Assembly (NCBI GenBank): GCA_044227505.1
Contig: JBGAWP010000007.1
Coordinates: 11,621-75,620 of the forward strand
Direction: 5' to 3'
Length of the DNA stretch: 64,000 nt
Source of the DNA: Chitinophagales bacterium
Lineage (GTDB): Bacteria; Bacteroidota; Bacteroidia; Chitinophagales; BACL12
Shown: in pieces, positions 1-64,000 of the stretch
Layout: each line of letters starts with the position of its first letter
Position numbering within the stretch: position 1 is the stretch's first letter
The notes under the pieces: model-generated
What the model saw: only the letters and a program-made list of their open reading frames with translations
Databases searched by the model: none
Told to the model about the DNA's origin: nothing
Made by a program: the position numbers and the translations under genes

Positions 1-1322
1 CAGCCTGGGGCACTGCAATTGTAATGGAGGTAAAAACGGGAAAAATAAAAGCAATTGCAAATTTAACCCGCACCACAGTTGGTCAATATAAGGAGGATTA
101 TAATTATGCAATTTCTACACGCGTTGAACCGGGATCCACATGGAAGTTATTTTCTTTAATGTGTTTGTTGGAAGATGGATTATCTATTAATGATCATGTT
201 GACCTCAATCAGGGAACATTATTATTTGCCGACAGAACCATGCGCGACAGTGAACCGCATAACAGAAGAAATGTAACAGTGGAAACTGCATTTGCACTTT
301 CGTCCAATGTTGGTATATCAAGATTGGCGTATGAATATTATCAAAAAGATCCACAAAAATATGTTGATCATTTAATTCAATCAGGAATTACAGAAAAAAC
401 CGGAATTGAAATAAGTGGTGAACCAAAACCTTATTTTAAAAAGGATCCGAAGGATAAAGAATTATGGTATAAAACTACTATTCCATGGATGAGTGTTGGA
501 TATGAATTAACGGTTACGCCTTTGCAATTACTTACATTCTATAACGGAATTGCAAACGATGGTAAAATGATGAAACCTTATTTAGTACAGGAAACACAAC
601 AATTTGGTGCTACAGTAGAAAAATTTGAACCTATTGTGCTAAATGAAAAACTGTGTTCAAAAAGTACGGTGGAGCAATTACAACAATGTATGCTTGCAGT
701 AGTGGATAGCGGTACTGCAAGACATTTAAAAAATGATTATTATCAGTTTGCAGGAAAAACAGGAACTGCTCAATTATTGGAAAATGGCGTGTATGGGCAC
801 AATCACCTTGCAAGTTTTGCAGGTTATTTTCCCTATGATAATCCTAAATATTCCATAGTTGTTATCATAAGTGATCCTAATAGTCCGCTATATTATGGTG
901 GTTATGTTTCCGCACCAGTTTTCAGAGAAATTTCCGATAAGGTGTATTCCCATTTTATCAATATGCGCGATCCGGTAAATATGGCGGATACTTCATTTGT
1001 GGGTGTTACTGCCAGCGCAAAAGGAAATGCGTACGATTTCCGTCAGATATTAAAATGGCTGAATGTAAATGAAACATTTGATGATAATGAAGAGTGGGTC
1101 GCTATTAATACGAACGGAAAATCTTCCACACACGAATTAATTAAAACTTATCAATATACCATGCCCAATGTGAAAGGAATGGGTTTGCGCGATGCCATGT
1201 ATTTATTGGAATCCAACGGATTAAAAGTTGGAGTGAGTGGAAGTGGTAAAGTAATATCACAAAGTGTGGAAGCAGGCCAGGCAATTAATAAAGGAACCTT
1301 TGTAAGTATACAATTGAATTGA
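1..1322 (+). CDS. ftsI: Peptidoglycan D,D-transpeptidase FtsI (PBP3), C-terminal part; the 5' end lies upstream of the window
   Basis: Frame open to base 1. PBP motifs STWK (SxxK), SSN and KTGT are present, with a C-terminal PASTA-like segment. First gene in dcw order. Confidence 0.85.
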   Translation, partial: AWGTAIVMEVKTGKIKAIANLTRTTVGQYKEDYNYAISTRVEPGSTWKLFSLMCLLEDGLSINDHVDLNQGTLLFADRTMRDSEPHNRRNVTVETAFALSSNVGISRLAYEYYQKDPQKYVDHLIQSGITEKTGIEISGEPKPYFKKDPKDKELWYKTTIPWMSVGYELTVTPLQLLTFYNGIANDGKMMKPYLVQETQQFGATVEKFEPIVLNEKLCSKSTVEQLQQCMLAVVDSGTARHLKNDYYQFAGKTGTAQLLENGVYGHNHLASFAGYFPYDNPKYSIVVIISDPNSPLYYGGYVSAPVFREISDKVYSHFINMRDPVNMADTSFVGVTASAKGNAYDFRQILKWLNVNETFDDNEEWVAINTNGKSSTHELIKTYQYTMPNVKGMGLRDAMYLLESNGLKVGVSGSGKVISQSVEAGQAINKGTFVSIQLN

Positions 1323-2788
1323 AAAAATTAAACGAAATATTAAGTGTTATTAAATTCACTAATTCCGGTGAACGCGATCTGAACAAGATCGAAATTACCG
1401 GCATTACCGCTGATAGCAGAAATGTGCAGCCCGGATTTTTATTTGTTGCGGTAAAAGGAACTTCGGTGGATGGTCACGATTTTATTTCCAAAGCAATTGA
1501 ACTCGGTGCTGTTGCAATTATTGCAGAACATCCAATTACTAATGCAGAAGCAGAATTAATATTTGTTGTTGCGGATGCCGGAGAGGCACTCGGGAAAATT
1601 GCGCATAAATTTTACAATTCTCCCACCGAACATCTTAAGTTAGTAGGTATAACAGGTACTAATGGAAAAACCTCCGTTGCAACCTTGTGTTATAATTTAA
1701 TTAAGGATCTCGGATTCAAAGTTGGATTAATTTCAACCGTAGAAAATAAAATTCAGGATACCATAATTCCGTCCACACACACAACTCCCGATCCGGTACA
1801 ATTAAATAGTTTATTGTCGCAAATGGTGGAAGCGGGTTGCGATTATGTATTTATGGAAGTGAGTTCGCATGCGGCACATCAAAAGCGCATTGCTGGATTA
1901 AAGTTTGCCGGTGCTGCTTTTACTAACATCACACACGACCACTTAGATTATCACAAAACATTTGATAAATATATTGCAGCGAAGAAAATGTTTTTCGACG
2001 CACTGGATAAAAATGCTTTTGCTCTTGTAAATGCTGATGATAAAAATGCCGCTGTGATGGTGCAAAATTGCAAGGCGGTTAAATATACTTTTTCCGTAAA
2101 AGGTACAGCTGATTATACTGCGAGAATAAAAGAGAATGTTATTTCAGGATTGGTATTAAATATAGATGGAAGTGAATTTCATTCGCATTTATTAGGTGAA
2201 TTTAATGCATGGAATTTATTAACTGTGTATGCCATAGGTCGCCTTTTGGGATTTGATACAAATGAAGTGCTTTCCGCCCTAAGCAAACAAACTGCAGTGG
2301 AAGGAAGATTTGATGTGATCTATTCTTCTGCAGATTCTATTACCGGAGTAATTGATTATGCACATACTCCTGATGCAGTGGAAAAATTATTATCCACAGT
2401 GCGCTCCATGTTAAAAAATGAGCAGCAATTATTAACCGTTGTTGGTTGTGGTGGCGACCGCGATAAAACAAAAAGACCATTAATGGCGAAAGTTGCGGCA
2501 ACATTAAGTGATAAAATTATTCTCACTTCCGATAATCCGCGCAGCGAACAACCGGAAATAATTATTCAGGAAATGGAAGCAGGCATTGAAGGTGATCTGC
2601 GCAAAAAATCGCTTTCCATTTTAGATAGGAGAGAAGCTATTAAAACTGCAGTGATGCTCGCAAAACGCGGTGATGTTATATGTGTTGCAGGAAAAGGTCA
2701 TGAAAAATATCAGGAAATAAAAGGAATAAAATATCCCTTCGACGATAAAAAAGTGCTTTCGGAAACCTTTAAAACCCTTTCGAGATAA
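1319..2788 (+). CDS. murE: UDP-N-acetylmuramoyl-L-alanyl-D-glutamate--2,6-diaminopimelate ligase
   Basis: TTG start overlaps the ftsI stop by 4 nt. Mur ligase P-loop [10 protein letters not shown] and the DNPR motif (TSDNPRSE) are present. Confidence 0.95.
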
Positions 2789-4092
2789 TGTTATATTATT
2801 TATTTAATTGGTTGGATGAAAAATATGATTTTCCGGGTGCGGGGATGTTTCAGTATTTATCTTTTCGCGCAGGAATGGCCGTTTTATTATCCCTGATCAT
2901 TTCCATCATTATCGGAAAATGGATCATTAAATATTTGCAGAAACAGCAAATTGGAGAATCTGTACGCGACCTTGGGCTGGAAGGCCAGTTAAGTAAAAAA
3001 GGCACTCCAACAATGGGAGGACTTATCATTATCGCCGCCTTATTAATACCCGTATTATTATTGGCAGATCTTAAAAATATTTATGTCATCCTGATGTTGA
3101 TTGTTACCGTTTGGATGGGATTGATAGGATTTTTAGATGATTATATCAAAGTTTTCAAAAAAAATAAAGAAGGCCTTCGCGCTAAATTCAAATTAATGGG
3201 GCAAGTAGGATTGGGTACCATTGTGGGTTTGGTACTTTATTTTTCTGACGATATTAAATTGCGTGATTATGATCACATTTATGTGTATGAAGTGGAAAAT
3301 GGTCATGCAGTTGGACGTCCCATTGAAACCTATCCTTCCAATAGTGTTCGATTAGAAGGGGATGGCATTTTAGATAAAGACGGAACAAGGTTCTTAAGCC
3401 ACGATACACGTTCTACAAAATCAACCATTCCACTTGTAAAAAATAATGAATTTGATTATGAATGGTTGGTGAGTTGGGCAGATGATAGCACTAAGGTTTG
3501 GTTATTTCCCCTCGTCTTCATCATTATTATTATAATAATTATCACCGCAGTTTCCAATGGAGCAAATTTAACAGATGGTTTGGACGGTCTTGCAGCGGGA
3601 ACTTCCACAATAATTGTTTTAACACTAACCATTTTTGCTTATATCGCAGGTAACGCAATACTCAGCGATTATCTCAATATTATGTACATCCCGGAATCGG
3701 GTGAATTGGTAGTTTTCAGTGCTGCATTAATTGGTGCATGTGTTGGATTTTTATGGTATAACGCATTTCCCGCACAGGTATTTATGGGTGATACCGGTAG
3801 TTTAACTATCGGCGGAATTATAGCATCCCTCGCAATTGCAACCAGAAAAGAATTATTAATTCCTGTGTTATGCGGAATATTTCTGGTGGAAAATTTAAGT
3901 GTGATGATACAGGTATTTTATTTTAAATATACCAGGAGAAAATACGGCGAGGGGCGAAGGGTATTTTTAATGAGCCCTTTACATCATCATTATCAGAAAA
4001 AAGGAATGTTTGAAACAAAGATCGTAACACGTTTTTGGATCATCACAATATTATTGGCAATTATTTCCATAGTAACACTCAAGGTGAGATAA
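2788..4092 (+). CDS. mraY: Phospho-N-acetylmuramoyl-pentapeptide transferase
   Basis: ATG overlaps the murE stop by 1 nt. Polytopic protein with [10 protein letters not shown] and MGDTGSL motifs. It carries an extra ~85-aa hydrophilic loop (about aa 153-237) relative to ~360-aa MraY. Confidence 0.95.
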
Positions 4093-5445
4093 ATGACGAA
4101 ACGCATTGTCATATTAGGTTCAGGCGAAAGCGGCACAGGTGCGGCGATACTTGCAAAACGCAAGGGATTCGACGTGTTCGTGAGTGACAAGGGTACGATT
4201 AAAACTATTTATAAGGATAAATTATTATCAGAAAATATTGAATTTGAAGAGGGAACACACTCGTACGAAAAAATATTTTCCGCTGATGAAATAATTAAAA
4301 GTCCGGGTATACAGGAGAAATACGAAGTGATGAAAAAAGTGCGCGAACACAATATTCCTGTTGTAGGTGAAATTGAATTTGCGTGGAGATATTGTTCCGG
4401 AAAAGTAATTGCAATAACCGGTAGTAATGGCAAATCAACATGCACGGCACTTACCTATCATTTATTGCAAAAAGCAGGAATGAATGTCGCCATGGGTGGA
4501 AATATCGGAAAAAGTTTTGCAGAACTCATTGCAAACGGCGATCATGAATATTATGTATTGGAGATCAGCAATTTTCAATTGGATGATGCTGTAACTTTTA
4601 AACCATTTATATCCGTTCTTTTAAATATAACACCTGATCATCTCGATAGTTATAATTATCAATTTGAAAATTATATCGCATCCAAATTTCGCATCATCAT
4701 GAATCAGGGTCACGGCGATTATTTTATTTATAACGCAGATGATCCTGTTATAGAACAAGAATTATTAAAACCAAATTATCATAAAACGATCACATCGCTA
4801 TCCGCATTTTCTTTTACCCTGAATGACCGTTCGGGTGAAGGAGGGTGGATTTCCGGTGACACTCTCAATATTCAACTCAACCAAAACAAATTCAACATGA
4901 CCATCAACGAATTAGCGCTACAAGGAAAACACAACCAATACAACTCTATGGCTGCTGCCATTACAGGGAAGGCTTTGGACATTAAGAACGAAACAATTCG
5001 CGAAAGTCTGATGGATTTTCAAGGATTGGAACATCGCCTCGAATTTGTTGCAAAAGTGCACGGCATTTCTTTTATCAACGACTCCAAAGCTACAAATGTG
5101 AACAGCACCTGGTTCGCACTGGAAAGTCAGAACAATCCTGTTATCTGGATCGTAGGTGGAATTGATAAAGGAAATGATTATTCTTTAATTACTGATCTGG
5201 TAAGAAAAAAAGTAAAGGCAATTGTTTGTCTCGGTGCCGATAACACAAAAATTCACGAAGCTTTCGGTAAACTGGTTGATATTTTAGTGAATACAGAAAG
5301 TATGAAAGATTGTGTGGAAATGGCATATCGTCTCGGAAATAATGGCGATGTGGTTTTATTATCTCCCGCATGTGCATCATTCGACCTGTTCGAAAATTTT
5401 GAAGACAGAGGTCGTCAATTTAAAGCAAGAGTGAAAGAATTATAA
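4093..5445 (+). CDS. murD: UDP-N-acetylmuramoylalanine--D-glutamate ligase
   Basis: Starts directly after the mraY stop. N-terminal GSGESGTG loop and ITGSNGKST P-loop. Confidence 0.95.
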   Translation: MTKRIVILGSGESGTGAAILAKRKGFDVFVSDKGTIKTIYKDKLLSENIEFEEGTHSYEKIFSADEIIKSPGIQEKYEVMKKVREHNIPVVGEIEFAWRYCSGKVIAITGSNGKSTCTALTYHLLQKAGMNVAMGGNIGKSFAELIANGDHEYYVLEISNFQLDDAVTFKPFISVLLNITPDHLDSYNYQFENYIASKFRIIMNQGHGDYFIYNADDPVIEQELLKPNYHKTITSLSAFSFTLNDRSGEGGWISGDTLNIQLNQNKFNMTINELALQGKHNQYNSMAAAITGKALDIKNETIRESLMDFQGLEHRLEFVAKVHGISFINDSKATNVNSTWFALESQNNPVIWIVGGIDKGNDYSLITDLVRKKVKAIVCLGADNTKIHEAFGKLVDILVNTESMKDCVEMAYRLGNNGDVVLLSPACASFDLFENFEDRGRQFKARVKEL

Positions 5446-5468
5446 ATTAAAATTACAACAAGCAATTC

Positions 5469-6665
5469 ATGAGCCAACCGGTAACATATATGTTAAGTAA
5501 AGTAAAAGGCGACCGCTATATCTGGTTGGTCGTTTTTGTGCTTTCCGTGTTCTCTATTCTTGCGGTATATAGTTCTACAGAAACCCTTGCTTATAAATCT
5601 GCCGGAGGTAATACAGAGTATTATCTTATTAAGCATACAACCATTTTAATATTTGGAATTTTTTTGATGTATTTAAGTCATTTAATTCCGTTTAAATATT
5701 ATAGTCGCATTGCTCAGATATTATTATGGTTGTCGGTACCCGCTTTGTTATATACCATGTTTCTTGCTCCGGAGGTGAATGATGCATCAAGATGGATAAC
5801 ATTGCCGGTAATTAATCTCACATTTCAAACCTCAGATCTTGCGCGTTTTGCATTGATCATGTATACTGCGAGGATATTATCTAAAACACAGGATAAAGTG
5901 GATTCGTTTAAAGAAGCTTTTGTTCCGGTTATATTACCTATCGCAATTATTTGTGCATTGATCTTACCGGAAAATTTATCTACGGCAAGTGTATTATTTT
6001 TTACATGCATCGTTTTAATGTTTGTTGGTCGCGTTAATTTTAAATATATCATGCTCACGATAGGAGCAGGAATTGTTTTACTGGGAATCGTTATTGGTTT
6101 ATCGTATTTATTGCCTGATGTAGGTCGGTTGGGAACCTGGAACACGCGTGTGGAAAGTTTTATAAATGGGGGAGATGGCGATGAGGAATTTCAGGTGGAA
6201 CAAGCAAAAATTGCGATTGCTCAAGGCGGAATTTTAGGAGTTGGTCCGGGAAATTCCACACAAAAAGATATTTTACCTTATCCCTATGCGGATTTTATTT
6301 TCGCGACGATAATTGAAGAGTACGGATTATTTGGCGCGGTTGTTTTTATTTTTTTATACCTCGTTTTATTATATCGCTGTATTAAAATAGTGATTAAAGC
6401 ACCGAGCAGTTTTGGTGCATTACTCGCTGTAGGATTGGGATTGTGTTTGACAATTCAGGCATTTGCAAACATGGCAGTAGCAGTGCACTTGGTGCCAACC
6501 ACAGGATTGACATTACCATTGGTAAGTATGGGTGGAACATCACTTTGGTTTACCAGTTTAAGTATAGGAATTATTTTAAGTGTAAGTCGCGAAATAGAAG
6601 TAAAAGAAGAAAAAGATTCGGCGAAGGCAGAGGAAGAAGAGGATGTTATTTTGGAAGAGGAATGA
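5469..6665 (+). CDS. ftsW: SEDS-family peptidoglycan glycosyltransferase FtsW
   Basis: Polytopic FtsW/RodA-like protein located between murD and murG, with an acidic C-terminal tail. Confidence 0.9.
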   Translation: MSQPVTYMLSKVKGDRYIWLVVFVLSVFSILAVYSSTETLAYKSAGGNTEYYLIKHTTILIFGIFLMYLSHLIPFKYYSRIAQILLWLSVPALLYTMFLAPEVNDASRWITLPVINLTFQTSDLARFALIMYTARILSKTQDKVDSFKEAFVPVILPIAIICALILPENLSTASVLFFTCIVLMFVGRVNFKYIMLTIGAGIVLLGIVIGLSYLLPDVGRLGTWNTRVESFINGGDGDEEFQVEQAKIAIAQGGILGVGPGNSTQKDILPYPYADFIFATIIEEYGLFGAVVFIFLYLVLLYRCIKIVIKAPSSFGALLAVGLGLCLTIQAFANMAVAVHLVPTTGLTLPLVSMGGTSLWFTSLSIGIILSVSREIEVKEEKDSAKAEEEEDVILEEE

Positions 6666-6789
6666 AATGTATTATATGGAATAGCAAGTAATTGTGTTGT
6701 CCTATGTCCTACGTCATATGTCCTACGTCCGACGTCATATGTCCTACGTCCTCAAAAATCCTTCGTGGCAAAAAAACGAACAATTTAAA

Positions 6790-7893
6790 ATGAAACAACC
6801 AATAAAAATATTAATCAGCGGCGGAGGAACAGGGGGACATATTTTTCCTGCGATTGCTATTGCCAACGAGATCAGGAGGAGAGAACCTGATGCTGATATT
6901 TTATTTGTTGGTGCGGAAAATAAAATGGAAATGGAAAAGGTTCCTAAAGCGGGTTATAAAATTAAAGGTTTATGGATAAGTGGATTTCAGCGCGGATTGG
7001 ATATGCGTAATTTAAGTTTTCCATTTAAATTGATTTCCAGTTATTTCAGATCAGGTGCCATTGTAAGAAAATTCAAACCTGATGTAGCAGTTGGTACCGG
7101 TGGATTTGCTAGTGGCCCTGCATTAAATGCTGCAATAAGAAATGGAGTGCCGGCTTTAATTCAGGAACAGAATTCTTTTCCCGGAATTACCAATAAAATT
7201 TTATCGCGTAAAGCAAAAAAGGTGTGTGTGGCTTATGATGGCATGGATAAATATTTTCCTGCAGAAAAAGTTGTAAAAACAGGAAATCCCGTTCGTCAAA
7301 GCATTATTTTATGCAATGTAAAACCTGAAAAGGCACGCAAGGATTTTGACCTCGATCTCGATTGTAAAATATTATTTGTGGTAGGCGGAAGTTTGGGATC
7401 AAGAACACTAAATAATTGTGTGAAAGCCGGTTTGGATAAATTGCGCGAAGCAAATATTCAGGTATTGTGGCAAACGGGTTCTCTATTATTCGATGAATGT
7501 AAATCCTCGGCCAAAGGATATGATAATGTGAAAGTATTTGATTTTATCACCAATATAGATCACGCTTATGCTGCTGCGGATGTAATTGTTTCAAGAGCAG
7601 GCGCAATAGCAATTTCTGAACTATGCCTTGTTGGAAAACCGGTCATTCTGGTTCCATTTCCCTTTGCCGCTGAAGATCATCAGACTAAAAATGCATTGGC
7701 TTTGGTAAATGGAAATGCAGCAGTGCATATCAGTGATAAGGCAGCGCAAAATGAATTAGTGACAGCAGCAATATCATTGCTGAATAATGATAGCAAAAGA
7801 AAAGAATTAGCCGACAATATTCAAAATTTCGCTATTCCGGATGCAGCGGAAAGAATAGTGGATGAGGTATTTAAATTGATCAGCAAAAATTAA
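6790..7893 (+). CDS. murG: UDP-N-acetylglucosamine--N-acetylmuramyl-(pentapeptide) pyrophosphoryl-undecaprenol GlcNAc transferase
   Basis: GGGTGGHIFPAIAIA G-loop and SRAGA segment. The ORF opens at 6694, but its first 32 codons translate a tandem repeat. ATG at 6790 gives the canonical N-terminus MKQPIKILISGGG. Confidence 0.93.
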   Translation: MKQPIKILISGGGTGGHIFPAIAIANEIRRREPDADILFVGAENKMEMEKVPKAGYKIKGLWISGFQRGLDMRNLSFPFKLISSYFRSGAIVRKFKPDVAVGTGGFASGPALNAAIRNGVPALIQEQNSFPGITNKILSRKAKKVCVAYDGMDKYFPAEKVVKTGNPVRQSIILCNVKPEKARKDFDLDLDCKILFVVGGSLGSRTLNNCVKAGLDKLREANIQVLWQTGSLLFDECKSSAKGYDNVKVFDFITNIDHAYAAADVIVSRAGAIAISELCLVGKPVILVPFPFAAEDHQTKNALALVNGNAAVHISDKAAQNELVTAAISLLNNDSKRKELADNIQNFAIPDAAERIVDEVFKLISKN

Positions 7894-7908
7894 TTATCGT
7901 TTATAAAA

Positions 7909-9255
7909 ATGCAATTGGATAAAATTAAAAATGTGTATTTTGTTGGTATCGGAGGCATCGGTATGAGCGCACTTGCACGTTATTTTAATTTGCAGGGTGC
8001 CCGGGTTTCCGGTTACGATCGCACGCCAACTGCATTAACCGACCAATTGCAAAAAGAAGGAATTAATATTCATTTTGAGGATACTATCGATCTTGTTGAT
8101 AAAAATGCAGAACTGGTGATCTATACACCGGCAATTCCTAAAAATCACAAGGAATTAAATTATATTATCTCCAATAACTACCCATTGTTTAAACGTTCGG
8201 AAGTGTTGGGAATGTTGAGTAAAGATAAATTTACCATAGCCGTGAGCGGTTCGCATGGAAAAACAACAGTGTCGGGAATGATCACCTGGATATTAAAAAA
8301 TTCGGGTTACGATTGCACTGCTTTTTTAGGGGGAATTTGTTCCAACTTCAATTCCAATTTCGTACATGGCGAAAATGATGTGATGGTTGCAGAAGCTGAT
8401 GAATACGACAGATCTTTCATGCGTTTGTTTCCGAATATTACCGTTGTAACAGCTGTAGATTCCGATCATTTGGAAATATATGGAACACAAGCGGAGGTAG
8501 AAAAAGCCTTTATCGAATTCGCCAACAAAACAGAAATAGGTGGGGAAATTATAATTAAAGCGAATTTACCAATCATACCATTTTTAGAACAACATACAAC
8601 GCAGTATGCGCTGGAAAATAAAACGGCAGACCTTTTTGTCTCAAATTATATGATCACCTTATCAGGAAGTGAGGTGGAATTAAGTAATGGTATTCGATAC
8701 ACACTTAAATATCCCGGAATACACAATATTGAAAATTCGGTAGCTGCAGTTGCAGTTGCTTTGCATCTTGGAATTTCACATGAAAATATTGCGGAATCAC
8801 TTAATACCTTTAAAGGAATTCACCGCAGATTTGAATTGATCGCATCAAATGATCATAGTGTTTATATTGATGACTATGCACATCATCCCGAAGAAATAAG
8901 AATGTTTTTACTGAGTGTGCGCGCTATTTATAAGGATAAGAAGATCACCGCAATTTTTCAACCGCATCTTTTTACCAGAACAAGAGATCTTGCTGATGGT
9001 TTTGCCGCAAGTTTGGATATTGCTGATGAGGTTATTTTGTTGCCTGTTTATCCCGCAAGAGAGGAACCAATTGCGGGAGTATCTGCGGATACTATACTGA
9101 GCAGAATAAAAAATCCGAAAAAATCAATTTTGAGTAAGGAAGAACTGCTGCTAAGAATCCGAGAAAAAGATTTTGAAATACTCTGTACCATTGGTGCAGG
9201 CGATATCGATAAATTAATAAAACCTATTGCTGACATCATAAACTCAAAATCATGA
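7909..9255 (+). CDS. murC: UDP-N-acetylmuramate--L-alanine ligase
   Basis: GIGGIGMSALA N-terminal loop and GSHGKTT P-loop. Confidence 0.95.
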   Translation: MQLDKIKNVYFVGIGGIGMSALARYFNLQGARVSGYDRTPTALTDQLQKEGINIHFEDTIDLVDKNAELVIYTPAIPKNHKELNYIISNNYPLFKRSEVLGMLSKDKFTIAVSGSHGKTTVSGMITWILKNSGYDCTAFLGGICSNFNSNFVHGENDVMVAEADEYDRSFMRLFPNITVVTAVDSDHLEIYGTQAEVEKAFIEFANKTEIGGEIIIKANLPIIPFLEQHTTQYALENKTADLFVSNYMITLSGSEVELSNGIRYTLKYPGIHNIENSVAAVAVALHLGISHENIAESLNTFKGIHRRFELIASNDHSVYIDDYAHHPEEIRMFLLSVRAIYKDKKITAIFQPHLFTRTRDLADGFAASLDIADEVILLPVYPAREEPIAGVSADTILSRIKNPKKSILSKEELLLRIREKDFEILCTIGAGDIDKLIKPIADIINSKS

Positions 9256-10040
9256 GCCTGAAAAAGAAAATATTTCGCGTTTTTGGTTTGTTGTTAATTC
9301 TTATCTGTGTTACCGGTTTGGTGATGTTGACCTCCTTTAATTCCAAAAAACAGGAAACAGTGGTGTGCGGAAAAGTAGATATTTTGATCGATCACGATAA
9401 GGATATCTATTTTTTAGATGAATCAGATATCAAATTGTTATTGATAAGATCTTTTGGAGATTCCGTTAAAGGGGATATGATCAAAAATATTGCTGTTGGC
9501 CGTATTGAAAAAGTGATTGAAAAAAATGATTTTGTGCAAGATGCGGAATGTTGGCTGGATGCAAATGGTGAATTACATATCAATATTGTACAGAAACAAC
9601 CACTTGCAAGAGTTATTAACAGCAGTGCTGTGAATTATTATATTACAGAAAAAGGAAATAAGATGCCTATCAGCGCTAAATTTACGAGTCGCGTTCCCGT
9701 AGTTACCGGAAACATTAAAGAAGGCACTTATAATTCCAACATGATAGAAACTCAGGTGCTCAAAAACGTACTCGAATTATCGCGTTTTATTCACGCAAAT
9801 ACTTTCTGGAATGCACAGATCGAACAGATCTTCGTCGCTGATAACGGCGAATTTATTTTAATTCCGAAATTGGGTGATCATAAAATTGAATTTGGTGGAA
9901 TTAACGATATGCAGGAAAAATTCAATAAACTCGAAATATTTTATAAAGAGGGATTGAATTATATGGGCTGGGACAAATATGAAACTATAAAGCTTGACTA
10001 TAAAGGTCAGGTTGTTTGTGATAAAAAAATGCAACTATGA
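9252..10040 (+). CDS. ftsQ: Cell division protein FtsQ (single TM plus POTRA-like domain)
   Basis: ATGA overlap with murC. N-terminal TM helix. Positioned between murC and ftsA. Confidence 0.8.
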   Translation: MSLKKKIFRVFGLLLILICVTGLVMLTSFNSKKQETVVCGKVDILIDHDKDIYFLDESDIKLLLIRSFGDSVKGDMIKNIAVGRIEKVIEKNDFVQDAECWLDANGELHINIVQKQPLARVINSSAVNYYITEKGNKMPISAKFTSRVPVVTGNIKEGTYNSNMIETQVLKNVLELSRFIHANTFWNAQIEQIFVADNGEFILIPKLGDHKIEFGGINDMQEKFNKLEIFYKEGLNYMGWDKYETIKLDYKGQVVCDKKMQL

Positions 10041-11446
10041 ACAACAGTAATCGAATTATTACAGGTCTCGATATAGGCACAACAAAAATTTGTGTTATTG
10101 TCGGACAAATGACAGATAACGGAAAGATCCAGATCCTGGGAATGGGAAAAGCGGATTCTTTTGGAGTAATGCGCGGTGTTGTTGCTAATATTGACAAAAC
10201 CGTAGAGGCAATTAAAATTGCTGTGCAGGAAGCACAAGAAAAAAGTGGCGTTGAAATTCACGATGTATATGTCGGAATTGCAGGTCAGCACATAAAAAGT
10301 TTGCAACATCGCGACATCTTCACACGCAACGATGCGGAAAATGAGATTTCCATGGATGATATCGATCAGATGGTGTTGAACATGCACAAACTTGTTCTGC
10401 CTCCCGGCGATCGTATCATTCACGTTTTACCACAGGAATTTATTGTAGATGGTGAACAGGGGATTAAAGACCCCATCGGCATGAGTGGAGTACGTCTAGA
10501 AGCGAATTTCCATATTATCACCGGACAAATTGCAGCTGCCAAAAATATTTTTAAATGCGTGGAAAAAGCAGGATTAAAAGTTATTGATCTCGTGCTTGAA
10601 CCATTGGCATCTTCAGAATCGGTTTTAAGTGAAGAAGAAAAAGAAGCAGGTGTTGCTTTAGTGGATATTGGTGGTGGAACAACAGATATCGCAATTTTTC
10701 AGGATGGAATTATAAGACATACTGCCGTTATTCCTTTGGGTGGAAATATTATCACTGAGGATATTAAGGAGGGTTGTATGATCATGAAGAACCAGGCGGA
10801 AATTTTAAAAATTAAATTTGGATCTGCTCTTGCAACAGAAACGGAGGATAACGAAATAATATCCATCACAGGATTGAAAGGACGTGAACCAAAAGAAATT
10901 AAAGTAGAAAATCTGGCAAGAATAATTCAGGCGAGAATGGAAGAAATTCTGGAACATGTATATTATGAAATTAAATTATCTGGCCATCATAAAAAATTAA
11001 TTGGCGGAATTGTGATCACAGGTGGTGGAGCACAATTAAAACATTTAGTACAACTGGCATCTTATATCACCGGAATGGATGCACGTGTCGGATATCCCAC
11101 TGAACATATTTCAAAATCTAAAGTGGAAGATATTCGTCACCCAATGTATGCCACTGCAGTTGGTTTAATACTAAAAGGTTGTGATGACAGAAATTTCAGA
11201 AATTTCGAACCGGCAACAGAAAATATTAATCCGAAGCAAGAAGTTAAGAATGTTGTTCCTGAAAATGTAATGAATAATGCAATGCAAAATAATTCGGTGG
11301 ATGTTGCAGTAGAAAATGAAATGCGTGAAGAAGAAAATGAAACCACCCAACAAGATCGAAAAAATGCAAAACCGGGTTGGCTGAAAAGTATGCTTTCGAA
11401 TACTAAGAAATGGTTCGAAGAAGATGACGTTTCGGACTTTAAATGA
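10037..11446 (+). CDS. ftsA: Cell division protein FtsA (actin-like ATPase)
   Basis: ATGA overlap with ftsQ. GLDIGTTKICV and DIGGGTTDIA phosphate-binding motifs. C-terminal amphipathic tail. Confidence 0.93.
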   Translation: MNNSNRIITGLDIGTTKICVIVGQMTDNGKIQILGMGKADSFGVMRGVVANIDKTVEAIKIAVQEAQEKSGVEIHDVYVGIAGQHIKSLQHRDIFTRNDAENEISMDDIDQMVLNMHKLVLPPGDRIIHVLPQEFIVDGEQGIKDPIGMSGVRLEANFHIITGQIAAAKNIFKCVEKAGLKVIDLVLEPLASSESVLSEEEKEAGVALVDIGGGTTDIAIFQDGIIRHTAVIPLGGNIITEDIKEGCMIMKNQAEILKIKFGSALATETEDNEIISITGLKGREPKEIKVENLARIIQARMEEILEHVYYEIKLSGHHKKLIGGIVITGGGAQLKHLVQLASYITGMDARVGYPTEHISKSKVEDIRHPMYATAVGLILKGCDDRNFRNFEPATENINPKQEVKNVVPENVMNNAMQNNSVDVAVENEMREEENETTQQDRKNAKPGWLKSMLSNTKKWFEEDDVSDFK

Positions 11447-11609
11447 TTTTGTAATTTGTTAATTGTCAATTTGATAATTGATAGACGCCAGGAAGATTGA
11501 ATTAACATTTATAAATTTTATATCACCATAAAGTAATAGAGAAAATGTAGAATTGAAATAAGAATATACAAAAAATCATATTGTTTTCCCTAACCCTTAA
11601 AAACAAAAT

Positions 11610-11966
11610 ATGAATGCTGAAGAGTTGAAGTTGCGAACTAAGCAGTTTGCAATTAATATCATAAAGTTCTTTGATTCTGTGAGTAGTGATTCCAAAAGTT
11701 TGAGAATAATTTCAAACCAATTGATCAGATCTGCTACTTCCATTGCTGCTAATTATAGAGCAGCCTGCAGGAGTAGATCTAAAGCTGAGTTTATTTCTAA
11801 AATAAAAATAGTAGAAGAAGAATCAGATGAAAGTCAATTTTGGATTGAACTACTTATTGAAAGTGGAATTGTGAGAAAAGAAAAAATAGAGTTCCTGTTA
11901 ATTGAAGCAACGCACTTAACAAAAATTTTTTCCGCCTCAGCCAAAACCGCTAAAACAAACAAATAA
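11610..11966 (+). CDS. Four-helix-bundle protein (23S rRNA intervening-sequence protein / Avd-like family)
   Basis: 118 aa. The segment SNQLIRSATSIAANYRAACRSRSKAEFISKIKIVEEESDESQFWIELL is typical of this family. Confidence 0.8.
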   Translation: MNAEELKLRTKQFAINIIKFFDSVSSDSKSLRIISNQLIRSATSIAANYRAACRSRSKAEFISKIKIVEEESDESQFWIELLIESGIVRKEKIEFLLIEATHLTKIFSASAKTAKTNK

Positions 11967-11996
11967 ATGGATAAATGTTAATGGGAAAATAAATTC

Positions 11997-12054
11997 TCCG
12001 GTAATAGAAGAAGTATCATCCGGAGCAATCAATTACCAAATTGACAATTACCAA
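11997..12054. repeat. Direct duplicate of 12116-12172; contains a third copy of the terminal repeat at 12029-12054
   Basis: ccggtaatagaagaagtatcatccggagcaatcaattaccaaattgacaattaccaa compared with ccggtcataataaaattatcatcggggaaatcaattaccaaattgacaattaacaa. Confidence 0.8.
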
Positions 12055-12191
12055 ATTGAAAATAAATTGATTGCCAAATTGAAAATATCAAAATCATCAA
12101 CGGGTAATAAAAGTCACCGGTCATAATAAAATTATCATCGGGGAAATCAATTACCAAATTGACAATTAACAAACTAATAAATTCTAAAAAA

Positions 12192-13979
12192 ATGTATTTC
12201 GACGTACCTAAGGAACAATCATCCATCATAAAAGTAATCGGTGTCGGCGGCGGCGGTTCCAATGCAGTTAACCACATGTTCATGCAGGGAATTAAGGATG
12301 TAAACTTTGTGATCTGTAATACCGACCATCAGGCTTTGGAAATGAGTCCTGTTCCAAATAAAATTCAATTAGGGCCAAGCCTTACAAAAGGCCGTGGAGC
12401 TGGTTCGCATCCGAGTGTTGGCCAACAGGCCACGATGGAAAGTTTGCAGGAAATAAAAGCTTTACTTGAAAAAAATACCGAGATGGTTTTTATCACCGCA
12501 GGAATGGGTGGTGGAACCGGAACCGGTGGGGCGCCTGTAATTGCAAAACTTGCAAAGGAAATGGGAATTCTTACCATTGGTATTGTTACAGTTCCTTTCG
12601 GATTTGAAGGTAAAAGAAGAAAATCGCAGGCACATGAAGGTCTGGAAACTTTAAAACATTTTGTTGATGCAATTTTAATTGTTTCCAACGATAAATTGCG
12701 CGATATGTTCGGCAATCTTGCATGGAATGATGCATTTGCAAAAGCAGATGATATTTTAACAACTGCAGCAAAAGGTATCGCAGAAATTATTACTGTTCCA
12801 GGTTATGTGAATGTCGATTTTGAAGATGTAAAAACAGTATTACGCGATAGTGGATTGGCTATTATGGGTTCCGGTAGTGCAGAAGGTGAGGAAAGAGCAA
12901 TTAATGCTGTTAAAGATGCATTGGAATCTCCGTTATTAAATGATAATGATATTCGCGGTGCAAGAAATATATTATTAAATATTTCTTCCGGAGTTAAACC
13001 GGTATTGATGGATGAAATTGCTGAGATCACCGATTTTGTTCAGGAAGCTGCGGGTAATGATTGTGATATTATCTGGGGAAATTGCACCGACGAAACACTT
13101 GGTGATAAATTAATGGTAACCGTTATCGCAACCGGATTCGAAACCATTGAAGAACGCAGTCGCAGGGTAAAAGAAAGCACTTATAAAATAACGCATATCG
13201 ACACCAATGCATTATTAAATAAAATGCTTGAACCCACAACACATGAAAAAGAGGAAGATGTTGAAGTTAAGGAAAAGGAAGAATTTTCTATTCATTTAAA
13301 AAGTGAGAATAAACCGGAAGAAAAAAAGATCAGGAAAGAAGAAGATTCTAATCCGCGTCAGTTCAGTTTCGATTTTGATATGTTTGGAGTTCCCGATCTT
13401 AAGGTAGAGGAAGAGGTAGAAGAACTTGTAAATGAACAGGAACCAATTATTACCAGAGAAGAACCGATCACAGAAATTGTTGCGGAAGAAGAGGAATTCA
13501 CAATAATTAATGAGGAGCAAAACACGAACGAGATTGTTGCTGAAATTAAAACGGAAGAAATAATTGCAGAAATTCCGGAGGTGAAAATAGAGACTCCCGA
13601 GATTAAGGAAGAACCTTTTTTCGAAATAAAAAAAGAAACTCGTGAACCATTTATAGAACCTATAATAAACAAAAAGGAAATAAAACCGATCGAGCAAAAA
13701 TCAGAACCAAAATCTTTTATTACAAATGAAGATAAAATGGGATTGGTAAATAATCAGAGCAACGACAGGATCAATCGTTTAAAAAGTATGAGCATGAAAT
13801 TGGGAAATAACAATTTAGAAGAATTAGAAAAAGTTCCCGCATACTTACGCCGCAACGTAGACCTGGAAGAAACTCCTGATGCACGCGAGATCAATGTTTC
13901 CAAATACAATATCGTAGACGGCGAAAATGGTCCGGAATTAAAAAAGAATAATTCTTTTTTGCATGATAATGTTGACTAA
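12192..13979 (+). CDS. ftsZ: Cell division GTPase FtsZ with a long acidic linker
   Basis: GVGGGGSNAV and GGGTGTGGAPV tubulin signatures. ATG at 12192 gives MYFDVPKEQSSIIKVIGVGGGG; the track ORF opens at 12159 inside the repeat. C-terminal VPAYLRR peptide. Confidence 0.95.
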   Translation: MYFDVPKEQSSIIKVIGVGGGGSNAVNHMFMQGIKDVNFVICNTDHQALEMSPVPNKIQLGPSLTKGRGAGSHPSVGQQATMESLQEIKALLEKNTEMVFITAGMGGGTGTGGAPVIAKLAKEMGILTIGIVTVPFGFEGKRRKSQAHEGLETLKHFVDAILIVSNDKLRDMFGNLAWNDAFAKADDILTTAAKGIAEIITVPGYVNVDFEDVKTVLRDSGLAIMGSGSAEGEERAINAVKDALESPLLNDNDIRGARNILLNISSGVKPVLMDEIAEITDFVQEAAGNDCDIIWGNCTDETLGDKLMVTVIATGFETIEERSRRVKESTYKITHIDTNALLNKMLEPTTHEKEEDVEVKEKEEFSIHLKSENKPEEKKIRKEEDSNPRQFSFDFDMFGVPDLKVEEEVEELVNEQEPIITREEPITEIVAEEEEFTIINEEQNTNEIVAEIKTEEIIAEIPEVKIETPEIKEEPFFEIKKETREPFIEPIINKKEIKPIEQKSEPKSFITNEDKMGLVNNQSNDRINRLKSMSMKLGNNNLEELEKVPAYLRRNVDLEETPDAREINVSKYNIVDGENGPELKKNNSFLHDNVD

Positions 13980-14004
13980 ATAATGTTTTACAATACTATT
14001 AAAG

Positions 14005-14039
14005 AAGAGTTAGTTTAATTACTGACTCTTTTTTATTTT
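14005..14039 (+). terminator. Rho-independent terminator after ftsZ
   Basis: aagagttagt / actgactctt 10-bp stem (one G-T pair), ttaatt loop, followed by ttttatttt. Confidence 0.7.
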
Positions 14040-14056
14040 GGGCACCCCCTGTCGTG

Positions 14057-14096
14057 TCCCCACAGAGTTACGCGCAGCGAACTCTGTGGATTCGGA
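14057..14096. repeat. Hairpin repeat, copy 1 (ccacagagtt-N10-aactctgtgg)
   Basis: Near-identical 40-nt copy at 14211-14250. Perfect 10-bp stem. Confidence 0.85.
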
Positions 14097-14210
14097 ATAA
14101 TCTTCAACCAAAGGGCAAACTAATTGCAGTATTTATTTACCAATCATAATTCATCCTCCGAGGCCGCGAGTTCCTTCGGTAACTCTGCGGCGAAATTCAG
14201 TGGTGCCGTA

Positions 14211-14250
14211 TCCCCACAGAGTTACGTGCAGCGAACTCTGTGGATTCGAA
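14211..14250. repeat. Hairpin repeat, copy 2
   Basis: Differs from copy 1 by one loop base and its 3' flank. Confidence 0.85.
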
Positions 14251-14370
14251 GGTCTATTGTTCATGTTTTAATTGATACCATAATATTTTGCGTTGCAGGG
14301 TATCTTTAAATGTCTGCAGCGAAATTCGATATCTTTAATTTTTACATTAATCTCAATTCGGAGGGAAAAC

Positions 14371-14592
14371 GGGCCTCATCAGGTTGCTTTAATATCCCTT
14401 ATGTGCAGCCACAATTAGTAAACGTTCCGATGGTAGCAGAATTGAGCGAAAATAAGCGCCACCATTTGGAAAAGATGAATTAATATATTGAAATAAATTA
14501 TTAATTATTAGTTGAAATTTCATTTTACACGTGGCGCCTTTTTCGCTCCGGGTGGCAAACATTAGGGATATTTAAGCAGGCTGATGCAGCCC
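14371..14592. repeat. Long imperfect inverted repeat (MITE-like or structured-RNA-like, ~222 nt)
   Basis: Outer arms 14371-14399 and 14564-14592, inner arms 14444-14462 and 14531-14548, with an AT-rich centre. Confidence 0.6.
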
Positions 14593-14714
14593 TTGATTTT
14601 TGGTGCTACCTTTTGATCAAGCAAAAGGTAGCGAAACTTCATGGCGAGGATTATTTTCAATTAATTCGTAAACATTATTGTAAAAATTAATAATACTATG
14701 TTTACATTATTAAT

Positions 14715-15578
14715 TTATTTATTTAGAAACCTTTCAATCTCAGGCGCAGCAACAATACTCTTCTCCTCCAGCACAAAATGCCCCGCATCCTCATACCGTA
14801 TTACTTCAGCGTTAATAAATTTCTCTTCAAAACCAATTAAATATTTCTCCGTAATAAACTGATCCTTCATCCCCCAAATTAATAAGGCCGGTTTGGAAGA
14901 AATGTTATCTAATTTATTCCAGATACTTTCAAACCAATCCTGGTCCTTTAAAAGCGATTTTGCAAAGGCGACCGTTCCTTTTCTTTCTGATGATCTTGAA
15001 AATGGTTTTAAAAATTGTTGATGTATTTCCTTTGTTAACCGCGACCTTTCACCATAAGCTGCAGGTAAAATATATTTAGGAGAAAAATTGAATTGTTTAT
15101 ATAAAAATGGCAACAGCGGACTACCTAAAATTGCCTTCATTTTTTTAAATTCCGGTTCTGCACTTATGCTTTTACACCAGGTATTCAGAATGATAAGTTT
15201 ATGTATTTTTTCAGGATGTTCCACTGCATAATTCAATCCGATCGGTCCGCCGAAATCATGTACCAATAAATTAAAATTCTTGATCTGCAAGTGATCAATA
15301 AATTTTCCAAGTGTTGCTGAGTGGTTTTGTGTGCTGTAATCATAGTCAGAAGGTTTATCACTCAACCCAAAGCCAATATGGTCAGCAGCAATACAGCGAA
15401 ATTTTTTAGATAAAATTTTTATGGCATTGCGAAATTCAAAACTCCAGGAAGGAGTGCCATGCACAAATAAAAGTATATCTCCATTTCCCTCATCAATATA
15501 ATGCATTTTTGCTCCGTTCACCTCAAAGTATTTGTGTGCGAAGGGATATTCTTTAGTATCCAGCCAATCAATATTCAT
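14715..15578 (-). CDS. Alpha/beta-fold hydrolase (haloalkane dehalogenase / epoxide hydrolase-like)
   Basis: HGTPSWSFEFRN and VHDFGGPIG (Asp nucleophile elbow). 4-nt overlap with the upstream tetR-family gene. Confidence 0.8.
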   Translation of the reverse strand: MNIDWLDTKEYPFAHKYFEVNGAKMHYIDEGNGDILLFVHGTPSWSFEFRNAIKILSKKFRCIAADHIGFGLSDKPSDYDYSTQNHSATLGKFIDHLQIKNFNLLVHDFGGPIGLNYAVEHPEKIHKLIILNTWCKSISAEPEFKKMKAILGSPLLPFLYKQFNFSPKYILPAAYGERSRLTKEIHQQFLKPFSRSSERKGTVAFAKSLLKDQDWFESIWNKLDNISSKPALLIWGMKDQFITEKYLIGFEEKFINAEVIRYEDAGHFVLEEKSIVAAPEIERFLNK

Positions 15579-16120
15579 ATGGTATATTTTTGTATGAGAT
15601 GTTTTTTAATTTTTTTTAAAGGAAATGCATCCTCATTCATGAGGTAATGATTCACCAACCCATCAATGGTTGCGAAAAATATTTTTGCCTCCACTGCAGG
15701 ATTAGGATATTTCATTTTTTTGAAATTTTGAGTAAGTGTTGTCATTACAAGCTGTAAACTCGCATGATAAGTTTCATCAAGAAATTGTTTTACCGTATTC
15801 TGCATACGTATGGAATGAAACAATTTCCAATACTCTTTGTTCTCCTCTACCAGATCAAAAGTGGATTCAATATGTTTTGAAATAGCCTTTTTCGCATCTT
15901 TTTCATTTGTATAAGCTTCCATCGACAATCTGATAACTTCAAATCCCCGATTGAGAATTTCTTTCAGAAGATCGTCTTTCGACGAATAGAAATTATACAT
16001 AAGTCCCTGCGCAACCTCTGCCTTTCCGGCGATCATTGCAATAGAAGTTTTGTCGTAACCATGGGCTGCAAACAGCTGCAGGGCTACATCTGCGATATGT
16101 TCTTTTTGATTGGTCTTCAT
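15575..16120 (-). CDS. TetR/AcrR-family transcriptional regulator
   Basis: N-terminal HTH (IADVALQLFAAHGYDKTSIAMIAGKAEVAQGLMYNFY). ATG at 16120; the longer track ORF runs into repeat DNA. Confidence 0.85.
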   Translation of the reverse strand: MKTNQKEHIADVALQLFAAHGYDKTSIAMIAGKAEVAQGLMYNFYSSKDDLLKEILNRGFEVIRLSMEAYTNEKDAKKAISKHIESTFDLVEENKEYWKLFHSIRMQNTVKQFLDETYHASLQLVMTTLTQNFKKMKYPNPAVEAKIFFATIDGLVNHYLMNEDAFPLKKIKKHLIQKYTI

Positions 16121-16122
16121 AA

Positions 16123-16140
16123 TGAATGAACGTTCATTCA
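16123..16140 (-). promoter_or_regulatory. 18-bp perfect palindrome tgaatgaacgttcattca; candidate TetR operator
   Basis: Lies between the -7 box (16141-16148) and the tetR start codon (16120). Confidence 0.5.
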
Positions 16141-16148
16141 CAAAGGTA
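16141..16148 (-). promoter_or_regulatory. Bacteroidota-type -7 box TACCTTTG (TAnnTTTG) for the tetR-hydrolase operon
   Basis: Exact consensus match, with 20 nt between the motif and the ATG. Confidence 0.5.
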
Positions 16149-16189
16149 AACTGCAAATTTCGATTGTCCAAATGTGGCAAAATTGAGAC

Positions 16190-16275
16190 ACAGGGCACAA
16201 GACTGGACCTAGGAAATAGGACATATGACATAGGAAATAGGATCTGACCTAGGACAAGGGAAAGGGATTTAGGAC
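16190..16275. repeat. AGGAC/TAGGA short-period degenerate repeat arm
   Basis: ggacctaggaaataggacatatgacataggaaataggatctgacctaggacaaggg..., the complement of the GTCCT arms found elsewhere. Confidence 0.8.
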
Positions 16276-16282
16276 TATTTCG

Positions 16283-16438
16283 GCTTATTATATTAATTTA
16301 ATTTCTGATTGATAAATTAAGGTTTCGTTAAAACATTTTGGCGTGTAAGTCATTGCGAGAAATTACGCAGTAATTTCGAAGCAATCTCCCCAATGTTACC
16401 TTAATTTTCCAAAAGGTGAATTCCCAATGATGCCCTAA
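16283..16438. repeat. Dispersed intergenic element, copy A (~150-nt core)
   Basis: The inverted copy is at 55504-55655. The 43-mer at 16349-16391 differs at 2 positions from the complement of 55552-55594. Confidence 0.85.
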
Positions 16439-16719
16439 TTATTCAAAGGTGAATCTCGCTCCGGAACCTTTGGCACGTGAAAAACACCTGGCCACGGCGT
16501 TGCATTAAATTTTTATTCCCTCGAAAATTACTTCGTGTAACCTTCGTGACTTTGTGTCTTAGTGGCAAAAAAATATTAATTAGAAACTAAAATATCATTC
16601 CACAGAAAACTACTTACCGCATTCTTCCCGCAATTGCCGTCTTACCGGCTATTAACATCTATTTTATTTCCGGTATATATTCGAAATGCATTAAAAGCAG
16701 CCTTCGAGATAAAACTTTC

Positions 16720-17082
16720 CTAACTTTTTCCTTTTCCAATAATCCCCAAATGCGTATTATGAAAATTGTCCGGAAATTTTAAGCCATAACCAAATACTCT
16801 ATCCATACTACTATGCGCAAATAACAATAATCCCACGAACTGTAATTCGGGATTTGTGAGATAAATTCCAAGGAGATAAATTAGTATTCCGCTTAATTTG
16901 TGATGAAATAAATTATAGGTAAATGCTCCTGTTTTAGTATTGATCAAATATCCGAGCATACTAATATCGGGAGTTAACAAGAGCGCCCAAAAAACCCACC
17001 CTTTAAAATCCAATTGCCAATAAAACAAAAACACCGCTAATAAAAACATAGCCGCTTCTTCCAGTTTAATGAAATTTTTCAT
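16720..17082 (-). CDS. Small polytopic membrane protein (resembles the DUF4260 family)
   Basis: 120 aa with 3-4 TM helices. 1-nt gap to the upstream arginase-family gene. Confidence 0.6.
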   Translation of the reverse strand: MKNFIKLEEAAMFLLAVFLFYWQLDFKGWVFWALLLTPDISMLGYLINTKTGAFTYNLFHHKLSGILIYLLGIYLTNPELQFVGLLLFAHSSMDRVFGYGLKFPDNFHNTHLGIIGKGKS

Positions 17083-17083
17083 A

Positions 17084-18136
17084 TTAAATATTTTTAGTAT
17101 TCATCGCTTTGATGAAATCGGTGATGATATAGGCAATCAATTTCCCTGTTTTATTATCAACCTGTTTGTGTGCGAGAACAGGCGCACCTTCGGCTATGTG
17201 CAGATATGCAGCATTCAGATTTTCCGCACAAAACCAAACATATTTTCTTACATCCACGGGTAACATTCCGCTTGGAGTTCTTGCGCTTACCGGAACATTC
17301 TGAATGGAATCCAGATCTATTTCAATGCCAACGGCATTTTCATCGCCTCCAAAAAAATCGAAACAAGAACGCAAGGCATCGTAATAATTAATAGACTCTC
17401 TTACAAAAATATTATCGTAAGATTCATAAGCTAATCTGTTGGGATATTGCCGGAACATATCCATTGCAAAACTGATATTATAGGATTCATGTAATCCGAA
17501 AACCACATATTTATCTAAATAATTTTCCTCAAAAGCAAAAAGAAATCCATTGCCACTATGTCTCCCGTTCATTGGACGCATATCGCTGTGCGGATCACAA
17601 TTTATTACATGTATGGGTTTGGAATTATTTGCAACACTTACACCTTTTATAATTGGATACGCATTATTGTGTCCCCCGCCAATAACTATTGGAATCTTAC
17701 CTGCGGAGATAATATTTTTAATAACTTCTGCAACTCTTGCATCCACTTGCTCCACTAGTTTTCTGGCTTTAATTATATCAGCTTCCAATTTGTAATTTAA
17801 AGTGGATGCCATTTCCATCAGATCATCAAAATTTACATGCCCGAGAATTAATATTTCTTCCCCGGATAAAAATTGATTGCTTTGCATATTAATAAGAAAA
17901 TCCAAACTCGGTTTCCAAGCGGCATAAGCTCCTCCGCGACCATAATTTGCGCGAACACCGATGTCTTCCGGCAATCCTAAAACAACAAATTTTGCAGTGG
18001 AATTTTTAAGATCAGCAATCCAATTTTCAACATCCGATATTGTTTTTACAAGATCACCAATTTTTTTTTCTCCCTGTCTGTGACGAATACGAGAATTAAT
18101 TTCGTCACCACTATAAATTATTAATTGATCTTGCAT
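17084..18136 (-). CDS. Arginase-fold metallohydrolase (formimidoylglutamase-like)
   Basis: GGGHN, DPHSD and EIDLDS segments keep the His/Asp metal ligands of the arginase/agmatinase/HutG family. Confidence 0.75.
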   Translation of the reverse strand: MQDQLIIYSGDEINSRIRHRQGEKKIGDLVKTISDVENWIADLKNSTAKFVVLGLPEDIGVRANYGRGGAYAAWKPSLDFLINMQSNQFLSGEEILILGHVNFDDLMEMASTLNYKLEADIIKARKLVEQVDARVAEVIKNIISAGKIPIVIGGGHNNAYPIIKGVSVANNSKPIHVINCDPHSDMRPMNGRHSGNGFLFAFEENYLDKYVVFGLHESYNISFAMDMFRQYPNRLAYESYDNIFVRESINYYDALRSCFDFFGGDENAVGIEIDLDSIQNVPVSARTPSGMLPVDVRKYVWFCAENLNAAYLHIAEGAPVLAHKQVDNKTGKLIAYIITDFIKAMNTKNI

Positions 18137-18314
18137 TTGGAAATTTAATTATTTAAACCTGAATGTAGTATCAACTGTTGGTAATTACTCAACCCCATCC
18201 ATAGCGTTCCTTCGAAAGTAGGAGGATATATACCAATGATAACCGATATACCGGCTGTTCATTGGTACATTATTTTCATCGGTACATTGGTACATCATCC
18301 CATTGGTACATTCA

Positions 18315-19703
18315 TTACAAATGAATCACCTCCCCATATGCCGCCGCTGCTGCTTCCATCAACGCCTCACTCATAGTAGGATGTGGGTGAATGGATTTAA
18401 TTATTTCGTGTCCCGTTGTTTCTAATTTTCTTGCAACAACCACTTCCGCAATTAATTCCGTAACATTTGTACCTATCATATGTGCACCTAAAAATTCTCC
18501 GTATTTCGCATCAAAAATTACTTTCACAAATCCTTCGGGTGCACCTGCAGCTTTTGCTTTACCACTTGCAGTGAAGGGAAATTTTCCAACTTTAATTTCA
18601 TATCCTCCCGCAATTGCTGCAGCTTCCGTTAATCCAACGCTTGCAATTTCCGGTGAACAATAAGTACATCCCGGAATATTATTATAATCAATTCCTTCAG
18701 GTTTTAATCCTGCAATTGCTTCCACACAAGTAATTCCTTCAGCACTGGCAACATGCGCCAAGGCAGGTCCGGGAGTTACATCACCAATTGCATAATATCC
18801 ATCCACATTAGTTTTATAATATTTATCAACGGTAATTTTTCCTTTTTCAGTTTTTATTCCTGTTTCTTCTAAACCGATATTTTCAATATTTGCAACAACA
18901 CCGGCAGCACTTAAAACAATATCACATTCAATAATTTCTTCTCCTTTTGTTGTTTTAACTTTTACCTTACAACCCTCACCGGTAGTATCCACTGCTTCCA
19001 CACTTGCTTCGGTCATAATTTTAATTCCTTGTTTTTTAAAATTACGAGCGAGTTCTTTTGAAATTTCTTCATCTTCCACAGGAACCACGCGACTCATAAA
19101 TTCAACGATGGTAACTTCTGTTCCAATTGAATTATAGAAATAGGCAAATTCAACTCCAATGGCACCTGCTCCAACAACAACCATTTTTTTCGGTTGATTT
19201 GGTAAATTCATTGCCTCGCGATAACCGATCACTTTTTTGCCATCTTGTTTCATGGTTCCCAATTCTTTTGATCGGGCACCAGTTGCAATAATGATATGTT
19301 TTGCAGTATGAATTGTTTTAACACCTGCAGCATCTGTCACTTCAATATTTTTTCCGGGTTTCAATTTTCCGGTTCCTTGAATTACCTCGATTTTATTTTT
19401 TTTCATCAAAAAAGTAACCCCTTTGCTCATGCCATCAGCAACATCGCGGCTGCGTTTAACCATAGCAGGAAAATCTGCTTTCGGTTCTGCAGCAACAATA
19501 CCATATGCCGAAGCGTGTTTCATATACTCAAACACATTGGCACTTTTGAGCAATGCCTTGGTTGGGATACATCCCCAATTCAGGCAAATTCCGCCCAATT
19601 CTGCCTTTTCCACAATTGCCACCTTCATTCCCAATTGAGAAGCCCTGATCGCAGCCACATAGCCACCCGGACCGCTTCCCATTATTATTACGTCGTAGTT
19701 CAT
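18315..19703 (-). CDS. lpdA: Dihydrolipoyl dehydrogenase
   Basis: GSGPGGYVAA FAD loop, redox disulfide CLNWGCIPTK and HPHPTMSE. ATG at 19703; the upstream part of the track ORF is translated repeat DNA. Confidence 0.93.
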   Translation of the reverse strand: MNYDVIIMGSGPGGYVAAIRASQLGMKVAIVEKAELGGICLNWGCIPTKALLKSANVFEYMKHASAYGIVAAEPKADFPAMVKRSRDVADGMSKGVTFLMKKNKIEVIQGTGKLKPGKNIEVTDAAGVKTIHTAKHIIIATGARSKELGTMKQDGKKVIGYREAMNLPNQPKKMVVVGAGAIGVEFAYFYNSIGTEVTIVEFMSRVVPVEDEEISKELARNFKKQGIKIMTEASVEAVDTTGEGCKVKVKTTKGEEIIECDIVLSAAGVVANIENIGLEETGIKTEKGKITVDKYYKTNVDGYYAIGDVTPGPALAHVASAEGITCVEAIAGLKPEGIDYNNIPGCTYCSPEIASVGLTEAAAIAGGYEIKVGKFPFTASGKAKAAGAPEGFVKVIFDAKYGEFLGAHMIGTNVTELIAEVVVARKLETTGHEIIKSIHPHPTMSEALMEAAAAAYGEVIHL

Positions 19704-19718
19704 TTTTTGATTTTTTTG

Positions 19719-19726
19719 CAAAGATA
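19719..19726 (-). promoter_or_regulatory. -7 box TATCTTTG for lpdA
   Basis: Exact TAnnTTTG match, with 15 nt between the motif and the ATG. Confidence 0.55.
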
Positions 19727-19737
19727 GGAAAAGAGGG

Positions 19738-20129
19738 CGAGTGGTGAGTAGTGAGTGGTGAGAGGGGAGTGAGTAGGATGGGAAATGGTGAGTGGGATGT
19801 ATTGAGCAAGGATGATGGATTGATATCTTGTTGGAACTGATTGGTTCATTGTAAGATATTCCGGACTCACGGTTCACGAATAGGTGAGTGGTGAATGGTC
19901 AGTGGTGAGTAACTCCTGCTCAGCCGATGATGCGATTTCCTAGTGAAAATTAATCTTTAATGTTGCGTTAATTAAGCTCACTATTCACCATTCAGTACTC
20001 ACTATATGAGTAATGAGTTATGAGTAATGAGTTTGCTACTTGTCTGCTTGGTGGTTTGTTTTCCTATTGGTACCAATAGATACACATTAACAATCCACGG
20101 ACTCACAATTGACGATTCACGATTCACGG
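19738..20129. repeat. Block of short-period repeat arms (GTGAGTGG / CTCACY / GAGTAATGAG / CGATTCAC)
   Basis: Arms of opposite orientation at 19738-19911 and 19977-20004, with further arms at 20008-20031 and 20099-20129. Confidence 0.8.
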
Positions 20130-20145
20130 TCTTATGATATTTCCG

Positions 20146-20153
20146 TATATTTG
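20146..20153 (+). promoter_or_regulatory. -7 box TATATTTG for the downstream secreted-protein gene
   Basis: Exact TAnnTTTG match, with 18 nt between the motif and the ATG at 20172. Confidence 0.55.
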
Positions 20154-20171
20154 TTACAAAATCGCCTCCAA

Positions 20172-21071
20172 ATGAAAATAATATTTTTCCCAATATTTAT
20201 TATACTTTCAATGGTCACCATAAAAGCACAGGTTCCGGAATTTGCGCCGATTGGCGCGAAGTGGTGGTACGACCAGATAGAAAAGTTTCCACCTTATAAT
20301 ATTGCATATTGGCGTTTTGAAGTAATAAAGGATACCGTAATTGATGATTTACCATTGAGAAAAATTAATAAAACATTTGTGCATCAGACCGGGGAAAACA
20401 CAAATTCTTTTTATTTATATTCAGATAGTGGTGAGCTTTTTATTTACAATCCCGAAATTCAAATATTATTTCCATATTTTAATTTTAATGCAAGCGTAGG
20501 AGATACGATTCAAACTTCTGATGAATATGATGGTGTCGCAACAAATATTGTAGACTCTATTGTAAATATTGAAATTGAAGGCGAAATGCTTAAACGTTAT
20601 TATCTCTCCATTGTAGGTGACCCATATTATTATTTTGCGATTGATGGGTATTGTGGTTGTTTTACTGAAAGACTGGGAAGTGATGGATATTTTTTCGCTA
20701 CATTCGGTGCCGTGGATCCACCGCCGGGTGGACCGCGGAGATGTTATGAAGATGATCTAATAGGATTATACGGAGCAGATGATTTAGAGGATTGTGAGTA
20801 TATTTCCACCGGAATACAGGAAATAATATCATCAAAATTAAATATATACCCCAATCCGGCAGAGGATAAATTATTTGTGACATATAACATGTATTCTAAA
20901 CCTCAAATAAAATTAATTAATCTCGCCGGTGCAGAAATTATTATACCTGAAATAACAAATAATCAGAATATTTTGGAATGTGATATTAGCAATATTCCGG
21001 CAGGGATGTATTTTATTTCGATAATATCGGAAAATGGAATATATGCAACGGAAGTTTTTGTTAAACGATAA
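20172..21071 (+). CDS. Secreted protein with a T9SS C-terminal sorting domain
   Basis: Signal peptide MKIIFFPIFIILSMVTIKAQ. C-terminal LNIYPNPAEDKLFV...MYFISI...VFVKR sorting-domain pattern. Confidence 0.75.
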   Translation: MKIIFFPIFIILSMVTIKAQVPEFAPIGAKWWYDQIEKFPPYNIAYWRFEVIKDTVIDDLPLRKINKTFVHQTGENTNSFYLYSDSGELFIYNPEIQILFPYFNFNASVGDTIQTSDEYDGVATNIVDSIVNIEIEGEMLKRYYLSIVGDPYYYFAIDGYCGCFTERLGSDGYFFATFGAVDPPPGGPRRCYEDDLIGLYGADDLEDCEYISTGIQEIISSKLNIYPNPAEDKLFVTYNMYSKPQIKLINLAGAEIIIPEITNNQNILECDISNIPAGMYFISIISENGIYATEVFVKR

Positions 21072-21132
21072 TTGTTTTTTATTTACCTGTTTTCTCGTAG
21101 ACTATGTTTCAATTTGAAATAATTTATGATTC

Positions 21133-21196
21133 GTTGAAATTTGTGTTTTTGTAGAGTCGCAAAATTTTGCGACTCTACAAAAACACAAATTTCAAC
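21133..21196. repeat. 64-bp perfect palindrome
   Basis: gttgaaatttgtgtttttgtagagtcgcaaaa followed directly by its exact reverse complement. Confidence 0.95.
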
Positions 21197-21399
21197 CCGG
21201 ATACTCAGGGAAATATCTAATAACAATCAAAAAATAAAAAACCTGTCTGCCGGCAGTCGCCAGGCAGGCATTAATCGGATCACAACCCGGGAGAATATCC
21301 TCCGCAATGAACCCTGCAAACCTTATTAACCCTGATAACTCATTGAATACTGAATAAAGAACAAGGAATATAGAATGTTAATCGGAACGTAACTCAGAA

Positions 21400-21431
21400 C
21401 CTGCCTGACGCTGACGCAGTCGGCAGGCAGG
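21400..21431. repeat. cctgcctg...caggcagg hairpin repeat
   Basis: Related copy at 49549-49580 (11-bp stem). Flanked by CAGAACT short repeats spanning 21391-21462. Confidence 0.8.
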
Positions 21432-21515
21432 CCCAGAACTCAGAACCCAGAACTCAGAACTGAAACATGTAGTGATCGACGAAGGAGATCTACTACATGT
21501 CAGAACAAACAACGT

Positions 21516-22982
21516 TTAACTAAGTTTCTCAACAGCAACTCCCCATTCAAAATACAATTTATCCGCCTCTACTAATTCCATTTTTGGAGAAAAAATAGTT
21601 GGGTCAGCATTGATCTTTTTCAAATCATCCAATGTAAATAATTCCGCACCAATGCCTGCTAACATTGCTGCGCCTTTTACGGTGGATTCTAAATATTCGG
21701 GTCTGATGACAGGAATTTGTAATTGGTCACTTTGAAATTGCATCATCCAATTATTTGCGGATGCACCACCATCTACTTTTAATTCTTTTAATGTAATTCC
21801 GGAATCTTTTTTCATGGCTTCAAATACATCGCGAACCTGATAACATATTCCTTCCAATGCAGCGCGAACGATGTGATCTTTATTTGTTCCTCTGCTCAAA
21901 CCTGTTATACTGCCTTTTGCGTACATGTCCCAATGCGGAGCGCCTAGACCAGTGAATGCAGGGACAAAATATACTCCTCCGTTATCAGGTAAGCTAGCCG
22001 CAATTTGTTCCGTTTCATCACTGGATTTAATTATTTGAAGATTATCTCTTAACCATTGAATAACAGCACCTGCAATAAATACACTTCCCTCCAAGGCATA
22101 GTCAATTTTGCCATCAATTCCCCAGGCGATTGTGTTTAATAGTTTTGATTCAGATAATTGAAATGCTGTTCCTGTATTCATCAACATAAAACAGCCTGTT
22201 CCATAGGTGTTTTTAGCAGAACCTTTTTCAAAACAACATTGTCCGAATAAGGCAGCCTGTTGATCACCTGCAACACCTTTTATCGGAATTTCTTTTCCGT
22301 TAATATTTGCAAGACCAAAATCATCAACTGAATTTTTTACAGTTGGTAAAATTTGGATGGGGATATTTAATAATTGTAATAATGTATCATCCCAACCTAT
22401 TTTTTTAATATCAAATAACATGGTTCTTGATGCATTACTTACATCTGTTGCAAACATTTTTCCACCTGTGAGTTTCCAAATTAACCAGGTATCAATAGTG
22501 CCACATAATAAATTCCCTTTTTCGGCTTTTGTTCTTGCACCTTGTACATTATCCAGTATCCAATTGATTTTTGTTCCGGAAAAATAAGCGTCGATAAGTA
22601 ATCCGGTAGTTTTGCGAATATATTCCTCGTGACCATTTTGAATTAGTGTTTCACATAATGCCGCTGTCCTTCGATCTTGCCATACAATTGCGTTATAAAT
22701 TGGTTCACCTGTATTTTTATCCCATACAACAGTCGTTTCTCGTTGGTTTGTAATTCCTATGGAAACAATATCCTCCACATTAATTCCGGAATTTTTAATT
22801 ACTGCATGAATGGTAAATAATTGGGTCTCCCATATTTCATTGGCATCATGTTCCACCCAGCCTATTTCAGGAAATATTTGCGTAAATTCTTTTTGTTCCT
22901 TTGCTATTTCATTTAAATTCTCATCAAAAAGAATTGTTCTTGATGAAGTGGTTCCCTGATCAATTGCCAGAATATATTTCAT
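21516..22982 (-). CDS. glpK: Glycerol kinase
   Basis: FGGY kinase with N-terminal AIDQGTTSSR and GDQQAALFGQ. Confidence 0.95.
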   Translation of the reverse strand: MKYILAIDQGTTSSRTILFDENLNEIAKEQKEFTQIFPEIGWVEHDANEIWETQLFTIHAVIKNSGINVEDIVSIGITNQRETTVVWDKNTGEPIYNAIVWQDRRTAALCETLIQNGHEEYIRKTTGLLIDAYFSGTKINWILDNVQGARTKAEKGNLLCGTIDTWLIWKLTGGKMFATDVSNASRTMLFDIKKIGWDDTLLQLLNIPIQILPTVKNSVDDFGLANINGKEIPIKGVAGDQQAALFGQCCFEKGSAKNTYGTGCFMLMNTGTAFQLSESKLLNTIAWGIDGKIDYALEGSVFIAGAVIQWLRDNLQIIKSSDETEQIAASLPDNGGVYFVPAFTGLGAPHWDMYAKGSITGLSRGTNKDHIVRAALEGICYQVRDVFEAMKKDSGITLKELKVDGGASANNWMMQFQSDQLQIPVIRPEYLESTVKGAAMLAGIGAELFTLDDLKKINADPTIFSPKMELVEADKLYFEWGVAVEKLS

Positions 22983-22987
22983 CGCGA

Positions 22988-24064
22988 TTAATTTTTTAAT
23001 TTAACCTGCATTAGTACAGGCTGATGATCGGAGAATTCAAAATTGGTATTGATCGTTTTTATTTTTTGCAATTCTATGTTTGGTGAAAGGAGATAAAAAT
23101 CTATCACTGTTTTAAAAGTTTTATCATTTAAAGGTGTTTCTAAATGCCTGTTTGTAGGAACATCCGGATCATACGCCCAGAGCCAGTTTTCGGGAGTATA
23201 ATCAAAACTCATGGATGGAGGCATAAATCCGTCATAACCTCCTATAGGAGCAAAAAAATCGTGTTTAAAATTCGGAGGACATTGGTTCCAGTCGCCCCCA
23301 GCTATTACATAATTTCCTTTTTTATATTCTTCTTCCACGTATTTTTTAAGATAATTCATTTCGGCATTTTTTATTTCTCCGCTTTCATCATACGCAGAAT
23401 TATGGGTATTGATTATTATTAACTCTTTATTATTTGCCATCGGAAAACGCTGTGCTAAGAAACACCTGTCAAGAAAAAATATTCTTGTAGGCCATGGAAA
23501 TTTTCCCGGATATTGAAATCGCTTAGATTCTACAGGTTGATATCTCGCAAAAGTTGCAACTCCACCAGTAACTTTCCCCATAGGATTGGTGTATGGAACA
23601 GGAACAAAATTTACATCGTAATTTAATCCAAAACTTGCCGAATAATTTGTTAATGTATGAAATACACTATCGTATTGATTAACTCCAAAACTGCGTGCAG
23701 AATTAACATCAATTTCCTGTATCAGAAAAAAATCAACGGTATCGTTTGATCTTAATAAATTTAATTGGCCCTGAAAATCCTTATCCCAAATTTCCTTAGG
23801 TGCTCTCACCATTCTTCCGCCATCGTAAAAAAAGTCAGCTTCCTTACCTAGTCCGCCATACCCAATGTTCCAGATCATGAGATTTATTACGGAATCTATA
23901 GAATTTGATGCCAGGGCATTACCCTCTGTTTTAACCTTTTCACTTGTTTCGGGAATGGGTTTATATTCAGTAATTGTTCCATAAAGAATTACACCGATCA
24001 GATAAAGTGCAACAATTAGCACGAGTAACAGAATGATGCGGAAGGATTTTTTTATATATTTCAT
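22988..24064 (-). CDS. Membrane-anchored endonuclease/exonuclease/phosphatase-family protein
   Basis: N-terminal TM helix and C-terminal FSDHQPV motif. Confidence 0.8.
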   Translation of the reverse strand: MKYIKKSFRIILLLVLIVALYLIGVILYGTITEYKPIPETSEKVKTEGNALASNSIDSVINLMIWNIGYGGLGKEADFFYDGGRMVRAPKEIWDKDFQGQLNLLRSNDTVDFFLIQEIDVNSARSFGVNQYDSVFHTLTNYSASFGLNYDVNFVPVPYTNPMGKVTGGVATFARYQPVESKRFQYPGKFPWPTRIFFLDRCFLAQRFPMANNKELIIINTHNSAYDESGEIKNAEMNYLKKYVEEEYKKGNYVIAGGDWNQCPPNFKHDFFAPIGGYDGFMPPSMSFDYTPENWLWAYDPDVPTNRHLETPLNDKTFKTVIDFYLLSPNIELQKIKTINTNFEFSDHQPVLMQVKLKN

Positions 24065-24080
24065 AAATTCTGGTATTTAA

Positions 24081-24143
24081 CGTTGTGGTTGGTGACGGGG
24101 GTTGGTGTCCGTGGTTGTGTGTTTTTCACCAACCACAACCACG
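24081..24143. repeat. Inverted short-period arms GTGGTTGG / CCAACCAC
   Basis: cgttgtggttggtga ... tcaccaaccacaaccacg, in a divergent spacer. Confidence 0.75.
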
Positions 24144-24193
24144 TTTGTTAATGTCGATTTCAATCCCGAAGGTAAAAGTTTTACCTTATATTT

Positions 24194-25054
24194 ATGCCAA
24201 CATTATATAAAGTATTTATGAATCATTCTACATACGATTGGAAGAACAAAAAAGGTCAGCATATTTTCGCTCAGCGTTGGCTACCGGATGGCAAACCGGT
24301 TGCTGTTATATGTCACGTACACGGCCAAAGCGATCACAGCAGCCGATTTGAACATGTGGCTGGGTTTTTTGTGGATCATGATATTGCATTTATTGCTATA
24401 GACCTTATTGGTCATGGTAAAAGTGCGGGCGCGCGAGGTCATATTCGTTCCTTTAAGGAATATACTGAGTCGGTTGACATGTTATTGGATGAAGCGGAGA
24501 AATTATTTCCCGTTGTTCCTGTGTTCGTTTATGGGCATAGTATGGGTGGAACAATTGTTTTACATCATTCCTTTAATACTTCAAGAAATATAAAAGGATA
24601 TATTGTTACTTCTCCCTGGATAAAACTGGCATTTGAACCACCAGCATGGAAAGTTGCGTTGGGAAAAACAATTAAATCCATTTTTCCAGCTTTGTTACAG
24701 CCTACGGGATTGGTTGCTTCTTTAATTTCGCATGATGAAGAAGTTGTGCAAAAGTATATGAACGATAAATTGGTACATGGAAAAATTTCAGCATCCGCAT
24801 TTTTTGAAATCCTCACACACGGGTATGCAATTTTAGACCATGGGGATGATTTAAAATATCCTGTATTATTGATGCATGGCACCGGAGATAAAATTACATC
24901 CTGTGATGCAAGCAGAACATTTGCAAATAAACATCAGAAAAATTTGACCTTTATCGAAATGGATGGTTTGTATCATGAAATGCATAACGAACCTCAACAA
25001 TTGACTGTGTTTAATGAAATGTTAAATTGGATAAAAAATACAATAAATAAATAA
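24194..25054 (+). CDS. Alpha/beta hydrolase (lysophospholipase / monoacylglycerol lipase-like)
   Basis: HGQSDHSSRF and the GHSMGG nucleophile elbow. An alternative ATG is at 24218. Confidence 0.8.
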   Translation: MPTLYKVFMNHSTYDWKNKKGQHIFAQRWLPDGKPVAVICHVHGQSDHSSRFEHVAGFFVDHDIAFIAIDLIGHGKSAGARGHIRSFKEYTESVDMLLDEAEKLFPVVPVFVYGHSMGGTIVLHHSFNTSRNIKGYIVTSPWIKLAFEPPAWKVALGKTIKSIFPALLQPTGLVASLISHDEEVVQKYMNDKLVHGKISASAFFEILTHGYAILDHGDDLKYPVLLMHGTGDKITSCDASRTFANKHQKNLTFIEMDGLYHEMHNEPQQLTVFNEMLNWIKNTINK

Positions 25055-25057
25055 TGT

Positions 25058-25507
25058 ATGGCACCTAAACCAAATGCACTTCAAACTATGACCATAATTT
25101 ATGCATCTCTTATCATGGGGGTGATATTATTTGGTGTAATGACAATTTTTGTATTGGGAAAACCTGCCCAACCACAAAATGAAATGGATATTTTGGGATA
25201 TGTAGCAATCATTGCTTCTATTGTTGTACCTCTTGGTGGTGTTTATCTTTACAATAAATTAATTGCCGAAGTAAAAGAAGCTGACGTAAAAACAAAATTA
25301 ACTAAATGGCGTTCTGCAACAATTATACGTGCAGCAACCATTGAAGGACCTTGTTTATTTTGTGTGGTAAATATCATGTTGAGTGGTGCAGATATTTTTT
25401 TATATCTGTATGTTGCACTGCTGGTGTTGATGATATTTAATTTCCCGACAAAGAACAGGGTGATAAATGAACTTCAGATATCGGAAGAGGAATTAAATGC
25501 TGCTTGA
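25058..25507 (+). CDS. Membrane protein of unknown function (about 4 TM)
   Basis: Hydrophobic segments. Starts 3 nt after the preceding stop. Confidence 0.5.
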   Translation: MAPKPNALQTMTIIYASLIMGVILFGVMTIFVLGKPAQPQNEMDILGYVAIIASIVVPLGGVYLYNKLIAEVKEADVKTKLTKWRSATIIRAATIEGPCLFCVVNIMLSGADIFLYLYVALLVLMIFNFPTKNRVINELQISEEELNAA

Positions 25508-25515
25508 ATATTAAT

Positions 25516-26571
25516 TTACCTTGTCCTATTCAATCCCATAGCCTTCACCATCCAATTAGGTAATGCTTGTTCAGGATCCCTTTTTTGCAGATTTAAATAC
25601 CATCCAAACTTTTTTAATATCGGCACTTTATGTGTTTCTACAAATTCAATTAATGCCCCATCAGGATCTTCTATATACGAAAAATGACCCGCTGCCTCTC
25701 CCATATCAAAATGATCGCCGCTATCTACTGTAAATGGATAACCTTTTGATGTACATAATTCTTTCATTTCTTTCATGCCCTGAATATCAAAACACAAATG
25801 AATAAAACCGAGATCCCCCCAATAACGATTTTCAAATATTTTTTTTGCAGGACGATCGTAAATTTTAATTAATTCAATTTCACCATTTCCCAATAATTTA
25901 CTGAATGGTCCGCGACGTGAAGCAGATTGTGCCAATAATACTCTGCGAGATTTTATTTGTCCGCCCTGTAATATTGCAGTATCGGTAAAAGTATCTTCTT
26001 TATCATAAACAACCTTATCAAATCCAAGAATTTCAGAATAAAATCTTATCGATCTTTCGATATCGCTAACTCCAATTAGGGCACCATAACTTCCACCGGT
26101 TTTGAATTCTGTTTTACCAAACCAATCATCCGCTTTTACAATTTCAAATACGTTTCCATAAAGGTCTTTCAAATAAAAATGCGGATCTCCTTTTGGATCG
26201 GTAGTTACATCCCCCAAAATATTTACACCTTGTTTTTTTAACGAATTAAAAGTTGCATGTACATCGCGACTTTTTATTTTACATGCATAAATTCCGAGAT
26301 CGCCATATTGAATTTCAAATGCTGCAGCAACGGGTTTTCTGGAAGTGTATTGCCATATCTCAAATCCACCACCTCCATTCATATTAATTGCAAGTATTGC
26401 ATGGCGCTTGTGTGGCTGTCCTCCCGTGTAGGGCAACATCAAATTAGCTTCTGCAGCCTCTTCAAATATCTTCACATCCATCCCGAATTTTTCTCTGTAC
26501 CATCTCCATGCTTCGTGCACGAAAGGATTGCCTATTCCTATTTGTTGTATTCCGCTGATTATAGGTTTCAT
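25516..26571 (-). CDS. Two-domain VOC (glyoxalase/dioxygenase-fold) protein
   Basis: Repeated beta-alpha-beta-beta-beta-like modules and the glyoxalase-like segment YSEILGFDKV. Confidence 0.65.
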   Translation of the reverse strand: MKPIISGIQQIGIGNPFVHEAWRWYREKFGMDVKIFEEAAEANLMLPYTGGQPHKRHAILAINMNGGGGFEIWQYTSRKPVAAAFEIQYGDLGIYACKIKSRDVHATFNSLKKQGVNILGDVTTDPKGDPHFYLKDLYGNVFEIVKADDWFGKTEFKTGGSYGALIGVSDIERSIRFYSEILGFDKVVYDKEDTFTDTAILQGGQIKSRRVLLAQSASRRGPFSKLLGNGEIELIKIYDRPAKKIFENRYWGDLGFIHLCFDIQGMKEMKELCTSKGYPFTVDSGDHFDMGEAAGHFSYIEDPDGALIEFVETHKVPILKKFGWYLNLQKRDPEQALPNWMVKAMGLNRTR

Positions 26572-26607
26572 TGTTTTATTTTCAGTTTGTTAATTTATTT
26601 TTTTTTT

Positions 26608-26805
26608 CGTGAATCGTGAGGCGTGAATCGTGAGTTTAGTTCTCGTTAGATTGATGATTTTATTCCAACAGGAAAATTAACTATCAACCAAAGTAAAGGT
26701 AAACTCATAACTCATTACTCATTCATCCCAAGTAAAAGTTCTCCTACGAAGCAAAATCATGATGCGGACATACTCACCACTCACCACTCACCATTCACCA
26801 TTCAC
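26608..26805. repeat. Spacer with CGTGAATCGTGAG arm (26608-26634) and CTCACCA/TTCACCA arm (26773-26805)
   Basis: Opposite-orientation arms in one convergent spacer. Confidence 0.75.
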
Positions 26806-27623
26806 TATTTCGTTGCTACTTTTGATATCATTTTATAATATAGTCCAGGCAAAAACCTCCTGATATGCGCCATCCATATTTCTTTTCCGCCAATAAGCAC
26901 TTCTTTTTTATTGTTTTTTATTGCGTTAATTATTTTTCTTACGCAAACATCAACAGGCATTCCGTTTTTTTGCCCCGGATCCAAAACTGCCTGATTTTTT
27001 CCATCGCCTTTTACTGCGTTGTACGAAATATTTGTAAACACAAATCCTGGCATTATAATATGAATTTGAACAGGAGAACCCTTAATGGTATTTTCTGCCC
27101 GCATTGCATCAAAATACCCTATCAAAGCATGTTTACTCGCGCAGTAAGTAGATCGATTCGGAACACCAATTTTCCCGGTGATACTGCTCAATAAAATTAT
27201 TTTTCCATATTCGTTTTTTTCCATTTGTGGAATAACCGCCTTACTTAAAATAACGGAACTTGTAAAATTAATATCCATGATGCGTTGCTCCACATCTGCT
27301 TTGGTTTCCATTGCGGTGGAGCGCTGGCTTATACCTCCACTGTTTATAAGCATATCTATCCTCCCAAATAATGAAATAGCTTTTTCCGCTATAGAATTTA
27401 AGGTGGAAAGATCAGCGAGGTCAACGGGTAAAACTTCAATATTACTGCTATAGGGGAGGCATTCGGTTTTAACTCTTTCGAGTTCATCTGTTCTTCGTGC
27501 TGATAATATAAGCGTTGCTTTTTGTCTTGCAAGTTGTTTTGCAAGTTCCTCCCCGATACCTGAGGAGGCACCGGTTATCCAGATCACTTTTCCCGTGGCA
27601 AATGTCCTATTTTCGGCTGACAT
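26805..27623 (-). CDS. Short-chain dehydrogenase/reductase
   Basis: TGASSGIG cofactor loop and the YCASK catalytic motif. Confidence 0.9.
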   Translation of the reverse strand: MSAENRTFATGKVIWITGASSGIGEELAKQLARQKATLILSARRTDELERVKTECLPYSSNIEVLPVDLADLSTLNSIAEKAISLFGRIDMLINSGGISQRSTAMETKADVEQRIMDINFTSSVILSKAVIPQMEKNEYGKIILLSSITGKIGVPNRSTYCASKHALIGYFDAMRAENTIKGSPVQIHIIMPGFVFTNISYNAVKGDGKNQAVLDPGQKNGMPVDVCVRKIINAIKNNKKEVLIGGKEIWMAHIRRFLPGLYYKMISKVATK

Positions 27624-27637
27624 GCCGCAAAGATAAC

Positions 27638-28342
27638 TTATAACCCTTTAGGATGTTTGATCATACTGTGGTAAGTATTGCGAATGCGCTGCGGGCTATA
27701 GGCTCCCGACATGAACATATACATGGCCACAGCATTCGCAAGGTTTACTTTCGCCCAGCTGTTGTGTTCATATTTTCTTGCAGATACCACGGCATATTCG
27801 GGTATTACTTTAAAGGTATATTGTTTCATTAATCGCTTTACGAAATCGTAATCCTCCATGATGATATATTTTTCACTAAATCCTTTCAAAGCAAAAAATA
27901 TTTCTTTTTTTACAAAAAGTGTCTGGTCGCCGCCACGGCAGATCAAGCCGCCGAAACGGTTAAAAAAGGCATTGACTTTTAATAAATATTTATCGGAATC
28001 AAATCTATACCGAAAACATCCTGCGTCATAATTTTGATAAACAGCTTCCACTATGGAATTAAAACAGGTTGCAGGAGGAATGCAATCTGCATGTACAAAA
28101 TACAAAATATCTCCCTTCGCGTGCTCTGCAGCATAATTCATTTGATTGGAGCGACCTTTTTTTGGTGAATATAGAATTGTAGTTTTATATAGAGAAGCAA
28201 TTTTTACCGTATCATCTTCACTTCCACCATCACAAACAATACATTCTAAAATTTTATCGGAATTTATTGATTCGAGCCACAACAAAATTTTTGAAATATA
28301 TTTTTCCTCATTCAGCGTTGGAATAATTATACTGATCTTCAT
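27638..28342 (-). CDS. Family 2 glycosyltransferase (TIGR04283-like by recollection)
   Basis: ISIIIPTLNEE, VCDGGSEDDT and FVHADCIPP. Confidence 0.75.
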   Translation of the reverse strand: MKISIIIPTLNEEKYISKILLWLESINSDKILECIVCDGGSEDDTVKIASLYKTTILYSPKKGRSNQMNYAAEHAKGDILYFVHADCIPPATCFNSIVEAVYQNYDAGCFRYRFDSDKYLLKVNAFFNRFGGLICRGGDQTLFVKKEIFFALKGFSEKYIIMEDYDFVKRLMKQYTFKVIPEYAVVSARKYEHNSWAKVNLANAVAMYMFMSGAYSPQRIRNTYHSMIKHPKGL

Positions 28343-28344
28343 GT

Positions 28345-28875
28345 TTAAATTCGTTTTACCATGATAAAATCATTTTGCACATCGTCACCTAAAGTAAAAG
28401 TTGTTGTTCCTGCAATTATAAATCCGCGGTGTTTATAAATTTCAATCGCTCTTTCATTCTTTTGCCAGACACCTAACCAGATATAATTACAATTATTTTC
28501 TAACGCAAATTTTATACTAATGTTCATCAACTTACTTCCTGCTTTCAATTGCTGATAATCTTTTAAAACATAATAGCGGGCAATTTCACAACCCCTTCCT
28601 TCATGCATATACGAAGTATTACCGAGTTCCAGTTTTATATATCCGATCAATTTTGTTTCATACTCGGCAACAAAAATGCTGATTTGAGACCCCTGGAGTT
28701 CTTTTGTTAATGTTTCCGGCGTAAAATGGGTGGCTATATATTTTTGCATATCGTACGCCGTGTTTTGCATATGATAGGTATCAAAAAAAGTGGTGGCGCA
28801 CAGGTCTTGGAGCTTCAGAACATCGTCGGTGGTTGCTTTCCGGTATAAAATCAAATCAGGTTCAATAGCGCTCAT
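28345..28875 (-). CDS. GNAT-family N-acetyltransferase
   Basis: Acetyl-CoA binding-like segment QQLKAGSKLM with the C-terminal YKHRGF pattern. Confidence 0.75.
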   Translation of the reverse strand: MSAIEPDLILYRKATTDDVLKLQDLCATTFFDTYHMQNTAYDMQKYIATHFTPETLTKELQGSQISIFVAEYETKLIGYIKLELGNTSYMHEGRGCEIARYYVLKDYQQLKAGSKLMNISIKFALENNCNYIWLGVWQKNERAIEIYKHRGFIIAGTTTFTLGDDVQNDFIMVKRI

Positions 28876-29065
28876 CGGTCAATTTTAACAATTTGCCGAC
28901 AAATTATCGGTATTAACAGATATTTTTTGTTAAAATTCTTGACCTGGGTGTAACTTTCGGACTAATTCAAACGCCATAGCGTTAAATATGGTTAAAAGAT
29001 ATACATATTAACATAATAAATTTTAATTTCACGTTACCGAAGGGTAGCACTATAAAAACCACAAA

Positions 29066-29446
29066 ATGAAAAACCTGATCGCTTTCGTATTTGTATTGTT
29101 AACAGGCGTTTCTCTTGCATTTGCGGGCGGACCGGAAGGTGACGATTTGTTAAATGCCGCTACCTGTGTAGTGGATGAAACAGCCCAGCGCAGCTACTCC
29201 TCCAGTCAATCCGGGGAAAAAAAGATATCTTATGCTTCTGTGATTCCGGCTCCGGATGAAAAAAATGTGGTGATCACATTTACGATCAATGAGGATAATA
29301 AAATACATGTGGTGGATGTTAAGGGAGGTTATGCCTTTCTCAACCATTATATTAAATCTTCTCTGGAAGGCAAGGTGATCAAAACGGAAAATGCTTTGCC
29401 CGGGATTAACTATGTAATGGCTGTAAAACTGCCTACCACTGTTTAA
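29066..29446 (+). CDS. Small secreted protein of unknown function
   Basis: Signal peptide MKNLIAFVFVLLTGVSLAFA. Followed by a terminator. Confidence 0.5.
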   Translation: MKNLIAFVFVLLTGVSLAFAGGPEGDDLLNAATCVVDETAQRSYSSSQSGEKKISYASVIPAPDEKNVVITFTINEDNKIHVVDVKGGYAFLNHYIKSSLEGKVIKTENALPGINYVMAVKLPTTV

Positions 29447-29468
29447 AATATTGATAAAAGCTATACGG

Positions 29469-29500
29469 AACCCTCGAACTTAGTCGGGGGTTTTCTATTT
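29469..29500 (+). terminator. Rho-independent terminator
   Basis: aaccctcga / tcgggggtt stem followed by ttctattttt. Confidence 0.6.
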
Positions 29501-29571
29501 TTGGGGCGTGAGAGGGAATTTTGGAAGGTCCATTATTTGAAGATATCCCCTTATTAATTCGAAATTAATTT

Positions 29572-32127
29572 ATGAAAAAGAGTTTATTGATAGTTTGTTT
29601 TTTAGGCGCAATAAGAATTTCATTTGCGCAACAGGTCGAATGGAATTCGTCGAGAATTTTATTGGAAATACAGAAATTAAATACCACCGGAAGTGTTTTA
29701 TATATTGCCGCACATCCGGATGATGAGAATACCCGATTGATAACTTATCTGGCAAATGAAAAAAAGGTGCGTACGGGTTATTTATCATTAACACGAGGTG
29801 ACGGAGGGCAAAATCTTGTTGGAGATGAACAGGGTGCTTATTTGGGATTAATACGAACGCAGGAATTATTAGCTGCCAGACGAACCGATGGCGGTGAACA
29901 ATATTTTACACGGGCAGTTGATTTTGGATATAGTAAAAGTGCGGACGAAACATTTACAAAGTGGTCGCGCGATAGTATATTAAGTGATGTTGTTTGGGTG
30001 ATAAGAAATTTTAAACCTGATATTATTATTAATCGTTTTCCATCTGATGCACGCGCTGGTCATGGGCACCATACTGCTAGTGGTATGTTGGCTGAAGAAG
30101 CATTTGCAGCTGCAGCTGATCCAACCAAATTTCCGGAACAATTAAAATATGTTTCGGTGTGGCAGGCACAGAGATTATTTTTAAATAATAGCACCTGGTG
30201 GGATAAAGATCTGCCAAATAAAATTGCAGCAGGCGAAAAAAGCCTTGCCTGGGTTGATGTGGGAGGATATAATACTTTGTTGGGAAAAAGTTATGGTGAA
30301 ATTGCCGCAGAAAGCAGAACTAATCATAAAAGTCAGGGATTCGGAAGCACTCCGACAAGAGGAGAACAAAAAGAATATCTCGAATTAAAAAACGGGATTC
30401 CTTTTAACGATAACAATATTTTTGATGGTATTTCTACAACCTGGGAACGATATCGCCAAGGCTCGGAAATTAAAATAAGCTTGGATAAAATTATTGCTGA
30501 TTTTGATGTATTACACCCCGAAAAATCGGTGGATGCTTTATTAAAAGTGTATTCACAATTAGAAAATATTCCAACAGATCAATTGGTGGAATATAAAAAA
30601 CTACAATTGCAGAATATTATAGTTGCTTGTCTGGGGTTGTGGTTGGAACCGGTTGCGGAGAGAGATATGGTGGTGCAAGGAGAACAACTTAAAATATTTA
30701 GTTCATCCATTAAGCGGAATGAATATCCGCTCACTTTGGAATCCATAACTGTTTTCAATAATGAATATAAGGCTGGTGAAATTCTTCCTGCTGGAATTAA
30801 TCAAATCGACACTTTTGAAATTAAAATAGATAACAATATGTCCTCTTCTCCATATTGGCTGGAAGGAGAGTACAACGGATTATTTTCTGTTCCCGACCAA
30901 AAGCTACGTGGCAAGGCTGAAAACGATCCTGTACTTGCATTCATTTATAATGTTAAGATTGGAGATAAATTATTTAAAATAAAAAGAGCGGTTGTTTTTA
31001 AAGAAACAGATGCAGTAAAAGGTGAAATATATAAGCCAATAGTTATTTTGCCCAAAGTGGTAATTTCAATTGATAGTAAAGCCCTGTTATTTATCAACGA
31101 TCAAAATTCCAAAATGGAAATATCGTTAAAATCAAATACCGATAATGTTAAGGGATACCTATTTGCATCTCTTGAAAATGGATTTTCTACATGGGATACC
31201 TATGAAGTTGCCCTTGAAAAAAAGGGCGATGAAAAATCCTTTACTTTCAATATTGATCCGACAAAAGCCTTAAGTGACAAAGGCGCATTAAATTTGTATT
31301 TTATTCATGGTGATGGGAAAAAAATATTAGATAGTTTAGTTTGGAAGCATAATTCTGAAAGCATAAAAAGGGAATTAAGGAATAGAAATGATGTAGACAC
31401 AAAATCTATTACTTCGATTCAGTATGATCACATTCCAAGGCAAATAATTATGGAAAATGTAACTATCTCATTATCAAAGATGAATGCTACTTTTCCTAAA
31501 GGAAATATTGCTTATGTAGAAGGAGCCGGAGATAAAGTGGATGAAAGTTTGCAACAAGCAGGTTTGAATATTTCAACTATTACACCTGAGTCCATCACTT
31601 TAGCTGAGCTAAAAAAATATGAAGCTGTTGTAATTGGTGTTCGTGCATATAATACCTCCAAAGTACTTGCCGATAATCAAAGTGTTTTAATGGAATATGT
31701 AAACCAAGGAGGATTAGCAATAACACAGTATAATACAAATTGGGATATGTTTACAGAAAATATTGGACCATATCCATTTAAAATAAAACGCGGAAGAGTA
31801 ACGGATGAAAATTCTCCTGTCGACTTTTTAATTCCCGAGCATAGTGTATTAAATACACCAAATAAACTCACTAAAGCCGATTTCGATGGTTGGATTCAGG
31901 AACGGGGAATTTATTTTGCAGAGGAACTCGCACCGGAATATGTTTCGCCATTGGCATTTACCGATCCGAACGAAAAACCACAAAGCGGAGGATTAATAAT
32001 TGCAGATTATGGAAAAGGTGCATTTATCTATACAGGTATCGCATTTTTCCGCGAATTACCCGCAGGGGTTCCTGGAGCATACCGATTATTTATCAATTTA
32101 TTATCCTATAAAAATCAGGTTAAATAA
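29572..32127 (+). CDS. Large secreted PIG-L/LmbE-family deacetylase fusion protein
   Basis: Signal peptide plus the AAHPDDEN metal-binding motif of the LmbE family. Long C-terminal extension. Confidence 0.8.
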   Translation: MKKSLLIVCFLGAIRISFAQQVEWNSSRILLEIQKLNTTGSVLYIAAHPDDENTRLITYLANEKKVRTGYLSLTRGDGGQNLVGDEQGAYLGLIRTQELLAARRTDGGEQYFTRAVDFGYSKSADETFTKWSRDSILSDVVWVIRNFKPDIIINRFPSDARAGHGHHTASGMLAEEAFAAAADPTKFPEQLKYVSVWQAQRLFLNNSTWWDKDLPNKIAAGEKSLAWVDVGGYNTLLGKSYGEIAAESRTNHKSQGFGSTPTRGEQKEYLELKNGIPFNDNNIFDGISTTWERYRQGSEIKISLDKIIADFDVLHPEKSVDALLKVYSQLENIPTDQLVEYKKLQLQNIIVACLGLWLEPVAERDMVVQGEQLKIFSSSIKRNEYPLTLESITVFNNEYKAGEILPAGINQIDTFEIKIDNNMSSSPYWLEGEYNGLFSVPDQKLRGKAENDPVLAFIYNVKIGDKLFKIKRAVVFKETDAVKGEIYKPIVILPKVVISIDSKALLFINDQNSKMEISLKSNTDNVKGYLFASLENGFSTWDTYEVALEKKGDEKSFTFNIDPTKALSDKGALNLYFIHGDGKKILDSLVWKHNSESIKRELRNRNDVDTKSITSIQYDHIPRQIIMENVTISLSKMNATFPKGNIAYVEGAGDKVDESLQQAGLNISTITPESITLAELKKYEAVVIGVRAYNTSKVLADNQSVLMEYVNQGGLAITQYNTNWDMFTENIGPYPFKIKRGRVTDENSPVDFLIPEHSVLNTPNKLTKADFDGWIQERGIYFAEELAPEYVSPLAFTDPNEKPQSGGLIIADYGKGAFIYTGIAFFRELPAGVPGAYRLFINLLSYKNQVK

Positions 32128-32230
32128 TGATTGTATTAATTTCCTCCATCAATACAAACTTCGGGAAACTTCGCACCCTTAGCGTCCCTGTCTGCCGACC
32201 GGCAGGTTCGTCGGCCTTTAATTCCACCCT

Positions 32231-32332
32231 ATGAACACAAAAAAATATTGGCGCAACTGGTATCTTTTTGTCATTGCATTTCTGGTGTTGCAGATCATTA
32301 TTTATTCCTACATCACAAATAATCTGCAATGA
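32231..32332 (+). CDS. Candidate 33-aa single-TM small protein translationally coupled to the symporter
   Basis: MNTKKYWRNWYLFVIAFLVLQIIIYSYITNNLQ. Its TGA overlaps the symporter ATG (ATGA). Not in the supplied track because it is under 60 aa. Confidence 0.4.
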   Translation: MNTKKYWRNWYLFVIAFLVLQIIIYSYITNNLQ

Positions 32333-34065
32333 ATTGGATCGACTGGGTGGTGATGTTCGGGACTTTATTTTTTATTGCCGGTTATGGTATTTACAAAACC
32401 CGCAAAACCAGATCCATTGAAACATACCTGCACGATAATAATGAAAGAAAATGGTGGGAGATAGGTTTGGGGGTTATGGCCACCCAAGCAAGTGCAATTA
32501 CTTTTTTATCAGTTCCTGGACAAGCATACGACAGCGGAATGGGATTTATACAATTTTATTTCGGTCTGCCACTTGCTATGATCGTAATAGCTGTATTTTT
32601 TATTCCGATATTTTACAAATTAAAAGTCTTTACAGCATACGAATTTTTGGAACAGCGTTTTGACCTCAAAACGAGAACATTTACGGCATCATTATTTTTA
32701 ATTCAAAGGGCATTTTCAACGGGAATTACTATTTATGCTCCCTCTATAATTTTATCTCAATTATTGGGCTGGGATCTGCGAACAACCGTTTTATTTATTG
32801 GAATAATTGTAACGGCTTATATCATTTCCGGAGGAACAAAAGCCGTTGCAGTAACGCACAAACAACAAATGCTTGTCATCTATCTGGGGATGTTCATTGC
32901 CTTCGGATATTTAATTTATTATATCAGTGCACATGCAAATTTTGGAGAAAGTATGCAAATTGCAGGTGCCTTGGGTAAAATGGATATTATTTCCACTGGT
33001 ACAGAAAGTGGTAAGTTCAATTGGAGCGATAAATACAATATTATTTCCGGCTTAATAGGTGGATTATTTTTGCAACTCAGTTATTTTGGAACCGATCAAA
33101 GTCAGGTGGGACGATATTTAGGAGGAGAATCTGTAAAAGAAAGTCGCCTGGGTTTATTATTTAATGGCCTTGTAAAAATACCGGTACAATTTTTCATTTT
33201 ATTAACGGGGATATTGGTTTTTATTTTTTATCAATTTAATCAGCCCCCTGTTTATTTTAATCAGGTTGCCTATGAAAATACCAAAACAACAATTTATGCC
33301 GATAGTCTTAAACTCGCAGAAGAACAATATTTAAATGCAACCTATTTAAATGCTGCCAATGCAAGTTTTTTACAAGAAAAACTGGGTAAAAAAGAAACGG
33401 AGGATATTGCTGAGGCGAAAGCTGACCTTGCTGCTTCTTATATCGTAAGTGAGGAATTGCGGGAAGAGGTAAACCGTATTATTGTTTCCGCCAATCCAGG
33501 GGTTGAGGATGATCACGATTATATATTCATGCATTTCGTTACAAATTATTTGCCAATTGGTTTGGTAGGCTTATTATTCGCAGTAATATTTTGTGCAAGT
33601 ATGAGTTCTACCTCCTCTGCATTAAATGGATTGGCTGCTACCTTTTCAGTAGATATTTACAAACGATTAATGAATAAAAACGCCAGTGCAAAACAATATC
33701 TCAATGCAAGTAAATTATTGACCCTCTTTTTTGGATCGCTTGCAATTGGTTTTGCTTTGATCTGTTCTCTTTTTGATAACCTCATTGAGGCGGTAAACAT
33801 TTTGGGCAGTTTGTTTTATGGCACAATCCTCGGTATTTTTCTTACTGCATTTTTAATTAAAAAAGTAAAAGGTCATGCTGTCTTTATTGCCGCCATTATA
33901 AGTGAACTCTGCATCTTATATTTAGATTTTAGTGTTCGCTTTAATTGGGCCACGCCAAAATTGGAAATTGGATATTTGTGGTATAATGTTATCGGTTGTT
34001 TGTTGGTGATGATCATTAGTTTAATTATCCAATACCTAAATCCCCGCAAAGTGATCGTCACTTAA
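32329..34065 (+). CDS. Sodium:solute symporter (SSF family)
   Basis: 578 aa with about 13-14 TM. SSF-like N-terminal region (GVMATQASAITFLSVPG). Confidence 0.88.
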   Translation: MNWIDWVVMFGTLFFIAGYGIYKTRKTRSIETYLHDNNERKWWEIGLGVMATQASAITFLSVPGQAYDSGMGFIQFYFGLPLAMIVIAVFFIPIFYKLKVFTAYEFLEQRFDLKTRTFTASLFLIQRAFSTGITIYAPSIILSQLLGWDLRTTVLFIGIIVTAYIISGGTKAVAVTHKQQMLVIYLGMFIAFGYLIYYISAHANFGESMQIAGALGKMDIISTGTESGKFNWSDKYNIISGLIGGLFLQLSYFGTDQSQVGRYLGGESVKESRLGLLFNGLVKIPVQFFILLTGILVFIFYQFNQPPVYFNQVAYENTKTTIYADSLKLAEEQYLNATYLNAANASFLQEKLGKKETEDIAEAKADLAASYIVSEELREEVNRIIVSANPGVEDDHDYIFMHFVTNYLPIGLVGLLFAVIFCASMSSTSSALNGLAATFSVDIYKRLMNKNASAKQYLNASKLLTLFFGSLAIGFALICSLFDNLIEAVNILGSLFYGTILGIFLTAFLIKKVKGHAVFIAAIISELCILYLDFSVRFNWATPKLEIGYLWYNVIGCLLVMIISLIIQYLNPRKVIVT

Positions 34066-34129
34066 TCCACCTTCCCACATCTTCCCGCTCTTTCCCTCTA
34101 CCCGGCCCTCTCATCCAATCTACAATCAC

Positions 34130-34163
34130 AAAATAAAAAAGCCCGAAATAAAATTCCGGGCTC
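34130..34163 (-). terminator. Terminator for the minus-strand membrane-protein gene
   Basis: gcccgaa...ttccgggc hairpin followed on the minus strand by a T-run. Confidence 0.5.
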
Positions 34164-34183
34164 CTAAAAAATTAAATATTATT

Positions 34184-34588
34184 TTACATCGAAGCATAAA
34201 TTACCGCAGCAACTATACTTGCAATAGTGGTATATCCCGCATCATAAAAAATGAGGTTTTTCGAACGCATGGAATATAAATTATGTATCCATGTTGTTAG
34301 TCCGGAAAATATTAATCCAACTACGAGTCCGAATTGAATTGCATCACCGGTACTTAATTCCTGTCCCATCATTCCACCCATAAATGCTACAATTACAAAT
34401 TCCACGATGAATGTAACACCGTAAATGGCTTTGTTAAAATTGTTATTTATCTGGTCTTTTGATAATCCGGCTGCCTCCATCCAGCCTTTGCCCAATATAC
34501 CATACCAGGCAGCACCAATAACAAAATAGGCTACAGTCGCTACTAAAACGGCGAGCCAGTCGAGATTTGAGAGTAAGTTGCTAATCAT
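34184..34588 (-). CDS. Membrane protein (resembles DUF1761)
   Basis: 134 aa, 4 TM, N-terminal WLAVLVATVAYFVIGAAWYG. Confidence 0.6.
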   Translation of the reverse strand: MISNLLSNLDWLAVLVATVAYFVIGAAWYGILGKGWMEAAGLSKDQINNNFNKAIYGVTFIVEFVIVAFMGGMMGQELSTGDAIQFGLVVGLIFSGLTTWIHNLYSMRSKNLIFYDAGYTTIASIVAAVIYASM

Positions 34589-34718
34589 TTGAGTTTGTTT
34601 TAATTAAAGATAAATTCTTTCACCGGCGCCGCAAAACTGACTTATACCTACATTGTTGAAATTGTGTTTATTCCTTTGGTCATATCCTTAAAATCGATTC
34701 CCGACCCGGTTTATTCCG

Positions 34719-34726
34719 TAAATTTG
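34719..34726 (+). promoter_or_regulatory. -7 box-like TAAATTTG only 4 nt upstream of the thyA ATG
   Basis: Exact TAnnTTTG match. The spacing would imply a leaderless or near-leaderless mRNA. Confidence 0.3.
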
Positions 34727-34730
34727 CACC

Positions 34731-35546
34731 ATGCAACAGTATCTCGATCTGCTTACAAAAATTTTAGAGGAAGGGCAGCAAAAGTCCGACCGCACAGGCA
34801 CCGGAACCATCAGTTTATTCGGATATCAGATGCGTTTTGATCTAAACGAAGGTTTTCCGCTTTTAACAACCAAAAAACTACATACCCGAAGTATCATCCA
34901 CGAATTATTGTGGTTTTTGAAAGGGGATACCAATATTCAATATTTGAAAGAAAATGAAGTGCGCATCTGGGATGAATGGGCAGATGAAAATGGGGATCTT
35001 GGTCCGGTATATGGACATCAATGGCGCAGTTGGCCCACAGCAGATGGTGGCGCAGTTGATCAGATTTCAAATTTGATAGATCAGATTAAAAAAAATCCCG
35101 ATTCCAGAAGGTTAATTGTAAGTGCATGGAATGTTGGAGAAATTGAAAAAATGGCATTGCCTCCTTGTCATTGTTTATTTCAATTTTATGTCGCACCAGC
35201 GGAAACTCCCGGTGCAAAAAGAAAATTGTCATGTCAGTTATATCAGCGAAGTGCAGATACATTTTTAGGTGTGCCGTTTAATATTGCAAGTTATGCTGTA
35301 TTAACCATGATGATAGCACAGGTTTGTGATCTTGATTATGGTGATTTTGTACATACTTTCGGAGATGTGCATTTATATAATGATCATATTGAGCAGGCTA
35401 AATTGCAATTGACACGTGAGCCTCGTAATTTACCTCAAATGAAAATCAACCCTGCTGTAAAAAATATATTTGAATTTACCATTGATGATTTCGAATTGTT
35501 GAACTACGATCCGCATCCTCATATTAAAGCAAAGGTTTCTGTATGA
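34731..35546 (+). CDS. thyA: Thymidylate synthase
   Basis: MQQYLDLL N-terminus and the active-site segment [11 protein letters not shown]. Confidence 0.97.
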
Positions 35547-36040
35547 TATTTTCTGCGATTGTTGCTGTTGCCGATAATAATGTTATTGGTTACAAAGGAG
35601 ACATGCCCTGGGGAAAAATGCGCGCTGATCTCAAATATTTCAAACAAAATACCATAGGTAAATGGTGTATTTTGGGAAGAAAATCTTACAATGCTTTGGG
35701 AAATAAAGTATTGCCCGGGAGAAAATTTATTATAGTTACCAGAGATAAAGATTTTGTTGCTGAGGATAGTATTGTTGTGCATGACATTAAGGAAGCGATT
35801 GATCATCCCGTATTAAAGGGGGAGGAGGAAGTGATGATTTTGGGCGGTGGTGAAATATATAAACTTGCAATGCCATTTACCGATCGTGTTCACTTCACTA
35901 AAATTCATGCAAGTTTTGAAGGAGATACTTTTTTTCCGGAATTAGAAAAAGAAAAATGGATCTTATCCTCCGCCGACCATCATGAAGCAGATGAAAATAA
36001 TCCACATCCCTATACTTTTATGGTTTTTGATAGGAAGTAA
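35543..36040 (+). CDS. folA: Dihydrofolate reductase
   Basis: ATGA overlap with thy[21 protein letters not shown] and GGGEIY. Confidence 0.93.
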
Positions 36041-36215
36041 TTTAAGCTCTTTCCAATAAATATTTATCATTATGTAATAAAAATAGGCCGCGAATACGCA
36101 ACGGACGCTAAGGACGCGCGAATTTAACATGCAAAACCATTGCGAAACTATGGGCCCTTTGTGTCTTCGGGTCAAAAAAACTATTTTTGACTCTTCAAAT
36201 CCATTATCCACCAAC

Positions 36216-37466
36216 ATGAACCAACCCACAGCAAAAAAACATGGCATCCTCAGCCTCACTGTTATCGTAGCAGCTCTCGGTTATTTTGTCGATATATATG
36301 ATCTGCAATTATTTAATCTAGTTAGCAAAACAAGTTTAAAAGGATTGGGAATTACTGATCCTGCTCAATTGGATTATTGGGATATACGCTTATTTAATTT
36401 TCAGATGTTCGGGATGTTGATCGGAGGAATTGTTTGGGGAATTTTAGGAGATCTGAAGGGAAGAAAATCCATTTTATTCGGAAGTATTATTTTATATTCC
36501 ATTGCAAATATTTTAAATGGATTTGTTGAAAATACTTTTCAATATTCTGTAGTCCGTTTTTTTGCCGGATTGGGATTAGCAGGGGAATTAGGGGCAGCAA
36601 TTACACTAGTAAGTGAAATACTGCAAAAAGAAAAACGCGGATTGGGCACGATGATAATTGTGAGTGTCGGGGCATTGGGAGCCGTTACTGCTTTTTACAT
36701 AACTGGTCATGTAGATTGGAGAACTTCGTATTTTATCGGTGGTGGATTAGGCCTTTTACTGTTGGGCTTGCGATTCGGTACTTTCGAAAGCGGAATGTTC
36801 GACCATGTTAAAAAACAAAATGTGGCAAGAGGGAATTTCCTTTCTTTATTTTCAGATGTAACAAGATTAAAAAAATATATTTTTTGTATTCTCATAGGTG
36901 TTCCTGTATGGTATTGTATAGGAGTACTCATGAAATTCTCCGATAAATTTGCAGGGGAATGGGGATTGGATGTGAGTGGTGAAAATGGCATTCAGATCCG
37001 TAGAACCGCAATTATGCTTTCTTATGTTGGTTTAAGCGTGGGCGATATGCTCAGTGGAATATTAAGTCAGGTATTTAAAAGCAGAAAAAAAGTTGTAATA
37101 GGATATTTACTGGCAAGCATTGTATTCGCAAGTATCTATTTATTTACAAAAAGCGATTCTCTCTTCTTATTTAATACCATGTGTTTCCTTTTAGGCTGCG
37201 CAACAGGTTATTGGGCATTATTTGTTACCATTGCCTCAGAACAATTCGGAACAAATATCAGAGCAACGGTTACCACAACGGTTCCAAATTTTGTAAGGGG
37301 ATTGGTAGTTCCTTTAACCCTTGGATTTGCAGCTCTGGCTGGTAACATTGGCAATATCAACTCAGCTCTGGTGGTAGGACTGATCTCCGTTTCTTTAGCT
37401 TTGATCGCCATTTTTTCAGTAAAAGAGACCTTTAGTAAAGATCTTAATTATGTAGAAATGAGTTGA
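36216..37466 (+). CDS. MFS transporter
   Basis: 12-TM pattern with a GDLKGRK loop. ATG at 36216 is preferred over 36129, which lies in repeat DNA. Confidence 0.85.
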   Translation: MNQPTAKKHGILSLTVIVAALGYFVDIYDLQLFNLVSKTSLKGLGITDPAQLDYWDIRLFNFQMFGMLIGGIVWGILGDLKGRKSILFGSIILYSIANILNGFVENTFQYSVVRFFAGLGLAGELGAAITLVSEILQKEKRGLGTMIIVSVGALGAVTAFYITGHVDWRTSYFIGGGLGLLLLGLRFGTFESGMFDHVKKQNVARGNFLSLFSDVTRLKKYIFCILIGVPVWYCIGVLMKFSDKFAGEWGLDVSGENGIQIRRTAIMLSYVGLSVGDMLSGILSQVFKSRKKVVIGYLLASIVFASIYLFTKSDSLFLFNTMCFLLGCATGYWALFVTIASEQFGTNIRATVTTTVPNFVRGLVVPLTLGFAALAGNIGNINSALVVGLISVSLALIAIFSVKETFSKDLNYVEMS

Positions 37467-37711
37467 TTCTTCCTTCAAATTTTTTTTTCCTGGAATTTAA
37501 TATTAATTAAGGATATCAAATTATGGTGTCCTTTCATTTTTGAATTTGAGTATTATACACTTATACCTATTTTATCTACAAGTATCATTGCAGCCAACCC
37601 ACTTATCATAATAATTAACCTGCAATTTGAAGTCCTCTTACTTTCACACCCATTATCCATTACTTTATTAGTTCGATTTCATCATTCACACAAATAATAA
37701 AACTTTTTAAA

Positions 37712-39130
37712 ATGAAAAAAACATTACAAATTTTAATTGTTTCTATTTTTCTGCTAAGCGGAAAAATTGTAAATGCATGCGACAATTCCTATGCAACATT
37801 AATTTCCCAAACTGATCTCGGTGGAGGTCAATACGAATTTGTTGTTGAATTTTGTGCCGGAGGAGGCCAGGATGGAACAGGATATGGAGCTGATCAGGGT
37901 ACTTATACATGGTCAGTGGCATTAGGTGGCGGTGCAACTTTTATTTCCTATCCTGCAACATTAACAAGTCCGCAAACTGGTGCTGTATTTGCTGCTTGGG
38001 CGCCATTTCCAATGTTTGGATTAGAGTATTTAGTGTATGATTATTATTCTCATCCCGGCACAGGTTGGGGAGCCGATTGGTGGACTACAACTGCAGGCGG
38101 ATGGGGACCACCGGATGCTTATTGCACAACATTTACTATTGTAACAAATGGTATGCCCACTGCAATTATTTTAGGTGGTGCTGAAGGTGCAGGGGTAGTA
38201 GTTGCTCCTTATGGATGTAATGGAACTCCAGAAATGCAGATCAATTTAGGATTTGTTGTTGAAGCCGGTAGTTATCAAAGTATTTGTGAAGGTTCTTTTG
38301 CAACTTTAAATGCTACCGTTTCTGGTGGAGTAGCACCTTTCACTTATTTATGGAGTAATGGAGCTACAACTGCTACCACCTCAGTAAATCCGACAACAAA
38401 TACCACTTATTCAGTAACTGTTACTGATGCAAATGGTGCAACTGCATTTGATGATGTTCCTGTTTTAGTTAATCCTCGCCCTGTTGTTAACGCAGGTTTA
38501 GATAAATTAATTACCAAAGGTTACGGACCGGCTTGTGTTACATTAAATGGAAGTGCAACCGGTGGTTCAGATCCAAAAACATACTCCTGGAGTAATGGGG
38601 CAACAATTGCCAGTCCTTCAGTTTGCCCAACATTAACTACAACTTATACCTTAACTGTAACAGATTATTATGGTTGTTCGCGCACAGATCAAACTGTTGT
38701 AACTTATAAAGATGTTCGATGTGGCCCCTCATTAAATAAAGTGTATATGTGTAAAAATGGAAATACCTATTGTTTCACGGTAGCACAAGTTCCATCTAAA
38801 TTATTAAGCGGATATGTGCTTGGTGCATGTTGGATGAAATTAGGGGATGATGTTGCAGAAGGGGAAAATCCAATTGCAATATTTCCAAATCCTGCAAATC
38901 AAAACGCAGAAATCGTATTTGTTTTAAATGAAGGTTCAAAAGCAACAATTGAAATTTACAATACTGCGGGTGTTAAGCAGAATATTGTTAATCCTGAAGT
39001 TGAAGTTACTTCCGGTGTTGAGATAACGCATGTTATTGCACTAAATGAACTTGCAGCAGGAATGTATCAGGTTATTATTCATTCAGATGCAGGAGAAATT
39101 CTAAAAGATAAATTAATCGTAATTCACTAA
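37712..39130 (+). CDS. Secreted protein with Ig-like repeats and a T9SS C-terminal sorting domain
   Basis: Signal peptide. Repeated LWSNGATTAT / YSWSNGATIAS modules. C-terminal IFPNPANQNAEIVF...MYQVIIHS. Confidence 0.75.
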   Translation: MKKTLQILIVSIFLLSGKIVNACDNSYATLISQTDLGGGQYEFVVEFCAGGGQDGTGYGADQGTYTWSVALGGGATFISYPATLTSPQTGAVFAAWAPFPMFGLEYLVYDYYSHPGTGWGADWWTTTAGGWGPPDAYCTTFTIVTNGMPTAIILGGAEGAGVVVAPYGCNGTPEMQINLGFVVEAGSYQSICEGSFATLNATVSGGVAPFTYLWSNGATTATTSVNPTTNTTYSVTVTDANGATAFDDVPVLVNPRPVVNAGLDKLITKGYGPACVTLNGSATGGSDPKTYSWSNGATIASPSVCPTLTTTYTLTVTDYYGCSRTDQTVVTYKDVRCGPSLNKVYMCKNGNTYCFTVAQVPSKLLSGYVLGACWMKLGDDVAEGENPIAIFPNPANQNAEIVFVLNEGSKATIEIYNTAGVKQNIVNPEVEVTSGVEITHVIALNELAAGMYQVIIHSDAGEILKDKLIVIH

Positions 39131-39150
39131 AATAGGCTGTCAGATAAGTA

Positions 39151-39186
39151 AAAAACCTCCCTTTCTCAGAGGGAGGTTTTACTTTT
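39151..39186 (+). terminator. Rho-independent terminator
   Basis: cctccct / agggagg stem flanked by an A-run and a T-run. Confidence 0.7.
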
Positions 39187-39326
39187 TCCGGAGTAGCAGT
39201 AGCAGTAGCAGTCACAGTCACAGTCGCAGTCACAGGAATGACTCCTGACATTTTTTATTGCTGCGATCCCTCACGCGAACTAACAACTTTTGATATTTTT
39301 AATAAAGCAAAATAAATTATTTTATT

Positions 39327-39812
39327 ATGAAACAAACATCTAAAAAAATTATTCTTGCATCATCCATAATTATATTACTCGGAATAATGGTAAGTTTATT
39401 TTTTATAATCAGAGCTGAAAATAAAGATTTTTCGGAAAACGGTGTTTCTGTTAGCGCAACCATTTTAGAAAAAAGGGAAATGGATGATGATCACAGTTCA
39501 AAAAGAGTTAAAATGCGTTATGTTTTTCGAATTTCTTTTTTCACGGAACCTCAAACAGCAGAAAAACCTAAGGAAATAGAACCGGATTCATCTGAAAACA
39601 ATAAATCAGAAATCGATAAAAAACTCGATGATATTTTCGGTGATCCAAACCGTGAACGATTTGGCGATTATACCACAACTGAATTAAATGTAAATTCAGA
39701 TAAATACCTGCAATATAATGTTGGTGATAAAATCCGAATTACCTATTTAAAAGATTCTCCTGCTAAAGTGCGGATTGCTGAGGAGGAGAAAGGAGAAAGG
39801 AGTGAGGAGTAA
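39327..39812 (+). CDS. Membrane-anchored protein of unknown function (DUF3592-like)
   Basis: N-terminal TM helix. The last ~10 codons (EEEKGERSEE) are encoded by the degenerate start of the 7/8-mer array. Confidence 0.5.
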   Translation: MKQTSKKIILASSIIILLGIMVSLFFIIRAENKDFSENGVSVSATILEKREMDDDHSSKRVKMRYVFRISFFTEPQTAEKPKEIEPDSSENNKSEIDKKLDDIFGDPNRERFGDYTTTELNVNSDKYLQYNVGDKIRITYLKDSPAKVRIAEEEKGERSEE

Positions 39813-40012
39813 AGGAGTAAGGAGTAAAGGAGTAAGGAGTAAAGGAGTAAGGAGTAAAGGAGTAAGGAGTAAAGGAGTAAAGGAGTAAGGAGTAAAGGAG
39901 TAAGGAGTAAGGAGTAAGGAGTAAAGGAGTAAGGAGTAAAGGAGTAAAGGAGTAAGGAGTAAAGGAGTAAGGAGTAAGGAGTAAAGGAGTAAGGAGTAAA
40001 GGAGTAAGGAGT
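39806..40012. repeat. Tandem array of GGAGTAA / GGAGTAAA units (about 27 units)
   Basis: Continuous alternation of the 7-mer and 8-mer, with a degenerate lead-in from 39781. Confidence 0.95.
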
Positions 40013-40360
40013 TTAAATTTCTTGCGAAATTTTATTGGGTGCTACGTTAGTGTGACCTTCGCAAAGAGCGAAAGCCTCACTTCCTCCGAATTTAATGCAA
40101 ATCCCACCCTTTGTTTTCCTGTGTCCTACGTCCCGCGTCTACATTTCACGCCGTGGCAAGGTGTTTCTCACCTGCCACTGGTTAGGAGAAAATTTTAATT
40201 GGAACGATAATTTAATTTTCAATTGAATACTTTTTTTTGCCACAAAGACTCTAAGTTCACAAAGTTTACACGAAGAATGATTCCAATGCTAAAAATTCAA
40301 TATTTTTCATGTTAATTTAAAGTATCAATCAGAAATTAAAATAATATTATACATCAACTC

Positions 40361-40423
40361 TGTCCCCCTGTCCCCTTCCCTTGTCCTATGTCAAGTCCCG
40401 TGTCCTGTATCTTGTGTCCCTCG
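40361..40423. repeat. GTCC-type short-period arm preceded by the CAATCAGAAATTAA module (40326-40339)
   Basis: tgtccccctgtccccttcccttgtcctatgtcaagtcccgtgtcctgtatcttgtgtccc. Confidence 0.8.
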
Positions 40424-41158
40424 TCAAAGATTCAGTTTATGCAAATGCACCAACAACTTCGCGCGTTTGCGCACAGAAACCGGGATTTCACTCCCGTCCT
40501 TCATTAAAACACTGGTTCCATTTTTATTTTTATAAGTGGTAACATGATTTAAATTCACAATATAAGAATGGTGAATTCTTTCAAAACCGAAATTCTCAAG
40601 TTGGGCTTCCATTTCCTTAAGTGTTTTGGAAACCAGTATTTTTTTATTTCCATTGCAATTAATAAAACAATAATTTCCATAAGAGGAACAACTTACGATA
40701 TCCGAAATCTGAATTATATAGATGCCCTCTGAAGTTTGAATAGTGATCTTATGTTGTTGATCAAATAATTGTGCCGATTCAGGATCTGTTGATTTTTTGT
40801 TCTGATTATTGACAATTTTTGAGATTGCAACTTTCAAATCCGTAGCATCCACCGGTTTTAATAAATAATCAACTGCACTCACCTTGATGGCTTTTAACGC
40901 ATATTCGGAATATGCCGAAGTAATTATCACTTTTAATCCCGGTAATTCCGTTTTTTCCAAAATATCGAAACCAAATCCATCTGACAAACGAATGTCGAGG
41001 AACACAAGCTCCGGTTTTTCCTTTGCAAGAATCTCAACGCCGTCTGCAACACTTGTTGCTTCGCCGATCAGTTCAATATCCGGACAGTGTAATCCGATCT
41101 CATACTTTAAAGCGGAGCGCGCTTGTTGTTCATCATCAATAATGATCGTTCTTATCAT
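40424..41158 (-). CDS. LytTR-family response regulator
   Basis: Receiver domain (IIIDDE, FLDIRLSDG) plus a C-terminal LytTR DNA-binding domain. Confidence 0.9.
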   Translation of the reverse strand: MIRTIIIDDEQQARSALKYEIGLHCPDIELIGEATSVADGVEILAKEKPELVFLDIRLSDGFGFDILEKTELPGLKVIITSAYSEYALKAIKVSAVDYLLKPVDATDLKVAISKIVNNQNKKSTDPESAQLFDQQHKITIQTSEGIYIIQISDIVSCSSYGNYCFINCNGNKKILVSKTLKEMEAQLENFGFERIHHSYIVNLNHVTTYKNKNGTSVLMKDGSEIPVSVRKRAKLLVHLHKLNL

Positions 41159-43995
41159 AATATGTTAAAATAAGGTAAAGTGATTATTACTTTAGTGCCT
41201 GCGGGCTCATGTTTTTCATCATAAAGATCCTGCAGATCCAAGGTAAATTTTTCGGAATAATTTTTCAAATTTAAAGCGAGGATAAATTCATTTATTATTT
41301 CAATAGCTTTAGATTGATGTTCCTTTGTTGAGCTATTTAGTTTTGCCGCATTTCTGCCAATTCCATTGTCCGTAATACTGCAAATGAGCTGACCGTTTGA
41401 TTTTGCAAAATCCAATTGTATCAATCCTTGCGATTGCATAGGAACTATACCATGCACAATAGAATTTTCTAAAAATGGCTGCACCAACATGGGAGGAATT
41501 CCAGTTTTCGAAATATTGATACTTTCATCCATTGCTATCTTATAAACAAATTTATCAGGATAGCGCAACTGTGTAAGGTCGAGATATAGTTTTAAATATT
41601 CTATCTCTTTCTCCAACGAAACAACCTGATCGGTATTTTCCAAAATGCTTCGCAATAATTTGGAAAATTTGGAAATATATTCATTGGCCTTTACAGTATC
41701 ATTTTCCGCATAAAATCCTTTAATTGAATTTAAAGTATTAAATATGAAGTGCGGATTCATTTGTAAACGCATTGCCTTGTGTTCCAATTCTAATAATTTC
41801 CTTTCTGTTTCCATCGCCTCCTTTTCTGCAGCATAGTTAGCTTTAATAGTTTTTAATCGCAGTTTCCAAACAAAATAGATGGCTGCTGCAACAATTAAAG
41901 CTATAGCTACATAAAACCACCACATTTGCCAAAATGGAGTTCGAATAATGTAATTGATCGAAAGTGTTTCACTATATATTCCCGAGCGATTCACAGCTCG
42001 AACTTTAAAAACATAATTCCCGGGAGGAAGCGATTTATAGGTAATAATTCTTTCTCGGGTTCTTTGCCAATTTTCGTCATATCCTTCTAATACATATTCA
42101 TACGATAAATTCTTGTGGTCTCTGAAGGAAACACCGGTATAGGAGATCGTGATCTCATTTTGATTATAACTAAATGATTTGTCCTGATTTTGAAGTTCTG
42201 ATTGATTGGATACAATAAAATCCTGTAAAACGATCTTGGGTTTGGACTCATTTCTATATGTATTCTTTCTGGAAAATGAAATTAATCCGTTTTCCGTTCC
42301 TAAATATATTGTTCCGTTTATTTCCTCAATGGCAAATATGCGGTTTGAAAATGCTCCGGCAGATATATTTAAAATATTAACAATAGGTTTTTTATCCATG
42401 GTGATCGCTACCAATTCATTGCTTGCGCTTGCTAATATATGTTCCGAGCTCAATATTTTAATCGCATAACAATCGTTATAGGGCATTCCGTCGGCTGATG
42501 TAATCGTAAATTCAAGTTTGTCGTCGCGCACGACTAAAATTCCATTGGTATTTGTTGCTACATAGGTTCTCCCGGAGGCGGAATCATATTTAATATCTCT
42601 GATAAATGCTTTGAACAAGGGATCTATTTTTCCAAAATCGATCAATACATTATCACGGTAACAAAATAACCCATGTATCGTGCCGATCCAGGCTTCATTC
42701 GATTTTCCTGCAGTCAAAACATTACATCTTGATTTTATTAAAGTATATTTTTCCTGACCATAACGCGTTGCTATTGTGTAGGCTATCTCTTCATCAAAAT
42801 TATCCGCACTAAATTTTAATACATATTCCTGACCTAAAATCAGCGAATTTTTTCCAAACTGAAGCAGGTCGTTACCGTAAAAATCGTAATATTTCTTTTC
42901 GCCATTTTCAATTTTTAAAAGTCCGCTTTTTGATACTACCCATGTTTCATTTTCAAAATGACGGATGTTAACGATATCATGATTAATCTTTGACGGAAAT
43001 TGATAATTAGTAATTGTTCCTGTATTATCAATTATTGCGTAATCGTCATTCGTTAATCCGATCCATAGATTGTTGTTCTTATCTTTTTCCAGACAGGTAA
43101 TTATTTTTGAGGGTAGATTTGGTTCATTGTATTTTAATATATTTAGCGATTGCACCAGATGAACCCCATCTTCCAAAGTTGATATCCAAAGATTGTTTTC
43201 AAAATCTTTTTCAATACAAGTAACTGCCCAGTCGGGAAAATAATTTTTAAGGGTTGATGTATCGTTTGGATTCAGAATATAAAGCCCCTTTCTGGTCCCG
43301 ATAAATAAAGAGGAGTCAGAAAATAATTTCATGAAAATAATTTCAACACTTTTTTCGGGGAGTGTTATGAGTTTCTCAAATTGGTCAGTCCCCTTTTTAT
43401 AATATACATTTAAAAAAACCCCGATAACAATTTGATCCTTGTAAATAGACCCTCTTGGATTATAATGCCTGTTCAATAAACTTTCTTCTATGGTATATAC
43501 AGAATCATTTTGTACCCATAAAAAATTATAGATCATTTTATTGTAGGTGATCTCCACACTGTCTTCAGGTGTTATCTTACAAACTATTTCATTCTTAGAA
43601 GCGAAATACATATTTCCCTTCTCATCTTCAAATTCACCTATTACAATTTTTGTAAAGGGAATTTTTGCAAGCATTTTATTATTTTCCGGAGTATTTAATT
43701 TCCCGTTTTGATAATAGGATAATTTTCCATTTAGCGGAATGAACCATATCCGATGTTGTGAATCTTCATAAATGCGAAAAATTTCATTGTCAGGTAAACC
43801 ATTGGCAGTAGAAAAGTGCTCAAAATCATAACTGTCATATTGATACACCCCGGCATCCGTACTCAGCCAGATAAATCCCTCACTATCCTGCAATACATAA
43901 TAAACTGTTGATGACAAATACACATCATCAGGATTTATCCTCGTAGCCAATGGATCCTGAGCCTTTAATCCAAAACCCGCAAAACAAAATACCAA
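41155..43995 (-). CDS. Sensor histidine kinase with a periplasmic beta-propeller/Y_Y_Y-type region and a LytS/YehU-type kinase core
   Basis: NPHFIFNTLNSI H-box, a single TM before the kinase, and a 4-nt overlap with the regulator gene. Start is uncertain: TTG at 43995 or CTG at 44016. Confidence 0.85.
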   Translation of the reverse strand: MVFCFAGFGLKAQDPLATRINPDDVYLSSTVYYVLQDSEGFIWLSTDAGVYQYDSYDFEHFSTANGLPDNEIFRIYEDSQHRIWFIPLNGKLSYYQNGKLNTPENNKMLAKIPFTKIVIGEFEDEKGNMYFASKNEIVCKITPEDSVEITYNKMIYNFLWVQNDSVYTIEESLLNRHYNPRGSIYKDQIVIGVFLNVYYKKGTDQFEKLITLPEKSVEIIFMKLFSDSSLFIGTRKGLYILNPNDTSTLKNYFPDWAVTCIEKDFENNLWISTLEDGVHLVQSLNILKYNEPNLPSKIITCLEKDKNNNLWIGLTNDDYAIIDNTGTITNYQFPSKINHDIVNIRHFENETWVVSKSGLLKIENGEKKYYDFYGNDLLQFGKNSLILGQEYVLKFSADNFDEEIAYTIATRYGQEKYTLIKSRCNVLTAGKSNEAWIGTIHGLFCYRDNVLIDFGKIDPLFKAFIRDIKYDSASGRTYVATNTNGILVVRDDKLEFTITSADGMPYNDCYAIKILSSEHILASASNELVAITMDKKPIVNILNISAGAFSNRIFAIEEINGTIYLGTENGLISFSRKNTYRNESKPKIVLQDFIVSNQSELQNQDKSFSYNQNEITISYTGVSFRDHKNLSYEYVLEGYDENWQRTRERIITYKSLPPGNYVFKVRAVNRSGIYSETLSINYIIRTPFWQMWWFYVAIALIVAAAIYFVWKLRLKTIKANYAAEKEAMETERKLLELEHKAMRLQMNPHFIFNTLNSIKGFYAENDTVKANEYISKFSKLLRSILENTDQVVSLEKEIEYLKLYLDLTQLRYPDKFVYKIAMDESINISKTGIPPMLVQPFLENSIVHGIVPMQSQGLIQLDFAKSNGQLICSITDNGIGRNAAKLNSSTKEHQSKAIEIINEFILALNLKNYSEKFTLDLQDLYDEKHEPAGTKVIITLPYFNIL

Positions 43996-44429
43996 TATGG
44001 CAACTACCTTTTTCAGAAGTCTTTAATTTGGGTCGAATTTAGTGGTTTCTATGTTACTCTTGTATTTGTTGACAGCTAATAATTGCAATGGCTATGACAA
44101 CTGTATGTTTATTGGGGATAAGTGTTTAACCAAAGTTGAAATTTGAATTGCGGTGATGTTTGCCGGTAAGACGGCAAGAACGGTAAGAGGGCGGTAAGAA
44201 ATTTATTTGTTATACAAGGGGTTGGAAAAGAGTTTGTTGAGATAGGTTTTGGAGCATTAATATTAAACTTATTTTCAATTAGAGTTACAGTTATCCAAAG
44301 TTAAAATATTAGTTTTCTATTTAAAAGCATTTACCGTAATCACCCGCATCAATAGAAATAATTGACCGGAGGTCCCGGCTGTTAATTGGTACATCGGCAC
44401 ATCTTTTGGCTGTTCATCGGTACATTAAT

Positions 44430-45905
44430 TCAATATGCCCTCGCAAACAAAACCCGTTTATTACTGGTCTTCCCTGAATAAACACAAACTCCTACTTCCT
44501 CCTTCGCATCCAAAGGAATGCACCTAATCGTGGCTTTGGTTTCCGCTTTAATTTTTTCTTCCGTTTCTGCCGTGCCATCCCAATGCGCGGAAATAAAACC
44601 ACCCAATTCAATTTGTGTTTTAAATTCTTCCCAGGTATTTACTTCAAAATAATGCGATGTGCGAAAAGCTAATGCTTTATTATACATATTTTGCTGTATA
44701 TCCTCTAACAAATTCTGAATATATACTCCAACATTTTCATTGGAAATAGTGGTTTTTTCTTTTGTATCTCTTCGTGCAATTTCCAACGTGTTATTTTCCA
44801 CATCGCGCATACCCATTGCAATGCGCACCGGAACTCCTTTTAATTCATATTCTGCAAATTTCCATCCCGGTTTTGCATTATCGCTGTCGTCGAATTTTAC
44901 GGAAATATTTAATTTTTTTAATTCTGCAATTATGATATCCGCTTTTTCGCCGATCTGATTTAATTGTTCAACATTTTTAAAAATCGGAACAATTACAACA
45001 TGTAAAGGAGCAAGTCTTGGAGGAATAATTAAACCATCATCATCGCTATGCGCCATTATTAATGCTCCCATCATTCTGGTACTCACACCCCAGCTTGTTG
45101 CCCAGGCATATTCCAGTTTTCCTTCTTTACTTAAGAATTTTACATCAAAGGCCTTTGCAAAATTTTGTCCTAAAAAATGGCTAGTTCCGTTTTGTAATGC
45201 CTTTCCATCCTGCATCAATGCCTCCACACAATAAGTATCTTCTGCACCGGCAAATCTTTCACTTTCGGTTTTAATACCCATAATTACGGGAACGGCCATA
45301 TAATTCTCCATAAAATCGGCATATATATGAAGCATTTTCAAGGTTTCTTCCACTGCCTCCTCTTTGGTTGCGTGTGCGGTATGTCCTTCCTGCCAATGAA
45401 ATTCCGAAGTCCTTAAAAATAATCTGGTACGCATTTCCCAACGCATCACATTTGCCCATTGATTTATCAGAATTGGCAGGTCGCGGTAGCTTTGTATCCA
45501 GTTTTTATAGCAATTCCAGATAATTGTCTCACTGGTTGGACGAATAATTAACTCCTCTTCCAGCTTCGATTCCGGGTCTACTATCAGTTTTCCCTTGTTA
45601 TTTGGGTCTGTTTTTAGTCGGTAATGCGTTACTACGGCACATTCTTTGGCAAATCCCTCCGCATGACCTTCCTCTTTTTCAAGAAAACTTTTAGGTATCA
45701 AAAGCGGAAAACTGGCATTAACATGTCCTGTGTCCTTGAATTTTTTGTCCAGAATACTTTTCATATTCTCCCAAATGGCCCAACCGTGAGGTTTTATCAC
45801 CATACAGCCCCGAACTGCTGAATTCTCCGCTAACCCGCTCTGTATAACGAGATCGTTATACCATTCCGAATAGTTTATATCTCTTTTTGTAATCTTCTCC
45901 GCCAT
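44430..45905 (-). CDS. proS: Proline--tRNA ligase (archaeal/eukaryote-like type)
   Basis: Class II motifs, [11 protein letters not shown], and the C-terminal ...FARAY. Confidence 0.95.
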
Positions 45906-45946
45906 ATATTAATTTTGGTATGATTTTGGAATAAAGTGCATTGTCG

Positions 45947-45954
45947 CAAAATTA
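45947..45954 (-). promoter_or_regulatory. -7 box TAATTTTG upstream of proS
   Basis: Exact TAnnTTTG match, with 41 nt between the motif and the ATG. Confidence 0.4.
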
Positions 45955-46002
45955 AGAATTGCACAATCAGCAAACAGATTAATAACAATTAAAATATCAG
46001 TT

Positions 46003-47568
46003 ATGAAATTGAGATACTTACCGATTATAGCCGCAATGGGATTTTTAGCATCATCATGCGCTACCCAAACAGCTTCACGAGGTTCTTCCACTGACGATAT
46101 TTACTTCAGCACAGAGGATGCACAGGCATCTACCATTACAACCGAAACTACAACCACCACCAATACTTCTGATACTTATACCACTTATCCAGGAAATTCC
46201 GAGAAAGTGGATTACAATCAGCCTTCCGGCTCTGATGCCGATTACAGAACAGGTTCGGAAGATCTTTCTTCTGAAACCTATTATGACGATGAAGGAAATA
46301 CATATGTAGTAAATAATTATTATGAAGATGATAATTATGGATATGACGACTACGACGATTATTATTACACAACCAACATTTACCGATACTATTATCCATA
46401 CAGCGGTTTCGGATACTATTCTCATTGTTATTCACCTTATTATTATAATCCATACGGTTGGAATATAAGTTTTGGATGGGGTTACGGTAGTTGTTATCCT
46501 TATGGATATTACAACCCATGGTCATGTCACAATTATGGATATTACGGATATTATGATCCTTGGTATTCTCCTTATTATGGATATGGTTATGGTTACGGCG
46601 GATATGGTAACGGTTATTACAACGGATATTACGATGGTTACTATAATGGCTATTATGACGGATATTATGGCAGCGGTTATGGCAACGACGGATATTATGG
46701 GTACAGCGATAACGGATATTATTATGGACCAAATACTTCAACAGGTTCCAATACAAATACAGGAAGCAGTTCTGTAGATATGATCGCAGCAGGATATGAT
46801 AAAACAGGAAATACTGATCTGAACCATATATTAACTGATAAAGGAACACTTGAAGTAAATAAAGGTGATGTAAACATCAACGCAGCTTCCTCAGATAATG
46901 GAACAACAATTGGTTCTCCGGAATTTACATCTATCAAAGGTGTTACCGCAAAAGATGAGGTTGCAGGATTAAATAATGATGCAGTTGCCATAAATAATGA
47001 AAAACCTATTACAACAGGACAAAATGCAACTAAAGAATCAGGTTCTGTAAAAGTGATAAAATATTATAGTGCAGCTGATGCTCCTGTAAAAAATACAATT
47101 TCAGAAAATGTTACTTCGCCTGTTGTGAAAACAGATCGCGGTATCATTCGCAGCAACGATAATAATTATTCTGTGAGTAAACCATCTGCCAACTATCAAC
47201 CAAAAGGTGGTGGACCAGTTAAACCTGCAGCTGATGCGCCTATACAAAAACAAAATTATCAGCAAAAACAAAATAACTCAAATAATCCACAGGTAAAACC
47301 ACAATATAATGGAATACCTGAAAATAAAAATACTTACGATCAGCCTTCAAGACCTGATAGTAATCCTTCAAAAAATTATGAACAGCCCGTAAAGAAAAAT
47401 ACTTACGAAGCACCAAAAACAAATTCAGGTTCTTCAGGTAAAAGCACTTATGGAAATAGCGGAAGTTCGCCAAAAAGCAGCGGAAGTTATTCAAGCGGAT
47501 CCTCAGGAAGCAGACCTTCCAGCAGTGGAAGCAGTTCATCTCCAAAAAAGAGAAGCGGAGGAAAATAA
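46003..47568 (+). CDS. Probable lipoprotein with an extreme Tyr/Gly/Asn/Asp low-complexity core and a Ser/Gly/Lys/Pro tail
   Basis: Signal peptide ending in a lipobox-like FLASSC. Residues ~92-242 read like YYGYGYGYGGYGNGYYNGYYDGYY. 29-nt spacer before the downstream barrel gene start. Confidence 0.6.
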   Translation: MKLRYLPIIAAMGFLASSCATQTASRGSSTDDIYFSTEDAQASTITTETTTTTNTSDTYTTYPGNSEKVDYNQPSGSDADYRTGSEDLSSETYYDDEGNTYVVNNYYEDDNYGYDDYDDYYYTTNIYRYYYPYSGFGYYSHCYSPYYYNPYGWNISFGWGYGSCYPYGYYNPWSCHNYGYYGYYDPWYSPYYGYGYGYGGYGNGYYNGYYDGYYNGYYDGYYGSGYGNDGYYGYSDNGYYYGPNTSTGSNTNTGSSSVDMIAAGYDKTGNTDLNHILTDKGTLEVNKGDVNINAASSDNGTTIGSPEFTSIKGVTAKDEVAGLNNDAVAINNEKPITTGQNATKESGSVKVIKYYSAADAPVKNTISENVTSPVVKTDRGIIRSNDNNYSVSKPSANYQPKGGGPVKPAADAPIQKQNYQQKQNNSNNPQVKPQYNGIPENKNTYDQPSRPDSNPSKNYEQPVKKNTYEAPKTNSGSSGKSTYGNSGSSPKSSGSYSSGSSGSRPSSSGSSSSPKKRSGGK

Positions 47569-47597
47569 TATCACAAATAATTAAATAATCAAGAGCC

Positions 47598-49106
47598 ATG
47601 ACAAAAATATTTACATTGGTTTTAGCTACTGCTTTGTCTGTATCAATGTATGCACAAAGCGATGCAGATGCACTTCGATATTCGATGCTCGATTTCGGGG
47701 GAACAGCAAGATCATTAGGTTCCGGTAATGCCTATGGAGCGATTGGTGGCGACATGAGTTCCATGAGTATGAATCCTGCAGGACTCGGTATTTACAGAAG
47801 TTCAGAATTTGTGATCACTCCGGGATTATTAAGTATCAATACTGAAAGTAATTACCTCGGACAGACAAGTACCGACAGCAGATATAATTTTTATATGAGC
47901 AATTTCGGATTTGTATTCAGTAAAATAAATCCGGGTAAAGAAACTGCAAGAGATGGATGGGTTGGTGGTTCATTTGGAATCGGATATAACAGACTTGCAA
48001 ATTTTAACAGTTCGACACTTTATTCTGGATACAATGAGGAAAGTTCTTTATTAAATACTTATGTGGATTATTTAAATGCAAATGGTGGAACTAATCCTTC
48101 GGATGCATTTGCAAGTGATCCCTTTGGTGCCGGATTAGCTTGGGAAACATATTTAATAAATCCATTGCCATCAGATTCAACACAATATTATGGCGTGATC
48201 ACTGATGGAAATGTTCAGCAAACAAAATCACTGATCACTAAAGGCGGACTTAACGAAGTTGCAATATCATTTGCAGGAAATTATGGCAACAGATTATATG
48301 TTGGAGGAACTATCGGAATTCCAAGTATTAGATATTCCAGTTCCAGTGTTTATACTGAAAATGATATCAATCAAATGCATAACGATTTTGAGGAATTTAC
48401 CTTGGCAGATTATTCTGAAACAAACGGAATTGGTATTAATGCAAAATTCGGTTTGATCTATAAGATCAGTGACTATTTCCGGGTAGGTGCATCGATTCAT
48501 TCGCCAAGCCTTTTCGGATTAAGTGATACTTATTATTCCTCCATGAGCAGTGGACTTGATACTTCAGGCAGCTATTCGTATGACTCACCAACAGGAGAAT
48601 TTGATTATGAATTAATTACCCCTTGGAGAGTTATAGGTAGTGCCGCCATTACATTAAAGAATATTGGGTTTATTAGCGCTGATTATGAATTTGTTGATTA
48701 CAGTGAAGCAGGATTTAATTTCAATCGCAGCTTAGATGCCGGTGATCTTTCGTACGAAAATACGGTAAATACAAATATTGATACCAAATACGGTGCGGTT
48801 TCAAATCTTCGATTAGGCGCCGAATTAATGTATGATGTATTTAGATTCAGAGGAGGATATATTATTAGTGGCTCACCTTTTAATGAAGGCATTGCTGCTA
48901 ATAATGCAGACTTTGCTAAAAATACCATAACTGCAGGAGTTGGAATAAAAGAAAAATCCTACTTTATAGATCTTGCATTTTCACATGCTACAACAACAGA
49001 ATACGACATACAATATATTTACGATAATGGTGCCGGAGTAAACGAAGGTGCAACCATAGATAAATCTTTAAATAATTTCCTTTTAAGTTTTGGTTTTAGG
49101 TTTTAA
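47598..49106 (+). CDS. FadL/OMPP1-like outer-membrane beta-barrel protein
   Basis: Signal peptide. N-terminal GGTARSLGSGNAYGAIGGDMSSMSMNPAGL resembles the FadL-family hatch region. C-terminal ...LSFGFRF. Confidence 0.65.
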   Translation: MTKIFTLVLATALSVSMYAQSDADALRYSMLDFGGTARSLGSGNAYGAIGGDMSSMSMNPAGLGIYRSSEFVITPGLLSINTESNYLGQTSTDSRYNFYMSNFGFVFSKINPGKETARDGWVGGSFGIGYNRLANFNSSTLYSGYNEESSLLNTYVDYLNANGGTNPSDAFASDPFGAGLAWETYLINPLPSDSTQYYGVITDGNVQQTKSLITKGGLNEVAISFAGNYGNRLYVGGTIGIPSIRYSSSSVYTENDINQMHNDFEEFTLADYSETNGIGINAKFGLIYKISDYFRVGASIHSPSLFGLSDTYYSSMSSGLDTSGSYSYDSPTGEFDYELITPWRVIGSAAITLKNIGFISADYEFVDYSEAGFNFNRSLDAGDLSYENTVNTNIDTKYGAVSNLRLGAELMYDVFRFRGGYIISGSPFNEGIAANNADFAKNTITAGVGIKEKSYFIDLAFSHATTTEYDIQYIYDNGAGVNEGATIDKSLNNFLLSFGFRF

Positions 49107-49195
49107 TGATTGTCAGTGAAGCAACGCCCTCCTGGTGGTTCGGGAGGGCTTTTTTTTGGCCCCCTACCCCATAGCGGAGTAAGTTTTCGTTAACA

Positions 49196-49745
49196 TTGAA
49201 AGTTGATTTCGGAGGAAAATTATTCGGGTTGTCGATCCGATTAATGTTTATTATTTGTTGATTGTTATTTGATATTCCTAAGGGTTCAATACGGAGGAAA
49301 TTCACCCGGGCTATCGAAAATCTTAATTTTTTTTATTTTTTGCTTATTATTTTTTATTCCCTTCCGCCTCGGGCCCCATCTCATATCTTCCCTAATTTTA
49401 CTCCGTAAGACCTACCAGGTTAAAAAAAATTTGGTAGGTCATGGTACAGGGCTGCGTTTCGTAAATCATCCATTCCTCTTCATCGTTATATTCGAAGGAA
49501 AATTTCCATAGGGTCGATTGTTTAATGTTCTTTATTCCTTGTTCTTTACCTGCCTGCCGCTGACGCTGTCGGCAGGCAGGTTCGATATTATTTTTTTGTT
49601 TTGGGTTAACAAGAGTTTACCTGGTTTGCAAATGTTTATAGGGTTGAGTTCCGATTAATGTTTTTTATTTTTTGATTGTTATTTATCATTTCTTTGGGTT
49701 TACAAAAGTTTCAGGGTTAGTTTCCGATAAACATTCTAATCTCCC
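49196..49745. repeat. About five degenerate copies of a ~45-80-nt unit containing TCCGATTAATGTTT..TTATTT
   Basis: For example 49232-49275 and 49651-49690. A related inverted copy is near 21360-21397. Confidence 0.6.
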
Positions 49746-49849
49746 ACATCAAACATTACTCTCCGATTCAAAATCCTCGTTTGGGCTAAAGCCCATTTTG
49801 GAGGGCGTGCTTTTTCCCCACCGGCTAAAGCCGGGGGTTATTGTTATTT

Positions 49850-50098
49850 GGATAAAGCCCTTTTATGTGGAGTGAGTTTTCCTACCGGCTGAAGTCGGGA
49901 GTTATTGTTATTTGGGTAATGCCCTTTATGTGATGTGAGTTTTCCTACCGGCTGAAGTCGGGGGTTATTGTTATTTGGATAAAGCCCTTTTATGTGGAGT
50001 GAGTTTTCCTATTGGCTGAAGTCGGGGGTTATTGTTATTTGGATAAAGCCCTTTTATGTGGAGTGAGTTTTCCTACCTGCTAAAGCCGGGGGTTATTA
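49850..50098. repeat. Tandem repeat, four copies of a 63/64-bp unit plus a degenerate copy at 49783-49849
   Basis: Unit: ggataaagcccttttatgtggagtgagttttcctaccggctgaagtcgggggttattgttattt. Copies begin at 49850, 49914, 49977 and 50041. Confidence 0.95.
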
Positions 50099-50282
50099 AA
50101 TTGTTTTAGGCGGTTTTTTGTTTTGCCAATCCATAAGATGGGGCCGTAAAATAACCATGAGGAAATCGACCTCATTTAATTTGATTTTCGTCCATGACAA
50201 CCCTCTCTTAATTTAAAACGCTCCAATAAAAATAAACTACGGCTGTTCATTCGTGGCAATTCTTTTTTAAATCCATTTTGTG

Positions 50283-50334
50283 CATAAAAAAAGCCACGAA
50301 TTCACGAATTTAAAAATTCATGGATTGGTGGCTT
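50283..50334 (-). terminator. Candidate terminator after gyrB
   Basis: aagccac / gtggctt stem with a structured loop, followed on the minus strand by TTTTTTTA. Confidence 0.45.
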
Positions 50335-50355
50335 AAATTTATTTTTAATGATTAA

Positions 50356-52329
<1,974 letters not shown>

Positions 52330-52383
52330 TCAGGTGTAATTTTGTCTTTTTTACTTGCGAAGTTGTGTTTTAAAAATGATTAC

Positions 52384-52391
52384 GCAAATAT
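52384..52391 (-). promoter_or_regulatory. -7 box TATATTTG upstream of gyrB
   Basis: Exact TAnnTTTG match, with 72 nt between the motif and the ATG. Confidence 0.4.
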
Positions 52392-52749
52392 ACGACCTAA
52401 ATACTGAAAAATGTAGTGTTTTTAAGTATTTCAGCGGATTATTTATGCACGAAAAACTAACAATTTTGGGAAGGAGTAATAGGGAATTGGGAATGGTGAA
52501 TCAAGAATGGAGAATTGAGAATGAAGAATGGTAAATTTAGAGTGGATATTTGCTTTATGCGATAGGCGTTAATCCGTGAAGTGTGGGCTTAAACCAACGT
52601 AAAATCGTGCAATTATTATCAGCCGGGAAGTTATCGGGATGGTTTTGATGGATTCAAACTCATACCTCATTACTCTTAACTCATTTCGATAACGCAATGG
52701 ATACTCCCGAAAATTCAGATTCATGGAAGTATCGGAGGAAAATATCCAA

Positions 52750-52863
52750 TCAATGTCCGGAACCGTTACCTCTTTTGCCTTTGATATATTCAATAACGAA
52801 TAGTCCTCCAACTGCGAGAACATAACAAACAACTACCAGGGCAACGAAAAATTGAGAGCTCAT
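52750..52863 (-). CDS. Candidate 37-aa single-TM small protein
   Basis: MSSQFFVALVVVCYVLAVGGLFVIEYIKGKRGNGSGH. The -7 box TAACTTTG (52883-52890) lies upstream with 19 nt between it and the ATG, the same spacing as for confident genes. Confidence 0.3.
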   Translation of the reverse strand: MSSQFFVALVVVCYVLAVGGLFVIEYIKGKRGNGSGH

Positions 52864-52882
52864 AGATTTATATTTATTGTTG

Positions 52883-52890
52883 CAAAGTTA
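52883..52890 (-). promoter_or_regulatory. -7 box TAACTTTG
   Basis: Exact TAnnTTTG match upstream of the 37-aa ORF. Confidence 0.4.
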
Positions 52891-53027
52891 AGTATAAGGC
52901 GAGATTTTAAAAATAAATCTGAGTATTTTCTACACAAGCTGTTAACAAGACAGGGTTAAAAAGTAAACGGTATCATTTTTGCCTCTTATCTTCGTAAAAA
53001 AATTCACTTTTATCATTAAAATCAGAT

Positions 53028-53579
53028 ATGAAAAAAATCAGTTTAATCTTCGTTTTGTTCCTCAGTGTGGGATTGTACGCACAAAAAGCTTCAGAAGTGG
53101 AAATTCCCTATTTTCCCATAGATGAAGATTCAAAATTAGTAACCTATACCGATGTGATCCAGGTTCCGGGTGTGTTAAAAGATTCACTTTACGATGTTGC
53201 ATTGGCCTGGATGAAGATCTATTACAAATCGCCAAGTCAGGTGATAAAAAGTCAAAGTAAAGAAGACGGTGTTATTGATATTCGTCACCAGTTTTATGTA
53301 ACACGGAAGGATAAAAATCAGGAAGTTAAAGCCGGACTTATCAATTATTATCTTACGCTGCAGTTTAGAGATGGCAGATTTAAATATACCATAACAAAAT
53401 TAAATCTTGAAAGCACATCCTATTTCGGTATAGAAAAGTGGCTGAATGAAGAAGCCTATAAAAAGGACGAAAATGTTCCGGGATATCTGGTGCAGATTGA
53501 CAAATTCATGATGGATCTCATTGCATCCATGGAGTCGGAAGTTAAGCCGGTTGCTCCGAAGAAGGAAGAAGACTGGTAA
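53028..53579 (+). CDS. Secreted protein (resembles DUF4468)
   Basis: Signal peptide MKKISLIFVLFLSVGLYAQ. Followed by a terminator. Confidence 0.6.
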   Translation: MKKISLIFVLFLSVGLYAQKASEVEIPYFPIDEDSKLVTYTDVIQVPGVLKDSLYDVALAWMKIYYKSPSQVIKSQSKEDGVIDIRHQFYVTRKDKNQEVKAGLINYYLTLQFRDGRFKYTITKLNLESTSYFGIEKWLNEEAYKKDENVPGYLVQIDKFMMDLIASMESEVKPVAPKKEEDW

Positions 53580-53611
53580 ATAATTTTAGAGGTCAAAGGA
53601 TTTTAGATTAT

Positions 53612-53645
53612 AAACCTGCCTGTGAAAACGGCAGGTTTTTTTATT
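53612..53645 (+). terminator. Rho-independent terminator
   Basis: aaacctgcc / ggcaggttt stem followed by a T-run. Confidence 0.75.
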
Positions 53646-53851
53646 TGCGCATAAACTCAATTTTCACATGATGACAAAAGTCATTTTTTACTTTGAGGTT
53701 CATCATGCCTTCCGTGCTGACAAATAAAGAACTTTGAGCTATAAAAAACCTAGTAATGGAAAACTACCAGACCGATGCGGATCAATCGATGTTAAAAGGC
53801 TCCAGTGAGAGTAGGTCTGCTAAGAATATTAAAAAAGAAAAAGACCTGATT

Positions 53852-54694
53852 ATGGATCTAAAGAAAATATTGGTGCCAACAGACTACTCTATTAATTCAT
53901 CAGATGCAGTTAGTGCCGCAATAGCCATAGCTGAAATGCAAGATGCACAGGTGATTATTTTGCATGTTTACCATATGCCATTTGCTGATGAACATATGCC
54001 TCCTTCCATGATTAAAGAATTAATGAATTCACAAAAGGAACGAGCTGATTTGGACATGCAAACATTTATTGAATCGCAACAAATTTTGAAACAAAAGACA
54101 GTTCCGGTTGAATTTAAAACTGTAATGGGTTTTGCATCAGAAATGATACTGGATGTTGCCCGTGCAAATAATGTTGATCTGATAATAACAGGCACAAAGG
54201 GAGCTAATAGTGTGGATGATAAGTTGTTTGGAACTGTTACCTGGAATATTATCAAACATTCTGAGATCCCTGTTTTGGCCATCCCTGAAAAAAGTGCGAA
54301 TTATACATTTAGAAATATTATGATCCCATTCGAAGGCACGGAAAAAGATAATGATACCATTACCTGGTTATTAAATTTTGCAGAAAAAAATACTGCGACA
54401 GTGCATGCTGTACACTTTTTAACAGATTCAACGAATTACAATAAATCAACGATAGACAAATTACATACACGATTTAGAAAATATTTGGATAACGATATGC
54501 TGCAATTACATTTTCTGGCTGAAAAAAATATTACAGAAGGAATTAGAAAATTCGCCGCCAGAAATAACATTGATATGATCTGTATGGTTACGCATCATCA
54601 TGGATTGTTTGCAACAATTTTCCATATGAGTATAACGAGAAATATAGCTCTTTATTCTCAGATACCGTTACTAGCATATAATATAGATAAATGA
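53852..54694 (+). CDS. Tandem universal stress protein (two USP domains)
   Basis: MDLKKILVPTDYS start and a second domain beginning near IMIPFEG. The track ORF opens at 53756. Confidence 0.8.
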   Translation: MDLKKILVPTDYSINSSDAVSAAIAIAEMQDAQVIILHVYHMPFADEHMPPSMIKELMNSQKERADLDMQTFIESQQILKQKTVPVEFKTVMGFASEMILDVARANNVDLIITGTKGANSVDDKLFGTVTWNIIKHSEIPVLAIPEKSANYTFRNIMIPFEGTEKDNDTITWLLNFAEKNTATVHAVHFLTDSTNYNKSTIDKLHTRFRKYLDNDMLQLHFLAEKNITEGIRKFAARNNIDMICMVTHHHGLFATIFHMSITRNIALYSQIPLLAYNIDK

Positions 54695-54713
54695 ACAAGG
54701 CAAACTTTAAAAT

Positions 54714-55427
54714 ATGACAATGCAAACGAAAATACCGACTCCAGACTGCGAACATTGCAAGAGCAGAAATAAATCGCTCTTTCATTTTTGCCATTTAGAA
54801 GAAACGGATTATATAAATCAGACCAAAACCTGTGCGATGTATAAAAAAGGACAGACAATCTTTCACGAAAATGCAAATGCTTATGGATTATATTGCTTAA
54901 ATGAAGGTAAAGTTAAATTATACAAACAGGCGTCTGACGGCAAGGAACAAATTCTCAAAATTGTTACTCCAGGTGATTTTATCGGATATGGAGCGATGTT
55001 ATCTTCCACTACCTATGGTGTTAGTGCCGAAGTGATTGAAGATGCTGTTATTTGTTTTATTCCTAAGGAATCTGTTCTAAAAATATTCCGCGAGAATAAT
55101 AGATTCTCAGAAGGAATGGTACAATTACTAACCCAAATCATCGACCAAACCGTTGAAAAAATGGCGGACATTGCCTATAAACCTGTTAGAGGAAGAGTTG
55201 CAGAAGCATTATTATTACTCAGCGAATCGTATAAGGATGAAAATAATCCCGAGGGTATTGTAAGTATTACTCGCGAAGATCTCGCCTCTTATGTAGGAAC
55301 AGTAAAAGAAACCGCTATTCGTGTTCTCAAAGATTTTAAAGAAGACGGTCTCATTGAAACAAATAATCACGCGATCAAAATTCTTGATGCAGCGAGGTTG
55401 ACGAAGGTGTGTGAGTTATATGATTGA
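54714..55427 (+). CDS. Crp/Fnr-family transcriptional regulator with an N-terminal Cys cluster
   Basis: CEHCKSRNKSLFHFC, a cNMP-binding-like beta-roll, and the C-terminal HTH REDLASYVGTVKETAIRVLK. Confidence 0.88.
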   Translation: MTMQTKIPTPDCEHCKSRNKSLFHFCHLEETDYINQTKTCAMYKKGQTIFHENANAYGLYCLNEGKVKLYKQASDGKEQILKIVTPGDFIGYGAMLSSTTYGVSAEVIEDAVICFIPKESVLKIFRENNRFSEGMVQLLTQIIDQTVEKMADIAYKPVRGRVAEALLLLSESYKDENNPEGIVSITREDLASYVGTVKETAIRVLKDFKEDGLIETNNHAIKILDAARLTKVCELYD

Positions 55428-55460
55428 GGACAAAGGACATAAGACACAGGATAAAGGACA
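55428..55460. repeat. AGGAC-type arm (left arm of the 55428-55742 element)
   Basis: ggacaaaggacataagacacaggataaaggaca, immediately after the crp-family stop codon. Confidence 0.8.
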
Positions 55461-55503
55461 TTGTTTTGTTATTTATCCTGGACCGAAATTTATTATTTGA
55501 AAA

Positions 55504-55655
55504 TTTAGGTATCATTTGGAATTACACCTTTTGAAAAATCAGGGTAACATTGGGGAGATAGCTTCGTAATTACTGCGTAATTTCTCGCAATGACTTTCTC
55601 GTCAAAATGTTTAATTTAACATCAAAGCACCAATCAGAAATTAATTTAATGTTCT
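55504..55655. repeat. Dispersed intergenic element, copy B (inverted relative to copy A)
   Basis: See copy A at 16283-16438. Contains the CAATCAGAAATTAA module at 55631-55644. Confidence 0.85.
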
Positions 55656-55667
55656 ATAACGATATAG

Positions 55668-55742
55668 TCGTCCTATGTCCAATTTCCAATGTCCTATATC
55701 AAGTCCTGTCCTATGTCCTGTGTCCTATGTCCTATGTCCTCT
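55668..55742. repeat. GTCCT-type arm (right arm)
   Basis: gtcgtcctatgtccaatttccaatgtcctatatcaagtcctgtcctatgtcctgtgtcctatgtcctatgtcctc. Confidence 0.85.
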
Positions 55743-55745
55743 CCC

Positions 55746-56276
55746 CTACACCCAACCTCTTCCATCATACAAAAACGGCCATGGAATGGAGACAAGAATT
55801 AAAATAAAGGCGATCAAAAACCAGATGAATTGTTTTCTTCCGGCATCAACATCATTTAATGCCTTTTTTGCTTTAGCATATCCAATATGTACAAAAATTA
55901 TTGCGATCAGCATCCCGATTGCATGATCAAGAGCTATATTTCTAAAAGAAGATACACCCATTTGACTGGTGATATTCGAAATTTTAAAATTGGTTTGTGT
56001 AGATATCCAATTAAAATAAAGTAACAGACCTGCAACTAATTGCAGATCCATGGAGATCATTGTGAACATACCCATTTTTTTTGTTCCTCCTGCAAAAGGT
56101 CTTTTCCCCTTGGAAGATTGGTATCCAAACCAGATTCCAAGAATCATTAAAATAAGTATAATATATCTCCAGCCTGAGTGAAAACCCATTAAAGCCTTAT
56201 AAAGTCCTTCCGGCAAATGCATAGTTGCCTCATCAGACCCAAACAATAAAACCATTTGTAATGTAGTCGCAATCAT
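55746..56276 (-). CDS. Polytopic membrane protein with conserved His residues (possible b-type cytochrome-like protein)
   Basis: 4-5 TM with His in FHSGWRY, LDHAIGM and FVHIGY. Function not established. Confidence 0.5.
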   Translation of the reverse strand: MIATTLQMVLLFGSDEATMHLPEGLYKALMGFHSGWRYIILILMILGIWFGYQSSKGKRPFAGGTKKMGMFTMISMDLQLVAGLLLYFNWISTQTNFKISNITSQMGVSSFRNIALDHAIGMLIAIIFVHIGYAKAKKALNDVDAGRKQFIWFLIAFILILVSIPWPFLYDGRGWV

Positions 56277-56364
56277 TGTGTGCGTGATTTACGGTTAAAA
56301 AAAAATATAATTTGATACTTCAAAATTAATACAAACCACATTTGCAGGGCAACAAATGTTTTTT

Positions 56365-56676
56365 TTAGTTGCGCATTAACTCTTTATAATTCTGAATATT
56401 TGCCATGAATTTTTGCTGTTGTTCAGCATTTAAAGCATTTAGAATATCCTGTTTAAAATCTTGTTTACTTTCCCGCATACCCTCTTTTCCGCCGCCGCTT
56501 TGTTTATTTTGTTTTTTTTCACCCATAAATTCACGGATAGCAGCTTCCACTTTAGTAACCTGATCGGGTGTCAAGTGGAGGTCGTTTGTGAGTTTTGTAA
56601 TAAATTCCTGAGCTCGACCTGCACCACCGCCATTTCCACCCTTATTGCCACCAAATAATTTAGAAAATAAACTCAT
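56365..56676 (-). CDS. Small Gly/Lys/Gln-rich protein with LTxxQ-like motifs
   Basis: LTPDQV and LNAEQQ motifs recall Spy/CpxP-type proteins, but no obvious signal peptide is present. Confidence 0.45.
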   Translation of the reverse strand: MSLFSKLFGGNKGGNGGGAGRAQEFITKLTNDLHLTPDQVTKVEAAIREFMGEKKQNKQSGGGKEGMRESKQDFKQDILNALNAEQQQKFMANIQNYKELMRN

Positions 56677-56710
56677 AATTAATCAGATTAATTGTTAAGA
56701 TTCGGGTAAA

Positions 56711-56749
56711 GGTATAAAAAATTAAACGGGTGCAAAAAATGCACCCGTT
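56711..56749 (-). terminator. Terminator after the TonB-dependent receptor gene
   Basis: aacgggtgc / gcacccgtt stem followed on the minus strand by TAATTTTTTA. Confidence 0.65.
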
Positions 56750-56756
56750 AATTAGA

Positions 56757-59162
56757 TTAAAAATTTGCCCGCAGTGCCACAATAACACTTCTCCCGGGTG
56801 CAACTACACCAGAGGAGTATGGCCTGTATCGCACATCTGTGATATTATCAATTCCTGCCTGAATATTTAAATTGGAAATTATCTGATATCCCAATTTCAG
56901 ATTGAGGGTATACCAGCCCGGACAATAAGGATCTCCATTTTCGTCAACCGCATACAAATGTGGTTTATCGGCCTCACTTGGTGCAAGTTCTTTAAAGGGT
57001 ACCTCTGCATTATAATCGGCATAAATATCTGCCCTGAATTTTTTCATTTGATAACTAATATGCGTTGATCCAAATAAAGGCGGTGCATGTCGGAGCGGAA
57101 CATATTCCTCTCCGGTTTCTTCGGCTTGTTCTTCGCCCTTTGTATAGGTGAGGTAAGATGCTATAGTTACATTTTTTATGGGATGAATCCGAACACCTGA
57201 TTCGATCCCATAAACATATGCTCTGTCGATGTTCTGCAATGCCTGAACGCCACTTAATTCACCGTCATAGAAAATACTGTCCTCACCGTTTAAGGTAAAA
57301 TTTCTGCGAACAATGGCATTACTTAATAAAGTATAAAATCCGGTAAGTTGAATTTCAACAATATCACCGAAACCTTTTATAAAACCGAGATCGATATTAT
57401 ATGCATATTCCGGTAAAAGATCAGGATTAGGTACAGTTACGTTCCCAGGTTCTGAATCAAAAACTTTTCCGACATCATCCACATTGGGAGCGCGGAACCC
57501 GGTTGACAAATTAAAATTGATCTGGAAATTTTTTGTCGCAAGCCACGCAATTCCGGCACTACCCGTTAATGCTCCACTATTAATGGTTACGGAAGTAAAA
57601 GGGAATGGAAAAAATGTGGTGTCAAAATCGGCATTTAATATTACCTGATTGTATCTTAAACCTGCTTGCAAAGTGAGTTTTTCTTTCAATTTTGTTTTTG
57701 AACTTAAATACCCTGCAAAACTTTGCCAGGTGGCGCCATTTGGATACCTCGAAGAAGCATTTTCCTCAATTCCTGTTTCAATATCCAGATCCGTTCCCAA
57801 AGAGGTAACTCCATTATGTATTCCTTCGATCCCATAAAACAAAGTTGTTTTATTAATTGATTTTTGCAGATCCAGGTTTGCAGAAATTGCGTCCACCTGC
57901 TCTAATTTGGTGCGTTGGGTTGTTTTTTTATAGGAACGGTCAATTCTGCTTTCTTCAAAAAATTGATATGCCAATGTTAATCGTGCAATATCATACATCT
58001 TTGATTTTGAATTATGTTGCAGGGAAATTACATGCATATTCCAGATTTGCGGACCATAATACCAAACGGCTGAACGTGGAGCTCCGTCGCGATATTCAAT
58101 TAATCTGTCGTAACGATCGTACTCTGAAGTTTTAGAATAGTGAAATCCATAATTGATATCCCAATTTGCATTCGGTTTAAATCTTATCTTTTGCATGATA
58201 TTATAATAAGACATATCCGTATGCAGTTGTTTTTGAGGATCTTCATTTGGAACGATGCTATCGATACCATTTATTATTTCAACAGATTCCGGTCGCAAAT
58301 ATTCATCCGGTCCATTGGAACCCATTACAAGATCATCAAAATCGCTGAAACTAACACTGGTAACAAAAGCCCATTTTTTGGTTCCGATATTTATATCTGC
58401 ATGGCCGGTTTTTTCAATATTGGCAGATGCAAATCTTCCGAAAACCGATCCTTCCACGATGGTTTTATCCGAATTTGATAATTCAGCAGTCAATGTATGA
58501 AAATCCATCACACCGCCTAAAGCATCACTTCCATAGATTAATGAACCGGGACCAAAAATTATTTCAGCGCCTTCCAAGGCATTGGGGTCTATCGATATCA
58601 CATTTTGAATATTGCCACTTCTGAAAATTGCTGTATTCATGCGAACACCGTCCACAACCATCAGCAATCTATTTGTTGCAAATCCTCTTATCATAGGACT
58701 ACCACCACCAAACTGACTTTTCTGTACAAAAACCTGACCACTTTGTGCAAGCATATCAGCACTGGTTTGAGGATTATAAAAAGCAATATCCTTAGCCTCA
58801 ATTGCAGTAATATGATTTGGAACCTCCGTTCTGTTTTGTTCCCATCGGTTTGCACTGATTATTATTCCTTCCAATGAAAAAGGGGAAGATGCCAGTAAAA
58901 TAGTTTTCAATTGTACTGCATCTTCATAGGAAATAAATATCTCCTCATAACCCAATAATTTAAACAAAATAGAATCGGCATTTCGGAATGGTGTAATGTC
59001 AACCTTTCCATTTTGGTCTGAGTTCAAAGTTGCCTGTGATTCAACGTTGATAATTGTTACTTGTTCCAAAGCCTGAAGTGTTGTCTGATCTTTTATATAA
59101 ATTTCTTGCGCATACATAACATAACCAAACAGGCAAAATATGCATGCTAATATTTTTTTCAT
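56757..59162 (-). CDS. TonB-dependent outer-membrane receptor
   Basis: Signal peptide, N-terminal carboxypeptidase-regulatory-like segment, plug, barrel, and terminal ...LRANF. Confidence 0.9.
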   Translation of the reverse strand: MKKILACIFCLFGYVMYAQEIYIKDQTTLQALEQVTIINVESQATLNSDQNGKVDITPFRNADSILFKLLGYEEIFISYEDAVQLKTILLASSPFSLEGIIISANRWEQNRTEVPNHITAIEAKDIAFYNPQTSADMLAQSGQVFVQKSQFGGGSPMIRGFATNRLLMVVDGVRMNTAIFRSGNIQNVISIDPNALEGAEIIFGPGSLIYGSDALGGVMDFHTLTAELSNSDKTIVEGSVFGRFASANIEKTGHADINIGTKKWAFVTSVSFSDFDDLVMGSNGPDEYLRPESVEIINGIDSIVPNEDPQKQLHTDMSYYNIMQKIRFKPNANWDINYGFHYSKTSEYDRYDRLIEYRDGAPRSAVWYYGPQIWNMHVISLQHNSKSKMYDIARLTLAYQFFEESRIDRSYKKTTQRTKLEQVDAISANLDLQKSINKTTLFYGIEGIHNGVTSLGTDLDIETGIEENASSRYPNGATWQSFAGYLSSKTKLKEKLTLQAGLRYNQVILNADFDTTFFPFPFTSVTINSGALTGSAGIAWLATKNFQINFNLSTGFRAPNVDDVGKVFDSEPGNVTVPNPDLLPEYAYNIDLGFIKGFGDIVEIQLTGFYTLLSNAIVRRNFTLNGEDSIFYDGELSGVQALQNIDRAYVYGIESGVRIHPIKNVTIASYLTYTKGEEQAEETGEEYVPLRHAPPLFGSTHISYQMKKFRADIYADYNAEVPFKELAPSEADKPHLYAVDENGDPYCPGWYTLNLKLGYQIISNLNIQAGIDNITDVRYRPYSSGVVAPGRSVIVALRANF

Positions 59163-59205
59163 AAATTACAATTTAAAATAAATAATAAAGTTTACTGAAA
59201 ATAAT

Positions 59206-59718
59206 TCAGTTTTGATCAGGCGGAATAAATAATGCAGCGAAAAAAATTCTACCCTTTTGTAAGACATTAGTTTGTTGTAATCCAAAATTATCAGTAGGAT
59301 GAACTAAAGGAGATTGGGCGGATGACAGGTAATCAGGAAATTGCAATTTAATGATATTGCCGGTATTTTTTTCTGATGGTTTTGTTTCAAAATGCTCAGC
59401 GAGTTCCTTTTTTAATGCATTTTCTTCAGTATCCTTATATGCTATACAATATAAAGTATCATGCATGATCTCTTTTTCAGCAACATCATACATAGATCCA
59501 TTCCACATAAATTCATATTCGTGTTCCCATTTTACTTCATGTAAAGGAATTACAAGTTTTGAGAGTATATGATCATTTCCCGCAACTTCATTTCTGACAT
59601 TATTATTTGATTTTATTTGATCCAATCTATAATTAAAGAATAATACATTGCCACAGGAATAAAATAAAAATAAGATTAGCACGGAAATTGTAATGATATG
59701 TCCAGTTTTCTTATACAC
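59206..59718 (-). CDS. Membrane-anchored protein of unknown function
   Basis: N-terminal hydrophobic helix. 43 nt upstream of the receptor gene on the same strand. Confidence 0.45.
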   Translation of the reverse strand: MYKKTGHIITISVLILFLFYSCGNVLFFNYRLDQIKSNNNVRNEVAGNDHILSKLVIPLHEVKWEHEYEFMWNGSMYDVAEKEIMHDTLYCIAYKDTEENALKKELAEHFETKPSEKNTGNIIKLQFPDYLSSAQSPLVHPTDNFGLQQTNVLQKGRIFFAALFIPPDQN

Positions 59719-59816
59719 TTTTATTTGTGCTCTAAGTTAATTTGAAATAAAAATTAATTTGTCATGAATATATAAAACAAATCAAAAACCCCGTGAATTA
59801 TACCAAAATATTAAAG

Positions 59817-59824
59817 TATCTTTG
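59817..59824 (+). promoter_or_regulatory. -7 box TATCTTTG
   Basis: Exact TAnnTTTG match, with 37 nt between the motif and the ATG at 59862. Confidence 0.45.
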
Positions 59825-59861
59825 AAATCCCCGGATTTCCGCACAAAATTAAAGGAAAGAT

Positions 59862-61310
59862 ATGAGAACATTCTTTATACTATTTCTATCCACAATACTG
59901 ATGATTGGTCGTATTGATGCGCAGATCATTGGTGGTAACGGTGAAGGTTTCACCTCCGTGGTAACTTCCTCAGACATTCCCTATTTATTGGAACTTACAA
60001 AAGAGCATCCTATCGCCATTCGTTGGCCAGGCGGAGGCGATTCGCGTGTTGCATTTCCTGCCCTTGATAAACCGGGATTAGGCATGAATAAAGATTCCAT
60101 TCAAAAAATGTATCAGGAGTTTCGGGACAATGAGGGAAATATCCAATACGATAAATTGGACAAGGAGTTAAAACAAGCTGAAAAAGACGCTGCAGAAGCA
60201 CAAAGCGCCTTACAATCGCTGATCAATATTTCAAAACAGGTAAAAGGTTTACAGGTTGATTATTGTTTAAATGTTTTAATGGGCAATGTGGAGTCAAATA
60301 TTTCCGCCATTCGAACATTGATCGATTCGGGAGTGAATATTATTTCTATTGTTGCGGGAAATGAATGTTTTTTCAGTTATCGATACAATTGGGAAAAATA
60401 TAAAAATGATTTTGAACCCATTTTAAGAGCTTGTGAAAAGGAATTTCCGGATATTCCAAGATTACTTTGTTTCGGACAGGATTTTGATAAAAAAAATCAT
60501 TTGGGATGGAATACGAAGGTTATAGATTATATCAATTCCACAGGAAATTTTATTGCGGGTGTGGATGTACATTATTACATGATGAAAGAAATTAAATCAG
60601 CCAATACCTTACACCCTAAAACGCTGGTATACAAATCAGGTGAACATTATCCCGAATTGGAAAAAGCGTTTGATGAATATATAAAATCTTATAGAGCGAA
60701 CGATCAATTTGGTGCACTTGTAAATTATCTCAAATTACATTTACCCGGGAAAATATATCACTGCACAGAGTTCGGTGATAAGGAAGCGGAATATTGGTCG
60801 AATACTATAGCCAATGCCGCTCACATGTATGTTACATTTTGCAAATACCGAAATGACTTTGATATTCTTCTGATGCAAAATTTAATAGCCAATTGGTTTT
60901 GGGCATCAAGACGCGTTGCGGGAAGATATGATGATAATCCTGACAATGTTGAAAAAATAAACCGTTGCCATTGGTATTCTGTTCAACTTGCCAACGAATT
61001 ACCCTACAATACGCCGGTATTGACCTCGAATCTAAATATCACCCAACCGGGTACCTATTATTATTATTTCGATAATGCAGGAGGGAAAAAATATACTCCG
61101 GAAATAAATATCAAAAACGGAAAATTAACTTCCTTCGAAACCCATTATCTCACCGGTAAATACAACTACAGCAGTGCAGGCAGTACCGGATTTATGGCAA
61201 AAGGGTCAGATAATACTTTAGAGGTGAAAGGAATTGACAGGGTGAGTTATAAAAGTGTTGGGGAGATACCATATAATAGTTTTGGGTATGTGAAGATGGT
61301 AGTGGAGTAA
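59862..61310 (+). CDS. Secreted protein, possibly a clan GH-A (TIM-barrel) glycoside hydrolase
   Basis: Signal peptide. IRWPGGG, VAGNECFF (candidate acid/base NE) and HCTEFGD (candidate nucleophile E). The family was not identified. Confidence 0.5.
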   Translation: MRTFFILFLSTILMIGRIDAQIIGGNGEGFTSVVTSSDIPYLLELTKEHPIAIRWPGGGDSRVAFPALDKPGLGMNKDSIQKMYQEFRDNEGNIQYDKLDKELKQAEKDAAEAQSALQSLINISKQVKGLQVDYCLNVLMGNVESNISAIRTLIDSGVNIISIVAGNECFFSYRYNWEKYKNDFEPILRACEKEFPDIPRLLCFGQDFDKKNHLGWNTKVIDYINSTGNFIAGVDVHYYMMKEIKSANTLHPKTLVYKSGEHYPELEKAFDEYIKSYRANDQFGALVNYLKLHLPGKIYHCTEFGDKEAEYWSNTIANAAHMYVTFCKYRNDFDILLMQNLIANWFWASRRVAGRYDDNPDNVEKINRCHWYSVQLANELPYNTPVLTSNLNITQPGTYYYYFDNAGGKKYTPEINIKNGKLTSFETHYLTGKYNYSSAGSTGFMAKGSDNTLEVKGIDRVSYKSVGEIPYNSFGYVKMVVE

Positions 61311-61393
61311 AGATACTGGTGTTGATCGGCTAATATCCTGACCTGACCAGACCATTTTTAACAGATTTAGAGCAGCTATCTCAAATTCTGCAC

Positions 61394-61401
61394 TATTTTT
61401 G
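61394..61401 (+). promoter_or_regulatory. -7 box TATTTTTG with 9 nt between it and tRNA-Arg(CCT)
   Basis: Exact TAnnTTTG match. Confidence 0.5.
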
Positions 61402-61410
61402 CAGTAAATT

Positions 61411-61482
61411 GGTCTCGTAGTTCAACGGATAGAATAGGAGTTTCCTAAACTCTAGATAGCAGTTCGATTCTGCTCGGGACTA
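61411..61482 (+). tRNA. tRNA-Arg (anticodon CCT)
   Basis: Cloverleaf folded by hand. Acceptor ggtctcg/cgggact with two G-U pairs. Anticodon stem ggagt/actct with loop ttCCTaa. T arm agcag-ttcgatt-ctgct. No encoded CCA. Confidence 0.85.
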
Positions 61483-61537
61483 CACTTACAAAGTTACATG
61501 TCCGCTAAACGGCGGAATCCCTCATGTCGCAAAGCAG

Positions 61538-61566
61538 GTCCGCCTTTTGGCGGACAATTTTTTTTA
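61538..61566 (+). terminator. Rho-independent terminator after the first tRNA
   Basis: gtccgcc tttt ggcggac followed by aatttttttt. Confidence 0.75.
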
Positions 61567-61639
61567 GGAGGGATGATGGGTTAACTTTGTGGTGGCATTT
61601 TGGTACCTCATGACAATTCCAAATTTGAGATTTATTAAT

Positions 61640-61711
61640 GGCCCCGTAGTTCAATGGATAGAATGCGAGTTTCCGGAACTTGATATGTAGGTTCGATTCC
61701 TACCGGGGCTA
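61640..61711 (+). tRNA. tRNA-Arg (anticodon CCG)
   Basis: Acceptor ggccccg/cggggct. Anticodon stem cgagt/acttg with loop ttCCGga. T arm gtagg-ttcgatt-cctac. Confidence 0.85.
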
Positions 61712-61784
61712 CTTTATAATTAGCAAATGTGGTAATTAGCAAATTAGCAAATGGTTTAAACCCACAACCTTATCTTAATTTGAT

Positions 61785-61813
61785 TCGGTAACTTGATATG
61801 TAGGATCCCTGCC
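61785..61813 (+). repeat. Degenerate partial copy of the 3' half of tRNA-Arg(CCG)
   Basis: aacttgatatgtagg is exact between 61676-61690 and 61790-61804, and the flanks are partly conserved. Confidence 0.6.
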
Positions 61814-61908
61814 TGACTGAAGGAGGCTGATCTGCAATACATAATTTTTTTTATACAATTTCGTTATTTCAAATTAGCCTTTCATTTCGACCCATCTAAT
61901 CTTTTGCA

Positions 61909-62898
61909 ATGAAATTATTTATTACCTCGCTTTTCTCAGTAACTTTATTCACAGCGGGACTTTCACAAATTAAAAAAGAATATTATTTTACTGACTCCAT
62001 TTCTGCCAATATTAGAAAATATCGTTTAGAGAGGGAAAATGAAATTCCAATATTTTTTACTACAAAAAAACCGGACTGGAAAAATTTAGAAATTCCACTT
62101 TCTAAAACTGAAAAAGACAAGTATCTTAAAAAACTAGCAGGCAATAAATTTTTTGAACCCTCCACCTATTTAGTTCGCGAAGAATATCACATTATTGATT
62201 TTAATGGGGACACTAAGCCGGATGTAATTTTCACTGGACGAGAACCTGGTGGAGGTGAAATAGACAACATGGCGTTCTTTGAGAATGAAGGTGATAGTTT
62301 ACGCCTTACACTAAAATTATTGGGGACGATAATTGATTTCAAAAAAGAAAGTAAAAAATCACCAGCTACATTCACAGTATGGGAATGGCCCTGTTGCGAT
62401 TATGCTTATCACAATATCTATTATTATTCCTATTTTTCCAAAGAATTCATTAAGGATAATTTAAATTCAGATCAAGGTCATTATAATCAATCTTATGGAA
62501 AATTTGTAAAAAATAACCATAACAACTTTAAAGTGGTGGAAGAATATTTATATGTGAAAAGTACTTATTTACCAAAAAACGGGGTATTAAAAAGTTCAAT
62601 ACATTTTAAAACGAACGCTGATTCCACCTCCTTGCACACAAATCCTTCATTAGCAATTACTTCACAATTTGATTTTTATATACCGGAAGATTATAAATAT
62701 GATATAGTACTTTCCATTTTACCTGTTAATAGCACGGGCACAATTATTTGTACAGAAATTATCAATGAAATTGTGTATGCTTTCGTTAAACTTGATTCAG
62801 CTTACATTTTGAACAAACCTGTATTTCGAGGGAGAAGCGTTACAAATTTTTTGGGTTGGATGGAATTATCGGATTTGGATGTGGTTGAACAAAAGTAA
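61909..62898 (+). CDS. Secreted protein of unknown function
   Basis: Signal peptide. One FG-GAP-like segment (DFNGDTKPDVIFTG). Confidence 0.5.
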   Translation: MKLFITSLFSVTLFTAGLSQIKKEYYFTDSISANIRKYRLERENEIPIFFTTKKPDWKNLEIPLSKTEKDKYLKKLAGNKFFEPSTYLVREEYHIIDFNGDTKPDVIFTGREPGGGEIDNMAFFENEGDSLRLTLKLLGTIIDFKKESKKSPATFTVWEWPCCDYAYHNIYYYSYFSKEFIKDNLNSDQGHYNQSYGKFVKNNHNNFKVVEEYLYVKSTYLPKNGVLKSSIHFKTNADSTSLHTNPSLAITSQFDFYIPEDYKYDIVLSILPVNSTGTIICTEIINEIVYAFVKLDSAYILNKPVFRGRSVTNFLGWMELSDLDVVEQK

Positions 62899-63094
62899 TT
62901 ATTTGATGTGCGTATAAGTTAGATTGCCGAAGGGTTTTGTCGGCATAAAATTTTATAAGTGACAAGAACCTTGCCTGGAGTTCGTGACAAGAATCCAGCT
63001 TGGATTTTGCGACATGAACCCTGCGCGGGCGGCTGTATGAAATCCCTTTTACAACTATTAATTCTCAAAAAGGTTGCCTTACAATTTACATCCC

Positions 63095-64000
63095 TTAAAA
63101 ATCAAAATACGTATTAAACAGATCCGTTTTCAATGAAAGCATGATCATTTTTGTGGAGATGGTCTCGTTTTCATTTTTGAAGGTGCGGATGAATATTTGA
63201 CCTTCGAGATTGAGATTGATGGAGGGATTTAATAAAATACCGGCACGGAGATCAGTGCTTTTAATAGTGGTTCTTAAACCCTGCCCGATAAAATTTCCAT
63301 AGGAATCAGGAAATCCCGGGATATCGAAATCTGATTTAAAAATATCTCCCCCGAAATTTTCATCGAGATTATTATCGTAACCAATTACAGCAGATTGCAA
63401 TTTCGCTTCGAGATAATAACGTTGGAAAAAACGGTAATTAAATATTCCAATAAATTCTCTGAAATTTGCTCCAAGCGGATGCGCTAATGCCTGATTATAA
63501 TGCGAATAATTTTGAACAGGTTCCTTGTGCGCATAGGTATATGGATTTGCCTGATTCATTTCTGCCTGCACAATTAAATTTTTAATTCCGCCGGGTTCAT
63601 AAAATTTTAATCCTGCCTGTATACCAAATTTATTTCTGTAATATCCATCACCACCACGCGCCGCGGCAACGTCGAGATCGTCCATCATAAATTGTCCGTA
63701 AACGATCAGATCTTTTATTGGTTTGAATTTAATGTTTGCACCTATCACAGCATTATCCGGGGAACCTAAACCAAATTCAATCGGGCGGAAAAATATAATG
63801 GGATTTAAATAATTTACATCAAATCCTCTGTAACGAGTAGAGTCATTTGCCGGCCAAATAATACCTTCAAATAAACTTACCTGCACCCAATCAAAAACAT
63901 CATAACTTAAATAATGAAAGGAACCGAATTTGCGGGTTATACCAATTACGGAATCTACAGTTCCGGAAACAGCATCATCAAATTCGGTGTAAAGATTTAC
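63095..64000 (-). CDS. Outer-membrane beta-barrel protein (Wzi/RemB-like), C-terminal part; the 5' end lies beyond the window
   Basis: The frame stays open from 63886 to base 64000. The protein ends in ...LFNTYFDF. Family assignment is by recollection only. Confidence 0.5.
   Translation of the reverse strand, partial: VNLYTEFDDAVSGTVDSVIGITRKFGSFHYLSYDVFDWVQVSLFEGIIWPANDSTRYRGFDVNYLNPIIFFRPIEFGLGSPDNAVIGANIKFKPIKDLIVYGQFMMDDLDVAAARGGDGYYRNKFGIQAGLKFYEPGGIKNLIVQAEMNQANPYTYAHKEPVQNYSHYNQALAHPLGANFREFIGIFNYRFFQRYYLEAKLQSAVIGYDNNLDENFGGDIFKSDFDIPGFPDSYGNFIGQGLRTTIKSTDLRAGILLNPSINLNLEGQIFIRTFKNENETISTKMIMLSLKTDLFNTYFDF

Follow-up and report, generated by a model that had tools for sequence, protein, structure and literature searches.

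The gap between ftsA and ftsZ in the stretch of DNA analysed here (64 kb, hereafter the window) is occupied by one of a large class of elements in which a PF05635 gene is enclosed by inverted arrays of 7–8-nt units. The class appears to be an insertion cassette of the 23S rRNA intervening sequence (IVS) type that is widespread but has largely escaped description. We consider it probable (roughly 0.6) that the element is an IVS-type cassette in an operon spacer and is looped out as an RNA stem.

The first-pass annotation of the window had pointed to an unusually long gap of 745 nt between ftsA and ftsZ, and this layout was confirmed; the remaining junctions of the dcw cluster are overlaps or gaps of at most 25 nt, with ftsW–murG as the sole exception (Table 1). 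The ftsA stop codon lies 1 nt ahead of the left array, and the start of ftsZ (MYFDVPKEQ) is homologous in all relatives. The single ORF in the gap encodes the four-helix-bundle protein that had been proposed, as it matched both PF05635 (51.3 bits; cut-off 33.8) and TIGR02436 (75.6 bits; cut-off 24). The protein has all 22 residues that are invariant in an alignment of 30 family sequences, including R9, K11, F13, N48-Y49-R50, E70-E71-x-D73-E74, W78 and E80. It is homologous in sequence to the five chains of the solved structure PDB 2RLD (E 1.5e-27), and 23 contigs carry an identical protein. The leader of the gene contains the motif CCCTTAAAAAC, which is common to the ftsZ-proximal cassettes of two relatives (L011 and L029) and occurs in a variant form in a third (L145). 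The gene had no match in PADLOC or PHROGs. The Rfam scan returned no family in the gap, even at E <=5, and no rRNA in the window, so the cassette does not lie inside a 23S or 16S helix. Within the 64 kb we found neither another copy of the gene or, outside the gap, of the repeat described below, nor a mobility enzyme. By inspection, no convincing target-site duplication was present outside 11446 and 12182, where the A/T-rich flanks obscure short ones.

Table 1. Features of the ftsA–ftsZ region, in coordinates of the window.
Feature	Coordinates	Strand	Basis
ftsA, host gene 5' of the cassette	10037..11446	+	ORF call; Pfam SHS2_FTSA/FtsA on the identical L001 gene
Left arm, TTTGTAA TTTGTTAA TTGTCAA TTTGATAA TTGA; core 26-mer 11456-11481	11447..11482	+	Repeat analysis, TRF
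5' leader of the cassette gene, including CCCTTAAAAAC at 11594-11604	11483..11609	+	Sequence comparison with relatives
Cassette gene, intact, 118 aa, PF05635/TIGR02436	11610..11966	+	Profile matches, invariant residues, 2RLD homology
Hairpin 1, CTCCGG / 18-nt loop / CCGGAG	11996..12025	+	Fold, -8.8 kcal/mol
Proximal right arm, CAATTACCAAATTGA-type units; 26-mer copy 12029-12054	12026..12100	+	Repeat analysis, TRF
Hairpin 2, CACCGG / loop / CGGGG	12115..12143	+	Fold, comparison with L011
Distal right arm, 26-mer copy 12147-12172	12144..12180	+	Repeat analysis; MFE fold
ftsZ, host gene 3' of the cassette	12192..13979	+	ORF call; Pfam Tubulin, FtsZ_C

The ends of the insert had been described as a 26-bp inverted repeat. 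The 26-mer TTGTTAATTGTCAATTTGATAATTGA is indeed present exactly in the left arm on the forward strand and with one mismatch (25/26) in the distal right arm on the reverse strand, where it stops 20 nt short of the ftsZ ATG. The third copy, in the proximal right arm on the reverse strand, also exists; however, it has two mismatches (24/26) rather than the 23/26 match reported. No match to the 26-mer was found in any of 100 shuffled sequences, and a chance origin of the repeat was thus ruled out. The direct duplication of 11997-12054 at 12116-12172 was likewise recovered, with 47 of 58 aligned positions identical. Rather than single 26-mers, the arms consist of 7–8-nt units repeated in tandem over a short distance, with a double period of 15 nt (TRF periods 7, 8 and 15 in both arms). 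In folding calculations, the left arm paired with either right arm, at -31.5 and -33.1 kcal/mol versus a shuffled mean of -9.6. The MFE structure of 11440-12200 closed the entire cassette through the left arm and the distal right arm (z = -6.3), in agreement with the proposed stem; that is, the ends of the insert are complementary and the ORF lies in the loop of the predicted stem.

The same architecture was found throughout the protein family. Inverted arrays flanked the gene at 69 of 75 sampled homologous loci (92%; z>3, median z 11.7), compared with 6.9% of 72 neighbouring genes as the control, and they also occurred on 7/9 viral contigs and on plasmids of cultured strains. The arms were always tandem arrays with a period of 7/14 or 8/16 and were typically about five units long. 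Cassettes of this kind separate sucC from sucD, nuoF from nuoG, nuoH from nuoI, nuoI from nuoJ, nrdA from nrdB, hsdR from hsdM or hsdS, pyrR from pyrB, gnd from zwf, HlyD from ABC and RT from Cas1. Regarding orientation, 22 of 54 lay at a convergent junction and 1/54 in a divergent promoter region; an Rfam scan of 20 other cassette loci found no rRNA or tRNA context. The family-wide layout, the split operons and the patchy occupancy described below favour the earlier suggestion of a stem-plus-ORF cassette over an ordinary operon gene. In contrast, the expectation that one 26-mer would bound other family members was not borne out, as every cassette has its own unit. A short oriented core is over-represented in phyla of widely differing G+C: GATTG was present upstream at 64% of loci versus 10% of controls, and CAATC downstream at 53% of loci versus 10–13% elsewhere. 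In the nrdA/nrdB cassette, the arrays share only the core GGATT/AATCC and differ in period; therefore, a long perfect duplex is not expected there. Copy number in this cassette is hypervariable (left spacer 88–262 nt, right spacer 62–534 nt), with an identical protein. A literature search found no description of four-helix-bundle genes flanked by heptamer arrays, and no description of a family-wide occurrence of PF05635 in operon spacers was found in the searchable literature.

Comparison of the dcw clusters of close relatives, which the first-pass annotation had recommended, indicated that occupancy of the ftsA–ftsZ spacer is patchy. The gene was intact, internally damaged, absent with the arms kept, or absent with a short spacer only. 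L011 and L146 carry two different in-frame replacements within the gene, and the L011 allele is without the EExDExxxWxE block; the filler segments that replace the conserved helix in these two relatives were absent from the window. L015 retains both arms and has no ORF, L016 has arrays in the spacer without the gene, and L014 has one right-hand module. In L029 and L145, other four-helix-bundle genes stand immediately 5' of ftsZ. The L011 distal arm is missing one 15-nt unit. Between the window and L011, the 3' spacer diverged by 5.4% and the 5' spacer with the leader by 13%, far less than the 41% found for four-fold sites in the adjacent host genes (p ~1e-24 and p ~1e-12, respectively); the proximal right arm was the most conserved stretch, at 97–98% identity. 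The L015 spacer, where the arms stand without an ORF, indicates that gain and loss need not affect arms and ORF together. The central segment of L015 showed no significant homology to the leader, ORF or 3' end of the window's cassette (p 0.18–0.78), and the arms may therefore be older than the ORF at this site.

The two arms of a cassette vary together. Among 71 candidates, the left arm's best partner was its own right arm in 30 cases, and the own arm ranked in the top three in 48. The plasmid pNFSY06 of Nostoc flagelliforme carries five cassettes with five units (CAGGGAG, AATTCAAA, GCAATTC, TAATTCG and GGAGATT), and left and right arms are complementary in each of them. In two paralogues of this plasmid with 73% protein identity (c3 and c4), all left-arm units differ by one base, and all right-arm units show the matching complementary difference. 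G·U-compatible mismatches between arms numbered 65 on the coding strand versus 69 on the other strand; this absence of bias does not separate RNA pairing from pairing of single-stranded DNA.

The cassette had also been proposed to be related to ORF-less repeat elements elsewhere in the window. There are many intergenic heptamer arrays and one ORF-less inverted array pair in the window; however, their units differ from those of the cassette, and when six-frame translations of the complete window and of the relatives' gene-free spacers were searched with a profile, no four-helix-bundle remnants emerged. The proposed kinship found no support in these comparisons, nor did a descent of the ORF-less arrays from decayed cassettes.

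We propose the following course of events. The cassette most probably entered the ftsA–ftsZ spacer in an ancestor of this uncultured Chitinophagales lineage and has most likely been decaying in some relatives since then, by internal replacement of the ORF, by its loss or by shortening of the arrays. It is probably promoterless and transcribed with the dcw operon: the Bacteroidetes promoter -7 motif TAnnTTTG is absent from both strands of 11400-12260 (window mean, one per kb), and a scan for sigma-70-type promoters gave matches at chance level. On the dcw transcript, the left array would pair with one of the two right arrays. Such pairing would loop out the gene and bring the ftsA stop to about 30 nt from the ftsZ start, which is the presumed length of the ancestral spacer. 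A stem of 26–35 bp appears long enough to serve as a substrate of RNase III. By analogy with the ORF-bearing 23S rRNA IVS, this duplex might be cut by RNase III, and the insert might then be removed from the host RNA or insulated within it. Co-transcription, stem formation and RNase III cleavage are all predictions for the present locus.

The arms could instead act at the level of DNA, either as inverted arrays of binding sites for the pentameric four-helix-bundle protein itself or for a putative recombinase, or as portable homology by which the central segment is exchanged through recombination; RNA pairing would then be incidental. We regard this explanation as possible but doubtful. The oriented GATTG/CAATC core across phyla could mean recognition by a protein, and the arms typically comprise about five units, while relatives of the protein crystallise as pentamers (PMC4990558). 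The G·U-compatible mismatches without strand bias, the nrdA/nrdB arrays, whose complementarity is loose although they are conserved and vary greatly in copy number, and the occurrence of the window's arms around a different centre in L015 also agree with a role as DNA. However, the five units of the Nostoc plasmid have no common motif, although their arms are complementary and one compensatory change is seen; motif-less yet complementary arms fit pairing better than a single binding specificity. In addition, a duplex with a 400–600-nt loop is natural for RNA, whereas it is unfavourable as a cruciform in double-stranded DNA, and processing at the RNA stem has been shown experimentally for the relatives carried in rRNA.

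Two further explanations were weighed. There might be no mobile cassette at all, the repeats being a lineage-specific regulatory leader of ftsZ in a genome with abundant heptamer simple-sequence repeats and the gene a chance accessory neighbour, which we consider distinctly improbable. Heptamer arrays are indeed frequent in the window, including in the ftsW–murG spacer, the spacers of L015 and L016 have arrays without the gene, and no part of the region is better conserved between the window and L011 than the 3' spacer immediately 5' of ftsZ. Nevertheless, the layout follows the gene across operons, phyla, plasmids and viral contigs, versus 7% of controls; most relatives at 70–83% FtsA identity (e.g., L017-L020, L022-L024, L026 and L027) have array-free spacers of about 30–80 nt; and three four-helix-bundle lineages that are 52–68% identical share this spacer in different taxa. 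Alternatively, the gene could be an orphan or remnant Avd of a diversity-generating retroelement (DGR), with the repeats as its remains. Avd-like proteins are assigned to PF05635 (PMC10053308), but the gene sits between ftsA and ftsZ, the ten other window ORFs scanned included no reverse transcriptase (RVT_1), no direct repeats of the template/variable type were found in the 64 kb, and the PADLOC and PHROGs searches gave no match. Moreover, the repeats are 7–8-nt arrays rather than a pair of about 100 nt differing at adenines, and an Avd origin is extremely improbable in our judgement.

The IVS-type reading rests in part on resemblance to characterized elements. Ralph and McClelland reportedly described ORF-bearing 23S rRNA IVS in Leptospira in 1993. 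As in the 23S IVS of Leptospira and Coxiella burnetii, a member of the same protein family lies in the loop of a long end-to-end stem, tandem heptamers of variable copy number stand upstream of the start codon, the element is sporadic among relatives, and its ORF is prone to deletions; the ftsA–ftsZ cassette would likewise ride on the host transcript rather than its own. In the Coxiella element, RNase III excises the insert, the homologous ORF in the loop is decaying, and variable-copy tandem heptamers lie in the 5' part just upstream of the start codon (Warrier et al. 2016, PMC4990558). Unlike the IVS, which occupy 23S helix 25 or 45, the ftsA–ftsZ cassette lies in the spacer of a protein-coding operon, and its right arm exists in two alternative versions, both accompanied by a small hairpin. 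For the rRNA elements, excision by RNase III has been demonstrated, whereas it is a prediction for the ftsA–ftsZ cassette. PF05635 is also the Pfam family found most often beside DGR reverse transcriptases (PMC10053308), and DGR Avd is a homologous small four-helix-bundle protein whose solved relatives are pentamers. Unlike Avd, the ftsA–ftsZ gene stands alone, with no reverse transcriptase or template/variable repeats found, and the inverted short-unit arrays at its flanks have no counterpart in DGRs.

The arms further resemble the heptamer repeats of bacterial genomes, i.e., the STRR of heterocystous cyanobacteria and the TAACTGA repeats of Beggiatoaceae, Cyanobacteria and some Bacteroidetes (PMC4679880). 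These repeats are intergenic, consist of 7-nt units in 2 to >40 copies, often lie just upstream of start codons, occur in the same phyla and vary in copy number among strains. Similarly, the cassette arms are intergenic tandem arrays of 7–8-nt units with variable copy number, as in the L011 distal arm and the nrdA/nrdB cassette. However, STRR and TAACTGA repeats are described as direct arrays without a partner, whereas the cassettes comprise two inverted arrays around one gene family, each cassette with its own unit. MITE and REP/BIME elements share with the cassettes the small size, the inverted repeats at their ends, the tolerance in intergenic and 3' regions and the patchy distribution among relatives. 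In contrast to these, the cassettes carry a conserved protein-coding gene, their arms are copy-specific tandem arrays instead of one constant terminal repeat for a transposase to recognise, and a target-site duplication is not evident; the five pNFSY06 copies have five arm units instead of the shared termini of a transposon or MITE.

PF05635 is among the commonest uncharacterised small protein families of Bacteroidota and Cyanobacteria. ORF-bearing 23S IVS have been known since 1993, and we know of no accepted origin, function or means of spread for them. The rRNA IVS now appear to be a minor part of a general type of cassette, which is defined by its inverted short-unit arrays and is found intruding into many essential operons. 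This view reframes the annotation of PF05635 genes, members of which were previously read as functional partners of the host operon, e.g., in cas loci (PMC3936711). It also suggests where the so far unexplained heptamer repeats of these phyla may originate and opens an experimental route to how ftsA/ftsZ, nrdA/nrdB and sucC/sucD tolerate inserts. In this organism, transcription would very probably have to pass through a foreign insert of 745 nt, and the insert be processed, for ftsZ to be expressed. A more far-reaching idea, which we consider unlikely, is that PF05635 cassettes constitute a large unrecognised class of selfish elements that are removed or insulated at the RNA level and whose arms are built and homogenised by active addition or copying of repeats with the participation of an Avd-like pentamer; for example, a host reverse transcriptase might act on the excised stem-loop RNA. 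If so, the cassettes would spread into transcribed spacers, namely operon junctions, 3' ends and helices of rRNA, of Bacteroidota, Cyanobacteria and other phyla and would be tolerated by virtue of their self-complementary arrays; STRR-type arrays and ORF-less inverted pairs would then be cassette footprints.

Finally, a small CCGG-type hairpin precedes each right-hand copy of the repeat in the window. L011, L014 and L015 retain the stem of hairpin 1 but differ in the loop, and hairpin 2 forms a perfect 5-bp stem in L011. Over six modules, covariation comprised one compensatory and one wobble change, which supports the hairpins weakly.

The first-pass annotation had described a 745-nt gap between the ftsA stop and the ftsZ start, which the ORF coordinates bore out; apart from this gap, only ftsW–murG departs from the dcw pattern of overlapping genes or gaps of at most 25 nt. 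For ftsZ we took the start MYFDVPKEQ, which is common to all homologues; the mechanically called TTG at 12159 lies upstream of it and was rejected. The sole sizeable ORF within the gap had been assigned to the four-helix-bundle (FHB; 23S-IVS) family, and its product indeed scored above the cut-offs of both PF05635 (51.3 bits; cut-off 33.8) and TIGR02436 (75.6 bits; cut-off 24). It keeps 22/22 residues invariant in a 30-member family alignment, and the family profile matched the solved entry 2RLD (E 1.5e-27).

Coordinates of the cassette, its neighbours and other repeats in the window
Feature	Position	Strand	Remark
ftsA	10037-11446	+	ORF
Left arm	~11447-11482
26-mer	11456-11481	+
FHB gene	11610-11966	+	118 aa
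Most conserved 240 nt of the region (window vs L011)	11888-12127		called non-coding
Hairpins	11996-12025, 12115-12143
Proximal right arm	12026-12100
26-mer, third copy	12029-12054	-	24/26
Distal right arm	12144-12180
26-mer, second copy	12147-12172	-	25/26
ftsZ	start ATG 12192	+
REP-like palindrome, 30 nt	14060-14089, 14214-14243		3' of ftsZ
Heptamer arrays (among others)	6699-6752, 16205-16242, 39784-40012, 52484-52541, 55670-55740
Composite dispersed element	19732-20128	+
Composite dispersed element	26607-26805	-	opposite copy
Intergenic palindrome, perfect, 64 nt	21133-21196		two 32-nt arms, no spacer
Tandem repeat of 64 nt	49813-50097		~4.5 copies
Inverted heptamer-array pair	55427-55460, 55670-55740		AGGACAW; GTCCTAT

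The 26-bp inverted repeat said to bracket the ORF was recovered, as was the ~57-nt direct duplication (47/58 positions identical); the third copy of the 26-mer is present, but its match had been undercounted at 23/26. The 26-mer had 0 matches across 100 shuffles and no further copy within the 64 kb. Each arm is made up of 7–8-nt units in a short tandem array (TTTGTTAA or TTGTCAA in the upstream arm; reverse-complemented, CAATTACCAAATTGA, in the downstream arms), and a small CCGG hairpin precedes each right-hand array. The RNA pairing energy of the left arm was -31.5 kcal/mol with the proximal and -33.1 kcal/mol with the distal right arm; shuffled controls averaged -9.6 and reached -21.6 kcal/mol at best. 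The MFE fold of 11440-12200 (-167 kcal/mol, z -6.3) contains the long-range stem that had been envisaged, with the distal arm closing the whole cassette. If the distal stem formed, 9 + 20 nt of unpaired RNA would be left from the ftsA stop to the ftsZ start, which would resemble the ~30-nt spacers of relatives without the insert. The consensus of the Bacteroidetes -7 promoter motif is TAnnTTTG; it was absent from both strands of 11400-12260 (window average, one per kb), which fits transcription of the cassette by read-through from the dcw operon. Neither a mobility enzyme nor a second cassette copy was seen within the 64 kb, and the A/T-rich flanks showed no convincing target duplication.

We fetched 80 metagenomic loci with homologues 47–61% identical, 75 of which were usable, and aligned the 220 nt preceding the start codon against the reverse-complemented ~250 nt that follow the conserved domain. 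An inverted repeat at z > 3 versus shuffles was present in 69/75 loci (92%; median z 11.7), and direct-orientation scores were at background level. Among control neighbouring genes of the same loci (n = 72), 6.9% had z > 3 (median z 0.34); we inspected the two strongest outliers among these controls, and one, a ridA-like gene in locus L085, lies between ORF-less palindromic array elements. Every arm was a tandem array, with a period of 7 or 14 in 36 arms and of 8, 15 or 16 in 27. The unit sequence changes between cassettes and agrees between both arms of one cassette; among 71 candidates, the best partner of a left arm was its own right arm in 30 cases and ranked in the top three in 48. No other FHB gene is flanked by the window's 26-mer; each cassette has its own repeat unit. 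The same layout occurred in 7/9 viral contigs and in cultured strains represented in RefSeq. The main finding is that the inverted-array architecture is a property of the FHB gene family, not of the ftsA–ftsZ locus, and the stem-plus-ORF arrangement noted in the gap is real and more general than could be seen from the window. We put the probability that the gap insert belongs to this cassette class at about 85%.

Cassettes were located at sucC–sucD, nuoF–nuoG, nuoH–nuoI, nuoI–nuoJ, nrdA–nrdB, pyrR–pyrB, gnd–zwf, hsdR–hsdM, hsdR–hsdS, HlyD–ABC transporter and RT–Cas1; where both neighbours were co-directional, they were obvious operon partners. The upstream neighbour was co-oriented with the FHB gene in 43/54 loci; convergent junctions were over-represented (22/54), and divergent promoter regions accounted for 1/54. 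The median gap upstream of the FHB gene, ~63 nt, is occupied by the array. In ten strains with a 100% identical protein at nrdA–nrdB (L134–L143), the left spacer varied between 88 and 262 nt and the right one between 62 and 534 nt, solely through unit copy number, indicating that the arrays are hypervariable. They span from the nrdA stop codon to 8 nt or less from the nrdB start and would form an interrupted duplex at most. We regard the window element as an IVS-type FHB cassette in an operon spacer, with private, hypervariable short-unit arrays as arms. Many cassette ORFs (L012, 5345-5392; L075, L082, L089, L093) continue into the right array, with tails such as QSKIRNPQ, and their stop overlaps the start of the host gene that follows (ATGA or TAATG), a pattern suggestive of restored translational coupling between the two.

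The identical window protein was found on 23 metagenomic contigs, and the layout was the same in all. Scanning FtsA with one genome per species gave 40 loci, all from uncultured Chitinophagales or Saprospiraceae-like genomes, and the state of the ftsA–ftsZ spacer differed among them (cassette, arms only, short spacer or other FHB genes). Empty spacers occur among relatives: at 70–83% FtsA identity (e.g., L017–L020, L022–L024, L026, L027), spacers are ~30–80 nt without arrays, and a profile search detected no FHB remnant in them. L016 (FtsA 90%) has a few CAATTTGG units, and L014 (97%) a single right module plus a REP-like palindrome. L015 (97%) has the left arm and both hairpin-plus-array modules around an unrelated 86-nt centre, which had no significant similarity to any part of the window cassette; its ORF is absent, having been either lost or never present. 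More distant loci, L029 and L145, carry other FHB genes (52% and 68% identical) immediately 5' of ftsZ. The leader motif CCCTWAAAAA is common to these two and the window, and their arrays are their own. The discordant identities of L029 (CAYTFT010000372.1, 2851 nt) to the window (FtsA 73%, FtsZ N-terminal domain 95%, FHB 52%) suggest either that recombination took place at the cassette or that the contig is a chimera.

L011, a contig of a sister species (FtsA 99% in protein, ~90% in DNA), has the same cassette with 27 nt fewer. Between the window and L011, 41% of the four-fold degenerate sites in murC, ftsQ, ftsA and ftsZ differ (247/603), compared with 5.4% in the cassette 3' spacer (p ~1e-24) and 13% in the 5' spacer (p ~1e-12), and the conservation stops short of ftsZ. 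This low divergence reflects either strong nucleic-acid-level constraint or exchange between both species after their split. In L011 (5845-5895) and in L146 (285-330), a second contig of this sister species, exactly the most conserved FHB helix, EEExDExxxWxE (window ~11815-11885), is replaced in frame by differing fillers. Neither filler was found in the window, and that of L146 encodes GHAGTLDPLA, a TruB-like motif. Both replacements may be assembly artefacts, with coverage of only 1.7x and 3x.

Five genes annotated "four helix bundle protein" are present on plasmid pNFSY06 of Nostoc flagelliforme, with arm units (~4.5 copies each) CAGGGAG, AATTCAAA, GCAATTC, TAATTCG and GGAGATT; in all five cassettes the upstream and downstream arrays are reverse complements of each other. 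The left arms of paralogues c3 and c4 (73% protein identity) differ by one base per unit (GCAATTC vs GTAATTC), and the complementary base is changed in every right-arm unit. This is a compensatory change on the scale of whole arrays, which argues for maintenance of arm-to-arm base pairing and not of a single fixed recognition sequence. A GATTG-type core in 64% of upstream flanks (10% of controls; CAATC downstream in 53%), frequent and not universal, would also be compatible with a protein that recognizes the units. We propose that the left array would pair with the right array on the transcript, looping out the FHB gene; pairing might instead occur in single-stranded DNA, and arm mismatches, with no strand bias (65 vs 69), fit both. 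The full explanation, RNA looping-out included, we consider fairly probable. The annotation of pNFSY06 includes small GIY-YIG genes as well, and L012 has a free-standing one of 66 aa (703-903) within a few kb of its nuoH–nuoI cassette; an association with cassettes is possible.

The nearest described system is the ORF-bearing 23S rRNA IVS. In Coxiella burnetii, the homologous ORF lies within the loop of a stem, the element is excised by RNase III, and three or four tandem GACAGAT heptamers, strain-variable in number, directly precede the start codon; cleavage on the 5' side maps to the first of these repeats, and the ORF has deletions in some strains (PMC4990558). The cassette mirrors these features except for the rRNA location and demonstrated cleavage. 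Insertion in rRNA defines an IVS and the cassette lies outside rRNA; therefore, we did not class it as one. By analogy, we conclude that it would work like an IVS, and cleavage by RNase III specifically is a tentative proposal with at best an even chance. A DGR module was rejected, with no reverse transcriptase among ten other ORFs of the window and no template/variable repeats in the 64 kb, and the FHB gene had no match in PADLOC or PHROG. PF05635 genes within cas loci have been interpreted as possible functional partners (PMC3936711); we suggest that they are interlopers there, as elsewhere. In the literature searched, we found no published link between inverted array pairs and the FHB family; an earlier mention, e.g., in the founding 1993 paper, is possible.

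Intergenic heptamer repeats without known function have been described in Cyanobacteria, in Beggiatoaceae and in some members of the Bacteroidetes (PMC4679880), and also in Geobacter. Such STRR-like simple-sequence arrays abound in the window, e.g., GTCCTAC x7.7 (ftsW–murG spacer), GGACATA x5.4, AGGAGTA x31, GAATGGA x5.9 and GTCCTAT x10.7. The inverted pair, ~210 nt apart and with no detectable FHB remnant, would match the cassette architecture minus the ORF; the units of these window arrays differ, and kinship with the cassette is at most a possibility. A copy related to the REP-like palindrome CCACAGAGTTACGYGCAGCGAACTCTGTGG lies in the L014 ftsA–ftsZ spacer (~5410-5450). Each copy of the 64-nt tandem repeat has a CCGGCTGAAGTCGGGGG-type hairpin, and the composite element consists of successive [GGTGAGT]n, [ATGAGTA]n and [TCACGAT]n arrays.
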